This document shows, one piece after another, positions 1-64,000 of a DNA stretch of 64,000 nt (positions are counted from its first letter, which is position 1; every line of letters starts with the position of its first letter). Below the pieces are notes generated by a model. The model had not been told where the DNA came from. It was given only the letters and a program-made list of their open reading frames with translations, and searched no databases. Source of the DNA: Octopus sinensis (taxonomy: Eukaryota); contig NC_043000.1 in the NCBI RefSeq assembly GCF_006345805.1, forward strand, positions 93,000,001 through 93,064,000. Direction: 5' to 3'. The translations under genes were made by a program, and so were the position numbers.

Positions 1-62
1 ATTTCCAATATTTGTAGTATTGAAGGGGTATCATGTGTGTTGGGCTTATTATTTTGGGTAAA

Positions 63-891
63 ATAAAAGTGGCAGAATCGTTAGCGCACTAGACAAAATG
101 CTTAGCAGTATTTCGCCTGTTGCTACATTCTGGGTTCAAATTCTGCCAAGGTCGACTTTACTCTTCATCCTTTCGAGGTTGATAAAATAAGTACCAGTTG
201 AACATTGGGGATTGATGTAATCTCCTTCTAAATTGCTGCCCTTGTGGCAATATTTGAAACCATTATTTGGGGCAAAATAAGGTGATGAACTGGCAGAATT
301 GTTAACAAGCTGGGCAAACTACATAGTAGCATTTCATCCATCTTTATGTTCCGAGTTCAAATGCTACCGAGGTCAACTTTGCCTTTCATCCTTTCAGGGC
401 CAATAAAATAGGTACCATTTGAACATTAGATTTGATATATTGACTTATCCTCTTCCCTGAAAACGCTAGCCTCAAGCAAGAATTTGTAATTATTATTTTG
501 GGTAATGTGAAAGCGGTGAACTGAGAAAATCATTAGCATGCTTAGCGGTATTTCGTGTCTTTACATTCTGAGTTCAAATTTCTGCCTAGGTTAACTTTAC
601 CTTTCATTCTTTCAGGGTCAATAAATTAAGTACCAGTTGCACACTGAAGTAAATTTAATTGACTGGCCCCCTCCCCCAAAATTTCGGTCCTTGTGCCTAG
701 AGTAGAAAAGTATCGCTAGCATGTCAGGCAAAATACTTTGCAGTATTTCGTCTATCTTTATTTTCTAAGTTCAAATTCCACCAAGGTCAACTTGCCTTTC
801 ATCCTTTAGGGGTCGATAAATTAAGTACCAGTTGCGTACTGGGGTCGATCTAAGTGACTGGCTCCCTCCCACCGAATTTCAGGCCTTGTGC
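63..891 (+). mobile_element. Head-to-tail array of four tRNA-derived SINE family B copies (~63-268, 281-495, 512-712, 713-891; last copy interrupted)
   Basis: Each copy has TGGCAGAATCGTTAGC, TTCTGAGTTCAAAT, CTTTCATCCTTTCGGGGTCGATAAA and AAGTACCAGTT motifs; several junctions carry TTATTTTGGG. Confidence 0.9.
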
Positions 892-1096
892 TAAATTTGA
901 AAAACCAGAGAGGACGGTAAATGGTAAAATCCGAGTTACAGTCAAAGTTGCTGGTAAAGGTGTTTATAATGGTGTTGGACGGAATTATCGCATTGCAAAG
1001 AGTGCTGCTGCCAAAAAAGCTTTGAGAATCCTTAAAACTATGCAGTCTCAGGGCTTCATTGCTCAACTGTCAAATGAAAGGATGATGCAAGGATAA
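890..1096 (+). pseudogene. DICER1: Dicer-1 C-terminal dsRBD and stop codon; probable 5'-truncated processed retrocopy
   Basis: [49 protein letters not shown] aligns by eye with the human Dicer C-terminus [49 protein letters not shown] (recalled); frame intact to TAA at 1094-1096. Identity is high confidence; pseudogene status is inferred from the split SINE. Confidence 0.85.
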
Positions 1097-1402
1097 CCTG
1101 AATAGATTGCTAATCAAGGTACATCTGTGATTCCATAATCAGCCATGCGTATCACGGCATGGCTGCAGATCATTGTTTCAACTACTTGGCACTGAGTGTA
1201 TGTGTATATATTTGCTTAATTTGTGTGTGTGTGTGGTGGAGAGTTTGGGTGCATGAGAGAGAGAGAGAGAAACAAAGTTTAATTTGTATGTAAGAAGTAA
1301 TCAAGGTTTAATGTCAGATAATGAGTAGTAAGTGTGTTTATGATATAATAATTATTTTTAATTTATGAGTGAATCTTTGCATTTTTCTGGGTAATGACAT
1401 GG

Positions 1403-1514
1403 GACGTTGGTAATGATCATGCTCGAGTGGTGCCCTTTTACGTGCCACAGGTACTGGCTTCCGTACCTATGGCATGTAAAAGGGCGCCATTCGAGCGTGA
1501 TCATTACCAACGTC
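1403..1514. repeat. 52-bp inverted repeat with 8-nt loop
   Basis: 1403-1454 pairs with 1463-1514: 47 Watson-Crick, 4 G:U, 1 C-A mismatch on the + strand. Confidence 0.95.
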
Positions 1515-1782
1515 GCTTCACTGACACCTATGCCGGTGGCACATGTAAAAAGATTCGAGTGAGGTCATTGCCAGTACCGCCTGACTGCCCCCCCCCGTGC
1601 CGGTGGCACGTAAAAAGCACCCATTACACTCTCGGAGTGGTTGGCGTTAGGAAGGGCATCCAGCTGTAGAAACTCTGCCAGATCACGATTGGAGCCTGGT
1701 TCTCCAGCCCTCAGTCAAAATCGTCCAACCCATGCTAGCATGGAAAGCGGACTTTAAATGATGATGATGATGATGATGATGA
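1403..1782 (+). mobile_element. SINE-like family F element with (GAT)n tail and 5' fold-back
   Basis: GGCACGTAAAAAGCACC...GGAAGGGCATCCAGCTGTAGAAAC...CCATGCTAGCATGGAAAGCGG then (GAT)n; same organisation at 53505-53810 and 45620-45995. Confidence 0.85.
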
Positions 1783-1783
1783 T

Positions 1784-1892
1784 GTGCCTAGAGTAGAATG
1801 GATTATTTTGGGTAAGGTGGCAAGCTGGCAGAATTGTTAGCCTGCCAGGATAAATGCTTAACGGTATTTCGACCATCCTTACATTCTGAGTT
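1784..1892 (+). mobile_element. Displaced 3' tail of the interrupted family B SINE (1784-1806) plus head fragment of another copy
   Basis: GTGCCTAGAGTAGAA matches the tail of the copy at 693-707; then GGTGGCAAGCTGGCAGAATTGTTAGC. Confidence 0.8.
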
Positions 1893-2039
1893 AAATCCAG
1901 TTAGATCAGATATCCTTTATGTAAATCCATGATCAGAAAGGATGGTTAGGTAAAACATCATGGTGAGAGAGAAGAAAAGAATGATTATGCAGTACATTCT
2001 CAGCTCATTACCTTTCAGTGCCTATTAATAAGGGTTTCA

Positions 2040-2225
2040 AAATTTGGCACAAGGCCAGCATTTTTTGCCACAAGTACAGTGTCTAATTTCCTTCAGTTTC
2101 TGGTTACCAAATCCATTCACAAGGTTTTCGTCAACCCATGGCTATAGTAGAACACACTTGCCTAAGGAGCCACACCATGGAACTGAACCCAGAAACATGT
2201 CATTGAGCAGTGAACTTCCTAGTCT
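2040..2225 (-). mobile_element. SINE family A, 5' half
   Basis: TCAGTTTC..ACCAAATCCATTCACAAGG..CTATAGTAGAACACACTTGCC. Confidence 0.75.
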
Positions 2226-2280
2226 TACAATGAAACCTGTGCTTTATTTTCAATTCAAATACAGGTGACAAGATATTTTT

Positions 2281-2672
2281 TTCTACACTAGGCACAAGGA
2301 CCAAAATTTCGGGGGAGGGGGCTAATCAATTAGATCGACCCCAGTATGCAACTGGTACTTAATCTATCAACCCCGAAAGGATGAAAGGCAAAGTTGACCT
2401 TGGTGGAATTTGAACTCAGAACATAAAGACAGACAAAATACCTATTTCTTTACTACCCACAAGGGGTTAAACACAGTGAGGACAAACAAGGACAGACAAA
2501 CAGATTAAGTCGATTTTATCAACCCCAGTGCGTAACTGGTACTTATTTAATCGACCCCGAAAGGATGAAAGGCAAAGTTGACCTTGGTAGAATTTGAACT
2601 CAGAATGTAGTGACAGAAGAAATACCGCTAAGCATTTCACCTGGCATATTAATGTTTCTGCCAGCTTGACAC
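2281..2672 (-). mobile_element. SINE family B dimer with target-site duplication
   Basis: Two bodies in tandem flanked by ACAGG(T/C)GACAAGATATT. Confidence 0.85.
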
Positions 2673-2829
2673 CTCACAGGCGACAAGATATTAAAACAGC
2701 TATTATCATATATACCGTATGAAATATTTAAACTCCAATTAAACTCAAACTTTCAAGTTATCCTCAACAGATGATTGCTTCTACCCACAAAACTGAAAAA
2801 AAGAAACAGTAGACTATTCGAACAAATAC

Positions 2830-2952
2830 ATACTTACATATATGATATATATGCATGTATGCATGTATGTATGTATGTATGTATGTAAGTATGTATGTAT
2901 GTATGCAAGCATGTATGTATGTATGCTTATGTATGTATATGTATGTATATAT

Positions 2953-3015
<63 letters not shown>

Positions 3016-3200
3016 TGCATGTGCATGTCTTTGTGTGTGTGTATATATATATATACATATATATATATATAGAGAGAGAGTTATATATATATATACATAT
3101 ACATATATATATATATATATATATACATATATGTATATATATATATACATATATATACATACACATTCACATACTCATATCAACATATACATATACATAA
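2830..3200. repeat. Compound microsatellite (TATG)n/(TA)n/(TG)n
   Basis: Direct inspection. Confidence 0.95.
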
Positions 3201-3879
3201 AATAATGGAATGACAGAATGATAGACAAGCTTAATGACACGTAAAGATTATAAACATTAATCTACATGGGTGAAGACATGATATGAATTTATACATTATT
3301 TTATGTGTGTGTGTGTGTGAGAGAGAAAGAGAGAGTATCTGTGCATGTGTACAAAAAATATACTACACACACACACATACACTCACATGCACACATATGC
3401 ACACAAATACATGTATTCAGGTATAAAGTCATTAATGCGATGAAAGAGGCATGCACAAAGTCCCGTCCCATAAATTACGCCTAAATATGAAATTCATTCA
3501 ACTGGAAAGATGTACTATGTTAAGGAAATGTAATGATTACATGTGCATCTATAAATAAGTAAACATATATATATATATTGCCGTTGAAACATTCCTGTCA
3601 CAACCTGGGACCTTGAAGACTGCTTTAATGCAAGAAAGTATACTAGTCCCTTAATATTTTATATTTTATATTCAATATTTCATCTATTCAATAAGACAAT
3701 CAATACTTCATTTCATTTTACTATATATACTATGTATACTATATATTCTATATTCTACATTAATATTATAAAGAATATAAATAAAGCATAAAAACAGACA
3801 GAGCTGGAATTCTTCTGAATAAAATTTTTAGAACCCATAAGTGACCCTAACTTTAATTAAATATCCTCTCTTTTTTCAG

Positions 3880-4255
3880 CCTCAACATAGAAGTTTTAAA
3901 TGTAGTGCAGTCAGTGGAAAGACATGTTGTTCTTGTCACCTTATCTACTAAGCATTGTAAAAGATTGAAACCTTCTTCAGTGTCACAAGATCCTCTGTGG
4001 TTAAGATCAGAAAAGAGCTCCTGGCCTTTGGTGAGAATGTGCCTCCTGTGGCTAAAAGAAAAGAAATGGTCTTGACAGTTAGACATGGTCAGAAGAGTCT
4101 AATTTTTTCAGTAAATCCGGGGCATCTTCATCAAGGAGCACAAGTCAATGAGGGTCATGTGTCAGTCAATGATTTGATGTGTAATGCATGAAGACATGAG
4201 GCACAAACTGTATTTTATGAGAAGAGGGCAGTTCATGTCTCATAAAATGTCTGGT
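3880..4255 (+). mobile_element. Decayed maT/DD37D-like transposase N-terminal fragment
   Basis: FFSVTRSSVVKIRKELLAFGENVPPVAKRK and, after a frameshift, EDMRHKLYFMRRGQFMS. Confidence 0.7.
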
Positions 4256-4279
4256 TAAACTGGGATTTTCAGGAAGAGA

Positions 4280-4445
4280 AATCAACCATCTAATTCATTC
4301 ATTACAAGTGCAATCTGTGAGTGGAACAGTAAAGATATGCAAGACTTTCTCAAGTTCCAAATGTGAATTTTTCTATGTAAACAAGATTCCAAAGATGGAG
4401 CCTTGTATCTATGTTGGAAACTGGCTCCCTTCTCAGTGGTAGATT
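4280..4445 (+). mobile_element. 3' end fragment of an RLE-type LINE
   Basis: Homologous to 5255-5310 and 45375-45520 (IQSISGTVKICKTF-like end). Confidence 0.65.
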
Positions 4446-4514
4446 TATAATAATTAAAAAATAGAAGATACATACATACATACATCCATACATACATACA
4501 TACATACATGCATG

Positions 4515-5570
4515 CATGGATATATGAGCAGAAGACTATGCATGGATATGTTAGTAGAAAGCTCTGTGATGATAGTAACATCAATTATCAAAGCAGTTTA
4601 TCATGGACCAATAACCAGATTATTACCTCTCACTTTGAAGGGTATGCATTTGCAATCCAGGAACAGGAAATATCAACCAAGTACCTGACGCACGAAAGGG
4701 ATTGAGATGCAGAAAAAGCCATAAAATGTAACAACTGATGCAGACTTTGTGGAGTTTACACTGACGATATCATCCACATCATAAGCAGCTGTCCAAAAAT
4801 GTTGTTACCATATTATCGACTGATGGGACATTATGTTGTAGCTAGGACACTCTATAATGAGATCTTTCAGAAGGATAATACTGAGGACAAAGAAATAAGA
4901 AGCCATAGCCACTCATAATAAAATGGAGTACTGGTGGAATGTACCAGTGAAGACCTCGATAAAATGTAAGCACAAAAGACCTGATATAATGATTTGGGAT
5001 AGAGAAGAGAAATTGTGCACAGTTGTGAAAATTAGCTGCCAAGCAGATGTTAAAATAAAGCTGAAGATCAGTGAAAAAGAAAACACCTCTGCTGAACTAT
5101 TGAGAAATCTGCAGTTACAGTTTCCCAGTTACAGATTCAGGTTTATACCTGTAACTATTGGGGCCCTGGGATATGTAACACACTACCTAAATACCAATCT
5201 TGAGAAATTAGGTTTCTTAAATTCAGAAAGAAGAAGCTAATTCAAAGACTACAAATCCAATCCATCACTGGAACTGTAAAAATCTGTAAAACTTTCCATA
5301 AGTTTAGCATTTAAATATATATGAGCATGTCTAGATATGTAACTATATGCATGAGAATACATACATAAAACATACAAATCTGCACATATATACATATATA
5401 CATATTACGTACATACATACATACATACATACATACATACATACATACATACATACAAAAATATCCTGTTGTTGGTGTTAAAATTCCAATGAATGAGCCT
5501 GGGATCTAGATCAGAAACCGGTTCTTTCTCTATAGGCAAGAAATCTTGAAATAAACCGAATAATGACATA
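4515..5570 (+). mobile_element. 5'-truncated RLE non-LTR retrotransposon (CCHC knuckle, PD-(D/E)xK nuclease, 3' UTR) embedded in (CATA)n
   Basis: CRLCGVYTDDISHIISSCP; HKRPDIMIWDREEKLCTVVKIS; FIPVTIGALG; several stops; UTR 5460-5560 recurs inverted at 52745-52845. Confidence 0.85.
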
Positions 5571-6269
5571 CATACATACAAAGCCATCCTAGTAACATAA
5601 GCGCTGCCTGGGCAAAGTAATGAACCAGGACCTATAGTACTTATTGATCTCAAGTTCCTGCATACATAAATCTGTGCTGGGCCCCTAGAACTGTAAAGGC
5701 CCTCTGGCAACTGCCCAGTGTGTCCATATCTTAAGGCAACACTGCATACATACATACAATAATTAGAAATGTGAATCTCTGAGTACAGGAAATTACAAGC
5801 TTTTTGGCCATAATGTATTAAAGAAAATTCTACATTTATGTATTGTCTTCAGTGATTAAATATTTCTGGTGATAAATTGTCAAGCAATGGAGCCACAATC
5901 ACAAAAGACCCTTTATTAAATCATTTTTCCTTCTCTTTCATAGATTTGAATTATACAAGATTGCCATTATCCATCAGATATCATAAACAGAGTTTAAGAA
6001 ATTTCAATTTAAACAAGGCCTTGTTTAGATCAAATTCTCAATTATTTCTCTATTAAAAGATCATTATTTCCCATAGGGTCTCTTTGCTATCTACAGATGC
6101 AAGCATTTTCCTACTATGAGGAATATATAATTTATTTATAATTCTTTCTGATTTTGGAACCAGCCAGCAGCTTTTAGAGTAACCCAGTATTAAACTGGTT
6201 TTTTGTACTATCAATACCCACCTTTTTTTTTTTAACTGTCATTCTGTCAATTATGCAGACAAGTGTCCC

Positions 6270-6540
6270 AGTTGGTATGATCAAATTAATGTGCAAATCA
6301 AGTGGCTGAGCATTCCGCAGATACCTTTAATGTACCCATAATGTAGTTCTTATGAAGATTCAGTGTGACACAGAATGAGACCTGGCTGGCCCTTTGAAAT
6401 ACAGGTACTATTCATTTCTGCTAGCTGTGTGAACTGGAGTAATGTGAAATAAAGTGTCTTGCTCAAGAACACATTTGTGCCACCAGGAATCGAACACATG
6501 ACCTTACAATCGTGAGCCAAATACTCAAACCAATATCCTA
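6270..6540 (-). mobile_element. tRNA/CORE-like SINE family D
   Basis: GTGAAATAAAGTGTCTTGCTCAAGAACAC and GGAATCGAAC; homologues at 13670 and 15745. Confidence 0.8.
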
Positions 6541-6769
6541 CATGTCTTTACTTATTAATCCAAGTGGTATAAAAGACAGAGCTGACATTGGAGGGATTTG
6601 AACTCAGAACATAAAGAGCCAGAACTAAAACTGCTCATATGACACTGACATACATTTAAAACTAACACATGATGCCAAAATAGGGGACCACACACACACA
6701 CATACATAAATGCACATAAACACACATGCACACACTCATACATTCACACACTCATACATAAGCTTGTTT

Positions 6770-7115
6770 GAAAAACACATGACCCCAGGTTCAGTCCTAA
6801 TGCATGGCATCTTGGGGGCTGACTAAAGCCTTGTGAGCGGATTTGGTGGATGGAAACTGAAAGAAGCCCATTGTATATACATATATGTATACATCTATAT
6901 GTGTGGGTATCTTTGTATCTGTTTTTGTCCCCACCACTTGACAACCGGTGCTGGTATTTTTATGTCCCCATAGCTTAGTGGTTCAGCAAAAGCGATGGAT
7001 AGAATAAGTACCAGGCTTTAAAAAATTAGTACTGTGGTTGATACATTCGACTAAAAATTCTTCGAGATGGTACTCCAGCATGGCCACAGTCTAATGACTG
7101 AAACAAGTAAAAGGT
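6770..7115 (+). mobile_element. SINE family A
   Basis: GGTTCAGTCC..GGAAACTGAAAGAAGCC..CCAGCATGGCCACAGTCTAATGACTGAAACAAGTAAAAG. Confidence 0.85.
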
Positions 7116-7139
7116 ACAAGATAAAAGATACATAAAAAA

Positions 7140-7275
7140 GGCATCTGTACAATTTCCATCCACCAAAACCACACACAAGGCTTTTGAGGGCCCAGAGTTA
7201 TAGTTGCTGCACAGTGGGGCTGAACCCAAAACCATCAGATTGAGAAACAAGTGTATTGACCACCTGACTATACTT
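7140..7275 (-). mobile_element. SINE family A, 5' fragment
   Basis: CACAAGGCTTT..ACAGTGGGGCTGAACCCAAAACCAT. Confidence 0.6.
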
Positions 7276-7304
7276 GTACCCGTTAACACTCATAAATTTA
7301 CATA

Positions 7305-7521
7305 CAAGGGGTGCTGAAAAGTCCCTGGCTTTGGGTAAAAGAAAATACAGGAGAATATGTTAGCTATGATTTTATTCGACATATTCCCCTCTCAGATTCC
7401 CACACTTATTGGAGTGGTCCTTCAATTTTTCTAAGCTGTGTAAAAAGAACTCTAAAGGTTGGGCCTCCAGCCAGGCCTTTCACTATACCCTTAAAGCCAA
7501 GAACTTTTCAGCACCCCTTTG
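7305..7521. mobile_element. Mariner-derived MITE
   Basis: TIRs CAAGGGGTGCTGAAAAGT / ACTTTTCAGCACCCCTTTG, TA flanks. Confidence 0.9.
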
Positions 7522-7574
7522 TAAGTATGTATACACACATATATAAATACACACACACACACATATCTATATAA

Positions 7575-8130
7575 AACACAAAAATGGGACAAGAACACAA
7601 AACATCCTGACAGTTAGGTGATACAAGAAAGGGACAACAAAACATCCAGATAGACGATACAAAGAAAACAAGGATGGATCATTCAGAGTTTTCTATCCTC
7701 AGTCAAGTTCCAGATTATCTTTGCAATTTCGGCTAGTCATACTCGAGATTGCTCTAATCTGGCCAGCCCCAAGGAAAAACTAAGCTAAGAGCATTAGATT
7801 CCGTGGAAGAAAGCAGTGAATGTGTACAAAAACAAAGACGGAAAAAAAACGGAGAAATGTTACACAAATACAAATGCAATTAACAGGACATAACAACAGG
7901 TGTCTTTCAATTATGGACGAATTAAATTAAACTGGCGTGTGTGGAAGTAAAACTTTATGGCAGGGACATAAGATTTGACAGGCACAGGGAGTAATATAGA
8001 TGTTGCATAGATGGTAGTCGAACCAAGAAAGAAAGATAAGGCTTGGCTGAACACCGGTTATGTGGGGAGAGAAGAGAAAGAGGCAGGAGTAGAGGGATAG
8101 AAGAATTAAGGAGCGAGAAAAAAAATGACA
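7575..8130 (-). mobile_element. Unclassified interspersed repeat, possibly a Penelope-like 3' region
   Basis: Lies between two MITE copies and truncates the second; minus-strand stem GGCTGG..CTAGCC followed by GAAA. Confidence 0.35.
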
Positions 8131-8341
8131 TGGTGCTGAAAAGTTTCTGGCTTTGAATAAATGAAAATACTGGAGGATAAATTAATTGCAGTTTTATTCA
8201 ACATATTCCCCTCTCAGATTTCACACTTATTTCAGCAGTCCTTCAGTTTTTCTAAGCCTTGTAAAAGAACACAGAAGTTTGGGCCCCAATTCAGACCTTT
8301 CATTATGTCCTTAAAGCCAGGAAGTTTTCAGCACCACCTTG
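8131..8341. mobile_element. Second copy of the mariner-derived MITE
   Basis: TGGTGCTGAAAAGT...TTTTCAGCACCACCTTG; internal identity to 7305-7521. Confidence 0.85.
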
Positions 8342-9334
8342 TATATTAGAATTAAAGACTACTTCATAAAAGATGACATATATACATGTAGCAACACTAT
8401 TGAGTTATTTTGTTACATTTTCATTACAATCACACTGAATTAGCATGGCTCAAAAAGTCTCAAAAGCCTTTCTAATAATCATCTCATTCATTTGAAAAAT
8501 TAACAAACTAAATATTAATTGATATTAAATTGATTGTATTACCATAAAATTTGCACTGATTTTTCACACACAGTCTTAATTACTTTTATTGATACATATA
8601 ACGAATGTGTTATATGACACTGATGCATCAACTAATCATCTCTTGTCTTCCTAAAATTGAAATTATTATTTTAATAGGCTGCAAGTGCTAAATATAATTT
8701 AGTCAGTGAACATTGATATATTTTTGTGTATTAAATTGTATTTAGTTATTCTTTGAAGCAAATTTGTGGTTGTCCCTTCTTGCTTGTTTATTTACTTTTT
8801 GTAAGTGGGATTAAAAAATATGCTTGCATATTCAAAATTAATTAGTTCCTTTGCTGTGAGGTATGTTATGTAATTATTGATTCATAAAGGTCTATGAGAA
8901 GTGGAAAATAAAATGAAATGAAAAAATAATATGCAATCATACAATGTGTGTATGTATATGTATGTGTGAGAGAGAGTTTGTGCATATATATGAGTGTATG
9001 AGAGAAAGAGTGTGTGTATGTGTATGCAAGTATGTATGCATATATGTGCAGCTCTTAATTATTTAATCATTTAATTATATGAAGTATGATTACACCAGAC
9101 ATGCTCCAGTATTTGAAAAGCTGTTTTATCACTCAAGCACTTTGATTATTAACTTATGGTTGATACGGTTATCCAACATGTCAGAACCTCTATGAAAATG
9201 GTAAATGTTATTACATGGGAATAAGGACATGAAAACTGAAAACTAGGCCATTCTAGTGTATTAAAATTGTAATCTTTAACTGCAGAAATGACACGATAAT
9301 TTAATACAATACTTCCAAACAAAAGCAACATTTA

Positions 9335-9840
9335 TTATTAAGAAGACCTGGCAAGTAAAGTGAGATCACAGCTGTAGCCTTTACCAGTGTCGCATAACCA
9401 GCCCATTTAAAATGTACCTTTGAATCGACAGGTGATATGCCATGCTTGAGGAGACTTATTAAGTCAAGTAAAATCAAAAATCAAAATCAAAATCACTATC
9501 AGAATCACAATCAAATGGAAATTGTAGTTGTGGATGACCACCTGACCAGCTCCCATGCTGGTGGCATGCAATAAGCACCATTCATGCATGGATTGACGCC
9601 AGTGCCACCTGATTGGCTCCCCATGCTGGTGGAACATAAAAAGCACTGTCCGAAAGTGGTCAAACTAGCCCTGCCAGCCCCAACCGATTCCTGTGCTGGT
9701 GGCTCATAAAAAACACCATCTGAGTATGGCTGATGCCAGTGCTGCCTGACTGGCTCCTGTGCCAGTGGAATGCAAAAAGCTCCGACTACACCCTCTGAGT
9801 GGTTGGTGTTAGGAAGGACATCCAGCTGTAGAAACCTTGC
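9335..9840 (+). mobile_element. Family F element, long form with internal tandem units
   Basis: Repeated CTGACTGGCTCC..GGTGG..AAAAAGCAC units, then GAGTGGTTGGTGTTAGGAAGGACATCCAGCTGTAGAAAC. Confidence 0.75.
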
Positions 9841-9984
9841 ATCTTTCAGTTTCTGAGCATCTTTCAGTTTCTGAGGATCAATTCTATTCATAGGGCATTG
9901 GGTTGGGATGAGGCTATGGTGCAACAGTGTAGTCATGCCTTCACCTCTGTAAATCTAAAGATAAAGCTCTAGTGTCCTATTCAG

Positions 9985-10318
9985 GTGTGAAGGTGCACAG
10001 CTCAGTGATTAGAGCATGATAAAATCATGAGGTAATGAGTTCAATTCCTAGATCGGGTTATGTGTTGTGTTCTTGAGCAAGATACTTTATTATATGTTGC
10101 TCCAATTCATTCAGCTGTAGAAATGAGTTGCAACATAACTAGTGCCAAGCTGTATCAGCTTTTGCCTTTCTCTTGGATAACACTGGTGGCGTGGAGAGGG
10201 GAGGCTGGTATGTGTTGGCGACTACTGGTCTTCCATAAAAACAACCTTGTCCAGACTTGTGCTTGGGAGGGTAACATTCTAGGTGCAATCCCATGGTCAG
10301 TCATGACCGAAGGGGGTT
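9985..10318 (+). mobile_element. tRNA/CORE-like SINE family C
   Basis: A box CAGCTCAGTGATTAGAGC, B box GAGTTCAATTCC; tail CATGACCGAAGGGGGT; homologue 19604-19933. Confidence 0.85.
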
Positions 10319-10324
10319 TCAGCA

Positions 10325-10340
10325 CATACACACATACACA

Positions 10341-10434
<94 letters not shown>

Positions 10435-10472
10435 TAGATAGATATCGATATCATATATGTCTACATATATTA

Positions 10473-10555
<83 letters not shown>

Positions 10556-10650
10556 GTATGAATGTATGGTATGTTTGTATGTATGTATGTATGCATGTAT
10601 GTATGTATGCATGTATGTGCGTGTATGTGATGTGTGTGTGAGTGTGTGTG
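10325..10650. repeat. Compound microsatellite (CA)n(TA)n(GA)n...(TC)n(TA)n(TATG)n
   Basis: Direct inspection. Confidence 0.95.
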
Positions 10651-11419
10651 TATGTGTATTCTATGGGATTCTTACAGGTATTTGACTACCAAATCCAGTA
10701 ACAATTCTTTGGTCAACCTGAGACTATAGACGAGGACCCATGTCCCAAGTCCTACTCAGGGGGACTAAACCCAAAACCATGTGGGTTGGGAGGCAAACTT
10801 CTTAACCTTACAGGAATGCCCGGAAAATAAAATAAAATTAATTAAATGCAAATTCCTAGGTTTATACATGTGCACACATGTATGTGTATGTACATGTGTA
10901 TGTGTGTGTATGTGCACGCATGTGTGCATGTGCATGCATGTGTGAGTGTGTGCATGTGTGTGTGTGTGCATGCGCAATCAATTACTGGCTAGCATTATGA
11001 TTACTCCAGACACTATCCTGTTTTTGAAAAACTGTTTTATTACTCATGCATTCTTATAATTAACTTAAATGAATTTATGCTTCCTAATTATTAATTTATC
11101 AGAGTTATTAGAGTTGGCCAGCCATTTCAGACCCTCTATGAAATAGAAAGAAATAACATTTACAAACAAGAATACAGAAACGAAACCTCAACTCTCTCTG
11201 GTGGATTAGAATTTTATCTTCAACCGAGAGGTTACTAGTTATTTTAACATATTTGCTACCAAAACCAACATTAATCTACCATTAGAAGGGGGAAAACATC
11301 ACTAAGTGAATGTAGGTGGGAGAGCAAAAGTAAAATGCTTTATTTTATGATGAACGTCAAATAGAGAGGAAAACTACTCTCCATCAGGATAAGAGAAAAC
11401 TTGATGCGCAAATATAGAT

Positions 11420-11805
11420 GTAGGAGTAGCTGTGTGGTAAGTAGCTTGCTTACGAACTACATGGTTCCGGGTTCAGTCCCACTGTATGGCATCTTGGGCA
11501 AATGTCTTCTACTATAACCTCGGGCTGACCAAAACCTTGTGAGTGAATTTGGTAGACGGAAACTGAAAGAAGACCATCGTATATTTATGTGTGTGTGTGT
11601 GTGTGTGTGTGTATGTTTGTGTGTCTGTGTTTGTCCCCCCAATATCACTTGACAACCGATGCTGGTGTGTTGACGTCCCCGTAACTTAGTGGTTTGACAA
11701 AATTAGTCTTACAAAGAATAAGTCCTCGGGTTGATTTGCTCAACTAAAGGCAGTCCTCCAGCATGGCTGCAGTCAAATGACTGAAACAAGTAAAAGAGTA
11801 AAAGA
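11420..11805 (+). mobile_element. SINE family A, full length
   Basis: GGAGTAGCTGTGTGGTAAGTAGCTTGC ... GACTGAAACAAGTAAAAGAG. Confidence 0.9.
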
Positions 11806-12086
11806 GTACTACAGAAGTTAGTGAAAAGACATTGCAGAAACAAAAAAAATACCAATTCTAATTTTGGGTGGATAATTAACATTATTGTGGGAATGACCAT
11901 GGAATTTTAATTATGCAATAAAAGAGTTATAACAAAAACAGTAAATTTCAAAAAAAATTGGCTAACAAAATGATGCTAATAGAATTTCAACATAAAGACT
12001 CATCAAGGGCAAGGAAAACAGTGGAGAAAATTGCTTAAAATTCCAAGTATTAATGCCCGCTATTATTGGTGAATTGGTAGATTAAT

Positions 12087-12488
12087 CTTTTACTCTTTTA
12101 CTTGTTTCAGTCATTTGACTGTGCCCATGCTGCAGCACTGCCTTTAGTCGAGCAAATTGATCCCAGGACTTGTTGTTTGTAAGCCTAGTACTTATTCTAT
12201 CGGTCTCTTTTACTGAACGGCTAAATTACGGGAATGTAAACACACCTATATCAGTTGTCAAGCGATGTTGGGGGGACAAACACAGACACACAAACATATA
12301 CACACACATACACACATATATATACATATATACGACGTGCTTCTTTCAGTTTCTGTCTACTAAATCCACTCACTTTGGTCGGCCCGAGGCTATAGTAGAA
12401 GACACTTGCCCAAGGTGCCATGCAGTGGGACTGAACCCGGAACCATGTGGTTTGTAAGCAAGCTACTTACCACACAGCCACTCCTACA
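12087..12488 (-). mobile_element. SINE family A, full length
   Basis: Reverse complement of the same head and tail. Confidence 0.9.
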
Positions 12489-13004
12489 TGTTAGAATTTT
12501 GGTAAGAAGGTACTTTGTATTCTTTTGTTGAGAGACATGACACATTGGTTGCAAATAAGATTGGAACTTACAACCATACAAGTGCAAGTAATTATTATGT
12601 AACTAATTATTTCTAATATAGACACAGAGCAATAAATTTGAATAGGCTGGGTTAGTTGAATCTATTCACTTCTAGTATTGAAAAGTTATTATATGTAATT
12701 GACCACAAAAGGATGAAATATTAAAAAATTGATTTTAGTGGGATTTGAACTTGGTGCATGGAATATTGAATCCAGTGTGACATGACCTTCTTTGTAATAC
12801 CCTAATAAACACTGCCAAATTTTCACCTACCATTAGATAAATACTGATATAGTTTAGGTTTACATCGAAAAGCAACCTATCAGAAATTGGTTGATCAATT
12901 CTGAAAAGCTGACAAAAATGTTTAAAATATGAACAAATATTGGTATGTGTTTATCAAATTGTGTTGCAAGATTCTTGATGTGAAATTGTGTGTTGAAACA
13001 GATG

Positions 13005-13420
13005 TTGTTGTATTTCGGGATGGTCATTTTTTATTTTCCAAATAAACATACGCACTATATATTCGTTTTTCACTCATTTATTACTGTTCTTATTCTAACT
13101 CATGTCCATTGTCCGGAAATCTTTTGTCACACATCTGTAACCTCTTCCAGGGAACTTTTCATTCTGCTCTTCGATGAAGAGCAGAATGGAGTAAGTGGAG
13201 CAAGAGCACACACGAGCAAGTGTGGAGTAAGTGGGGGATAGCACAAAAGAAAAGGAAAAGTGTTGCTGAAGAGGTCACAGATGCGTGATGAAAGACTTCC
13301 TGACAATAGATACAAGTTAAAATAAAAACAGTAGTAAATGAGCGAAGAATAAATATATAGTGTGTGTGTTTATTTGGCAAAAAAAAAAGAAGAAAATATG
13401 ACCATCTTGAAATACAACAA
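13005..13420. repeat. Inverted pair of Penelope-like 3' termini (arms ~13005-13160 and ~13255-13420)
   Basis: Arms are reverse complements (TTGTTGTATTTCGGGATGGTCAT / ATGACCATCTTGAAATACAACAA); homologous to 56017-56170. Confidence 0.75.
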
Positions 13421-13611
13421 TAAATATTAGTATATTGTTTCATGTGTTGTCAGAAATAGCAAGCACAGAAATGAGATGCTAGAAATAGCAGCTAAATCTA
13501 TCTCAGTTTACAGCCTACTGTCTTAAAAAATAAAATGGTAAAAAAAGGACATTTGCAGCATTGAAAAATGCGTTGAGGTTTGGTTTATTCAGTCATAATT
13601 AAAGTAGCACT

Positions 13612-13653
13612 TCCCCTCTATGTTTAACCCCTTGTGGGCAATAAAGAAATAAG
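13612..13653 (+). mobile_element. 42-bp family B tail-only insertion with 15-bp TSD
   Basis: AATTAAAGTAGCACT at 13597-13611 and 13654-13668. Confidence 0.85.
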
Positions 13654-13669
13654 AATTAAAGTAGCACTC

Positions 13670-13945
13670 CATCGGTTAAAATGACAAGGGTTTTAGTTCC
13701 TGAAATTACTGTTTAAGTGGCTGAGCACTCCACAGACACAAGTACACTTAACATAGTTCTCAGGGAGATTCAGTGTGATACAGAGTGTGACAAGGCTGCC
13801 CTTTGAAATACAAGTACAACTCATTTTTGCCAGCTGAGTGGACTGAAGCAACATGAAAGTGTTTTGCTGAAAGACGTAATGTGTCACGAAGGAATTGAAC
13901 ACACAACCTTACGAACACGAGCCAAATATCACAGTGGACTAAATA
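13670..13945 (-). mobile_element. SINE family D
   Basis: TTAAGTGGCTGAGCACTCCACAGAC..CTTTGAAATACA..GGAATTGAAC. Confidence 0.8.
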
Positions 13946-14225
13946 ACATCATCTGAAAAGCACAAGGTTTAAACAATAGTTAAACTATATAAAATTTAAC
14001 TTAGGTTTCTAATACATACTGTATTAATTATTTATTAATTATTTAATCACATTCACAAACATACAGAGTGCAAATTAGTCTACTAGTGTTACAGCAAAGC
14101 TTTGGTTTGTGTTTGAATTAAATAGTGATTACTATGGATTTATTCAGTGAGCAGATGTCAAGACAATCTCTGTTATTTTCTTATACTGGAAAAGGATGGG
14201 AAAGTGTATTTACATATGTCTAAAG

Positions 14226-14485
14226 TAGTGGTTCCCAAATGTTTACGGGCTGCCACCTCTTTGACACCCAGGCTACATTCCTAGCACCCATCACAAACAT
14301 ATACCTCTTCCTGAATCAAATTCAAAGCAACTGTATTTCACAAATAAAACTTAGCCTAATGAAGCCATTATTTTATTGTTTTTACATGAATCACTACCCC
14401 ATTATCATCCTATTTTTCTTCAATGCCCACTTGGAACATTCCACCACCCTCAGTGGAGCAATACCACCAACTTTGGGAACCACTG
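14226..14485. mobile_element. hAT (Charlie-like) MITE
   Basis: TIR AGTGGTTCCCAAA / TTTGGGAACCACT; 8-bp TSD GTCTAAAG / GTTTAAAG. Confidence 0.85.
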
Positions 14486-14760
14486 GTTTAAAGCATCACA
14501 GTATAGTCTTTAATATGTGTGTGCTTGTACTGAACTTATAAAACCAACTACCTATGAACCAATGTCAAGGTAATCGTGTTCTGACTGATTTCTAACAAAT
14601 GGGTTTCACTTCAGCATTAGACCATTGGTAAAAAAATATATTATATATGGTTTATAAAGAGCTAAATAACTCTTTAGGTCTTTCATTTGGTTATTAAATT
14701 TGTATTTCTAGTTATTCTGAAGACAAATTATTTCTCTGCTTACTGTATGTGTGTACACAC

Positions 14761-14811
<51 letters not shown>

Positions 14812-15314
14812 ATATATATATATGTATTGGTTTTTTCATGTAAAAGAAAAAGTAATTAACAAATTTAAAATGTTATTTGATTTGTTTATTCCAATTTAAT
14901 CCATTATTTTAAGTATTAATTTTTTTTTTTTAAATATATATAAAAACAACATGAGAAAAATTTTTTAAATCTGATTTTCAATTAAACAACAATTTCTGAA
15001 AATGCAATCAATTTTGGAATTCAAAGGAAATAGCACTGGAAGGCATCATCTGATGAAGTTCTACGATGTTCATTAACCATTTGACCATTTTCATAAAGTG
15101 ATTAGGCAAGACTCGATAGCTGCTACTGAACTTTCACCATTTTCTGGTCAGTTGCAGAAATGGTTGGCATTCAAGTACCTCTAATTGCTTATCCTGATTG
15201 CTAGGTTAATCATATAAGTGATATTACTTCAAACAAGAATTATATTTGAATTCTTAAGAACGTTCTGTGTTGTAAGAGAAGCAGAATTCTATTAAGAACT
15301 TCTGAAAAATAACG

Positions 15315-15995
15315 TTAGGCTCAGATTGTGATTAAAAGTTTGCATCCCTATTACATGGTTTCAGGTTCAATCCCATTGTAAAGAGTCTAGGGCAAATATC
15401 GTCTATGATAGCTCCAGGTCTTTTAAGTAGATTTGGTTGCCAGAAACTGACAGAAACTGGCGAGCTGGCAGAAATGTTAGCATGCCGGGCGAAATGCTTA
15501 GCGGCATTTCATCTGCCATTACGTTCTGAGTTCAAATTCCACCAGGGTTGACTTTGCCTTTCATCCTTTTGGGGTCGATAAATTAAGTACCAGTTACGCA
15601 CTGGGGTCGATGTAATTGACTTAATCCCTTTGTCTGTCCTTGTTTGTCCTCTCTATGTTTAGCCCCTTGTGGGCAATAAAGAAATAAGAAATTGAAAGAA
15701 ACCCTTTGTATATTTCCCCATGTGCATGTATGTGTGATGTGAAGGCATGTGGCTTATTGATTAGGGTATTCAACTCATGATCATATGGGCATGAGTTCAA
15801 TTCCTGGCGAAGTGTTGTGTTTTTGAACAAGACATTTTGTTTCACATTGCTCCAGCTGGCATAAATGAGTAGCACTTCTATTTCAAACAGTCAGCCTTGT
15901 CACATTCTGTGTCACACTGAACCTCCCTGAGAACTACATTAAGGGTACATATGCCTGAGAAGAGATCACACAGTTGCACGTTAATTTCATGAGTA
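15315..15995 (+). mobile_element. SINE cluster: family A fragment (15315-15455), family B (15456-15692), family D (15745-15995)
   Basis: Family-diagnostic motifs as above. Confidence 0.8.
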
Positions 15996-16149
15996 GTTTG
16001 TTCCAATAATGTATGTTTGTGTGTGCTTGTGTTTGCTTACATTGGTATTTCTCTAAAACATGTTGAGCTACAAGTGGTGAAGTTGTTTATGTTTCTCCTG
16101 TCAAAAAAATCTTCAACTAGTATTATTTGTTGACGAACCTTATTTAGTT

Positions 16150-16490
16150 CATGCTAGGGTCACATGAAAAGCACCCATACTAGTGCCACATAAAAAAAAA
16201 ACACTCATGCTAGTGCCATGTAATAAGCACTCATTGCAGTGCCATGTAGAAAAAGGTATTGTGCTGGCTCCATGTAAAATGCATGCATGCTCATGTAATA
16301 TAAAATGCAGCCATACCAGTGCCATGTAACAAGCAGCCGACATACTCTGTGAAGTGGTTGGTATTAGGAAGGGCATCCAGCCTTAGAAACCATGCCAAAA
16401 CAGATAAATAGAGCCTGGGCACCTCTCCAGCTGGTCAGCTCCAGTAAAACTGTCCACCATGGAGAACAGGCATTAAAAGATGGCAATAAC

Positions 16491-16521
<31 letters not shown>

Positions 16522-16550
16522 GCGACGACGACGACGATGATGATGATTAC
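16150..16550 (+). mobile_element. Family F element with ~28-bp internal tandem units and (GAT)n tail
   Basis: Repeated AGTGCCA(T/C)(G/A)TAA units; GGAAGGGCATCCAGC; (GAT/GAC)n. Confidence 0.75.
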
Positions 16551-16629
16551 TCAACGCTTATACTGTTTGTTTCAGCTACAAAATATAATTACTTTCACTA
16601 TTCTTTATGTTAAGTCAATTGGCATATAG

Positions 16630-17015
16630 GCGCAGGAGTGGCTGTGTGGTAAGTAGCTTGCTTACCAGCCACATGGTTTCGGGTTCAGTCTCACTGTGTG
16701 GCACCTTGGGCAAGTGTCTTCTACTATAGCCTCGGGCCGACCAAAGCCTTGTGAGTGGATTTCGTAGATGGAAACTGAAAGAAGCCTGTCGTATATATGT
16801 AAATGTTTATGTGTCTGTGTTTGTCCCCTCAACATCGCTTGACAACTGATGGTGGTGTGTTTACGTCTCCGTAACTTAGTGGTTCAGCAAAAGAGACCAA
16901 TAGAATAAGTACTAGGCTTCCAAGGAATAAGTCCTGGAGTCGATTTGTTCAACTAATGGCGGTGTTCCAGCATGGCCACAGTCAAATGACTGAAACAAGT
17001 AAAAAAGTAAAGAGA
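16630..17015 (+). mobile_element. SINE family A, full length
   Basis: GCGCAGGAGTGGCTGTGTGGTAAG ... GAAACAAGTAAAA. Confidence 0.9.
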
Positions 17016-17449
17016 GTGACCCTAATATTTTTTTACATAATTGTTTTGTAATTTTAACTATATACTTCTATGCTTGATGTCACAAATACACAGTCCAATA
17101 TCTTATTGCTCCTATCATTTGTAATTATCTTGTCTTCATTCAAGTTTTCCTATGAAGATCACTTTCTAAATCTCCTACCATGCAGAAGCTTGCAGTCCCA
17201 TTGTTAATGCATTGAAACTGCAGTAACTTAGTAGCACATATGCAAACACACACACACATATACATATAGAATATAATTTTGATTTGGCCTTATGATTGCA
17301 TTAAATTCACAAATCTCTGTGGCATAGTCAATTTCCATTCCTAGTGAGACAGGTGCATTAAAATATACACAGTTAGACATAATTCTTATTAATAATTGTG
17401 TATATTTCAATGCTTGTGTCTTGCTAAGAATGGGAATTGACTGTTATAT

Positions 17450-17950
17450 TAAAGCCTGATGACGTTAACCTTATGACAAGTGACCAAGAATTTTAGCAGG
17501 CAATTTGCTGTGCTTGAGAAGACACATCAATCTAATTAAAATTGTAGTCATGGCCAGTGCTGATGGCATATAAAATACAATCATAGCAATGACAAAAGAC
17601 ATCCAATGCACTTTGTAGAGTGTTTGGCATTAGGGAGGGCATCCAGCTGTAGAAATGTAGCCCAAACAGATGACTGGAGCATGGTGCTGCTCTCTGGCTT
17701 ACCAGCTCTGGTTAAACCTATTTCTTTACTATCCACAAGGGGCTAAACACAGAGAGGACAAGCAAGGACAGACAAACGGATTAAGTCAATTACATCGACC
17801 CTAGTGCATAACTGGTACTTATTTAATTGACCCCGAAAGGATGAAAGGCAAAGTCGACCACAGCGGAATTTGAACTCAGAACGTAGCGGCAGACAAAATA
17901 CCACTAAGCATTTCGTCCAGCATGCTAACGATTCTGCCAGCTCGCCGCCA
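17450..17950. mobile_element. Family F fragment (+, 17450-17715) followed by family B SINE (-, 17718-17950)
   Basis: GGAGGGCATCCAGCTGTAGAAA; GAATTTGAACTCAGAACGTAGCGGCAGAC. Confidence 0.8.
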
Positions 17951-18619
17951 TGCCAGTATAGAATTGATGATATAAAGCAATTCACTGACTAAGTAGTTAC
18001 AGTGAGCAAACACCTGGAATACTAATCTCCAAGACCAATAAAAGAAATCATTTACTTTATATTTACTACAGAAGGACAAATGTGTAGAGATCAAGAGATA
18101 CAGGTTGCAGCAGAAAAACCTCCCACATGTTAAACAGCCATTAGTATGTCACTAGTAAAGTTAAGTAAGTAATAATTATATCTTCCAGCAGCTAATGTTT
18201 TATAGTTTTTTTCTTTCATCAGCATCCTTGTATAGATTGATGGAAATTTTGTGTTTGATGTTGAAATGTTTTCAAAAGTATGGTAAATCTGCTGGGTATT
18301 TTGCTGCACCTTGTATAAACCAAATACTAAAACACTTCTTAGCTATAAAATGGCTAAAACAGTACAAAATTCTTCCATAGCTGATACAAGCAGGGAGTTA
18401 ATTTGCATATTGGTATTAACTGGATATTCAAACCATACTGCTTTGAACTTTAGATATATCCCTGAGGGGCTTCGTTCTATAGTAAAAATTTGTATGTTTT
18501 AAACATAAATATAATTTTGTATACTAAATTATATTAACTTTCGTGGTGTTTTGGTGCATCAGCAACTGCTTAATGGTTGTCAAAACATGCACTTTCACCT
18601 ACATGTATTAATGTGAACA

Positions 18620-18819
18620 TGTCTACATATATGTGTGCACACATGTAATCTTTAATCTTTTACATGTTCCAGTCTGTGTACATACATACATATACTCATG
18701 CATATGTATATGTGTGTGTGTGTGTGTGTGTGCGTGCATGCATGCATGTGTGTGTGTGTTCATGTACACATATACACATGTATATGCATGTATGCATTTG
18801 TGTATATGTTTGTATATGC

Positions 18820-18881
<62 letters not shown>

Positions 18882-19010
18882 ATATATATATCTATTTATC
18901 TATCTATCAATATATATACATACATACATATACATACATACATATACATACATACATATACATACATACATATAATGCATACACACATGTATATGTTTGT
19001 GAATGTGCGC
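18620..19010. repeat. Compound microsatellite (TG)n/(TA)n/(CATA)n
   Basis: Direct inspection. Confidence 0.95.
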
Positions 19011-19482
19011 ACACAAAATATGCAAAAGGCAAACAAAATGAAGTGAAGAATCAATCAAGGCCAAAATATTAGCATAAAATAAAATGCATATATATCGTTG
19101 AACCTGGTGTAAATTATGCTTACATGATAACTACATATAAAAATGATATATGATTCATATACATAATGTTCACTTTACCAACTGTGAGAAAAATGCTTAT
19201 AAATTTCAGAGATCATCAGAAGAACCACAAAAGAGGAAGATGTATGAAATAAACTCATGGCTGGCTATACGTTATCATAAGAAAAGTCAAAATATTGCAA
19301 GTTCAAGAAAAGATCTCTCTGGTGTAAATTCTTTTCTACAAAGCACTCACCAATTTTGGATATGAAATTTAGATCAGGAAAATAAATCTAAATTCTGTAA
19401 ATGCATGAAGAATGTATTACCCCTAAAAAGTCTATGGAAGACTCTGAATGTATATTTTTAGCTGGTTTAACAAAATATGTTT

Positions 19483-21038
19483 GCAAGGGTGGACTAAAAA
19501 ATTTATAGGTTGACTCTGAAGGAAGGATGCTAGAGCTGTGAAATCTTGCATGAATTAATTTCAAAACTTCTTATTAATAACTGTATTGTTTTTTTTTTTT
19601 TAAGGCACATGGCTCAGTGGTTAGAGCATCAAGCTTACGAATGTGAGGCTGTGAGTTCGATTGCTGGACCTGGCTGCATGTTGTGTTCTTGAACAAGACA
19701 CTTTATTTCATGTTGCTCCAGTTAACTCAGCTGTAGAAATGAGTTGCTACGTCACTGGTGCCAAGCTGTATCAGCCTTTACCTTTCCTTTGGATAATATC
19801 AGTGGTGTGGAGAGGGGAGGCTGGTATGCATGGGCAACTGCTGGCCTTCTATAAACAACCTTGCCCAGACTTGTGCCTGGGAGGGTAACTTTCTAGGTGC
19901 AATCCTATGGTCATTCATGACCGAAGGGGGTCTTCTCATTGTTTCTTTCCAGAAATATTTGAATGTTCAAAGAGGACTTCACAAGTAACCAATAGTAACT
20001 TCCCTTGAAAGTGTACAAGGTTTGGCATTGTGGTGTTAGCAAGTACCTGAAGAAAAGTGGTTTAGCCCCCAAGGGCATTCAAGCTGATATACTTGCTACA
20101 TTAGGGGATGTCGCTACAACTTTATCAACAGTGCAAAAGTGGGCAGCTGAATTTAGGAGGGGAGCAGAGATTCTTGAAGATGACCCAAGGTCCAGATGCC
20201 CTGCAACTACCACCATCAAGGCAAACATTGATCGTGTTCACCACAGGCTGATGGATGATAGCTGATTGACTATAAATCAAATAGCCAATGCTAATAGCAT
20301 CACCTGTGAGAGAGTAGAGAATATTGTGCACAAGGAACTTGGCATGATGGAAGTTTCCGCTCAGTGGGTGTCAAATTTACTGAAATCTGAACAAAAGTGC
20401 ACCAGGCTGATTACATCACGAGAAAATCTGACATTATTTGAGGCAGACCCAGTTGGTTTCTTTGAACGTTTCCAAACTCAGGATGAGTGTTGGGTTCATC
20501 ACTTTGAGCCAGAGACAAAGTGACAATCCATGCAGTGCAAATATCCCTCCTCACCTACTCCAAAGAAGGCCAAGATTGTTTCATCTGCAGAAGAGATGGC
20601 CTCAGTTTTGTAGGATGCAAAAGGCGTTGTCTTCATTGACTATCCTCTGAAGGGTCACAACATCAGTGGAGATTACTATGGCAACTTGCTGAGACAGTTA
20701 TAAAAGCTATCAAGAACAAATGCCCAGGAAAACTAATGAAAGGTGTCTTATTTAATCAGTACAATGCTGCAGCACAAAACTCTTTGGTTTCAATGTTGTG
20801 TGTGACTGTGATTTTCAACTGGCTGATCAGCCTCCCTGTTCTGATTTGGCCCCATTTTATTATCTTCTGTTGGCCAACAAGATGAAAGCTTCTTCACCAA
20901 TGGGATCCAAGCACTGCAACATTAATGGAAGAAATCTGGGGACTGCAAGAGCTACTATGTAGAAAAATAAACCTCATTTGGTTACATTCTATGAGAGCGT
21001 CTTGGTCAGCCTATAAACTTTTCAGCCAAACCTTGTGT
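19483..21038 (+). mobile_element. Near-full-length decayed mariner (DD34D-type) element interrupted by a SINE
   Basis: TIRs ~19483-19514 and 21005-21036; LSTVQKWAAEFRRG..EDDPRS.CP; TQDECWVHHFEPETK; DAKGVVFIDY; multiple stops. Confidence 0.9.
19604..19933 (+). mobile_element. SINE family C nested in the mariner
   Basis: TGGCTCAGTGGTTAGAGCA and GAGTTCGATT boxes. Confidence 0.9.
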
Positions 21039-21059
21039 AATGTTGTGCAGTACCCTCAG

Positions 21060-21360
21060 ATTTTAGCCAGTATCCTAGATGATTGCTTGATATTCCTATT
21101 GTGCAGGGCTGTCCCTTTCATTGTAGCCTTACTCAAATTCACAGAGTCTTTCATGGCCTGCAAAGCTCTAACTTGTGCAGCAAAGAGGAAGGCTGTAAAT
21201 TCCATAACTGAAACTGCAGAGAAGGCCACTAGCTGGTTTAGGGTGAAGAGAATAGACTGATGCTTTGCTGCTACAGGGGGTGCAAGCTGAGAATTGATCA
21301 ACCCCAGCTGGGTCATTTGGGCAATGAGTTCTGATGTTGAAAGATCTGAAACCCCGTATG
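21060..21360 (+). mobile_element. 3' end of a HERO-like RLE LINE
   Basis: AKRKAVNSITETAEKATSWFRVKR resembles the recalled HERO C-terminus AI..TTEAAERASRWLWLKR. Confidence 0.55.
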
Positions 21361-21434
21361 TGTGTGTGTTTCTGTGTCTATGTACACAAACACACACACA
21401 TATTTATATATATATACATATACATATATATATA

Positions 21435-21477
<43 letters not shown>

Positions 21478-22194
21478 TATGGTAAATGAAAGATGGAAGA
21501 TATGAGAATTTTTATTAATCACTACAATTGTTTTGACACATCTAGCATCAATTCCTCATGGGTAGGATATTTAAAGATTGGCTCAGAAGCATCTGACAGT
21601 GCAGATGTTTCTCTTCGGGAGATAAATAGATATAACTCATTAAAGTAACAGTTCTGCAATATATCTTCTCAGTTCTCAGCAGCAAATTAAAAGATATATC
21701 TTCATTTATATACAAGATCAATAATAAAATAACAGATGCAAAAAAGAAATGAACATGCAATACAGCAAGAAAGGTATTAAAAATAACTGTTAATGGATAT
21801 GGATGTATAAACACCCTCGTGTAAGTTGTGTAGCAAATGCACACTTGCTCATACAAGCATCCATGAAGATGTAAGCATACACATGCATGTGGTTTGGTGC
21901 ACTTACATTCATATAGCAAGTTAAAAAAGCTACTTGATGTTCATAAGAATAGGGAGGTTAAAGCTAAACTTAATTCATCCATACTTTAAAGTAATGCAGT
22001 GGGAACAATGCAGTGGGAACAAACTGCATTGTGCAAAAGTACATTTATATGCATGTAGACATCTTGAGAGCTTTTCAAAAATTCTGTTAATGATCTCATT
22101 TGTCCAAAGAATAGGCAGGGATTCCTGAGAGCAAAGTTGGCAACTCCTGGAAATGATAGTATATAGTTTTGCATGCCTTGCTATGGACCAAGTT

Positions 22195-22770
22195 ATGTTA
22201 TACTTAATTCAGTCGCCACACAAAATCAGCCAAAGATGTCAAATGTCTCTTATTGATTCTCTTGAAGCTGACAACATGGTTGCAATAACGATTCTTGAAT
22301 GAAGAAGCCATCTGCCCAATGTAAAGATATGACCGTCCCCTTGTGCATGTTACATTTATATACAAGATTTGTACTCATACAGAGGTTCATCAATGGACAT
22401 TTTGATTTTTCTCTGCATGAACATTTATTACATTTATTTGTAAATATGGTAGTTCTGACTTCATTTTCCAACATTGTTACCATGTAAGCTATATCGTAAT
22501 CATTTCTACAATCACAATTTGGCCATATTTGGTGCTTTTCATTGTTGTTTACATCTCCTTCATTGGTATTTAGATGTATATTTTTGCTAGATCCAGTAGG
22601 TGGGTTATTGAATAGTTGTTGCATTTTACTATTGTTTATGCAGTGTATATACGGTCCTAAATTAGTAGAGTTAGCATAGGATAATTTCACGGTGTGCTGA
22701 TTAAAAATAGCATGGTAACTATTACATTTAAGGAAACATTTGTCCAAAGAGGCAAAAAATTTCCCAGTGA
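22195..22770 (-). mobile_element. Penelope-like element fragment (linker and GIY-YIG start)
   Basis: IFNQHTVKLSYA..TNLG; CSCREKSKCPLMNLCMSTNLVYKC. Confidence 0.8.
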
Positions 22771-23269
22771 TACATGTATGTACAGATAGATACATACATA
22801 GATATATGTATATATGTAGGCACATGTGTATATAAATGTATTAGATAAAGGCATATAGATATATATGTTAATATACATATGTATGTGTGTGTATGTGTGT
22901 ATACTATATGTAATATATAATATATATACATAATTGTGTGTATAAATGTGGGTATGTGATGATGTATAGTATGATGAGAGCACTGTCAAACACTTTATTT
23001 CAATATTTCAGTAAATATCTGTCTTTTATCCATGGTTGCCTAGGTTACTGCCATCTGTATAGGCAAAACTGTCACTATGCCAACCTTACACAGCTGTGCT
23101 AATATTGTGACTACCACAGTATGCTTAAGTGAAATAAATATTTCATGGCTGGATGCCCATCCTAACACCAATCACAGCATGAGGTTACACATGCACATAC
23201 TTTCACACACACACACACACACATATGTATATATACACATTCATACATAATGCATGTGTATGTGTGTAG

Positions 23270-23560
23270 CCTCAGGCTTGGCTGTATGACTAAGAAACTT
23301 GCTTCCCAAATATGTCATTCTGGGTTCAGTTCCACGATGCTCCACTTTGGGACATTGGCCAACCAAAGCCTTGTGAATGAATTTGGTAGATAGAAACTGA
23401 AAGAAACCCACCTTAAAATATGTAAATACATATATATATATATATTATATATATATATATATATGTAAATACACCAGCATCAGTCGTCAAGTGATGTTGG
23501 GGGGACAAATACAGACACACAAACATATACACACATACATACATACATATATATATACAT

Positions 23561-23591
<31 letters not shown>

Positions 23592-23735
23592 CGACAGGTT
23601 TCTTTCAGTTTCTGTCTACCAAACCCACTAAGAAGGCATTGGTCGGCCCGAGGCTATAGTAGAAGACACTTGCCCAAGGTGCCACACAGTGGGACTGAAC
23701 CCAGAACTATGTGGTTTGTAAGCAAGCTACTTACA
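23270..23735. mobile_element. Family A fragments in inverted orientation (+ 23270-23405; - 23470-23735)
   Basis: Diagnostic family A motifs on both strands. Confidence 0.8.
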
Positions 23736-24218
23736 ACACACACACGCACACAAACACATATGTTTCTTTACACATATAGGCAGTCATGCAGATAAAATTG
23801 AGAGACATCTGTTATCATGTATTCTGCTAGAAACAGTAGTCAAAATACTTCAGATCCTATCTTGCTAACTTGGTAACTTAAGGTATAAACATCCTGAAAC
23901 ATGTAGTCCTACATATATGAGACATCACTGTAACATCTGGAAAGCTCTTGAATACATGTAGGCACTGATGTGGTACTAATTGACAATAATAACAACAACA
24001 ATGACAATATATGTATTAATGGCATTAAGGTTTTGACTTTAAGAGTCTCTCATAGCATGAGGCATTTATGTATAGTAATGCCCTTAATATAAATAAATAT
24101 ATTTAAAGGGAATAATTAATAATTTTTTCCCTTGTGAGGTTTTTTCACGCTGACTACTTGATAAATTTTTATAAAGATTTTATCCTATTTTTAAATTATA
24201 TATATAGATATACATATA

Positions 24219-24259
<41 letters not shown>

Positions 24260-24333
24260 CAACATATATATATTCATGCATGTGCATATCTATATTTGGC
24301 GTCTTCCCTTCTTTGGATCTTTCCTTTTCCTAT

Positions 24334-24368
24334 GTTTCTGACGAAGAGCTCCGCTCAAAACATTAAAC
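24334..24368 (+). ncRNA. Minimal hammerhead ribozyme-like motif (degenerate) in a short (TA)n-adjacent element (~24295-24470)
   Basis: GUUU CUGACGA A GAGC ucc GCUC aAAAC aUU AAAC: stems I and II pair; two G>A changes at inferred former CpGs. Confidence 0.6.
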
Positions 24369-24511
24369 CCTCCTTCTTTCCTGAGCGTCCAATAACACTA
24401 TACTTGTTCCACGTCCTCGCGGTGTTGAGTTTTCATGTTTGGATTAACTTTATATACTGCACGCTCACACGGACCCTGGCCTTCTGACTGCCTTAGATAA
24501 CCAATTCCTGG

Positions 24512-24557
<46 letters not shown>

Positions 24558-24574
24558 GTATATATTTTTTTATT

Positions 24575-25140
24575 CTTTTATTCTTTTATTTATTTCAGTG
24601 ATTTGACTGCAGCCCTGCTGGAGCACTATCTTTTATTCGAAAAAAATCAACCCCAGGACTTATTCTTTTTAAGCATAGTACTTATTCTTATTTCTTTACA
24701 AGGACAGACAAACAGATTAAGTCGATTATATCGACCCCATTGCGTAACTAGTACTTATTTAATCAACCCCAAAAGGATGGAAGGCAGTCGACCTTGGTGG
24801 AATTTGAACTCAGAACGTTGCGGCAGATGAAATACTGCTAAGCATTTCATCCAGTGTGCTAACATTTCTGTCAGCTCACTGCCTTGTACTTATTCTATCA
24901 GTCTCTGTTGCTGAACCGATAGGTTACAGGGATGTCAAGAGATGATGGAGGGACAAACACAGATGCACAAACATGTATATGTATATATATATATAGAACA
25001 GACTTCTTTCAGTTTCCGTCTACCAAATCCACTCAAAGCTATAGTACGAAACACTTGCCCAAGGTGACTTGCCCAAGGTGACTGAACCCGGAACCATGTG
25101 TTTGGTAAACAAGCTACTTACCACACAACTACTCCTGCAC
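24575..25140 (-). mobile_element. Family A SINE interrupted by a family B SINE (24700-24885)
   Basis: Family A tail, family B body, then family A remainder. Confidence 0.8.
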
Positions 25141-25414
25141 ACATATATATATGTATATATTATATGATATCATATATTTTAGCTTGTCATTTAAATGTAT
25201 ATGTGCTTAGGAATATACATGCACATATATATGTTGAGTATTTCATGCATATGCAACTATATGTATACATGTGTGGTTTTATAGCAATGTACATACAGGT
25301 AGTCACGTGTCTTCCTCTTGGAGATAATGAAAGAAAAATCTTGCTAGATAATAAATAGCTGAAAGCTGAATCAACCAGATAAATATGATAACACTTCAAA
25401 TGATACACAGAAAT

Positions 25415-25680
<266 letters not shown>

Positions 25681-26291
25681 GCGAGAGTTAACATTATGAA
25701 ATAGAACAAGCTCAAAAAAAATATTAGAAGACTAAATCAATCACATTGTGTGTGTGTGTGTGTATATTTATTTGCATGTATGTATATGTGAGTGTGTAGT
25801 TGTGTGTGTATGTGTGCATATCTGTTTTCTCTGATTCATGTAAGCAAAACGACCCAGTCATTGGTAGATTAAAGTTTCATATTTCTTGCATTATGCGGAA
25901 TTAAATTTCCGTTTTTAATTTGGAATTAATATACATATTTTATTTATTTTTTTTTTTTTTGTTAGATTTTTTTTTTCTTTTCTCATAAGGTAGCAAAAAG
26001 GATGTTTTGAAGTTCTTAATGAAATTCTCTTCTTTATATTATTGTATTTCTTTTTTGGGGGGAGGGGGGGAATGTCAGATTTGTTAGAACATTGAAAATT
26101 TTTCTTTGTGATAATTCTACCAAGGTCAGCTTTGCTATTCATTCTTTCAGGATTCAATAAAATATAGCACCAGCAATCCCCTAATGTTGATGCAATTGAC
26201 GTACCCATGACCCTCAAAAATGCTACTTTTGCCGAATTACGAAACAAAAATTTTGTCAAATTTTGAAACAAAAAATTTCATGGGTAGAAAA

Positions 26292-26357
<66 letters not shown>

Positions 26358-26376
26358 TATTATTATTATTATTATT

Positions 26377-26462
<86 letters not shown>

Positions 26463-26710
26463 TTTTATCATTCAGTGAGAGAGCAGTGCATGCCATCAAA
26501 ATAACACTGAGGTAAAATGTGTGAAGCACAATACACCCATCATGACTACCCATCTGATAGAGTACACCAGGCATATGCATCACAACCATATATGCACGAC
26601 ATGGTGATCTCACATCAAGATAAACAATGCATGACCCTGCAGGTGGGGGCCCACTTAGAATTTTCTTCAGGTTGAGTAGCCCATCCCACTCAAAAGATCC
26701 CTGAATAAGG
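26292..26710 (-). mobile_element. 3' end of a retroposon (26475-26710) ending in a (TAA)n tract (26292-26465)
   Basis: GC-richer block abutting the (TTA)n array; class inferred from the tail. Confidence 0.5.
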
Positions 26711-26790
26711 GTCATCATCATCATCATCATTGTTCGACCGTGGTCGAGACAATGGAATTTACCATGCTACGCCAGACTTCACGGTCCATC
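26711..26790 (-). mobile_element. RTE LINE extreme 3' end with (TGA)n tail
   Basis: Minus strand DREVWRSMVNSIVSTTVEQ* then TGATGATG. Confidence 0.7.
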
Positions 26791-27064
26791 ATGCTAAGCA
26801 TTTCGACCAGTGTGCTAACTTCTTTTAGTCACCTTTTACAACATGCAGAAGAAACACTGGGTCTATTCTTTGACATGCTGGTCCCTACACAGCACTAGAT
26901 GAATTCAAAGGGACTACCAATGTAAAATGACATTGCTTTACCCAAGAACACAACACACCACCCAGTCCAGGAATTGAACTCACAATCTGGTGATTGCGAG
27001 TACAATACCTGAATGACTAGGCTACATACTTTCATAACAGTTTTGTTAAGATGTGCACAGTACC

Positions 27065-27275
27065 GCCTAGCAAGGCTGATTTTTATATGACACCAATCTT
27101 ACATGGTATTCTCTAATACTTTCACAAGTCTTGAAGTTTCAATGGGATTGACCCTGGTGCCCCTAATTACTGGTATCACTTTTACATTACTCCCCCACAT
27201 TCCAAACAGTCTTGCCATCTCCACTTTCAATTTGGAGTATTCTTTACTTAATATATTTATGCCATTTTGGTATGG
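27065..27275 (-). mobile_element. Dong/R4-like RLE C-terminal fragment
   Basis: KEYSKLKVEMARLFGMWGSNVKVIPVI..KSALL. Confidence 0.7.
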
Positions 27276-27636
27276 CTATGTCAACAACTTGGAAATATTG
27301 TGTATGTGTGCGTGTGTGTGTGTGTGTGTGTGATCAGCATCAATACCATTGCTTTTATGCCCATTTTTCCATATTGGCAATGGTTTCACAAAACTTGTTG
27401 AAGTAGATTTTCTATGGTTGCATGCCCTTCCTGTTGCCAATACTTATCTGTTCTCCAACTAAGATATTTTCATTTCACTGGTTCTTGCAAGTCAAACACT
27501 ACAAATTCAGTGAAATTGCAGGACTTCTGCATCCCAGAAAATGTAAATAAGTCATTTTATGCCGAAGTAGTTTCAATATGAACATCTGAATCAAATGACA
27601 TTCAGAAACATACACACCTATACATACATACATACA

Positions 27637-27670
<34 letters not shown>

Positions 27671-27704
27671 CACACCTATATATACATACATGCATAATTA
27701 TATA

Positions 27705-28232
27705 TTAGGTTGTCCAGAAAGTTTTGAGTGTTTTTAAGCTAAATCTTTTAACGTTTCATTGAACAAACCTCAATTGTAACACAGTTAAAATTTTGGCCTT
27801 GCTTGAAGTGGTAGCGCATCTCTTCTTTGTTCCTGACTAAAAATAAATTTATCTTCCATTCCGGTTACCCTTTATTGACATTTGAAATGGATAACCAAAA
27901 ATTTCATATTCGCATCGTAAAGCTCTTCTCTTTTGAAAAAGGATAAAATGCTGCAAAACCTTGCAAAAATATTTGTGAAGTTTATGGTGAATCAACTGTT
28001 CAAAGATGGTTTGCAAAATTTAAAGCCAGAGAGTTTAGCTTGTAAAATGACAGTCACAATGGAAAAACCTTCGAAAATGGATGAAGATGTTTTGAAGACA
28101 AAAATCAAAGAAAACTCAAATATCATGACAAGAGAACTCGCAGAGGAGTTGGAAGTTTCTAAAAGTATGGCTCATGAATACCTAGTGAAGCTAAGATATT
28201 TTTCTCTCTATAATGTATGGGTTCCTGTGTAG
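27705..28232 (+). mobile_element. Mariner left end and HTH region
   Basis: TIR TTAGGTTGTCCAGAAAG; STVQRWFAKFK; NIMTRELAEELEVSKS..VWVP. Confidence 0.85.
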
Positions 28233-28239
28233 TAAGAAA

Positions 28240-29350
28240 TCTGATTCCCAACAATATGTATCTTTGAACTTTCAGCTTTTCTTGTCTGCTAGAATTTGTT
28301 AGACTAATTCTCAATCTACCAAAAATCCACATTTGAAAGACTTCTGGTTTTTTACTCCATTGCTGTGTACATTGTCCAAATTTCAGCCCCAGAGATGACA
28401 ATTGGTATGATATAGGTTTTAGATGCAGTTTAACAGTTTAACAGTTTTAGTTTGACAGTTTTAATTTAACAGTTTTTACATGCAGTTTAACAGTTTAACA
28501 GTCTTAGTTTAACACTTCTAGATGCTATTTCAAAGTTTAATGGTTTTAGATGCACTTTAACAGCTTGACAATTTTAACAGTTGCAGTTTAACAGCTTCAG
28601 ATGCATGGTTAACTGTTTAACAGTTATAGTTTAAAATTTTTGGTGCAGTTTAACAGTTTGACAGTTTAACATTTTAACAGTTTTAGATGCAATTTAATGG
28701 TTTGACAGTTTAACAACTTTAGATTTAAAATTTTAGGTGCAGTTTAATAGTTTCGAAAACTGTTAAACTGCACCTAAAATATAGTGTTATTTTTTTCTTA
28801 TACATATTATTTAGACTTATTTTTTTCTCTGAGTAACTTCTTCACTGTAACCTTCTTTATTATTTCTCCGAAATACTTGAAGAGTTTTACTCGTTCAAGC
28901 TTCTGTCCATTTACCTTTTTGCTTTATCATACTATACTATTAACCATTTTCTTTGTTTTCCATTCACTTTTAGGCCTTTCCTATCACTTTGCTCTTTTGC
29001 AGCATCAAAAATTTCTTGTAGTTTCTCATTGCTATTTGTCAGTAATACTGTTATTATCAACATATATTGTTTATGTTCGCTCCATTGACTATGAGTCTTT
29101 TGGTTTCATCTGACTCTATGAATATGTTCTTACTATATGTATTAAATAGGTATAGTGATAACACCCCCACCCTGTCTTATACCTCTTTTGATCTCTGCTT
29201 GTTCTGACAATTCTTGTTCTATTTTAATGGCTACTGTTTTGTTCCAGTATAACACTCAAATGATTCTGATGCCCTTTCCTTCTAAGCCAGCTTTACCTAA
29301 AGCAGTGACGAGCTCCTTGTCGTATAAATGGTAAAACGCCTTGCCATAAT
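28240..29350 (-). mobile_element. Decayed RTE-clade reverse transcriptase fragment interrupted by a tandem array
   Basis: LYWNKTVAIKIEQELSEQAEIKRGIRQG; VNGANINNI plus degraded YADD; beyond the array IPIVISGAEIWT..QMWIFGRLRIS. Confidence 0.8.
28415..28781. repeat. Irregular (CAGTTTAA)-based minisatellite ending in a 24-bp hairpin
   Basis: About nine AGATGCAGTTT-like anchors with variable 8-mer modules; hairpin 28731-28754 / 28758-28781. Confidence 0.9.
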
Positions 29351-29788
29351 CTATGAAGCAAACAAATAGAATGCATCTTTTTGTACTTGCATTTGCTTTT
29401 GTGTTGTATATGCATAAATATGGCCAAGCCTACACACACACACACATATGCATATATATATATTTTGCTTAAACATAGCAGTGCTAATAACCTGGTGTTA
29501 GAAGTCAATATACATATGCCTGCCTCAGAGAAAAGCATTAGTCAAGTACAGAGTGCAATAAGAGACAATGGAACAAGGAATTATGTAATGAATTTCATTA
29601 GGTTACTCTTTACTCTTTTACTCTTTTACTTGTTTCAGTCATTGTGACTGTGGCCATGCTGGAGCACCGCCTGTAGGTTACAGCTGTTACTTCTATAAGA
29701 TGCGAAATGCATTCATAGTTGAGCACATGTGTATCACCTTATGGCCTCATTAAAACTTCAGTACATATATATATATATATTATATATA

Positions 29789-29842
<54 letters not shown>

Positions 29843-29904
29843 TATGTATGTATGTATGTGTGTATGTATGTATGTATATGTATATGAAGGACTCTCTCAT
29901 CGTT

Positions 29905-31077
29905 AGATGATGTATAAGGGTTCGGCAATTTCTTACCAAACAACCACACAGATGATTTGTTTATAGTGATCAAATGTTTGTGTAGACATAAGCTCACTCC
30001 CTTCATCAGATCAACATTATCTGTACAGCAAGGGAAAACATTTGTGAAGTGTATCCAGATGCAATGAAAGCTCATACATGCCAGCTGTGGTGCAAAAGGT
30101 TTAAAGAAGGTGATTGTGACATATCTGACAAGCCTTGCACTGCAAGACAACCCACTCTAAATGACGACCTATTTAGTGAGACTGTTGTATGAAACTCATA
30201 TCAAAGCACCAGAGATCTGGTGCAAAGAATTTAATGTGTCATGTTCAACTATCCACAAACATCTCTAGCAAATTTGGAAAAACATGCAAAGAGAGAATTT
30301 GGGTCTTAATGAGTTTATGCTCAAGAACCAAATATACCATTCTACCATCTGTCATTTCTGCAGTTCATTGTTACAGGTGATGAAAAATGGGTTTTGCATC
30401 TCAACAGAAAATGAAAACGACAATGTTTATCATGTAATGAGAGGCCAGTGCTAATACCAAAACCAGAACTCCATCCACAAAAATCCTTGTTCCGTGTTTG
30501 ACAGAACATGAAAGGTATTGTCCATTGCAAGCTACTGGAACATGGAAGAACCATCAATGCAGATGTCTATTGCCAACAACTTGATTGTTTAAATGAAAAA
30601 TTACAGTGAAAGTGGCGAGCTTTGGTAAACAGAAAAAGTGTTATTCTCCAGCATGACAATGCACAGCCACATTCTTCAAAACAAACCCAAGAAAAAATAA
30701 GTTCTTCCACACATTCCATACCCACCTGTCTTAGCCTCTATGGATTTCAATCTGTTCCAATCACTAGAACATTTTATAAGAGGCAAAACATTCAGAAATA
30801 GAGAGGAAATGGAATACAGTCTTTCAAAAACTTTTCAGGAAAAGAGATAGGTTTTTTTGAACATGGCATAAAAAAGTTACTTGCCTGTTGGACTGCATTT
30901 ATTGAAAACGATGGCGATTATATTCTTGATTAAAACTACTCAGATAAACTTTCAGAAACAGTCAGGAAGTTGAAAACAGTCTTTCAGACATTTTTTTAAA
31001 GAAAAGAAATAAGTTTCTTTGAATATTTGTGTTTATATCATTTCTGCTAAAATGAAATGACTTTCTGAACACCCTAA
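29905..31077 (+). mobile_element. Decayed mariner (DD34D) element
   Basis: TGDEKWV; GIVHCKLLEHGRTINADVYCQQLD; LQHDNAQPH; right TIR CTTTCTGAACACCCTAA+TA. Confidence 0.9.
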
Positions 31078-31260
31078 TATATATAATATTATTTCATAAG
31101 CACAATATATATTTTTATGAGCTACCATTAGTTTCATGTCATGAAAACAGCTCAGACAACATTTTAAACATACCTGGTGGCTTCACACAATCCTCAGGCT
31201 GTGCCCACATGGCATAGCAAGCTAAAAACAGGACGATAGGATATATATATATATATAAAA

Positions 31261-31422
31261 CCAGTCCTGTGTGTGTATATATGCGTGTGTGACTATCTCT
31301 CTGCTTCTCTCTCTCTATCTATCTATCTATCTGTCTATATATACACACACACACACATACATATATATATATACACACACACACCTATATATATATATAT
31401 AAATATATACATACGTATAAAA

Positions 31423-31461
<39 letters not shown>

Positions 31462-31470
31462 TAGATAGAT

Positions 31471-31541
<71 letters not shown>

Positions 31542-31596
31542 TAGAGAGAGAAGCAGAGAGATAGTCACACACACATATACACACATAGGACTGGCT
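31261..31596. repeat. Fold-back duplication around a microsatellite core
   Basis: CCAGTCC..GACTATCTCTCTGCTTCTCTCTC vs GAGAGAAGCAGAGAGATAGTC..GGACTGG. Confidence 0.85.
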
Positions 31597-32349
31597 TTTT
31601 ATTAGTTTCTGGCTACCAGTTTCCACTTGCAACTTATAGGTCAGCCAGCAGTTATAGCAGAAACCACTTGCCCCATGTGCCATGCAGCCATGCTGTGAGA
31701 CCAAACTTAGCACCACACAGATGCAAAGCAAACTTTGTAACCACAATATATGTAAAGCATAATAAAATCAGATATATACGGTAATTTTCATTCAATGAGT
31801 TGATGTGCAAAATATAAGATGTATATGGTGGGGTTTCGATTTCAGAATTTATGGCTACAAAACTTCCAGAGTGAAATCTCACATTGATCGCTCTCCTCCT
31901 TCTAAAAGCTATTAAATAAAGAGTCAGGAATCTATAAGAAATGGACTTAGTTGACAATTAATTTTACAGCCACAAATGTAAAAATAATATGAATAAAGTT
32001 TATCAATCAGTTCTAAACTTGAGATTTTCTTATAAAAACATACTATGTAAAGAAATGCTAATTAAAGGAGTTGAAATATTCTAACATTATTATTAATTCA
32101 GCAATTATTCATCATCATAGATAGGGAGATTCATTAAAATTCAGAAATCGAGCCGCAATTTGCTATCAAATGTAAATTAAATCGTTTTCCCATTGTTTAC
32201 AGATAGAAATATGTAGGAAAATCAAGAATTAGAGAATCTCAAAGAATGTCAAATGTAAAGTTAAGTTAGTTAAGAGTTTGAGAATAAATTTAGAAAAGAT
32301 TACTTAGAAATAATAAATATATTGATAAATTTTCCTATTTCTCGTTACA

Positions 32350-33240
<891 letters not shown>

Positions 33241-33399
33241 TATGTTACAACAAAAATTTTATATCCCTCTTCTGAATGTTTTATTAATTTTTTTTCAGGA
33301 TAATTAAAATTTCCTTAATTTTCCTTACATTTGGTCTATATCCTTTGTAAAATTTACTTTATTTCTCAGCAACTTCAAAAGAAAGAGTTACAACATAAG

Positions 33400-33454
33400 T
33401 AACAGCAACAACAACAACTACAACAGCAGCAGCAGCAACAACAACAGCAATGAA

Positions 33455-33519
<65 letters not shown>

Positions 33520-34005
33520 TAATAATAATAATGATAATAATGAATATAAGTTTTAAATATATATATATATTGTGGTTGGATTTACTTAAAGCTATTAATG
33601 AAGAAGTGAAATTCCATTTTAAAATAAGTGTGTTTTAAGGTAAGAAATGTTAGAACTCAGCAGATTATAGAAGCTGATAAGGAATATATGGGTTTGCAAG
33701 AAGAATATCTAACTTTGAAACACTGGATGAATTCAAAGGGAGTACCAAAAAATTGGAATGTAAAATTTTTAAAAAATCAAAGAATTTTAACAAAAATATA
33801 CGCGATGATGATGGTGGTGGTGATGATGGTGGTGATGGTGGTGATGACGATGATGGTGATGAGGCAGAAGTGGAAGGGGCGAAGTGATGACAATGAAGCT
33901 GCCACCCCCACGACCCCCACCACTAACAACAACAAAGGTGACAAGGACAATGATGATGACTATGGTGATGATGATGATGATGATGATGATGACGATGATG
34001 GTGAC

Positions 34006-34043
<38 letters not shown>

Positions 34044-34080
34044 CGACGACAACGATGATGACGATGACGATGATGATATT
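33400..34080. repeat. Trinucleotide tracts (CAA/CAG)n, (TAA)n, (GAT/GAC/GGT)n
   Basis: Direct inspection. Confidence 0.9.
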
Positions 34081-34419
34081 AAATAAAACACAAATGTAAG
34101 AACAGAGTATTTTCCTTTAAATCATGTAATAATTTGAAATATATTCTGAACATTTTATTTTGTTTTTATTCGTTTCTGTTCTTTTATTTTTTATTTTTTA
34201 TTTTCATCCTTCTCTTTTATATTTTTTTATGTAATTTTTATGTTATTTTCATTTCTTTATTTTTTTTTAAGAGAAAATAACATATAAAGTGAAGCAAAGT
34301 GCAAAACAATTAAATATTATTCACTGCTTGAATAATGAATTAGCTTTACTAATTTGAATACAAGTTGTTATCGTTAAAATTCTTAACGAGGAAATATAAA
34401 CATTTCCAACATACATGTG

Positions 34420-34431
34420 TGTGCACATGCA

Positions 34432-34472
<41 letters not shown>

Positions 34473-34696
34473 TATATACACATATATATACACACATACA
34501 TACATACATACATATATAAATAAATAAATATATATATATTTATACATACACACACACACACATCTATGTATGTATTCATATATATATATTATATATATAT
34601 ATATATATACATACACATCTACATATATATATATATATTTATATATCTATATATATATATAGATATATATATAATATATATATATAATATATATAG

Positions 34697-34739
<43 letters not shown>

Positions 34740-35149
34740 TATATATATATATAATATATAATATATATATATGCATATTTTTTTGCATAAAAATGTTGCT
34801 ACTTTTTGTCGTTCTTGTTGATGTGTTTTGGCAAACGAAAGTTATTTAGTGAATGGAAGAGTGTTCTTGATAACAGCGTCCTCTCTTTAATTTAATTATC
34901 TCCTAATAACAATACAGTTTCAATTCTACCCTGAAACAAAGAATTTAATTTTTCAATGACTACTCACAGTGTATACATACATGTACACATACATATATAT
35001 TCGTATGCCTATATCTGTATATATGTATATATCTATATCTACATATATAACTATGTATGTATATATATATATATATATATATTAGTATAATTATAATAAA
35101 TAGATTTAATACATGTATATATGCATATATATATGTATATATATATATA

Positions 35150-35185
<36 letters not shown>

Positions 35186-35290
35186 TATATATATACATAT
35201 ATATATATATTATATATATATATATACATATATATTTGTGTGTGTGTGTGTGTGTGTGTGCATATGTGTGTGGGCACACATACATATTTC
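34420..35290. repeat. (TA)n-based compound microsatellites
   Basis: Direct inspection. Confidence 0.9.
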
Positions 35291-35739
35291 ATTAGAAATA
35301 TGGTCCTATCATGTCCTCTGTTGTTATTTTATTTATAGTTTTTATAATTTCTTTTATAATCACGTTAGCTTCTTTGTCGTTATCAGATGTTTGTAAAATA
35401 AGTTTCTCCATGTTCTTAAATTCTTTTCAATGTGACAAGTTCTATCAGCAGAATGTCCAGCAATAGAATGCTGGAATTTTATATGCAATATGTTTACATA
35501 CTGTTCCTTATCTTTCAACTGCTGTTGGCACTCCTAAGGTGTGTACTGATTAATAAAACATCATTGATAGACATGTTTCATTATATTAACAATGTGTTTC
35601 TTTGTGTGTTGTTCTTGTCATTGTTTATTTCTGAATAGCTATGATCAAGCAGACTTATGATCAATGATATTCCAACCATGGCCATTCCATATAATTATCT
35701 TAACTATCTACATTGTTTTAATTATTTTTTGAAGATTCG

Positions 35740-36019
35740 CCCTTTCAATACCAACCCGGCTGAAATCGTCTCTGGCTCCATAGTAATATTGTCTTGTTTT
35801 TATAAGTTTTGAATTAAAATCTTCCACCAAACCTTAGTCACAATTTATATTCCTAACACTAGCTTAATTATAACTAAGTTATTTTACTAAATTCTTATAT
35901 ATAAAATTATATATATATATATAATATTATATATATAAAATTATATATATAAAATTATATATATAAAATTAATTGAAAGAAACACAGAATGTCTCAAAAT
36001 AAATACAGTAACAAAAGGG
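35740..36019. mobile_element. piggyBac-like MITE (related fragments at ~40160-40400, 58385-58505, 59405-59725)
   Basis: Ends CCCTTTCAATACC / AGTAACAAAAGGG+TTAA; left TTAA not preserved. Confidence 0.55.
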
Positions 36020-36169
36020 TTAAGTATGATTAGGTTAGGGTATGATTTCGGGAAATTTACTTGCTATTTAGAGCAGGTGAAGCAACCAGGCAACAGTTCT
36101 ATGTAGGTTTGATACTTCTGTGATGTGGTATAATAGATGTGGTATGTTGAGATATTAATACTAGGACCA

Positions 36170-36390
36170 TGGCAGGCAATGAGCTAGTAGAATCATTGGT
36201 ACATTGAGCAAAATGCTTAGAGACATTTCATCCATCTTTGTTGTCTCATTTCAAATGCCACCAAGGTTGACTTTGCCTTTCATGCTTTCAGAATCGATAA
36301 ATACATACCAGTTGAACGCTGGGTCTAAATAATCAACTTGCTGCCTCCCAGAAAGCTAATGGCCCTGTGTTAAAATATGAAACACATATC
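36170..36390 (+). mobile_element. SINE family B
   Basis: Diagnostic motifs. Confidence 0.8.
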
Positions 36391-36914
36391 AGTTTATCGG
36401 ATGATAAAAAGGAAATCCAGACAATTTTTTGAAAAGTGACATTTTGCCCCCCCCCCCCCCCCTTGGAGTGACCAGCTGGGTTTGCCATTTCTAAAAGCCA
36501 AGAATCATTTGCTATTGAAAGACTGACCAGCTGCAAAGATATCAACAAATCTTTTCTTCTTTTTCTCCTTCTTCCTTTCCTTCTCTTTTTCTTTAACACC
36601 ACTTTCAGATACAAAAACACACACACACACACTCTCTCTCGCTTTCTTCCCATTCCTCATCCTCTTGTACTATCTTATATCTCTCCCCACTCCTTCAAAA
36701 TTCCTGCAAAAGTTCAATTTGACATCTCCATTAAAGTGAACGAAAGTGCTAATATATGATATATGATTTATAAAAACATGTAGCATACTAATAAATATCT
36801 GTAAATATAAAACCATCCAGATTTCTGAGTACCTCATTTCTTCTAATATGTAATAGCTGTACATCATCTTCAAACCATCTAATATAAAATATATATATAT
36901 ACCTATATTCATAT

Positions 36915-37265
36915 ACAGGTGCAGGTTTGGCTGTGTGAGAAGATGCTTGTTTTCCAGCCACATTGTTCCAGGTTCAGACCTACTGTGTGGAACACTGGGC
37001 AAGTGACTTCTAGTTTAACTTTTGGCTGACCAAACCCTTGTGCATGGATTTGTGTCTTTTGTCTGTGTTTGTCCCTGCCACCACCACCACCATTTGGTTA
37101 GTGGTGCTGGTGTGTTTATACCCTTGCAACTTGGCATTTTGGCAAAAGAGACAGAAAATGTACCAGGCTTTTAAAAAATAAGTACTGGAGTTGATATATT
37201 CAACTAAAAATTCTTCAAGGCAGTGCCCCAGAATGGTTGCAGTGTTATGTGTGAATTAAGTAAAA
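36915..37265 (+). mobile_element. SINE family A (older, internally deleted)
   Basis: GGCTGTGTGAGAAGATGCTTG..GGGCAAGTGACTTC. Confidence 0.75.
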
Positions 37266-37954
37266 AATAAAATATTAAAAATATATATATATGCATATCC
37301 ATTTATGTTTGTATACAAGCATTTTAGATCTGTGTGATTGTCTATTTCTAGTAAATGAAACATCTATACTAAATAGCTAATTTGTTGTTAATGTATTTTA
37401 CTTCAAATTACACACAGATTCTCCTCAGCTTAGTACCTATGTAACATAACTATTTGCAGTTATGAGCAGCCACTTACAAATGTACAGAAAATAAATTAGG
37501 GAAATGAAATGGTTTAGTTATCAAGTAATCAGCAAGGGATTGTCAACAAATGGCAAAATTCTTTTGTATTTTGAAGGCCATATACAAAAATATTACCTAT
37601 ACAATTGTAAGCTAAAAGTAAAAGTATTTTGGTAACGCTGAAGTGATGAATAAGTGATGACTACAAATAGTACCTTTGAAATGAGCAATAGATGATTGAA
37701 TTGCATCCAAAGAAAAACAAACTAAATGTGTCTGGGGAAAATATTAAAGCAAAATTTAAAGTAAAGTCGCAGTGAACAAATTAAAGAGAGAAAATAGTTG
37801 TGGGTTTATTTTTTGTTTAGCACCAAGTTAATTCTAATTGTGCAGACCAAACTTGATCAAAGACATTCCAGCAATGACCAATAATTGTTTTAGAGTTACA
37901 TAGGGTTACAATATTGTATGTGTATTTTCCTTCCTTATGGTTGTTATTTCTTAT

Positions 37955-38183
37955 TTATTTATTGCCCACAAGGGGCTAAACATAGAGGGGACAAACAAGG
38001 ACAGACAAAGGGATTAAGTCGATTACATCGACCCCAGTGTGTAACTGGTACTTAATTTATTGACCCTGAAAGGATGAAAGGCACAGTCGACCACGACGGA
38101 ATTTGAACTCAGAATATAACGGCAGACGAAATACCACTAAGCATTTCGCCCGATGTGCCAACATTTCTGCTAGCTCACTGCCT
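37955..38183 (-). mobile_element. SINE family B with 18-bp TSD
   Basis: TTATGGTTGTTATTTCTT on both sides. Confidence 0.9.
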
Positions 38184-38284
38184 TTTATGGTTGTTATTTC
38201 TTGTGAGCCAAGTGACTCCATAGGAGATCTCTCTCCTCACAAAGAATTTATAGACAATATTGTCAACTGTATATGATAATACTC

Positions 38285-38690
38285 TTTCTCTCTTTTACTC
38301 TTTTACTTGTTTCAGTCATTTGACTGTGGCCATGCTGGAACATGGCCTTTAGTCGAACAAATCGACCCCGGGACTTATTCTATCGGTCTCTTTTGCCGAA
38401 CTGCTAAGTTACGGGGACATAAACACACCAGCATCGGTTGTCAACTGATGTTGGGGGGACAAACACAGACACACAAATATACACACACACATACACACAC
38501 ACATGCACACACACATATATATATATATAAGACGGGCTTCCTTCAGTTTCCGTCTACCAAATCCATTCACAAGGCTTTGGTTGGCCCAAGGCTATAGAAG
38601 AAGACATTTGCCCAAGGTGCCACGCAGTGGGACTGAACCCGGAACTATGTGGTTCGTAAGCAAGCTACCTACCGCACAGCCACTCCTATG
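38285..38690 (-). mobile_element. SINE family A
   Basis: Full head and tail. Confidence 0.9.
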
Positions 38691-39129
38691 CCTATATAAT
38701 GCATAAAAATACAAGATAAAATGGAGTGTATAACATAGTACTGTACATAGTATTGCACATACTAATAATGTATATAAAATACTATAAGATCTCACTCTAC
38801 TAAACAGAAGCAGATGCAGATAGCTCTTCATGCTATACCCACATCGATTTACAACCATTTGGTCAGAATGGAAATAGATAATGAGTCAAAGAGAATCTTT
38901 TCTGCTATGAGTATGAGGATTGGAATTTTGGAGGGGGCCAACTGATGCCATCAAGCCCAGTACACATCTTGTACTTTATTTTGTCAACTTTGAAACGATG
39001 AAGAGCAAAGTCGACTTCGGTGACATTTAAACTAAGAATGTAAAGAGAAACAAAATGTCATTTGGCATTCTGTCCAGTGTGCAAATGTATATCAAAAGGA
39101 TCCTGGATCTTTCCTAGGCCACAGCTTCA

Positions 39130-39345
39130 TAAGGATAGTTTCCTGGATTCCATGGTATATATATTCTCTCCTGGATGGGGCACTGGTCCATCGCAGGAAT
39201 ACTCATTTTTGTCCTCTGAGTAGACTGGAGCAACATGAAATTAAGTATTTTGCTCAAAAACACAAGGCATCATCTAATCCAGGAATTGAAACCACAATCT
39301 TACAATAATGATTGCATTTTCGTTAACTACTAAGTCATTTGTCTC
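39130..39345 (-). mobile_element. CORE-like tRNA SINE variant
   Basis: AGACTGGAGCAACATGAAATTAAGTATTTTGCTCAA..GGAATTGAAACC. Confidence 0.6.
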
Positions 39346-39369
39346 CATGTAAATGTCTTGCAAACAACT

Positions 39370-39581
39370 TGCACATGCAAGTGCTACCAGTCAAGAACTC
39401 CGCATACCAGAAGCCAGCAAGAGTATGGGGTCATTAGGTGAGAATGCGTGCCGTTTCGGGGTCTACCTTTCGACGGCATCAATGCACACTGGCCCCCTTC
39501 ACTGATATGAGCCCCCTCCACCCTTGCTAGATCAACTGGTTATTAAATAAAGCTCACTATTTCTTTAGCCATTTATATACA
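39370..39581. mobile_element. Candidate solo LTR
   Basis: TG...CA ends, 4-bp AACT duplication (39366-69, 39582-85), AATAAA near the 3' end, GC-richer than flanks. Confidence 0.4.
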
Positions 39582-39754
39582 AACTATTAATGTTACACCT
39601 GCATAGCGATACATATACACTGCTAGATGGTTGATCTGAGCTTTTCCAAATTTATGTGCATTAATGCACACCCTACATTGTGACACATACACACAGCTAG
39701 ATTGTTAATCTGAGCCATTGAATATTTAGATACTGCATGTTGCTTCTACACATT

Positions 39755-40150
39755 TTTTACTCTTTTATTTGTTTCAGTTATTGAACTGTGGCCATGCTGG
39801 AGCACCACCTTTAAGTTGAGCAAATTAACCCCAGGACTTGTAAGCCTAGTACTTATTCTATTGGTTGCTTTTACCGAACCGCTAAGTTATGGGGATGTAA
39901 ACACACCAGCATCAGTTGTCGAGCGATGTTGGAGGGACAAACACAGACACACATACATACACACACATACACATATATATATATACATATATACGACGTG
40001 CTTCTTTCAGTTTCCGTCTACGAAATCCACTCACAAGGCTTTGGTGGGCCCGAGGCTATAGTAGAAGACACTTGCCCAAGATGCCACGCAGTGGGACTGA
40101 ACCCAGAACCATGTGGTTGGTAAGCAAGCTACTTACCACACAGCCACTCA
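39755..40150 (-). mobile_element. SINE family A
   Basis: Full head and tail. Confidence 0.9.
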
Positions 40151-41064
40151 CACAACCAGATTAACCAATCTGTTATTTTTGAGAATCAGGGAACCTAAAT
40201 CTTTTGTTACCACATTTTGTTTGAAGTACAGTAACTTTGTTCCAATTAGTTTCTAAAATAATACAGAAAATAATGAAATAAATTTACCAGGTTAATAAAC
40301 TGGAGATTGAAACAAATTAACACGACATTTTGAGATTAGATTTTAATTTCGATCTCTTTGAAGTTGAATGTTTATTTCTTCAAACCAAGGATGTCTCCAG
40401 TAGATACGCATTCCAAAGTGTTAATGATGGCATGCAATGTGTTTTTGGTGATAAGTCATAAGTGGCCAGCTGCATGAAAGCCTCACTACAAGGTCTTATT
40501 CTTTACTAGAAATAGCAACCAAATCTCTCAAATTATGATGTACCATTTAAAAAAAAAAGGCTAAATTGGATGCTTTGGCCCCCAAAAATGTCAGAAATGT
40601 CAAAGCTGGAATACCTATTTCTTTATTACCCACAAGGGGCTAAACAAGGGACAAAGACAGACATAGGTATTAAGTCGATTACACCGACCCCAGTGCGTAA
40701 CTGGTACTTAACTTATCGACCCCAAAAGGATGAAAGGCAAAGTCGACCTATACCTTAGATCAAATATTTGGTCATCAAACTGAATAAAGAATTATACAAT
40801 TATTAAAGCAATAATAAAAGCAACAACTATCATTTCTGTTTTTTGTTATGCACACACGCATATATGTACATGTATGTATATATATATACACATATAAATG
40901 TTTTACATGTACAAATCACCTGGGATATTCCAGAAACAGCTGTAAGACATTAATTATTTGTACTTCTCCATTTTTGATTCATCTTTCTCTAATTAAATAT
41001 TCTAAATGACCTGAGATACTCATCCTGTCCTGGTTTTGTTTTCCTTTTCATTCAATATATATAT

Positions 41065-41425
41065 TCTTTCATTCTTTTACTTGTTTCAGTCAAATGACTG
41101 TGGCCATTGCTGGAGCACTCTCTTTAGTCGAGCAAATCAACCCCAGGATGTATTCTTTGTAAGCGTAGTACTTATTCTATCAGTCTCTTTTACTGAACTG
41201 CTAAGTTATGAGGAGGTAAACACAACAGCATTGGTTGTCAAGTAATGTTGAGTATGACATACACAGACACACACACACACACTACATACGACGGGCTTGT
41301 TTCAGTTTCCATCTACCAAATCTAATCACATGGCTTAGGTCGGCCCAAGGCTATAGTAGAAGACATTTGCCTAAGATGCCATGCAGTGGTACTGAACCTG
41401 GAACCATGTGGTTGGTAAGCAAGCT
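41065..41425 (-). mobile_element. SINE family A
   Basis: Diagnostic motifs. Confidence 0.85.
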
Positions 41426-41669
41426 ATATATATGTATTTATACCGGAGTAAACACACAAATGTGAAACAAGGTGGAAAAAAGAGTACTCAAATACCAGTG
41501 GTAGAGTAATATGCTTTATTATAAAGTATATGTATTTATATATATATATACACACACACATATGTAAGTATATATATACACACACATATATAAATATATA
41601 TATATATACACACTCATATGTATATGTAGATCTATCTATCTATTTATCTATATCCATATATATTCTTTT

Positions 41670-42490
41670 ATTTTCTTTTATTATTTTACATGTTTCAGAC
41701 TGTGGCCATGCTAAGGCACTGCCTTTTAGTAAAAAAAATCGTCCCAAAGACATATTTTTTGTATGCCTGGTGCTTATTTTATTGATATCTTCAGCTGAAC
41801 CGCTAAATTACAAGGACATAAACACACCAACATCAGTTGTCAAGTGATGGTGATGGGAGGACAAACACTGACACAAGCACATGCATATAAATATATTTAT
41901 ATATATATATATATATACAAAATAAGAAAATGGAGGAGTAGATTTCTATCAATCATCAACTACTAGATAATACCAATTCATATAATTTATAAACTAATTA
42001 TTTGGGAACATCCAGATAAAATAGAATAATACAGAATAAAACAGTACATATCAATGAGTAAGATAATACCATAAGAACAATACATATAAATATAAAATGG
42101 ATCTTACAGTTGTTTCAGCCTGTAAATAAGTGTATCTCATTATGCTTATATTAGTCAGATGTATTAAGGTAATATGCGATTATAAATGAGTTACTTATAT
42201 ATATATCTCAAGGCCTTGTCAGAGATTATAAAGTACAAATATAGAGGTATAAAATGAAGATATAAAGTGCAAATATGAGTATTAGAGAAGGTACACTCAC
42301 AACCCCTATCTCACTTTGTAATATATATATATATATGTATGTATACAATAGGATTTTTTCAGTTTCCATCTATCAAATCCACTCACAAGGCTTTGGTCAG
42401 CCTGAGGCTATAGTAGATAGAAGACACTACCCAAGGTGCCACACAGTGGGACTGAACCCAGAACCATGGGGTTGAGAAGCAACCTTCTTC
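41670..42490 (-). mobile_element. Family A tail half (41670-41880) and head half (42350-42490) separated by a (TA)n-associated insertion
   Basis: Complementary halves in the same orientation. Confidence 0.65.
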
Positions 42491-42670
42491 CCTTCTACCA
42501 TAGGCCCAAACTTTGAAATTTTGGAGAAAGGGGTTAGGCAACTACATCAACCCCAGTTCTCATTTGGTGCTTATTTCACCAACTCTGATATGATGAAAGG
42601 CAAAGTCGACCTCAGCAGTATCTGAACTCAGAAAGTGATACTGCTATTCATTTTGTCTGGCATGATAACA
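42480..42670 (-). mobile_element. SINE family B (degenerate)
   Basis: GATGAAAGGCAAAGTCGACCTC..TGAACTCAGAA. Confidence 0.7.
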
Positions 42671-42759
42671 ACGCAAACTGCCTATCTTGCACACACACAC
42701 ACACGCACACACACACACACGCACACACACGCACACACACACACACGCACACACGGATA

Positions 42760-43040
42760 TCAGATGTTGTTACACATCGCTCGTCACAATGCACTTCGCA
42801 TTGTCTTAGCCTTCAAATGATACCACCCAGCTTGTTAAGTGAGCAGGCCAACAGAAAAAAGAGTTAGGGAAAGTTGTGGCGAAAGAGTACAGCAGGGATT
42901 GCCACCACTCCCTGCCGGAGCCTCATGTAGCTTTTAGGTGTTTTCAGTCAATAAACTCTCACAATGTCCGATCTGGGGATTGAAACCGCGATCCTATGAT
43001 CGCAAGTCCACTGCCCAAACTACTGGGCTATTGTGCCTCC
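42760..43040 (-). mobile_element. tRNA-derived SINE family E
   Basis: Minus-strand head GGAGGCACAATAGCCCAGTAG...GGTTTCAATCCCC (A/B boxes). Confidence 0.7.
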
Positions 43041-43061
43041 ACACACACACACATAAATATA

Positions 43062-43122
<61 letters not shown>

Positions 43123-43184
43123 CATACATATATATATACATGTATATATATATAATATATATATATATATAAATATATATATGC

Positions 43185-43219
<35 letters not shown>

Positions 43220-43795
43220 AATATAATATATATATATATATATATTGGCATAAGGCAAACAGTAATGTTGTGATATTGATGCCTTTCTCAATGAGAGATT
43301 TGCAAGTATTGGAGAAGTAAAATAAAAGAGGAATCAAAATTCACGTCATTCTTCAGAATTCCTCTCAACCCCCAAACTACAACAACAGCAAGAGCGACAA
43401 TGGTAAGAAACAAGATATTAAGTTAAAAAGTCAGAAAGACAAATACAACCTCGAAGAACTAAATTAATAAGCGAAAGTAAAAAAGTATTTTTATAAAAAG
43501 TAAAATAAATGAAAAGACAAATTAGAAATACAAGGAAACAAAAATGAATATTACTTGGGAAAAAAAGGTATAGGAACAGAAATAATAAAAAAAAAACAAT
43601 AATAATAATAAAAAAGGGGAAAGAATATAGAGATATAAACAAAAGTAACACTGATGTGTTGGATTGAATAAAATGACAGGTGTTGAATATTAATCAATGG
43701 TGCATATGTAGTTTAATATGTAAGTATATATATGTCTATGCATGTGTATACATACATGCAAGCATACATATATATACAAATAAACATACACTCAC

Positions 43796-43842
<47 letters not shown>

Positions 43843-43874
43843 CATGTACATATATATCTATATACATATGTATG

Positions 43875-43922
<48 letters not shown>

Positions 43923-44645
43923 CTGTGTGTGTATATATGCATGTATATATATATATAAATATATATGTATATATGAATATATATATATGTATGTATAAAT
44001 GTGTGTATGTATTTATATACATACATACACCTATTTATCGGCACGCTTATTTTTTAGAGTTTATTTTTTTATATCCTATCACTTTTGTTTATTTAATTTG
44101 TTTTTGCTTATTTTTTACTGTTCTTTTGCTTTTTTGTTTTTGCTTTATTTTGCAGTATGTGTTCAGCCCAAAGAGGTGACTTTCAATCATCTCAAATATA
44201 CTATTAGCATAATGTAAGTATTAGTTATAAGTTGATTCGCGGAATCTCAGCAACGGTTTTTCCCCGAACTTGATATAGTAACGGCAGGAATTAAACTGAA
44301 CACTAAGGAATCTGATTAAAGAAAAATCAATGCACCCATCTTTCTTGTTCTTCAATTTAGTCTTGTTTTATCCTTTCTATCTTCCTTCTTCCTTTCTTTA
44401 TCTTCAGCTTCTCTGTATAATATATTATCTTTTTGTCTTCATATGCATATACATACATATATATATGTATATATATATATACACGTGTGTGTATGTATAT
44501 ATATATATATATATGTATATACATATATATATATACACACACACACATATACATATGTGCATATATACATATATACGTATATATACATATATACGTATAT
44601 ATATATGTATATATGTATATATATATATATATGTATATATATATG

Positions 44646-44683
<38 letters not shown>

Positions 44684-44841
44684 TGTATATACACATATAT
44701 GTATATATATATGTGCATATATATAAATACATATACACACACACACACACCATATATATTGTGTCATTATTTCTGCTTCATTCTTCTGTTTCATCCGAAT
44801 TCTTCCTTTTTTATTTATTTTTTGCTGCCGTGAGTGTGTGT

Positions 44842-44878
<37 letters not shown>

Positions 44879-44880
44879 TT
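43040..44880. repeat. Three (TA)n/(TG)n/(CA)n blocks (43040-43250, 43730-44040, 44440-44880)
   Basis: Direct inspection. Confidence 0.9.
44156..44213 (+). CDS. Candidate 58-bp internal exon of an unidentified gene (CVQPKEVTFNHLKYTISI)
   Basis: Long pyrimidine tract + TTGCAG acceptor, AAT|GTAAGT donor, one open frame; no partner exons confirmed. Confidence 0.3.
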
Positions 44881-45374
44881 CATTCCTTTCTCATCCTTTT
44901 TTTCACAATCTTCTTTTGCTTCTGTTTTTTGCATGTCTTTTGCTTCTTTCTTTCAGAGTTTTTATTATTATTTTTTTTTATTGTTTTCTATATTTGTCAT
45001 TCATGAGGAATTGGATATTTAGGATTAGCAGAGTTGGATGTTGCAGTGTTCATGCCTTTCCCCTAAATACATTACCATGACTCAGTGAAGACCTTACACC
45101 TACCACCAAAAATTCAATGATCATGACTATCATTAGCAGACGACCACACCACATGTCTACGATTAGCGCAATCAGTTGAAAGTCTGCTGAATAAGATTTG
45201 TAATTCTTTTCCCAATCTCTTTCATCAATGATAGGTGAAGCTCACTTAAGTTAAATTTGAACACAAAATGTTAAGTGCAAAAATAGATATTATGAAAGTA
45301 TGCATATACACATATTCACACATACATACATACTTGGATATTCAGAGAAAGAAATCAAACAGCTGATTTGTACA

Positions 45375-45520
45375 TTGCAAATACAATCTATAAGTGGAAC
45401 AATAAAACTATGCAAGACTTTTCTCAAGTTTAAAATGTGACATTGTTTTCGTTATCTACATTCCAAAGATGGAGCTCTGAATCTTTGTTAGAAACTAGTT
45501 CCTTCTTCAAAGGAAGAATT
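45375..45520 (+). mobile_element. RLE LINE 3' end fragment
   Basis: Homologous to 4280-4445. Confidence 0.65.
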
Positions 45521-45619
45521 TAAATGATTAGATACAGAAGAGACACATCAGGTCATCCCATAAGTTCTGTCTTTTTAAAAATTGAATGAAATTTAATAGT
45601 ATTTCAGAATGTCTAATCA

Positions 45620-45995
45620 TCATCACCATCGATTAACGTCTGCTTTCCATGCTAGCATGGGTTGGACGATTTGACGGAGGACTGGCGAACCAGATGGCTG
45701 CACCAGGCTTCAATCTGATCTGGCAGAGTTTCTACAGGTAGATGCCCTTCCTAACGCCAACCACTCTGGGAGTGTAGTGGGTGCTTTTACGTGGTACCAG
45801 CACGAGGGCCAGTCTGGCGGTAGTGGCAACGGCCACACTCGAAATGGTAATTTTTACATGCCACCTGCACAGAAGTCAATCCAGCGCCACTGGCAATGAC
45901 CTCGCTCGAATGTTTTGTTCATGTGCCACCAGCACATGCGCCAGTAAGGCAACTCTCGTAATGATCATGCTCAAATGGAGCTTTTTATGTGCCAT
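45620..45995 (-). mobile_element. Family F element
   Basis: CATC(ATC)..TTTCCATGCTAGCATGG..GATGCCCTTCCTAACGCC. Confidence 0.85.
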
Positions 45996-46054
45996 TCATA
46001 TAAATGAATGCATGTATACACACACAAATGTATAATGCATATATATATATATAT

Positions 46055-46410
46055 ATACTCATTTACTCTTTTACTTGTTTCAGTCATTTGACTGCAGCCA
46101 TGCTGGAGCACCGCCCTTAGTCAAGCAAATCAACCCTAGGGCTTATTCTATCGGTCTCTTTTGCCAAACCGCTAAGTTATGGGGACGTAAACACACCAGC
46201 ATCGGTTGACAAACACAGACACACAAACACAAACACACACATATATACATATATACGACAGGCTTCTTTCAGTTTCTGTCTACCAAATCCACTCACAACA
46301 CTTTGGTCGGCCCAAGTCTATAGTAGAAGACACTTGCCGAAGGTGCCATGCAGTGGGACTGAACCCGGAACCATGTGGTTGGTAAGCAAGCTACTTACCA
46401 CACAGCCAAT
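46055..46410 (-). mobile_element. SINE family A
   Basis: Diagnostic motifs. Confidence 0.9.
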
Positions 46411-46416
46411 CATGTA

Positions 46417-46454
<38 letters not shown>

Positions 46455-46806
46455 TATACTTACATATATATCCATATGCACACACAACATGCAAGACATT
46501 TGCTCTGATGCTTTACCACTGACTTTCTTTTTGAGGAACAAAAAAGCAAATAATAACAACAACTACAACAACAACAACAAGAATATTGAATACAAGTGTA
46601 TTTTTAAGAATACAAAAAAACACCAACAAAAAAGTGGTGTTGCTGCCTCTTAACGAAACAGAGGTAAAATATTGCAAAGATTAGATTTTTCATATATTCA
46701 ACTGAAAATGCATTTTCTATTTGTAAACATTAATGTTAAACAGCCAGCCATTATTTGTATTATATCTGCAAACTCTCATGCACACACACACACACACAGA
46801 CACACA

Positions 46807-46842
<36 letters not shown>

Positions 46843-47039
46843 TATACACATAGACACATACACACAGTCACATGCATTCTCTATTTTCTCTGCCTCTTCC
46901 AAACACATGCACCCATCTGTAAATATGCTTGTAAGTGTCAAGACACTGTTCATTAAGAGTGTATGTGCATGTTCATATGTGTATATATACATAGATACAT
47001 ACATGGACAATGAACTTTCAATTATGATGATGATGATGA

Positions 47040-47096
47040 TGATGATATATACATACATATATATATAATATATATATATATATTATATATATATAC

Positions 47097-47127
<31 letters not shown>

Positions 47128-47515
47128 ATATATATATAATATATATACACACACACAGATATATACATGAATATATACATGAATAATATATATGTAATAT
47201 ATATATACACACACACATATATACATGAATATAATATATGTATACACACATATATAATATGCATATATGTAATATATACAGTATAAATATACGTGTAAAT
47301 ATGTGTATGTGCTTTTGCATAATTACACACATATATGTTTCTACATATATACATACATATTTATATGTATATATACATTATAAGTATATATGTATATATG
47401 TGTGCATGTATATATATATATGTATTCAATATATATGTATGTATATGTATGTATATATATATGTATATGTATATAAATATATATATATATGTATATATAA
47501 ATATATATATATACC

Positions 47516-47548
<33 letters not shown>

Positions 47549-47780
47549 TATATATATATACACACACACATAAATCATTTTGATACGTAAAAATAAAGTA
47601 GTCTTGAAATTTGAGGCACATGCACACACATGCATGCGTGCGCACATGCACACACACACACATACACACATGCATACTGATTTATACACAGATCTAATAA
47701 ACACCTCATATTCCAAAATACATGCACACACACATAAAAAAAACCCACACATATATATATATTTATCTTACCAAATATGA
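47040..47780. repeat. (TA)n/(CA)n compound microsatellite
   Basis: Direct inspection. Confidence 0.9.
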
Positions 47781-47974
47781 TATAAATCTTATATAAATTT
47801 GTATATATGGTTCCAAGGCTGATGTTGGCATTTCTCATGGTTTTCTCATTATTGTAGCAGTTGTTTTCCTATTTTATTGTTTTGCCATTGTTGTTGTTGT
47901 TGCTGTAATGTTATTTTTAGTCATCACTGCCGTTGATTTTGTAATTTATTTATTTTTATAAATTTATTATTATT

Positions 47975-48390
47975 ATTCTTTCATTCTTTTACTTGTTTCT
48001 GTCTTTTGACAGTCAGTGGCCATGCTGAAGCACCACCTTTAGTTGAACACATTGAGCCCAGGAGTTACTCTTTGTAAGCCTAGTACTTATTCTATCAGTC
48101 TCTTTTGCTGAACTGCTGAGTTACAGAGGGGTAAACACACCAATATTAGTTGTCAAGTGATGGTGGGTGGACAAACACAGACACACAAATACATACATAC
48201 ATATACATATACATATATACATACACACACACACACATATATATATATAACGAGCTTCTTCCAGTTTCCGCCTGCTAAACCCACTCACGAAGCTTTCGTA
48301 GAAGACACTTGCCCAAGGTGCCACGCAATGGGACTGAACTCAGAACCATGTGGATGGGAAGCAAATTCCTTACAACACAGCCATTCCTGG
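47975..48390 (-). mobile_element. SINE family A
   Basis: Diagnostic motifs. Confidence 0.85.
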
Positions 48391-48539
48391 ACCTATTATA
48401 TATATTTTTCATATTAGTTTATTTATTTAATTCTCTGTTGTAATATTGTTTTTAGTGTACAGTTTTTGTTGTAATTTGCAGAACAGCAGTTTTCTTTGAG
48501 CATTGGACTAAATATCTGGTGGTATTTAGTTATGGTGAA

Positions 48540-48950
48540 AGAGAATGGCACAGTGGTTAGGGTGTCCAGCTCATGGTTCCTTGATCTGGTAGTGTGTTAC
48601 ACCCTTCAGCAAAACATTTCACCCAACTCTCTAGAGATGAGGACTGACTGGGACACTGCTTTAGGGGGTCACTCAAGCATATACCAACAGACAGTGGAAG
48701 CAGTGTCATGCTGCAATGGTGCATTCCCCCCTCATCTGACTTGCCTATTAAAGGAAGGTGAGGATGGAGTGTGACGCATTTTCTTCCAGAATATTTTTCA
48801 AAAGCCAGGTGATGGCAGCAAAAAATGGTAAAGGGGAAGCATGTTTTTGTTAATTGGAGGGCGACATTTAAGTGAGGACTCGTGTTCTTGATAGCCAGGA
48901 TGATCTTGATTCAGTAGGGTTCCTTGACTGGCCCTAGTTGGAAGGGCATC
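48540..48950 (+). mobile_element. Old tRNA-derived SINE-like element
   Basis: TGGCACAGTGGTTAGGGTGTC A box; CORE-like CCTTCAGCAAAACATTTCACC; GGAAGGGCATCC end. Confidence 0.45.
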
Positions 48951-49564
48951 CTTTATGAGAAGGATTGCATCATAGATGTGTTCACATATATTGTAAATAA
49001 TGCATACTTTTTATCTCATTTTCCCTCTCCTCTCCCTTTCTTCTTCACATCTTTTAAGTACTCCCACACACACACCACCACCACCACCATTACACTCTAA
49101 ATTGTAAAGTGTCCTTGTAATAACTGCTTCATCTGATGCTACAAAGATTTGCTCCCAGCAAATGAATCACCATCATCATCATCATCATCATTATATTTGA
49201 CTCTTATTGTGTATAGACATCTTTCTGATTTTCATATACACATACACACACATGCACATAAACACGCACATACAGACACACATATATAAAATTTTATATT
49301 ATTATCTGTAATAAAGAGTGGTAAGGTTCGACAATTGTTTGAGAATCATAAAAAATTCCATTCAGTTTTTCTTCTAACCCTTCCAATTTTGCGTTTGATT
49401 TTCATTCAAGCTAACCTTGCTTTCATCTCTTCAAGTTCAATAGAATAAAGTACCAGTTACTGAATAATACCCACCTTGCGAAAACATTGCTCATCCTATC
49501 CCTGAAGTAGAAACTATTATTCTTTAAAATTAGTATTTTTAGTTATTTTTTTTTTAATGCTACA

Positions 49565-49780
49565 AGTTGGCAGAATCGTTAGCTCACCGGAAAGAATACT
49601 AAGCAGCATTTTGTCAGTCTTCATGTTCTGAGTTCAAATGCTGCTAGGGTTGACTTTACTTTTATCCTTTCGGGTTTGATTAAATAAATACCAGTTGAGC
49701 ACTGGGGGCGATCTAATCAACATACCCCCTCTCCCAAAATTGCTGGCTTTGTGCCAAAATTTGAAACCAATATTTTAAAG
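49565..49780 (+). mobile_element. SINE family B
   Basis: Diagnostic motifs. Confidence 0.85.
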
Positions 49781-49854
49781 TCATTTTAACCCATTAGCAT
49801 TCATGGTCTTTTTTTAGGACCAGAAGGATAATCCATCACATCTCTGTAATACAC

Positions 49855-50210
49855 TTTTACTCTCTTTTAGTTGTTTCAGTCATTTAACTGTGGCCATGCT
49901 GGAGCACTGCCTTTAGCCGAACAAATTGACCCCAGGACTTATTCTTTGTAAGCCTAGTACTTATACTATCAGTCTCTTTTACGGGACGTAAACACACCAG
50001 CATCAGTTGTCAAGCGATGTTGGGGGGACAAACACAGACACACATATATATATACATATATACGACAGGCTTCTTTCAGTTTCCGTCTTCCAAATCCACT
50101 CACAAGGCTTTGGTTGGCCTGAGGCTATAGTAGAAGACACTTGCCCAAGGTGCCCCGCAGTGGGACTGAACCTGGTAAGCAAGCTACTTACCACACAGCC
50201 ACACAGCCAC
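49855..50210 (-). mobile_element. SINE family A
   Basis: Diagnostic motifs. Confidence 0.9.
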
Positions 50211-50344
50211 TCCTTGAGATATCTTTAGTTAGTCATCAAGACTGAAGTATCTTTTAAATATTCTAATAAATTTTTTATATATATATTTAGTTGTATAAAA
50301 AAATTTTTGGTAGCAAATTAAATAAAAAAAATTTGGGGCACTAA

Positions 50345-51040
50345 CAGCTTAAGATGGTAAGCAGGCAGGTAATCATTAGCAGGCAGGTAAAATGCCTAGA
50401 AGCATTGCTGTCAAGGTCAGCTTTATTTTTCCTCCATTTGGGGTTGATAAAATAGGTACCAGCAGAACATGGATTGTGAGGGGGGAATCAATATATACCC
50501 ACCTCCAAAATTGCTGACCTTGTGATGAAATTTGAAACCGTTATTTTCAACTCTTTTTAAGCTGGTAAAACTGTTTGCAGGCCAGGAATGAGATACCTAG
50601 AGGTATCTCATTCATCATGTTCTGAGTTCAAATGCTGCCAAAGCCAACTTTACTTTTCGAAACTTATGAGGTTGATAAAATAGGGACCAGAAGAATACTG
50701 AGGAAGGGAGGGAGAAGTTGATCTAATCAACTTATATCCACCCCAAAAATTTCTAGCCTTATGCCAGAATTCGAATCCAGTAATTTGAACTCTTTTTGAG
50801 GTAGGGAACTGGCAGAATCATTAGCATGCCGAGCAAAAAGCCTGGCAGCAATTCATTCATCTTCACATTCTGTGTTCAAATCCCACTAGGATCAACTTCA
50901 CCCTTCATCCTTTCGAGGTATTTAAAATAAGTACTGGTGGTGTGTGTGGGGGGGGGGAGTCAGTGTAATCAACTTGTAACATCTACCTCTCCCAAAATTG
51001 CTGGCTTGGTGCAAAAATTTAAAAACCAATATTTTTAACA
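50345..51040 (+). mobile_element. Head-to-tail array of three family B SINEs
   Basis: Junctions share AACTCTTTTT. Confidence 0.8.
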
Positions 51041-51474
51041 TTTTATCTAGTAATATTTTTTCTGAGATATTTTTCCACATATTTTCAATTATATTTCTTT
51101 TGTTATTATCCGTAATTTTATTCTCATCTCTCATCCAGAACCTTTTCTCATACCTCGTTCCACTCCATCTCATTCAGCCTCCCTCCATTCTTCTATCTTT
51201 CCTTTCGAGCAATGATTTTCCTGCGTAGTCATTTTCCTTCAAATTTCACTACCATTTCTGGTTAAATGTGGCAAAGCTCTTCCCAATATAAACCAATAAT
51301 CAGAGATTAGTTCCGAAGAGCACCCAAAGAATGGTAAGCAGTTGACAAGTCTGATAAAAGCCTTCTAATCAGAGAATTTGTCAGGCAGATTTATCAGAAA
51401 TAGTTTGCGTCTTATGGTATGTATCGTGCTGGATAAAAGTTGACAATAATAGCAATAAGAAATATTATGAAAAG

Positions 51475-51584
51475 ATGATGATGATGACGACAACGACAAT
51501 GATGATGGCAATGACAGTGATGACGATGATGATAATGATGATGATGACAATGATGATGATGATGATGTGATGATGATGATGATG

Positions 51585-51616
<32 letters not shown>

Positions 51617-52060
51617 GGGATGTTAGTTAACGATTACAATGATGCTGACAACAACGATGACAATGATGATCAAATAAGAGGAAGCCGAGGAGGAGGAGAA
51701 GGAGGAGGAAGGAAGGGGAGTAGTAGGAGGATGTTAATTCTTTGAAATACATGTTAGTTATTTATGAATATACACATGCATGTATACAAATGCCCATAAA
51801 TACCCATACCCATACGTGTGTGTGTGTGTGTGTGTGTATACATACATGTATGGATGTATGCATGCATACCATGCATATATACACACACATGTATATATAT
51901 GTACATACATACATACATACATACAGATAAATAGATAGATAGATATACATACATATACATATTTATTAGCTGTACATATAAATAACTATATTTACAGAAA
52001 TGCAAGCAGAAATATGTATGGGTATGGGTGTGTGTGTGTGTGTGTGTGTTTGTGTGTTGG
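51475..52060. repeat. (GAT)n, (GAG)n, (TG)n and (CATA)n tracts
   Basis: Direct inspection. Confidence 0.9.
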
Positions 52061-52850
52061 TGGTGGGGTGATCGACACTAAAGATTATGGAAATAATTTA
52101 CATTAAAGATCTATTCTAGGACCTGAACTTGATGCAACCCTTCTAAAATATTCTCTAAACATAGCTAGTTCATCGGTAGAGAACCTGTTTCAATCCTCTC
52201 AGAATACTTCAGAATTATCAAAATGGGAATTTTAAGTATATGGTCACAGCAAAACTTCTGCAGGAAAATCCATGTAATTGAATGCGAAAATTTACATTTA
52301 AATTACATTTTCAGCTTCTTCGTTAAATTTCGTTCTTATGGCATCTTCATCTCTTTAACCCCCCCCCCCACACACACACACCACAAATTTTTTCTGTCAT
52401 GTTCAGAATGATTGACTTTATGTTGAGGGAAGCTTATATCTGAATTCTTTAGAATGGGATTGAAACTGTTTAATATTTCCGTGTATATTAGAAAGAATGA
52501 ATGTCTAAGTATTTGTTGTTGCCTAGCCCTAGTCCATTTCCAAAACAAAAGCTGATATTCCATCGATGACCTTCCTGTAACATTTTTTTTTTTTTGATGT
52601 GCTGGGAATCCAGAACCACATTGGGTCAAAAGTGATCTTTTTGTTTGCTTAAATGTTGGGATGTGATTTGGGAATGGGAATGTCTTTGTATATATGTATT
52701 TGAGAATGTTTCTTATATGTGTATGCAATTATGTATGTATGTATTTATTTCAAGATTTCTTGCCAATAGAGAAAAAAGCTGGTTTCTAACCTAGATCCAA
52801 GGCTTCTTCACTGGATTTTCAACAACATCAACAGGGTGTTTTTGTATATA

Positions 52851-53082
52851 CAGGGTTGACCAAAAGTCACCTGACAATAAATCAAAACCATTTAATTCCA
52901 AGTTTAAAACAAAAAAATATTTTTTATGAGACTTCACTAATAAATGAACAAATGTTGAAAAAAATTGGCGATTTTAACACACAGCATTCAATCATTAAAC
53001 ATTCATAATTGGAATGAATAAATAAAATTGAATGTTAACATGGAATTTTTATTTACTGTCAGGTGACTTTTGCCCAACCCTG
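52851..53082. mobile_element. Tc1/mariner-type MITE
   Basis: TIRs CAGGGTTG(ACC/GGC)AAAAGTCACCTGACA with TA flanks. Confidence 0.9.
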
Positions 53083-53504
53083 TATGTATATATGCAGATT
53101 TGTATGCTTTGTTTTATGTATATATTCATGTATTCTCATGCTTATACAGTAATCACTCACCATATTGCAGTTCATCTATCGCACCCTCAGTACATTGCGA
53201 ATTTTTTTGACTAATATATGTAAATTTATATCATGGTCTCCTCAGTATATTGAGGGTTTCTGTGGCCGATAGGTATTTATATTTTTCAGATTTTAATTAT
53301 TTCTGTGGTAAAATATGTATTTTCATGCCTAAAAATTATACTGCACTATATAACACATTAATTAAAATATATTAAAAGAAAATACGTAGGGTACCATAGA
53401 TGAGTAAGCAAAGAATTGCAAATACTGTATGGAAAACAAAACTCATGGGGTGAGTGTGTGGTGTTGTTTTGCATTTATAATAAAACAAATATATACAAAT
53501 TATA

Positions 53505-53810
53505 GGAAGGTCATTGCCAGAGCCGCTGGACTGGCTCCTGTACAGGTGGCACATAAAAAGCACCATTTGAGCATGGCCGCTGCCAGTACCGCCTGACTGG
53601 CCCTCATGCTGGTGGTACGTAAAAGCACCCACTACACTCTCGGAGTGGTTGGTGTTAGGAAGGGCATCCAGCTGTAGAAACTCTGCCTGATCAGATTGGA
53701 GTCTGGTGCAGCCATCTGGTTCGCCAGACCTCAGTCAAATCATCCAGCCCATGCTAGCATGGAAAGCAGACGTTAAACGATGATGATGATGATGATGATG
53801 ATGATGATAT
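53505..53810 (+). mobile_element. Family F element with (GAT)n tail
   Basis: Near-identical to 1515-1782. Confidence 0.9.
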
Positions 53811-53990
53811 AAAGATTTTACAGATTTTTACAGTTCCAGTGATGGCTTGGATCTGTAGTCTTTGAATCAGCTTTCTCCTTTCTGGTTTTCAGAAGCCTAA
53901 TTTCTCAAGATTGGTATTTAGGCAGTGTGTTACATATCACAATGCCCCAATAATTACAGATATAAACCTAGCATATATGTATGTATGTAC

Positions 53991-54021
<31 letters not shown>

Positions 54022-54093
54022 TGTATGTATGTATGTATGTATGTATGTATGAGTGTGTGTATGTTTGTATGTATGTCCTGAGTATGACATTAC

Positions 54094-54276
54094 ACTGTAT
54101 TTGATGATGAAGCTACAGTTCAGGAGTTCTGGAGTTTTATTACTGTTACTCCCGTATCTGTTCTGACTCAGAACAGTAGTATCTTTTAGGGTCCCATCTA
54201 TGGGTTGAATAAGTTTCCCAGGAGTAGAGAAGGCTTTCTGTTCGTTTTTGACAAAGCCTTGGAGAAGGTGGCTCTT
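54094..54276 (-). CDS. Candidate 183-bp phase 0-0 exon of an unidentified gene
   Basis: Acceptor GTCTCTTTCTCCTAG, donor AGT|GTAATG, open [34 protein letters not shown]...; no homology recognised. Confidence 0.25.
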
Positions 54277-54699
54277 CTAGGAGAAAGAGACTCTAACATA
54301 AAACTAGCAGTCAAAATAGTACCAATTTTTTTTGCAATATTTGTCTTTGGAACCTGGTACAGCAACCAAGAGACTGACAAAAGTACTGTACAAGCTTTTG
54401 TCATGCTATTGTAAGACAGCTGTCATCTGACATGATGTGGCAATCATCATATATGTATGTATGTACGTATGTATGTATGTATGTATGTATGTATGTATGT
54501 ATGTATGTATGCATGTATGTGGGTGTGGGTGTGTGATTGCATGTGCGATTGTATGCATGTGTGATTGTATGCATGTGTGAATGCATGCATACATCTGTGG
54601 GGGACGTGTATTTATGTATAATTGATAAGTGCCATACCTAAAATTCTCAATCTTTTACTTACTATGTAACTTCTGAGACAAAATTATCCACCATCATTA

Positions 54700-54925
54700 A
54701 TTGGTCTCAAATTTTGATGCAGGGTCAGCAAATTTTTAGAGGAGGGGGAATTTGATTACATTGACACCCCCCTGATCCCCAGTACTTTATCGGTACTTTT
54801 TTTTTTATGAAGTCTGAAAGGATGAAAAGTAATGATGACCTCAGCAGAATTTGAGCTCGGAAAATAAAGACTAACAAAATGCCACTAAGCATTTTGTACA
54901 CTTTACTGACAAATCTGCCAGCTTA
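54700..54925 (-). mobile_element. SINE family B (degenerate)
   Basis: GAAAGGATGAAAAG..GACCTCAGCAGAATTTGAGCTC. Confidence 0.7.
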
Positions 54926-55361
54926 ATGATTTTGTCGTTATTAATTAATAATGCATGTGAAAGTTCAGAAGCAGTTGATATCATTGATTTCGGAAGTATG
55001 GAAACCAAAAGAGAAAAATTATATTTTTACTATACATCTTAATCTGTTATCCTAAAAATACTGAGTTCTTCAATGTAATTAAGCAAAATTTAATCCTGTT
55101 TAAATGTTATCCTATAATGAGGACAATCTGAAAAAAAAAACCAAAGAAATAATAACAAGTAACAAACAAACATTTTTACTGAAGAAGCTTTTATGTATGA
55201 ATGTATATAATATATACACATATGCATGCATGTCTATGTATATATAGATGAATAATGTATATGCATACCCATGTATATAAACATGTATATATATATATAT
55301 ATATATATATAAATTTGTGTATATATACATACATATATATATATGTATATATATATATTAT

Positions 55362-55409
<48 letters not shown>

Positions 55410-55584
55410 ACGCTATCATACGTTAAATTCAACTTGCATTGAAAGTCAACAAAGCTTGCTTTAGAAGTGTTGAGATGTATTGAAAGATATAGATACGGAA
55501 ATAATTTTATTCTCAAATACAGGAAAATGCAAATAATATAGCATGAACGGGATAAACTATTCATATTTTGCAGAAAAATCTGTT

Positions 55585-55659
55585 GATGGCTGTCCATGAG
55601 ACTCAAACACACATCCCTGTGATTACACATCAAGTGCTTTACCATTAAGCTAAACTGAC
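55585..55659 (-). pseudogene. Degenerate tRNA-Thr(UGU)-like sequence (SINE head)
   Basis: Minus strand TAGCTTAATGGTAAAGC D-arm, TGTAA anticodon loop, degraded T-arm GTGTG-TTTGAGT-CTCAT. Confidence 0.55.
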
Positions 55660-55791
55660 CCAACAATAAATTCTTCGGCAAATTTAGGATATAGGAATCT
55701 AGCTTTATAAGGTGCTATCGTATGTTAAATTCAACTTACATTGAAAGTCAACAAAGTTTGCTTTAGAAGTGTTGAGATTTATTGTCGTTGG

Positions 55792-55866
55792 GTAAGTTTA
55801 GCTTAATGGTAAAGCAGTTAACATGTAATCAGAGGAATGTGAGTTTGAGTCTCATGGCTAGCTGCC
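55792..55866 (+). pseudogene. Degenerate tRNA-Thr(UGU)-like sequence (SINE head)
   Basis: D stem GCTT/AAGC, loop CATGTAA, T stem GTGAG/CTCAT; acceptor and anticodon stems imperfect. Confidence 0.6.
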
Positions 55867-56016
55867 AACAGATTTTTCTGCAAAATATGGATAGTTTATC
55901 CTGTTTATTATACTATTAGCATTATCCTGTGCTTGAGAGTAAAATTATTTCCTTATCTGTATCTTTCAATACATCTCAGCGCTTCTAAAGCAAACATATA
56001 TATATATATATATATA

Positions 56017-57090
56017 TTGTTGTATTTGGGGATGGTCATGTTGAAAACACACATGCTATATATTTGGTGTTCACTTGCTTCAGCTTTATTTTATATTGAT
56101 TTTATTTCGGCCAGAGTTCTTTCATCAGACTTCTGTGACCTCATCAGTAGTCCTTTGCTTTCTTCTTTCTTTTTTGTGTCTCTCCTTACTAATGATCTGC
56201 CATTTTTATTCCTGTAGCATGTGTCTTTATTTGCACATGCATATATCCCTGTGTGTCTTTATTTGCACATGTGTATATCCCTGTAAGTGTCTATGTTTAG
56301 TAAGTGTGTGTGTGTGGGAATCTGTATGGTACATGCATTATCAATATTCCCTGTTTATTCACTTTCGTTTGATTTACTTTTATTTTATTCATTTATTTTT
56401 AGCTACTTACTTTTCATTTCTTTCTTTTTTGTATTAATTTAATTTAATTTAATTTGTTAATGTATATAGTTATTTAATTCCATTTATTTATCTGTGTATT
56501 GTATTAGTTTCATATTATTATCAGTTTCTGTAGATCTTATTCTGTCATAGGTTGTGGTGTGTAGGGGATGTGTGTTAGTGTTCCATTCTTGTTTTCTATT
56601 TAGGCTAGATTTATTTTCTATTATGTATGTAGCTTCGGTAATTTGTCTAAGCGTTGTGTCTGTTCTATGTATAGACAAGATTTTAACTTCTATATTGTTT
56701 AGTGAGCCTCTGTGTTCCCACTCAGCATGCTGGTATAGAACTGATGTGCTCTTCTCTTCCTTAAGTTCCCTCCAATACTCATTTACCCGCTCTCCTATGC
56801 TCCATGCTGTCTCCCCTTTGTACATTGTTGTCTTGTTTCTGCACCATCCCTCTGTACATCTTATACTATACACTACATTCCTAACTTTACAGTTTGTTTG
56901 TGGGCTAAATCTACATACAATACAGTTCCTATCAGTACAGAAGGTACTACCAAAAGGTACTAATAGGAACTGTATTGTATGTCAAGTCCTTCCCTGTGGA
57001 CTGCGTGTTGTACCACTGCAGAACTACTGCACATACAGATAGTTCACACCGGCCCTTCCCTGAGAAAAGCTCTGTCCAAGAACAACACCT
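56017..57090 (-). mobile_element. Penelope-like element 3' part (GIY-YIG endonuclease + 3' terminus)
   Basis: CTDRNCIVC..CKVRNVVYSIRC..YKGETAWSIGERVNEY..LRQITEATYI..LNRKQEW. Confidence 0.85.
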
Positions 57091-57094
57091 CTCA

Positions 57095-57560
57095 CTACTT
57101 TTAGGAGTACACATTGTCGAACTGCCCCAGCAATGACACTGAATTGTACCAGAGAACCTATGTTGTATATGAGACCATCTGTAGCATATGTGGTGCATCC
57201 TACATCAGAAGCACAAGAAAATTGCATATATGTATTAAGAAACACATGCAGGCAGACACTTCTGTGAAGAAACAGCTACAGAAATGTCAGACCCGGGAAT
57301 TGACACTGCACATCAAGGCAACATAGTGGAACAGGGACAACCTCATACACCAAAAGAAACCTAAGATCAACAATAGAACAGAGTTACAGGAAGTTAGCTG
57401 GTTGCTATAGCAACACCCTTCTGCACTTATACACTCCACACACACTCACACACACGAACATCAGCAACATTCGTCATTTCTTGAAAATGAAGTCATAACC
57501 TCGAAATATTGAATACAGGGTAAGTTTACATTAATTCACATATTTGTTTTCTTGTGATTT
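57095..57560 (+). mobile_element. Second Penelope-like GIY-YIG fragment, opposite orientation
   Basis: YVVYETICSICGASYIRSTRKLHICIKKH; degenerate hammerhead-like TTGAAAA..ACCTCGAAAT at ~57480-57507. Confidence 0.75.
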
Positions 57561-57646
57561 ACCTTGCATTTACTTCGTATTGTTTTGGCCTTACCCACGA
57601 TCCTTTATACAATATATTCTACACAATGCTTCACAGTAATTGTTCC

Positions 57647-57677
<31 letters not shown>

Positions 57678-57856
57678 CATTTGTGGCAGCTGACAGAGGG
57701 AGTGTTTGTCCAGGATAGGACTACACAGCCACAGCAGGATATATATTAGGACATGAAATGTAAAAGCCAGACTAGATTATTTTATGCGCAACTCCATTGT
57801 CCCCCAAGACAAAAAGTATGCCCACTAACCAATATATACACATATATATACATACA

Positions 57857-57928
<72 letters not shown>

Positions 57929-57977
57929 GTTAGCTCCTACACGCATTTTTTTCTCTCCTTGTTTTTTTTTCTGTGTA

Positions 57978-58015
57978 TCTTTCTGTCGAAGAGCATAGGC
58001 TCGAAACGTAAAAGA
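57978..58015 (+). ncRNA. Minimal hammerhead ribozyme-like motif in a ~185-bp element (57926-58111) inside (TA)n
   Basis: UCUUU CUGuCGA A GAGC auag GCUC GAAAC GUA AAAGA: stem I UCUUU/AAAGA, stem II GAGC/GCUC, palindromic ACGU stem III; A6>U core change. Confidence 0.65.
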
Positions 58016-58236
58016 CTTGTTCTATTTCTATTCCTGAGCACCATACTAATACATTTGTTTGTTTGTACTCCACCTGCCTTCGTCTTTTGTTTATTTTCGT
58101 AACCTTCCCGTTATATATATATATATATATTATATATATATATATATACACATATATATAGATCGTCTTTCAGGAGAAAGAGGCAGTCGTATATCTGTCA
58201 ATAGAATGGGTATATAATCCGAAGTGGCATTATATA

Positions 58237-58294
58237 TATCAATCACAGCTGATCATACCAACTTACTAATTGGTGAGATCAGCTGTGATGGATA
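58237..58294. other. 58-nt hairpin with 8-nt loop
   Basis: ATCACAGCTGATC/GATCAGCTGTGAT perfect 13 bp, extended by ACCAA/TTGGT and TATC/GATA. Confidence 0.85.
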
Positions 58295-59759
58295 AGTAAT
58301 ACTGTACACTTTGGATAACTTATTTTATGCTAAGCTATCAAAGGCAGACGTTCAAATCATTTAAAGTGATCTAAAGTAAAATTCTCCATCAAATATTTCC
58401 TGCTTAATAATGACAAAATTCCTTTACTTAAATTCTTGATAATACAAAGAATTAATTGAAACGAAACCGTGTATTTCAGCAGAAATATGATAACAAAAGT
58501 GTTAAATCATTTGCTTCACACCTTGTGATGAATAAAGACATGATTTACCAATTTGCTACACTGTCTTCCATTGGATATCATTTTAAATATATTCCATGCA
58601 CAGCATGTTGAACAACTGTTCAACACTGTTCAGTGCTCAGGTAATTTCTTTCTTTGAAGAGAAGCCTTAATCTTTGTTGGGTAATATCAGTTACATAATA
58701 CATGTGTTAACTGCAAAAGGTCATCAATTTGTCGAAGTTAAAATATCATAAAGACTTTAAGATGATTTAAACTTGCTTTATATTTGAACATATGTGTCAA
58801 AGTAATGATTTGTTATTGTATCCAAGTTAATTAGGAAACGAAATGCCAGCTGTAGAGGGAATGGTAGACTTTTTTCCTCAGTCTGGTTTGGCATTAACTC
58901 TTTTGATGTCAACCTGCCGAAATTTAATTCTTGTTCTGTAATGTAAACTCTAGTATTTTCAAAGTGATTGCATTTAAATGAAATACTTCCAGTGTATAAA
59001 TACAATGCATGCATGCTACGTGTATGTGTGTGTGTGTGTTTATGTATTTTTGTGCCTCCTTGTTTTGACATTGTAGGCTAGCTGTAAATGAACATCACCT
59101 TCATACATGCAGTGTCATTTGCTTACAATCCTCCATGAAAATATATCTGGTCACAAGGAAACGGGTAAGGGTTGGTGACAGGATGATGCTGATGATGATA
59201 ATGATGATGATGATGATGATGATGATTTCTGTTTCTTATTTTTGACTTTATCTAAACATGGAACTTTCTTGCTAATCATAATCTACAAGTTTATCTATGG
59301 AATCAGGTAATTCTTAAATTTTGGGCTTGAGTGATCAAGAGTCCAAAAGAGAATTAAATCCATTGTCACAGAAATGTATTGTTGCAAATGGAACGAGGAC
59401 GAAATTCTTGGCTTTAATCTCTTATCCATTTTGTTACTGTATTTCTGTTAATATACACAATGGCCTCTGCTTCAATTAATTTCAAAAACAATGAAGAATT
59501 TTGTAGAATAACTTTATCATTAAGCTGTTGTTTAGAACATTAATTAGCATGCAATTTTGAATCAAGCTTCTAATTTGAATAATCTTATTCCTTTTGTTGG
59601 ATGAAATGCACTACATGTGTTTCAATTAATTTTTTTAAATTTGATAACTATGTTATAATTAAACTGGGGTTTCAAACATAAGTTAGCATGAAACTTTGAT
59701 GGAAGATTTTCATTCATATCATTTTAAACAAGTAGTTAGCATTGTAGAATTGAGAGCAG

Positions 59760-59920
59760 ACTCAGGTAAGTTGGAATCAAAATGATTAAGAATTAAATCT
59801 ATATATGAAGAATAATAAAGAAGAATTTCTACAACTCCATCTGCCCTAATTTCTGGCCTCCTAATTCCTTTAATTGTAATAAAGGTATGTTTGAGGAGAT
59901 TAAAGCTATTGTTAAGCATT
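59760..59920 (+). mobile_element. maT/DD37D transposase fragment
   Basis: KNFYNSICPNFWPPNSFNCN..EEIKAIVK. Confidence 0.6.
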
Positions 59921-59999
59921 AATAATCTTAATCTGAAATGTGATTAAAATAAAGATTATAGTTACTCACTTTGTCAAACCCCTTAGATATCATCTCAAC

Positions 60000-60235
60000 A
60001 AGCCCAGTGAGGGCAGGTGCCCTACGTTGGTAACTAGTATGCTCTGTGAAATTGTTGGTACTAGGAAGGGCATCTTGCTGTAGAAACCATATCAAAACAG
60101 ACATTAGACTTGGTGCAGCCCTCTAGCTTGTTGCTTCATGTTGAACTACCCAACCTATAGAGGCATGGAAATTGGGATGCTAAATGATGATGATGCTGCT
60201 GCTACTGTTGATGATGATGATGACTATGATGATGT
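60000..60235 (+). mobile_element. Family F fragment with (GAT)n tail
   Basis: GGAAGGGCATCTTGCTGTAGAAAC. Confidence 0.7.
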
Positions 60236-60279
60236 AATATAATGTCTTATCATTGATCAATCTTCACAACTTAGTACAA

Positions 60280-60825
60280 TCTACATAATATTCTGTTTGT
60301 TCATTTGCCAGTTATACATTAGTCACTTAGAAAGATGGAGGTGGAGTGAGTGAGAGGTAGAGTAAAAGTGAATGAGAGAGGGGGGGGGAAGAAATGAGAG
60401 TAAAGAAGAAAGAAGAGAGGAGTGGAATAATACACTAAGGCCAAATGCATCATGTGATTCATTGAAGGGAGAAGTAAAGGGAGCTAAAAAATTTGGCGAG
60501 AGAAAAGTGGAAGAGAGAAGTGTTAATAACATGCTGTAGGATGTGAAGGAAAGATGAAGAGAAAGAAAGAAATGTTAAAGACAAGAAGAGGGTGAAAAAA
60601 TTTGATGAAGAGTTAGAGAAAAGGAGACAAATATGAAGTGCTTAACAGAGGGAAATTTTAAAATCAGAAGTGAAATAAAATTAGTAAATTAGTAAAATAA
60701 AACTGCAGATCATCCTTTCTGTCTTAAATTTCTCCCCCTCTCTCTCTCACTCACTTTTACTCTACCACTCACTCACTCCACCTCCATCTCTATGTATAAC
60801 CGACGAACAAACAATATTATGTAGA
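60280..60825. repeat. Inverted repeat pair (~60280-60395 / 60728-60825)
   Basis: GATGGAGGTGGAGTGAGTGAG..GTAGAGTAAAAGTGA vs its reverse complement. Confidence 0.85.
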
Positions 60826-60923
60826 CTTCTGTCTTAAATAACTTCTCTTAATCTTTTTCGTTCTGTGGAATTTCTCCCCGGTCCCACTAGTTTATTTAAA
60901 ATCTCCAGTGATAAGAACAAATA

Positions 60924-61826
60924 CAGGGTATTCTGGCTAAATTTGGTGATTTTTTTCTTTTCTGTCTCCTATTTTTGTAAGAAACAGCTTGATGATATAT
61001 TAATATACAGTCAACAGCACTGAAGGGTATAAAGATCAAAGTTGTTGGTGAGAAAAAGGTAGCAGTCATGGAGAACTGGAATAATGGAAAAGAGCTACCT
61101 GTATCATGAGGATTCATTATTGAAATGCCAACATTATGACTGCTGTTCAATGCTCTGAGAAAACTGTAAAGGTTGTAAGACACAATCCATGTTATGTCTC
61201 ATGTATCATGAAAACCAGGTTCCCTCTAATTGTGATGGCCTTAGGTAGGGTCTATAGTGATGGTGGCATCATGTCAACCCACATCTTTGAACAGGGCCTC
61301 AAGGTAAATTCAGACAGCTATGTGAAGCTACTAGAAACTGTGGTCAGTCCCTGGCTGGACAACATTGCTGCCTAAAGGTCATATGTGTGACAGCAGGATT
61401 CAGCTCCTTGCCATACCTCTAGAAAGAGACAGAAGTGGTTGTTGGGGAATTTCTACAACTTCACCCGCTCCAATTTCTGGTTTCCTAATTCCTCTCATTG
61501 TAACCCATGGATTATCGTGTGTGGGGTGCAGTTGAGAAAGACATCAGTTACTCTGCCTGCAACATCAAGGCCGATCTAGAAGCCATGATGAAGGAGGTGT
61601 TCAAAGATCTTCTCAGGGACACAGTGAGGAACACATTTGCCAGCTTCTAGAGTTATCATGAGGCCTTGATGGAAGCCGAGGGCAGCTACTTTGAGTAAAG
61701 AGTTATCTCCCAGTCATAATCTAGTTAATAACTTTTGATTTTTTAAAAAATACTTTCATTTTTGAATGGGATATTGTGTTTTCTTTTCCATTTATGCAAA
61801 TGATCAAATTTAGCTCAAACACACTA
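60924..61826 (+). mobile_element. Internally deleted maT/DD37D transposon with both ends
   Basis: Imperfect TIRs sharing GCTAAATTTG, TA flanks; MKTRFPLIVMALG.VYSDG.IM..HIFEQGLKVN; QQDSAPCHTS; FWFPNSSHCNP. Confidence 0.85.
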
Positions 61827-62229
61827 TAAAACACAGCATGCATTACTTAATAATTTCATTATCTAATTGTATTATTTAAGTAGCCTTAGGTTTAGTCCCA
61901 CTGTGACTCATCTTGAGCCTGTGTTTCTCACTATAGCTCCAGGCTGTCCAATGCATTGTGAGTAAATTTGGCTGACATAAATTGTGAGGAAGCCCATTTT
62001 ATACACACACACACACACATATGTATGTATTTTTGTACATAGCCTGAACACTCTGTATGTATATATATTTATGTGAGGTGGGACTGAAAGCTCCTGACTT
62101 TAAGAGTATTGCAAAAGGCTCGATAGGAGGCCCAAAATTTGAAATCATTATTATATAAAAATTCACAGTTTATTTTACTGGGTATGATGGAAAGTGTCAG
62201 CTTCCCACAGCCATCAGACTATGGTGACA

Positions 62230-63285
62230 CTTGTTCACTGGTCATGCTTCAAGAACCCTGCAAAGAATTCTTGTAATTCCAAGCAAAGCTGATCTTTCTA
62301 TGCGTCCTACTTTCACACTTGCACCAGTCTTTTCCAGCGATGTTGGTACATGAGTGCTGATACTTCCAAGTGCACCAATTACCATTGGTATCATCTCTAC
62401 TCTCCTCATTGACCACAACCTTTGTATTTCCCACTTTAAATCATCATTGTTTATTTTTTCTTCTGTTACATTGATGCTGTTGTCACTGGGACATGCTATG
62501 TCGATGATCATACATGTTCTTTCTTTTTTATTCACCGCAACAATGTCCCATTTCCGATGTCTGGTCAGGTGATTGCACTGGGTCATTGCATCCCACAGGA
62601 TTTTGCAATTCTCATTTTCAGTGACTCTTTCTGGAGTTTGCTCATACCATGTTTTTGCTCTTTGTAGGCCGTGCTTTCCACAGAGCTCCCAATGGATCAT
62701 TCTTGCCACATTGTCATGGCATCTTTTGTATTTGAATTATGCTAATTTCAGGCATTCACTAATGATGTGCTATACCACTTCAACTCTCTCACCACACATT
62801 CTGCATTTGTCGCTATCGGTAGTGTTGTCTATTCCACACTTCATATAATTGTTCCTTAATGCTTGTTCCTGAGCTGTGCATATGAGTGCTTCTGTCTCTA
62901 TCTTCAGGTCACAACCTCCTCATCCATAGCCACCGGTCCTCTGTATCTGTCTTGGTGTTCACATCTCTTGCAAACTGACCGTACATTATCCTTTCATTCC
63001 ATGCTTTTTCTTTTTTTTTTGTTCATTTCTTATTTAAATTTTTCTTTACTCATGCAATTTTCAGTTTTGATGATGCCGGCCTTCTTCGTGTGTTTCAACA
63101 GCGACTCCACAGTATTTTTTATATACCACCCTAAGCCATTTTCCTCTGCTTCGATACAGTCCTGGTAACTGATAAAACCTCTCCCACTCCTTCTTTTGGA
63201 CAAGTACAGTCTATTATTTTTTCAAATTTTCTTCCATTTCTCACCAAGTATTTTCTGTACACCTAGGGCAGAGAAGCTCATTGTA
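62230..63285 (-). mobile_element. Dong/R4-like LINE, 5'-truncated
   Basis: KCRMCGERVE..HIISEC; ARMIHWELCGKHGL; KILWD; CMIIDIACP; IPMVIGALG; SALLGITRILCRVL. Confidence 0.9.
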
Positions 63286-63289
63286 TGCA

Positions 63290-63700
63290 TTCCTAGATTA
63301 CACACGCAAATTCACAGGTAAAATCTGTATTTAAAAAAATTAATAAACAAATAAATTCATGAATGGATGTTGTTTTCACAGCGATAATGCTCTTCTCAGT
63401 ACATGAGTCAGCCCAGTTAACACAATTTTTTGCACTTCCTGTAGGGATGGTAAGCCTGGTATCATTTTCAAATAGGTTTCAGTACCTTTTTTTATTATTC
63501 CTAGAGATCCTACAATCATTAGTACTGTAGTGGCCTTGAGATGTCATATTTTTCAATTTCTATTAGCAAGTCTTTATATTTACTGATCTTGTCAAATTCT
63601 TTCGCTGCTATATTGTGATCGCAAGGAACACTCATGTCAATAAACACACCTTTTTTGTCTGATCTTTTATAATAATATCCGGTTTATTAGCTTTTATTCA
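63290..63700 (-). mobile_element. Second Dong/R4-like 3' fragment next to (TAA)n
   Basis: IKANKPDIIIKDQ; FIDMSVPCDHNIAAKEFDKISKYKDLLIEIEK. Confidence 0.85.
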
Positions 63701-63764
63701 TTATTATTAAAAGCTAATAAAATTATTATAAAAGCTAATAAAATTATTATAAAAGCTAATAAAC

Positions 63765-63767
63765 CGA

Positions 63768-63839
<72 letters not shown>

Positions 63840-63844
63840 CATCA

Positions 63845-63918
<74 letters not shown>
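63765..63918. repeat. (TTA)n microsatellite
   Basis: Direct inspection. Confidence 0.95.
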
Positions 63919-63919
63919 T

Positions 63920-64000
63920 TAGCAGCATTTCATCTGTCTTTACATTCTGAGTACAAATTCCAGAAATTGACTTTGTGTTCCATCCTTTCTGAGTTGATAA
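63920..64000 (+). mobile_element. SINE family B fragment running off the window
   Basis: TTAGCAGCATTTC..TTCTGAGTACAAATTCC..CATCCTTTC. Confidence 0.7.

What the first reader, a model, noticed from the sequence alone, without database searches (positions are those of the whole stretch)
856..1806. Dicer-1 3' end appears retrotransposed into the middle of a SINE
Seen: the SINE copy stops at ...AATTTCAGGCCTTGTGC (891). Its missing tail, CTAGAGTAGAA..GATTATT, resumes at 1788-1806, matching the intact tail at 693-707. TGTGC is duplicated (887-891, 1783-1787). The intervening segment holds the Dicer dsRBD, stop codon, ~300 nt of UTR-like sequence and a (GAT)n-tailed element. Established (recalled): human DICER1 has a phase-2 intron inside the codon after AKF, and here AKFE-KPERT runs uninterrupted. 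Inference: reverse transcription primed on the (GAT)n tail, probably by an RTE-type LINE, copied into Dicer mRNA, either by 5' transduction from a SINE in the Dicer 3' UTR or by template switching. The intact frame suggests a young event: a retroelement-made copy of part of the RNAi nuclease gene.
Basis: partly seen in the sequence, partly recalled or inferred. Interest (0 to 1): 0.9.

Follow-up and report, generated by a model that had tools for sequence, protein, structure and literature searches.

The report
Dicer tail fragment retrocopied into SINE
An 896-base piece made of the last 68 codons of a Dicer gene, about 300 bases of trailing sequence and a (GAT)n-tailed repeat was pasted by reverse transcription into another repeat; it is an ordinary dead-on-arrival gene-fragment copy, not a new RNAi gene.

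Summary
An A-type SINE body stops at 891. Its missing tail (CTAGAGTAGAA) resumes at 1788, directly after a pure (ATG)9 run, and TGTGC is present at both junctions. In the 64 kb window this is the only orphan body and the only orphan tail of that subfamily.

The 896-bp insert holds:
- a Dicer C-terminal coding fragment (890/892-1096; Pfam Dicer_dsRBD positions 35-89 of 89, so an incomplete domain);
- 306 bp of sequence that is unique in the window;
- a (GAT)n-tailed SINE whose 5' end carries a 52-nt snap-back inverted repeat.

The coding frame reads AKFE|KPERT across a site where 20 of 27 informative invertebrate Dicer ORFs have a phase-2 intron. There is no AG acceptor at that site. The sequence upstream of AKFE is SINE, not Dicer.

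The best reading is one LINE-type (TPRT) retro-insertion of a spliced, 5'-truncated Dicer transcript attached to the (GAT)n SINE. It formed either because that SINE sits in the Dicer 3' UTR or by template switching. The two routes cannot be told apart without the parent locus, which no available collection contains.

RTE involvement and youth are untested. This is a new example of a known kind (partial processed pseudogene or 5' transduction). Interest is low to moderate.

The parts
708..891 (+). Left part of the target: a 5'-truncated A-type tRNA-like SINE body ending ...AATTTCAGGCCTTGTGC and lacking its tail
   Evidence: Aligns with A-type copies 597-696 (81%) and rc 2292-2391 (87%). Those two copies continue into CTAGAGTAGAA; this one does not.
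887..891 (+). Target-site duplication, copy 1 (TGTGC). GC at 890-891 could equally be the first two bases of the Dicer Ala codon, i.e. 2-nt microhomology.
   Evidence: Direct reading; D15.
892..1096 (+). Dicer coding fragment: (A)[15 protein letters not shown]...SNERMMQG plus stop TAA at 1094-1096. It covers the last 11 nt of the penultimate exon and the whole last coding exon, with no intron between them.
   Evidence: Pfam Dicer_dsRBD E=1.2e-24, profile positions 35-89 of 89. Matches human DICER1 1864-1918. 74-76% identical to Dicer last exons of other invertebrates. 17 of 17 nt identical to the intron-less Dicer CDS in L003 across AKFEKP. Single copy in the window.
1097..1402 (+). 306 bp of unique, AT-rich, 3'-UTR-like sequence with short (TG)n and (GA)n runs. 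It has no poly(A) and no AATAAA before the SINE.
   Evidence: Only microsatellite-level self-hits in the window. Direct reading. That it is Dicer 3' UTR is inferred, not shown.
1403..1454 (+). Inverted copy of 1463-1514: a snap-back (hairpin) 5' end of the (GAT)n element, with an 8-nt loop at 1455-1462
   Evidence: I12 and I1: 52-nt arms, 90% complementary. Absent from the two other long copies of the family.
1463..1757 (+). Body of a (GAT)n-tailed SINE family: roughly 67-nt internal repeats followed by a conserved core ...GTGGTTGGCGTTAGGAAGGGCATCCAGCTGTAGAAAC...
   Evidence: Other copies at 53581-53803 (85.5%), rc 45616-45995 (79%) and 9734-9835 (82%), plus related cores at 16316-16397 and 17618-17655.
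1758..1784 (+). Pure (ATG)9 = (GAT)n tail of the element; the 3' end of the insert
   Evidence: TRF: 9.0 copies, 100% matches. Other copies of the family end in the same microsatellite.
1783..1787 (+). Target-site duplication, copy 2 (TGTGC; TG overlaps the microsatellite)
   Evidence: D15. Other family copies are not followed by TGTGC.
1788..1798 (+). Right part of the target: the orphan A-type SINE tail CTAGAGTAGAA
   Evidence: Exact match to 697-707 and 10 of 11 to rc 2281-2291.
1799..1898 (+). Next SINE unit of the array (leader ATTATTTTGGGTAA plus head GGTGGCAAGCTGGCAGAATTGTTAGC...). It is part of the pre-existing target, not of the insert.
   Evidence: D3, D7 and D9.

Best explanation
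One target-primed reverse transcription event pasted an 896-bp cDNA into the 3' end of an A-type SINE that sits in a head-to-tail SINE array.

Proposed steps:
- The template was a spliced Dicer transcript that carried a (GAT)n-tailed SINE about 306 nt downstream of its stop codon.
- A LINE reverse transcriptase that recognises this SINE's 3' end and microsatellite tail primed on the (GAU)n run at a nick in ...TGTGC^CTAGAG....
- It copied the SINE and ran on through the 3' UTR and the last coding exon.
- It stopped 11 nt into the penultimate exon, where the cDNA end was joined to the target. There is 2-nt GC microhomology at that point, and the local sequence also resembles the SINE tail.

The product is a 5'-truncated partial processed pseudogene. 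It has no promoter, no start codon and only about 60% of the dsRBD, so it is most likely inert.

Shown here: the split SINE, the 3-5 bp duplication, the microsatellite tail at the junction, the Dicer identity of the coding part, and the absence of an intron or acceptor at the conserved site.

Inferred: that 1097-1402 is Dicer 3' UTR, that the SINE resided in that UTR, which LINE did the copying, and the age of the event.

I put retro-insertion of any kind at about 0.8-0.85. The confidence given below is for this specific route, with the SINE resident in the UTR.
For: -: the window holds one orphan A-type body (ends 891) and one orphan A-type tail (starts 1788). They lie on the same strand, in order, with TGTGC at both junctions. 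The two other A-type copies are contiguous across this point.
- the insert ends in a pure (ATG)9 that is the normal tail of a repeated element family. Other copies of that family likewise have no long target duplications.
- 20 of 27 informative homolog ORFs show unrelated residues followed by R or S just before [K/R]PERT.
- in L001 (tttttag|A AAA CCT) and L002 (gtacag|G AAG CCG) this is directly visible as an AG acceptor, phase 2.
- the window reads GCT AAA TTT GA|A AAA CCA with no AG; it is identical over 17 nt to an intron-less Dicer CDS (L003).
- the Pfam alignment of the window ORF starts at profile position 35. Exon-only ORFs of other species start at 38-39. So AKF(E) scores as Dicer sequence.
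- nothing upstream of AKFE is Dicer, which indicates 5' truncation.
- 92 of 256 synonymous codings of AKFEKP resemble the B-type SINE tail as well as the observed sequence does. That resemblance therefore does not argue against a coding origin.
- PMC9115989: an octopus RTE LINE ends in a microsatellite. PMC13282606: several LINE clades and many SINE families are recently active in Octopus vulgaris.
Against: - The parent gene was not seen. It is therefore unknown whether this species' Dicer has the intron (7 of 27 informative homolog ORFs lack it) and whether its 3' UTR carries the SINE.
- Intron absence rests on only about 11 nt.
- Positions 891-906 also resemble the tail of a second SINE subfamily, B-type (p about 0.003 against random window 16-mers).
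- The duplication is short (3-5 bp).
- The window starts only 855 bp upstream, so upstream Dicer exons cannot be excluded.
- The snap-back repeat at the SINE's 5' end would fit a template-jumping reverse transcriptase just as well.
Confidence: 0.55

Rival explanations
1. The same retro-insertion, but the chimera was built during reverse transcription. The RT copied a free (GAT)n SINE RNA to its 5' end, snapped back on its own cDNA for 52 nt, and then jumped to an internal site of a Dicer mRNA 3' UTR. It copied that mRNA up to AKFE before the cDNA was joined to the target. This would be a template-switch chimeric retrocopy.
For: The 52-nt inverted duplication with an 8-nt loop sits exactly at the SINE/UTR boundary and is unique to this copy. 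It shows that at least one template jump happened at that point in some event. No poly(A) or target duplication of an earlier SINE insertion is visible at 1402/1403. GGTAATGA occurs on both sides of the boundary (1391-1398 and 1409-1416), which is possible microhomology.
Against: It needs two successive jumps, the second landing inside an mRNA rather than at its 3' end. The 10% divergence between the arms suggests the hairpin is older than a young insertion, which fits a pre-existing SINE in the UTR better. RT error is an alternative cause of that divergence.
Confidence: 0.25
2. This is the genuine last exon of the functional Dicer gene. The window begins in its last intron, and the SINE-borne acceptor TTTCAG|G at 881-882 (or some other site) is used for splicing.
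For: The reading frame is intact and the Pfam score (87 bits) is as high as for bona fide last exons (72-87 bits). The acceptor at 881/882 has a pyrimidine-rich run and would be in frame with a phase-2 donor (direct reading). No collection searched returned any Dicer closer than 83% identity, so a parent elsewhere is unproven.
Against: There is no AG at the conserved acceptor position. Using 881/882 would insert SINE-encoded PC and duplicate AKFE. It leaves unexplained why the SINE lacks its last 11 nt, and why exactly those 11 nt plus a 5-bp overlap reappear right after the (GAT)n tail 896 bp downstream. TPRT does not give 3'-truncated SINE copies.
Confidence: 0.07
3. The structure is a DNA-level event (segmental or filler-DNA insertion of the Dicer 3' region during break repair) or an assembly chimera, not a retrocopy.
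For: If this species' Dicer lacks the AKFE|K intron, as 7 of 27 informative homolog ORFs do, nothing in the coding part requires an RNA intermediate. Microsatellites and SINE arrays are typical places for mis-joins.
Against: The insert ends precisely in a retroelement's microsatellite tail and is flanked by a short duplication of the target, which is the TPRT signature. Both junctions map to the same position of one SINE, which a mis-join at a repeat would not produce. The 891/892 junction is SINE-to-unique sequence, not repeat-to-repeat.
Confidence: 0.06
4. The SINE at 708-906 is complete and simply has a B-type-like tail (CTAAATTTGAAAAACC, compare CCAAAATTTGAAACC). On this reading AKFE is a chance reading of SINE tail next to a Dicer exon, and the A-type tail at 1788 is an unrelated remnant.
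For: Four B-type copies (240, 49747, 50518, rc 2054) have tails that resemble 891-906. The alignment score is reached by only 51 of 20,000 random window 16-mers. One B-type tail even reads AKF* in the same register.
Against: The body of this copy is A-type at the diagnostic stretch TGACTGGC...TTTC. The match to real Dicer CDS is 17 of 17 (L003), against at most 13 of 17 ungapped to any B-type tail. An exon starting at KPERT would have no acceptor. It requires the orphan tail to start at exactly the same SINE position by chance. Most AT-rich codings of AKFEKP resemble the B-type tail anyway.
Confidence: 0.03

Closest known systems
Processed pseudogenes / retrocopies made in trans by LINE reverse transcriptase (L1 in mammals)
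   Same: Spliced mRNA sequence, 5' truncation, insertion flanked by a target-site duplication, and a 3' end defined by the sequence on which the RT primed.
   Different: The 3' end is not the mRNA's poly(A) but the (GAT)n tail of a SINE lying downstream of the stop codon. Only the last 68 codons are present. The duplication is 3-5 bp rather than the 7-20 bp typical of L1. This comparison is from general knowledge and was not tested here.
5' transduction by non-LTR retroelements (L1 and SVA 5' transductions, e.g. the MAST2-SVA F1 subfamily; recalled from the literature)
   Same: Host-gene sequence lying upstream of a retroelement in a read-through transcript is carried along and ends up 5' of the element in the new copy.
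   Different: Here the carrier is a SINE inside a 3' UTR and the transduced part is the gene's 3' end. There is no evidence that the chimera amplified further; the window holds a single copy.
Internal priming of L1/Alu-type retrotransposition on A-rich or repeat tails inside transcripts (recalled: Srikanta et al. 2009, Gene)
   Same: Reverse transcription starts at an internal repeat tail of a longer RNA, so the copy ends there instead of at the true 3' end.
   Different: The tail is a (GAT)n microsatellite, and the enzyme is presumably a stringent-type LINE rather than L1.
Template-switch chimeric retrocopies (U6-L1 and U6-mRNA chimeras; recalled: Buzdin et al. 2002-2003)
   Same: Two unrelated RNAs are joined in one insertion with a single duplication and a single tail.
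   Different: In the known cases the 5' partner is usually a full-length small RNA. Here it would be an internal fragment of an mRNA, and a snap-back repeat sits at the joint.
Dicer C-terminal dsRBD (Pfam PF20932; human DICER1 structures 5ZAK and 7XW2, mouse 3C4B)
   Same: 53-76% identical sequence over the last two thirds of the domain. It aligns to human residues 1864-1918.
   Different: It lacks profile positions 1-34 (the N-terminal part of the domain) and everything upstream (RNase III, PAZ, helicase). It cannot be a nuclease, and it is unlikely to fold as a dsRBD.

Membership tests
LINE-mediated (TPRT) retrocopy / partial processed pseudogene | Insert flanked by a duplication of the target, with the empty site reconstructible from the flanks | tested here: met
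   TGTGC at 887-891 and 1783-1787. Joining 708-891 to 1788-1798 restores CCTTGTGCCTAGAGTAGAA, as in the two intact A-type copies. The duplication is short (3-5 bp).
LINE-mediated (TPRT) retrocopy / partial processed pseudogene | The 3' end of the insert is a retroelement or poly(A)-type tail abutting the target | tested here: met
   Pure (ATG)9 at 1758-1784 directly before the duplication. It is the same tail as in other copies of the element family.
LINE-mediated (TPRT) retrocopy / partial processed pseudogene | Introns of the parent gene are missing | tested here: inconclusive
   AKFE|KPERT is continuous and there is no AG acceptor. The phase-2 intron at this site is present in 20 of 27 informative homolog ORFs and is seen directly in L001 and L002. 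It is absent in 7, and the parent gene of this species was not available. Only 11 nt of upstream exon are present.
LINE-mediated (TPRT) retrocopy / partial processed pseudogene | A separate, intron-containing parent gene exists elsewhere in the genome | not testable with these tools
   No eukaryotic genome of this species is held in any collection: there was no exact-protein record, the metagenome scan gave one unrelated locus, and the viral-contig scans were empty. No other Dicer piece lies in the 64 kb window.
Dicer dsRBD (Pfam PF20932) | Sequence scores above the curated cut-off of the family model | tested here: met
   87.2 bits against a cut-off of 26, E=1.2e-24. PDB Dicer chains match at E about 4e-15.
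Dicer dsRBD (Pfam PF20932) | Complete domain (all 89 profile positions, including the N-terminal part) | tested here: not met
   Only profile positions 35-89 are matched. The residues before AKFE are SINE-encoded (PPNFRPC).
RTE-clade LINE as the mobilising enzyme | A LINE of the RTE clade shares the 3' end and (GAT)n tail of the SINE at 1463-1784 | not tested
   No LINE with this 3' end is present in the window; all hits are short SINE-like copies. No repeat library was available. The literature says only that the octopus RTE ends in a microsatellite (PMC9115989).
tRNA-derived SINE (the split A-type element) | Recognisable tRNA-related head with A and B boxes | tested here: inconclusive
   ARAGORN finds no tRNA in 1-3000 and Rfam gives no tRNA match. 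A B-box-like GAGTTCAAATTCC is visible by eye. A 17-bp duplication around the copy at 2278-2675 shows that the family moves by retrotransposition (D14).

The most novel reading that the evidence does not exclude
(GAT)n-tailed SINEs lodged in 3' UTRs may serve as handles that let a stringent, microsatellite-tailed LINE copy host mRNAs. That would give this SINE-rich (apparently octopod) genome a general route to gene-fragment retrocopies, and this locus would be one of many. A second possibility is that the fragment is exonised through the in-frame SINE acceptor TTTCAG|G at 881-882, so that some transcript ends in a Dicer-derived dsRNA-binding tail.
Probability: 0.1. Interest if true: 0.55.

Novelty: new member of a known kind. 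Interest (0 to 1): 0.3.

Why it matters
As it stands, this is a tidy textbook-style example of how non-LTR retrotransposition shuffles pieces of host genes. The empty site can be rebuilt from the flanks, the tail marks the priming site, and the snap-back repeat records a template jump.

Its practical value is mostly for annotation. The open, well-scoring Dicer_dsRBD frame could be mis-called as a Dicer gene or a second Dicer paralogue, and it should be flagged as a fragmentary retrocopy.

It would gain interest only in two cases. One is if a genome-wide search showed that SINE-in-UTR priming is a recurrent source of retrocopies in cephalopods. The other is if the fragment proved to be transcribed and spliced.

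Tried and rejected
- Exact-protein look-up of the 80-aa ORF to recover the source contig and 10 kb of upstream sequence: nothing on record.
- Homolog search: 45 Dicer last-exon fragments, best 83% identity. None came from the same or a close species, so there is no parent.
- Contigs of the hits examined (L001, L002) share no repeats with the window. They are not close relatives and served only as intron-position controls.
- Metagenome scan with the peptide: one unrelated AT-rich intron-less Dicer, L003.
- Viral-contig scans for the uninterrupted SINE junction and for the Dicer junction: no hits.
- tblastn of longer Dicer C-termini and RNase III exons against the window: no other Dicer piece on either strand. 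A self-insertion next to the original last exon within 63 kb downstream is therefore not supported.
- I seriously considered that 892-906 is just a B-type SINE tail. I rejected it after subfamily alignment, comparison with real CDS and simulation.
- Rfam and ARAGORN on 1-3000: only sub-threshold microsatellite-driven miRNA-like hits and no tRNA.
- Pfam on eight other long ORFs of the window: no families.
- A possible long duplication for the (GAT)n element (ATTTTTCTGGGTAATGAC at 1381-1398 against ATTATTTTGGGTAAGGTG at 1802-1819, 14 of 18): it is not adjacent to the junction and is near chance level, so I left it unexplained.
- The organism looks like an octopod from my recollection of these SINE sequences. 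No tool confirmed this.
Full report
**What is there**

The first 2 kb of the window is a head-to-tail array of tRNA-like SINE units on the + strand (about 40-285, 285-505, 505-707, 708-891, and 1799-1898). I split the units by their 3' ends into two subfamilies:
- 'A-type': ...AAATTTC(G/A)G(T/G)CCTTGTGCCTAGAGTAGAA(A)n.
- 'B-type': ...AAATTGCTGGCCTTGTGCCAAAATTTGAAACC...

Both types are visible. A minus-strand dimeric copy at 2278-2675 is flanked by a 17-bp direct repeat (2261-2277 and 2676-2692, D14). That repeat fixes the true 3' end of the A-type element at ...CCTAGTGTAGAAAAAA.

**The observation**

The window has three A-type bodies that reach CCTTGTGC, ending at 696, 891 and rc 2292. It has three A-type tails matching GCCTAGAGTAGAA with at most 1 mismatch, at 695, 1786 and rc 2281.
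- In two copies, body and tail are contiguous.
- The third body stops at 891.
- The third tail starts after a pure (ATG)9 (1758-1784) at 1783/1788.
- TGTGC is present at both junctions.

In the alignment, 700-920 and 1740-1830 complement each other exactly against the intact copies. Joining 891 to 1788 restores an intact A-type 3' end.

This is the classical picture of an insertion with a short (3-5 bp) target-site duplication, and chance does not plausibly explain it.
- The tail match ends at 1798. What follows is the leader of the next SINE unit.
- The break is about 11 nt plus an A-run from the SINE's 3' end, not in its middle.
- The Dicer part is not a complete dsRBD.

**The insert (892-1787)**

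It has three parts.

1. Coding fragment, 892-1096, reading (A)[67 protein letters not shown].
   - It hits Pfam Dicer_dsRBD at 87 bits, but only over profile positions 35-89 of 89.
   - It aligns to human DICER1 residues 1864-1918 of 1922.
   - It is up to 83% identical (best hits mostly 73-76%) to Dicer last exons from other invertebrates.
   - Its Pfam score is as good as theirs (72-87 bits), so it shows no decay.
   - It has no in-frame ATG before the fragment, and a stop lies at 851-853.

2. 1097-1402: unique in the window apart from microsatellites. It has no poly(A) and no AATAAA. I take it to be 3' UTR by inference only.

3. 1403-1784: a member of a (GAT)n-tailed SINE family.
   - Other copies lie at 53581-53803, rc 45616-45995 and 9734-9835.
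   - In this copy only, the first 52 nt (1403-1454) are the reverse complement of 1463-1514, with an 8-nt loop between them.
   - That is the footprint of a cDNA that folded back and copied itself.

**The intron argument**

Among the 45 homologs, 27 show residues upstream of [K/R]PERT.
- In 20 of them, those residues are unrelated to Dicer and end in R or S.
- The genomic DNA of L001 (gtttgtttttag|A AAA CCT GAG) and L002 (gttgtacag|G AAG CCG GAG) shows why. The R or S is the AG acceptor plus the first exon base of a phase-2 intron in the codon before K.
- The other 7 read ...[13 protein letters not shown] without interruption.

The window reads GCT AAA TTT GA|A AAA CCA GAG. It has no AG and no pyrimidine tract. 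It has the four residues AKFE expected from the upstream exon, and it is identical over 17 nt to the intron-less Dicer CDS in L003. The Pfam alignment accordingly starts three to four positions earlier than in exon-only ORFs. Upstream of AKFE the sequence is SINE.

So the copy begins 11 nt inside the penultimate exon and lacks the intron. That is what a spliced, 5'-truncated cDNA would give.

Caveat: the intron is not universal, and I could not see the parent gene of this species.

**A complication I raised and resolved**

Positions 891-906 (CTAAATTTGAAAAACC) resemble the B-type SINE tail (CCAAAATTTGAAACC). Only 51 of 20,000 random window 16-mers align as well. If the SINE simply continued with such a tail, AKFE would be an accident. 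I reject this for five reasons:
- The body of this copy is A-type at the diagnostic stretch.
- The match to real Dicer CDS is perfect, whereas the match to B-type tails needs indels.
- The exon would have no acceptor.
- The orphan A-type tail at 1788 would remain unexplained.
- 92 of the 256 synonymous codings of AKFEKP score as high against B-type tails. The resemblance is therefore a property of the conserved peptide's codons in an AT-rich genome, not of this locus. It may even have helped the 5' end join here.

**Mechanism**

The (GAT)n tail at the 3' junction, the short duplication and the 5' truncation point to target-primed reverse transcription by a LINE that recognises this SINE's 3' end.

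Two routes remain for how Dicer sequence came to lie 5' of the SINE.
- (a) The SINE, with its snap-back 5' end, resides in the 3' UTR of the real Dicer gene. The RT primed internally on its (GAU)n run and read on into the mRNA. This would be internal priming, or 5' transduction.
- (b) The RT copied a free SINE RNA, snapped back, and then jumped to a Dicer mRNA. This would be a template-switch chimera.

I favour (a) for two reasons. It needs no jump into the interior of an mRNA. The 10% divergence between the hairpin arms also suggests that the hairpin predates the event. The data here cannot decide between the routes.

The RTE attribution is plausible. An octopus RTE LINE ends in a microsatellite (PMC9115989), and RTE, Dong-R4, CR1 and L1-Tx1 are all recently active in O. 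vulgaris (PMC13282606). It is untested, because no LINE with this 3' end lies in the window.

**Rivals**

- Genuine last exon of the functional gene. This would need the SINE acceptor at 881/882, which is in frame but would insert PC and duplicate AKFE. It leaves the split SINE unexplained. No other Dicer piece lies in the remaining 63 kb. The window starts only 855 bp upstream, so upstream exons cannot be formally excluded.
- DNA-level insertion or misassembly. The retroelement tail plus duplication, and both junctions mapping to one SINE position, make this unlikely.

**Verdict**

This is a real feature, correctly spotted, and in essence correctly interpreted. It is an ordinary kind of thing: a fragmentary, almost certainly inert retrocopy of the last 68 codons of Dicer carried by a SINE.

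Its main practical importance is to avoid annotating it as a Dicer gene. The parent locus, the age, the LINE partner and the choice between routes (a) and (b) all need the whole genome, which none of the available collections contains.

Noticed in passing
window 2261-2692 (minus-strand element 2278-2675): A dimeric SINE is flanked by a 17-bp direct repeat, ACAGG[T/C]GACAAGATATT (2261-2277 and 2676-2692). It consists of one monomer ending ...CCCCTTGTGGGTAGTAAAGAAATAGG fused to a 5'-truncated A-type monomer ending CCTAGTGTAGAAAAAA. The two monomers apparently moved as one unit. The repeat fixes the true 3' end of the A-type SINE.
   Followed up: partly
window 1403-1514: A 52-nt inverted duplication with an 8-nt loop sits at the 5' end of the (GAT)n SINE (90% complementary). 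It is absent from the other two long copies of the family and looks like the footprint of cDNA snap-back. It gives a weak, sub-threshold mir-1-like Rfam hit (21.8 bits against a gathering score of 45.6), which I regard as chance.
   Followed up: partly
window 1381-1398 versus 1802-1819 (also 48-65, 492-509): ATTTTTCTGGGTAATGAC, just upstream of the (GAT)n element, resembles the ATTATTTTGGGTAA leader that precedes several SINE heads in the array (14 of 18). It could be chance, or a hint that the sequence at the UTR/SINE boundary is itself SINE-related. Unexplained.
   Followed up: no
window 1-891: Four SINE units lie head to tail with no unique DNA between them, and the unit at 708 starts inside the A-run of the preceding one. 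Together with the insertion at 891, this suggests SINE 3' ends are preferred targets for further retro-insertions in this genome.
   Followed up: no
window 16488-16521, 33962-34043, 47002-47046, 51518-51623, 59183-59226, 60209-60235; minus strand 26712-26731, 49166-49198: The window has many (GAT)n/(ATC)n arrays. At least one (16316-16521) is attached to a related but distinct SINE core (...GTGGTTGGTATTAGGAAGGGCATCCAGCC...). So several families appear to share this core and tail type.
   Followed up: no
window 56484-56873 (-) and 62242-62709 (-): Two ORFs of 129 and 155 aa look like transposable-element protein remnants by eye, but they have no Pfam match at E<=0.01. Otherwise the 64 kb window shows no convincing cellular gene.
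   Followed up: partly
window 2821-3000: A (TATG)n/(TA)n microsatellite produces a series of miRNA-family Rfam hits (mir-297, mir-3149 and others). All are far below their gathering scores, so they are artefacts of low complexity.
   Followed up: yes

What the first reader, a model, noticed from the sequence alone, without database searches (positions are those of the whole stretch)
1403..1514. 52-bp near-perfect hairpin in Dicer-derived 3' UTR: possible self-substrate
Seen: 52-bp stem (47 WC, 4 G:U, 1 mismatch) with an 8-nt loop, ~300 nt after the Dicer stop, with no AATAAA/ATTAAA in between. It is an inverted duplication of the family F 5' segment. Four of five arm differences still pair on the Dicer-sense strand, though CpG decay alone could explain this. 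Inference: if present in the parental Dicer mRNA or a transcribed retrocopy, it is a Dicer/Microprocessor/ADAR substrate that could give feedback control of Dicer, analogous to the DGCR8 mRNA hairpins, or endo-siRNAs.
Basis: partly seen in the sequence, partly recalled or inferred. Interest (0 to 1): 0.8.

Follow-up and report, generated by a model that had tools for sequence, protein, structure and literature searches.

The report
Retroposon fold-back hairpin in dead Dicer retrocopy
The 52-bp hairpin is real, but it is an inverted duplication of the 5' end of a repeat element ("family F") carried inside a truncated, intron-less Dicer pseudogene fragment that inserted into another repeat, so at this locus it is an ordinary by-product of retrotransposition and not a demonstrated Dicer control element.

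Summary
Arms 1403-1454 and 1463-1514 give 47 Watson-Crick pairs, 4 G:U and 1 C:A, with an 8-nt loop (dG -99 kcal/mol, z -16.6). The hairpin starts 305 nt after the Dicer stop, with no + strand AATAAA/ATTAAA in between.

The context decides the reading:
- Segment 892-1783 is one retrotransposed insertion. It holds the Dicer CDS tail, 305 nt of UTR-like unique sequence, the hairpin, and family F with its (GAT)8 tail.
- The insertion interrupts a tRNA-type SINE. The joined flanks restore that SINE, with a (T)GTGC target-site duplication.
- It lacks the phase-2 intron (FE|KPERT) seen in the other Dicer genes I could fetch.
- Its 3' end is the F tail, not poly(A).
- The palindrome axis lies at the 5' end of the F copy.
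- The five arm differences are all transitions, three at CpG and spread over both arms. The 4:1 G:U bias has P = 0.19.

The likeliest origin is a fold-back or twin-priming event when F inserted into the parental Dicer 3' UTR, followed by reverse transcription of spliced Dicer mRNA primed on the embedded F tail. A one-step template-switch chimera remains possible.

Nothing indicates function. At least four other complex-sequence hairpins and several larger palindromes lie in the same 64 kb. Molluscs, if this is one, reportedly lack an endo-siRNA pathway. The parental gene could not be reached.

The parts
715..891 (+). Left part of the tRNA-type SINE copy that hosts the insertion; ends ...CCTTGTGC
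   Evidence: Aligns with intact SINE copies 538-707(+) and 2281-2441(-)
887..891 (.). Left target-site duplication (T)GTGC
   Evidence: Same 4-5 nt recur at 1783/1784-1787; the joined flanks restore CCTTGTGCCTAGAGTAGAA
892..1097 (+). 5'-truncated Dicer coding tail: (A)KFEKPERT...MMQG*, C-terminal part of the dsRBD, stop 1095-1097. GC at 890-891 could belong to either the target or the Dicer sequence (microhomology).
   Evidence: Contiguous across the FE|KPERT intron position that is occupied in L001 and L002.
1098..1402 (+). 305 nt of unique, UTR-like sequence derived from the Dicer transcript; no canonical poly(A) signal
   Evidence: Unique in the window apart from microsatellite matches; no + strand AWTAAA
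1403..1454 (+). Left arm: inverted copy of F positions 1463-1514
1455..1462 (+). Loop TGGCTTCC; it is F sequence (homologous to TGGCTCC(T) of other F subunits) and marks the 5' end of this F copy
   Evidence: Alignment A1
1463..1514 (+). Right arm: 5'-most subunit of the family F copy (the GATCATTAC variant, also the first subunit of the F copy at 45995)
1455..1757 (+). Body of the family F retroposon copy: two ~67-nt subunits, then the core ...TTAGGAAGGGCATCCAGCTGTAGAAA...CATGCTAGCATGGAAAGCGGAC
   Evidence: Matches F copies at 9540-9835, 16150-16520, 45616-45995(-) and 53500-53805
1758..1783 (+). (GAT)8 tail of F; it is the 3' end of the whole insertion
   Evidence: Other F copies carry the same tail; it abuts the right target-site duplication
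1784..1798 (+). Right target-site duplication GTGC followed by the resumed SINE 3' end CTAGAGTAGAA

Best explanation
The hairpin is a fold-back: a 52-nt inverted duplication of the 5' end of one copy of a non-LTR retroposon (family F, (GAT)n tail).

Shown. The F copy and 511 nt of spliced Dicer mRNA sequence (the last 206 nt of CDS plus 305 nt of 3' UTR-like sequence) form a single insertion, 892-1783. That insertion landed inside a tRNA-type SINE with a 4-5 bp target-site duplication. Its reverse transcription started on the F (GAT)n tail. The locus is therefore a 5'-truncated, dead-on-arrival Dicer retrocopy fragment.

Inferred. (1) An F RNA inserted into the 3' UTR of the parental Dicer gene. 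When reverse transcriptase reached the 5' end of the F RNA, twin priming or snap-back duplicated the first 52 nt in inverted orientation. (2) Later, the partner LINE's reverse transcriptase primed on the embedded F tail of a spliced, long-3'-UTR Dicer mRNA. It copied through F, the hairpin and the UTR, and stopped within the dsRBD coding region. The 5' end joined the target at GC microhomology. (3) Since then the two arms have decayed independently by five transitions.

At this locus the hairpin has no function of its own. If it is read through in some transcript, it would behave like any other inverted-repeat transposon dsRNA, that is, as a likely ADAR target.
For: - Empty site: flanks 800-891 plus 1788-1812 join in register into the SINE 3' end CCTTGTGCCTAGAGTAGAA, as seen in intact copies at 689-707 and 2281-2299, with GTGC duplicated.
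- Processed origin: Dicer homology runs contiguously from AKFE through KPERT (tblastn 890-1060). L001 and L002 have an intron between FE and KPERT. P0002, P0003, P0004, P0006 and P0022 read R or S (AG+N) at that point.
- Truncation: only Dicer_dsRBD profile positions 35-89 of 89 are present, and nothing else Dicer-like is in the window.
- 3' end: the canonical F end ...GGAAAGCGGAC.TTAAA(GAT)n abuts the duplication directly. There is no poly(A) and no AWTAAA in 1098-1783.
- Fold-back at the F terminus: the loop and right arm are colinear with F subunits. The left arm stops matching F beyond 1403. The same GATCATTAC first-subunit variant begins the F copy at 45995 only 15 nt further in.
- Neutral decay: there are five differences, all transitions, three at CpG. 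Comparison with other F subunits polarises three of them: two changes in the right arm and one in the left. The other two are ambiguous CpG sites. G:U versus A:C is 4:1, P = 0.19.
- None of the four other F copies has the inverted arm.
- Comparable hairpins are frequent in the window.
Against: - The parental Dicer gene was not available, so steps (1) and (2) of the inferred history are untested.
- A single-event chimera would give the same final sequence.
- The target-site duplication is only 4-5 bp.
- Loss of the intron is judged from other, unnamed species, not from this organism's own Dicer gene.
- Textbook twin priming gives small junction duplications, not a 52-nt full duplication.
- Transcription of the retrocopy was not tested, so dsRNA-related activity at this locus cannot be excluded.
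Confidence: 0.55

Rival explanations
1. Single-event chimera. Reverse transcriptase copying a free F RNA reached its 5' end, snapped back on its own cDNA for 52 nt, then switched to an internal site of a spliced Dicer mRNA 3' UTR before integration. The hairpin was therefore never part of any Dicer mRNA.
For: The palindrome axis coincides with the F 5' terminus, which shows that an end of the F RNA template was involved. The whole unit has a single target-site duplication. Chimeric retrocopies made by template switching are known for L1 (general knowledge).
Against: It needs two consecutive jumps. The second jump would land on an internal, non-terminal position of the Dicer UTR, with no poly(A) and no poly(A) signal at 1402. 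End-to-end jumping normally lands on the 3' end of the acceptor (general knowledge).
Confidence: 0.28
2. The hairpin is a maintained element of the Dicer 3' UTR that is cleaved by Dicer or Drosha, or edited by ADAR, and gives feedback control of Dicer. The retrocopy merely preserves a snapshot of it.
For: The architecture suggests that a spliced Dicer transcript carried F and the hairpin. Four of the five arm differences keep pairing on the sense strand. A 52-bp duplex is long enough for ADAR or Dicer (general knowledge).
Against: The G:U excess is not significant (P = 0.19), and three of the five differences are at CpG. The copy examined is a pseudogene, so its arm changes say nothing about selection in the parent. 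The geometry is unlike a pri-miRNA (general knowledge), and no Rfam family matches. Molluscs reportedly lack DICER2, siAGO and endo-siRNAs. Transposon-derived hairpins are common in this region.
Confidence: 0.05
3. A DNA-level palindrome formed after insertion, for example by replication fork template switching or fold-back repair at the F 5' junction, unrelated to reverse transcription.
For: Short-loop inverted duplications can arise by replication template switching (general knowledge). Other palindromes lie in the window.
Against: The axis falls exactly at the canonical 5' end of F, and the duplicated segment is purely F. That is expected for an event at the end of an RNA template and would be a coincidence for a random replication error.
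Confidence: 0.08
4. This is the genuine terminal exon and 3' UTR of the functional Dicer gene, with the rest of the gene lying upstream of the window.
For: The 62-codon frame is open and ends in a stop codon. Only about 900 bp lie upstream in the window, so upstream exons could not be seen.
Against: Dicer homology starts abruptly inside a SINE, and the flanks re-join into an intact SINE with a target-site duplication. The conserved intron is missing. K and A replace the N and V that all ten retrieved homologues share in TVNVV.
Confidence: 0.02

Closest known systems
Processed pseudogenes whose formation is helped by a SINE embedded in the parent gene's 3' UTR (3'UTR-embedded Alu/B1; PMC5199112, abstract only)
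   Same: A spliced mRNA is reverse-transcribed by LINE machinery, and a SINE in the 3' UTR is part of the template. The product is intron-less, 5'-truncated and flanked by a target-site duplication.
   Different: Here the copy ends at the SINE's own (GAT)n tail instead of the mRNA poly(A). This implies internal priming on a tail-specific ('stringent'-type) retroposon. That the parent UTR contains F is inferred, not shown.
Twin-priming 5' inversions of L1 insertions
   Same: An inverted 5' segment is joined to a direct 3' segment of the same element, created during target-primed reverse transcription.
   Different: The inverted piece here completely duplicates the first 52 nt, giving a tight hairpin. 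Textbook twin priming inverts a more 5' segment with a small junction duplication or deletion. Snap-back self-priming of the cDNA is an equally good description.
Inverted-repeat SINEs (IRAlus) in 3' UTRs as ADAR/Staufen/Dicer substrates (PMC526178 and PMC7668262, listed; abstracts only)
   Same: Transposon-derived intramolecular dsRNA in a 3' UTR. If transcribed, this hairpin would be expected to behave in the same way.
   Different: IRAlus are two separate ~300-nt insertions with long loops. This is a 52-bp self-duplication of one element with an 8-nt loop. No editing or processing data exist for it.
DGCR8 mRNA hairpins cleaved by Microprocessor
   Same: The concept only: a hairpin in the mRNA of an RNA-processing factor.
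   Different: The DGCR8 hairpins are pri-miRNA-like, conserved, and lie in the 5' UTR and CDS (general knowledge). This one is a perfect 52-bp transposon fold-back, seen only in a pseudogene copy. Its conservation is untestable here, and no Rfam family matches it.

Membership tests
LINE-mediated processed (retro)pseudogene | Lacks the introns of the parent gene | tested here: met
   The FE|KPERT phase-2 intron is present in L001 and L002 and implied in five further homologues. The window is contiguous across it. Only this one intron position could be tested, and only against other species.
LINE-mediated processed (retro)pseudogene | Insertion flanked by a target-site duplication; the empty site can be reconstructed | tested here: met
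   The joined flanks restore the SINE 3' end, and (T)GTGC is duplicated.
LINE-mediated processed (retro)pseudogene | 3' poly(A) tail preceded by the mRNA's poly(A) signal | tested here: not met
   The insertion ends in the (GAT)8 tail of family F. There is no poly(A) and no AWTAAA in 1098-1783. It is therefore a variant primed on a retroposon tail.
Non-LTR retroposon / SINE-like family F | Dispersed multi-copy family with a shared body and a 3' simple-repeat tail | tested here: met
   Five copies lie in the window with the same core and a (GAT)n tail. Two further elements share only the core and the tail.
Non-LTR retroposon / SINE-like family F | Internal Pol III promoter or small-RNA-derived head | tested here: inconclusive
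   No tRNA and no Rfam match in 1-4000. The head consists of ~67-nt tandem subunits. F could instead be the 3' part of a LINE.
pri-miRNA / Microprocessor substrate (DGCR8-type hairpin) | Stem of about 35 bp with internal mismatches, a larger apical loop, and a match to a known family | tested here: not met
   The stem is 52 bp and almost perfect, and the loop is 8 nt. The only Rfam hit is mir-1 at E = 0.4 and 21.8 bits, against a gathering score of 45.6. The expected geometry is from general knowledge.
pri-miRNA / Microprocessor substrate (DGCR8-type hairpin) | Conservation across species and mapped small RNAs | not testable with these tools
   No orthologous or parental locus could be retrieved, and no small-RNA data were available.
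hpRNA / endo-siRNA locus | The host has a dedicated siRNA pathway and produces 21-nt duplexes from the hairpin | not testable with these tools
   The literature reports no DICER2, siAGO or endo-siRNA signature in molluscs, including O. bimaculoides. The taxon of the window is only inferred, and no read data were available.
Twin-priming / snap-back 5' inversion | Inverted segment of the same element at its 5' end, with the axis at the end of the RNA template | tested here: met
   Alignment A1: the loop and right arm are colinear F, and the left arm is their reverse complement. The F copy at 45995 starts within 15 nt of the axis.
Twin-priming / snap-back 5' inversion | Outer end of the inverted segment abuts the target-site duplication of that element's own insertion | not testable with these tools
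   This needs the parental Dicer 3' UTR, because the downstream duplicate would lie beyond the (GAT)n tail and is not part of the retrocopy.

The most novel reading that the evidence does not exclude
The living parental Dicer gene of this animal still expresses a long 3' UTR isoform carrying the F-derived ~52-bp hairpin. That hairpin is cut by Dicer or Drosha, or hyper-edited by ADAR, so that Dicer dosage is tied to dsRNA-processing activity. The retrocopy would be a fossil showing that such hairpin-bearing spliced mRNA existed in the germ line.
Probability: 0.05. Interest if true: 0.7.

Novelty: new member of a known kind. Interest (0 to 1): 0.2.

Why it matters
As it stands, the main value is as a correction. 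A striking hairpin beside a Dicer reading frame is the fold-back end of a repeat element inside a dead retrocopy, in a genome region where such hairpins are common. There are two modest points of interest.

- The composite shows an mRNA retrocopy that ends in a retroposon's microsatellite tail instead of poly(A). This is evidence that the tail-specific LINE machinery of this genome can also copy host mRNA sequence.
- It suggests that at some time a spliced Dicer mRNA carried this element in its 3' UTR. That prediction can be checked with one BLAST search against the genome assembly, plus the long-read and small-RNA data that exist for octopus. Only if the check succeeds would the feedback idea deserve experiments.

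Tried and rejected
1. Parental or orthologous Dicer locus.
- The protein search with the 62-aa tail gave only exon-sized hits at 83% identity or less, from unnamed sources.
- Exact look-ups of three window ORFs found nothing on record.
- The F core 23-mer and a pattern specific to the hairpin arm found nothing in metagenome contigs or genome contigs.
- The two Dicer loci I could fetch (L001, L002) share only coding similarity with the window, with no 3' UTR similarity. They served only to place the intron.

2. Naming the repeat families from the literature.
- Sequence-string searches found no paper.
- The cephalopod assignment rests on my recollection of octopus-like SINEs and base composition, not on a test.

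3. Rfam and tRNA scans of 1-4000.
- Nothing real for the hairpin. The mir-297-like hits at 2820-3400 are microsatellite artefacts below the gathering score.

4. Rejected readings.
- An independent MITE-like palindrome: the arms are F sequence colinear with the F body, and there is no second copy.
- Selection for pairing: P = 0.19.
- Genuine terminal exon: excluded by the empty site and the missing intron.

5. Dating the fold-back.
- Comparing the F body with a family consensus was not feasible. The four other window copies are only 72-82% identical to this copy.

6. Pfam on five other long ORFs gave no hits, so no host gene was identified around the locus.

Full report
**Observation**

The hairpin exists as described.
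- The repeat finder reports arms 1403-1454 and 1463-1514, 52 nt each, 8 nt apart and 90% complementary.
- As + strand RNA the stem is continuous. It has 47 Watson-Crick pairs, four G:U and one C:A. MFE is -99.3 kcal/mol, against -36.8 +/- 3.8 for shuffles (z -16.6).
- The minus strand folds less well (-85.9), because the four wobbles become A:C mismatches.
- The Dicer-like frame 908-1097 ends with a stop at 1095-1097, so the hairpin begins 305 nt downstream.
- No + strand AATAAA/ATTAAA occurs between 1097 and 2690.

**What the Dicer sequence is**

Pfam assigns the ORF to Dicer_dsRBD (E 1e-24), but only profile positions 35-89 of 89 are present. tblastn with a two-exon Dicer C-terminus from another animal (L001) aligns contiguously from AKFEKPERT at 890 to 1060. 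Nothing else Dicer-like is found in the 64 kb.

In L001 the codon for E in FE|KPERT is split by an intron of about 760 nt. L002 shows the same acceptor. In five further homologues the residue before KPERT reads R or S, which is the AG of an acceptor plus one base. The window lacks this intron, so its Dicer sequence derives from spliced mRNA.

**Evidence that it is an insertion**

Upstream of 892 lies a tRNA-type SINE that stops at ...CCTTGTGC. Downstream of the (GAT)8 run the sequence resumes GTGC-CTAGAGTAGAA. Joining 800-891 to 1788-1812 gives a sequence that aligns through the junction with intact SINE copies at 538-707 and 2281-2441 (87.6% over 161 nt). It restores the motif CCTTGTGCCTAGAGTAGAA seen at 689-707 and 2281-2299.

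So 892-1783 is one insertion with a 4-5 bp target-site duplication. It contains, in order:
- 206 nt of Dicer CDS.
- 305 nt that are unique in the window apart from microsatellite matches.
- The left arm and the loop.
- A family F element ending in its canonical ...GGAAAGCGGAC.TTAAA(GAT)n terminus.

There is no poly(A) and no poly(A) signal. Reverse transcription therefore began on the F tail. This is the genuine-gene reading's main problem: a real terminal exon cannot be an insertion inside a SINE.

**What the hairpin is**

Family F has at least five copies in the window (1455-1783, 9540-9835, 16150-16520, 45616-45995 on the minus strand, and 53500-53805). Each consists of ~67-nt tandem subunits, a conserved core and a (GAT)n tail.

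Alignment A1 shows three things:
- The loop TGGCTTCC and the right arm are colinear F subunit sequence.
- The left arm is their reverse complement and stops matching F beyond 1403.
- The first-subunit variant (GATCATTAC...) is also the first subunit of the copy at 45995, which starts only 15 nt further in.

The palindrome axis therefore sits at the 5' end of the F copy. This is the expected signature of reverse transcriptase reaching the end of an F RNA and then copying back, by snap-back or twin priming. None of the other F copies has an inverted arm.

**Arm differences**

All five differences are transitions, and three are CpG<->TpG/CpA. Comparison with other F subunits polarises three of them. 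The right arm changed at F positions 7 and 13, and the left arm at position 28. Positions 24 and 35 are ambiguous CpG sites. Both arms have therefore drifted.

Any transition in a stem gives G:U on one strand and A:C on the other. Seeing four or more of five on a named strand has P = 0.19. There is no sign of selection for pairing. In any case, this copy is a pseudogene.

**History**

Two histories fit the sequence.

(P) F inserted with a fold-back into the 3' UTR of the parental Dicer gene. Later, a spliced long-UTR Dicer mRNA was reverse-transcribed from the embedded F tail, truncated within the dsRBD coding region, and joined to the target at GC microhomology.

(C) A single event in which reverse transcriptase copied a free F RNA, snapped back for 52 nt, and then jumped to an internal site of a Dicer mRNA.

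I favour P, at roughly 0.55-0.6 against 0.3. C needs two jumps, the second onto a non-terminal acceptor position with no poly(A). P combines two known processes: 5' inversion during target-primed reverse transcription, and retrocopying of mRNAs that carry a SINE in the 3' UTR (PMC5199112). Tail-specific initiation by 'stringent' LINEs on simple-repeat tails is cited in PMC4758252. The parental gene would settle the question, but I could not retrieve it.

**Function**

Nothing supports a function at this locus.
- The stem is unlike a pri-miRNA (geometry from general knowledge), and no Rfam family matches. The only hit is mir-1 at E = 0.4, below the gathering score.
- Hairpins of this class are frequent here: 17324-17444 (stem of about 55 bp, -61 kcal/mol), 28730-28780 (24 bp perfect), 56913-56982 and 58217-58316. 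There are also large palindromes at 55456-55993 and 31253-31602.
- If the window is molluscan, two surveys report only DICER1, no siAGO and no endo-siRNA signature in molluscs, including O. bimaculoides (PMC11114477 and PMC12479628). I infer the taxon from octopus-like SINEs and base composition and could not verify it.
- ADAR editing of such a duplex, if it is transcribed, remains plausible but generic.

**Verdict**

The regulatory reading is unsupported, and its remaining plausibility depends entirely on the parental gene. I classify it as a new member of known kinds: a transposon fold-back hairpin, and a processed pseudogene primed on a retroposon tail. Interest is low. The one testable lead is whether the living Dicer 3' UTR carries F and the hairpin.

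Noticed in passing
window 17324-17444, 28730-28780, 56913-56982, 58217-58316: Four other complex-sequence hairpins. Stems run from about 24 to 55 bp and z-scores from -8.8 to -12. They may be MITE-like palindromic elements. None is derived from family F.
   Followed up: partly
window 55456-55993, 31253-31602, and 11418-11808 / 12083-12489: Two large palindromes (538 nt at 79% and 350 nt at 73%) and an inverted repeat with 412-nt arms at 82% separated by 274 nt. Their origin was not examined.
   Followed up: no
window 1-891, 1799-1900 and 2281-2680 (minus strand): A cluster of tRNA-type SINE copies arranged head-to-tail. Oppositely oriented copies lie about 1.5-2.3 kb away, forming long-range inverted repeats (arms 133-158 nt, 73-83% complementary).
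   Followed up: partly
window 17545-17700 and 60040-60235: Elements that share only the F core (TTAGGRAGGGCATC..GCTGTAGAAA), and at 60040-60235 also the (GAT)n tail, with different 5' parts. This suggests a superfamily built around a conserved central domain and one partner LINE.
   Followed up: no
window 1061-1097: The Dicer frame runs 12 codons ([10 protein letters not shown] plus stop) beyond the point where homologues such as P0001/L002 stop (...QSQGLLA*). This is either lineage-specific or a pseudogene change. The parental stop, and hence the true UTR offset, may differ by about 36 nt.
   Followed up: no
window 2820-3420: Hits to mir-297, mir-466 and mir-3149 at E down to 2e-8, all below gathering scores. 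They fall on (TATG)n/(TA)n microsatellite and are artefacts of low complexity.
   Followed up: yes
window 62242-62709 (-) and 56484-56873 (-): Open frames of 155 and 129 aa that look to me like remnants of transposon proteins. Pfam gave no hit at E <= 0.01, and the exact sequences are not on record in the contig index.
   Followed up: partly
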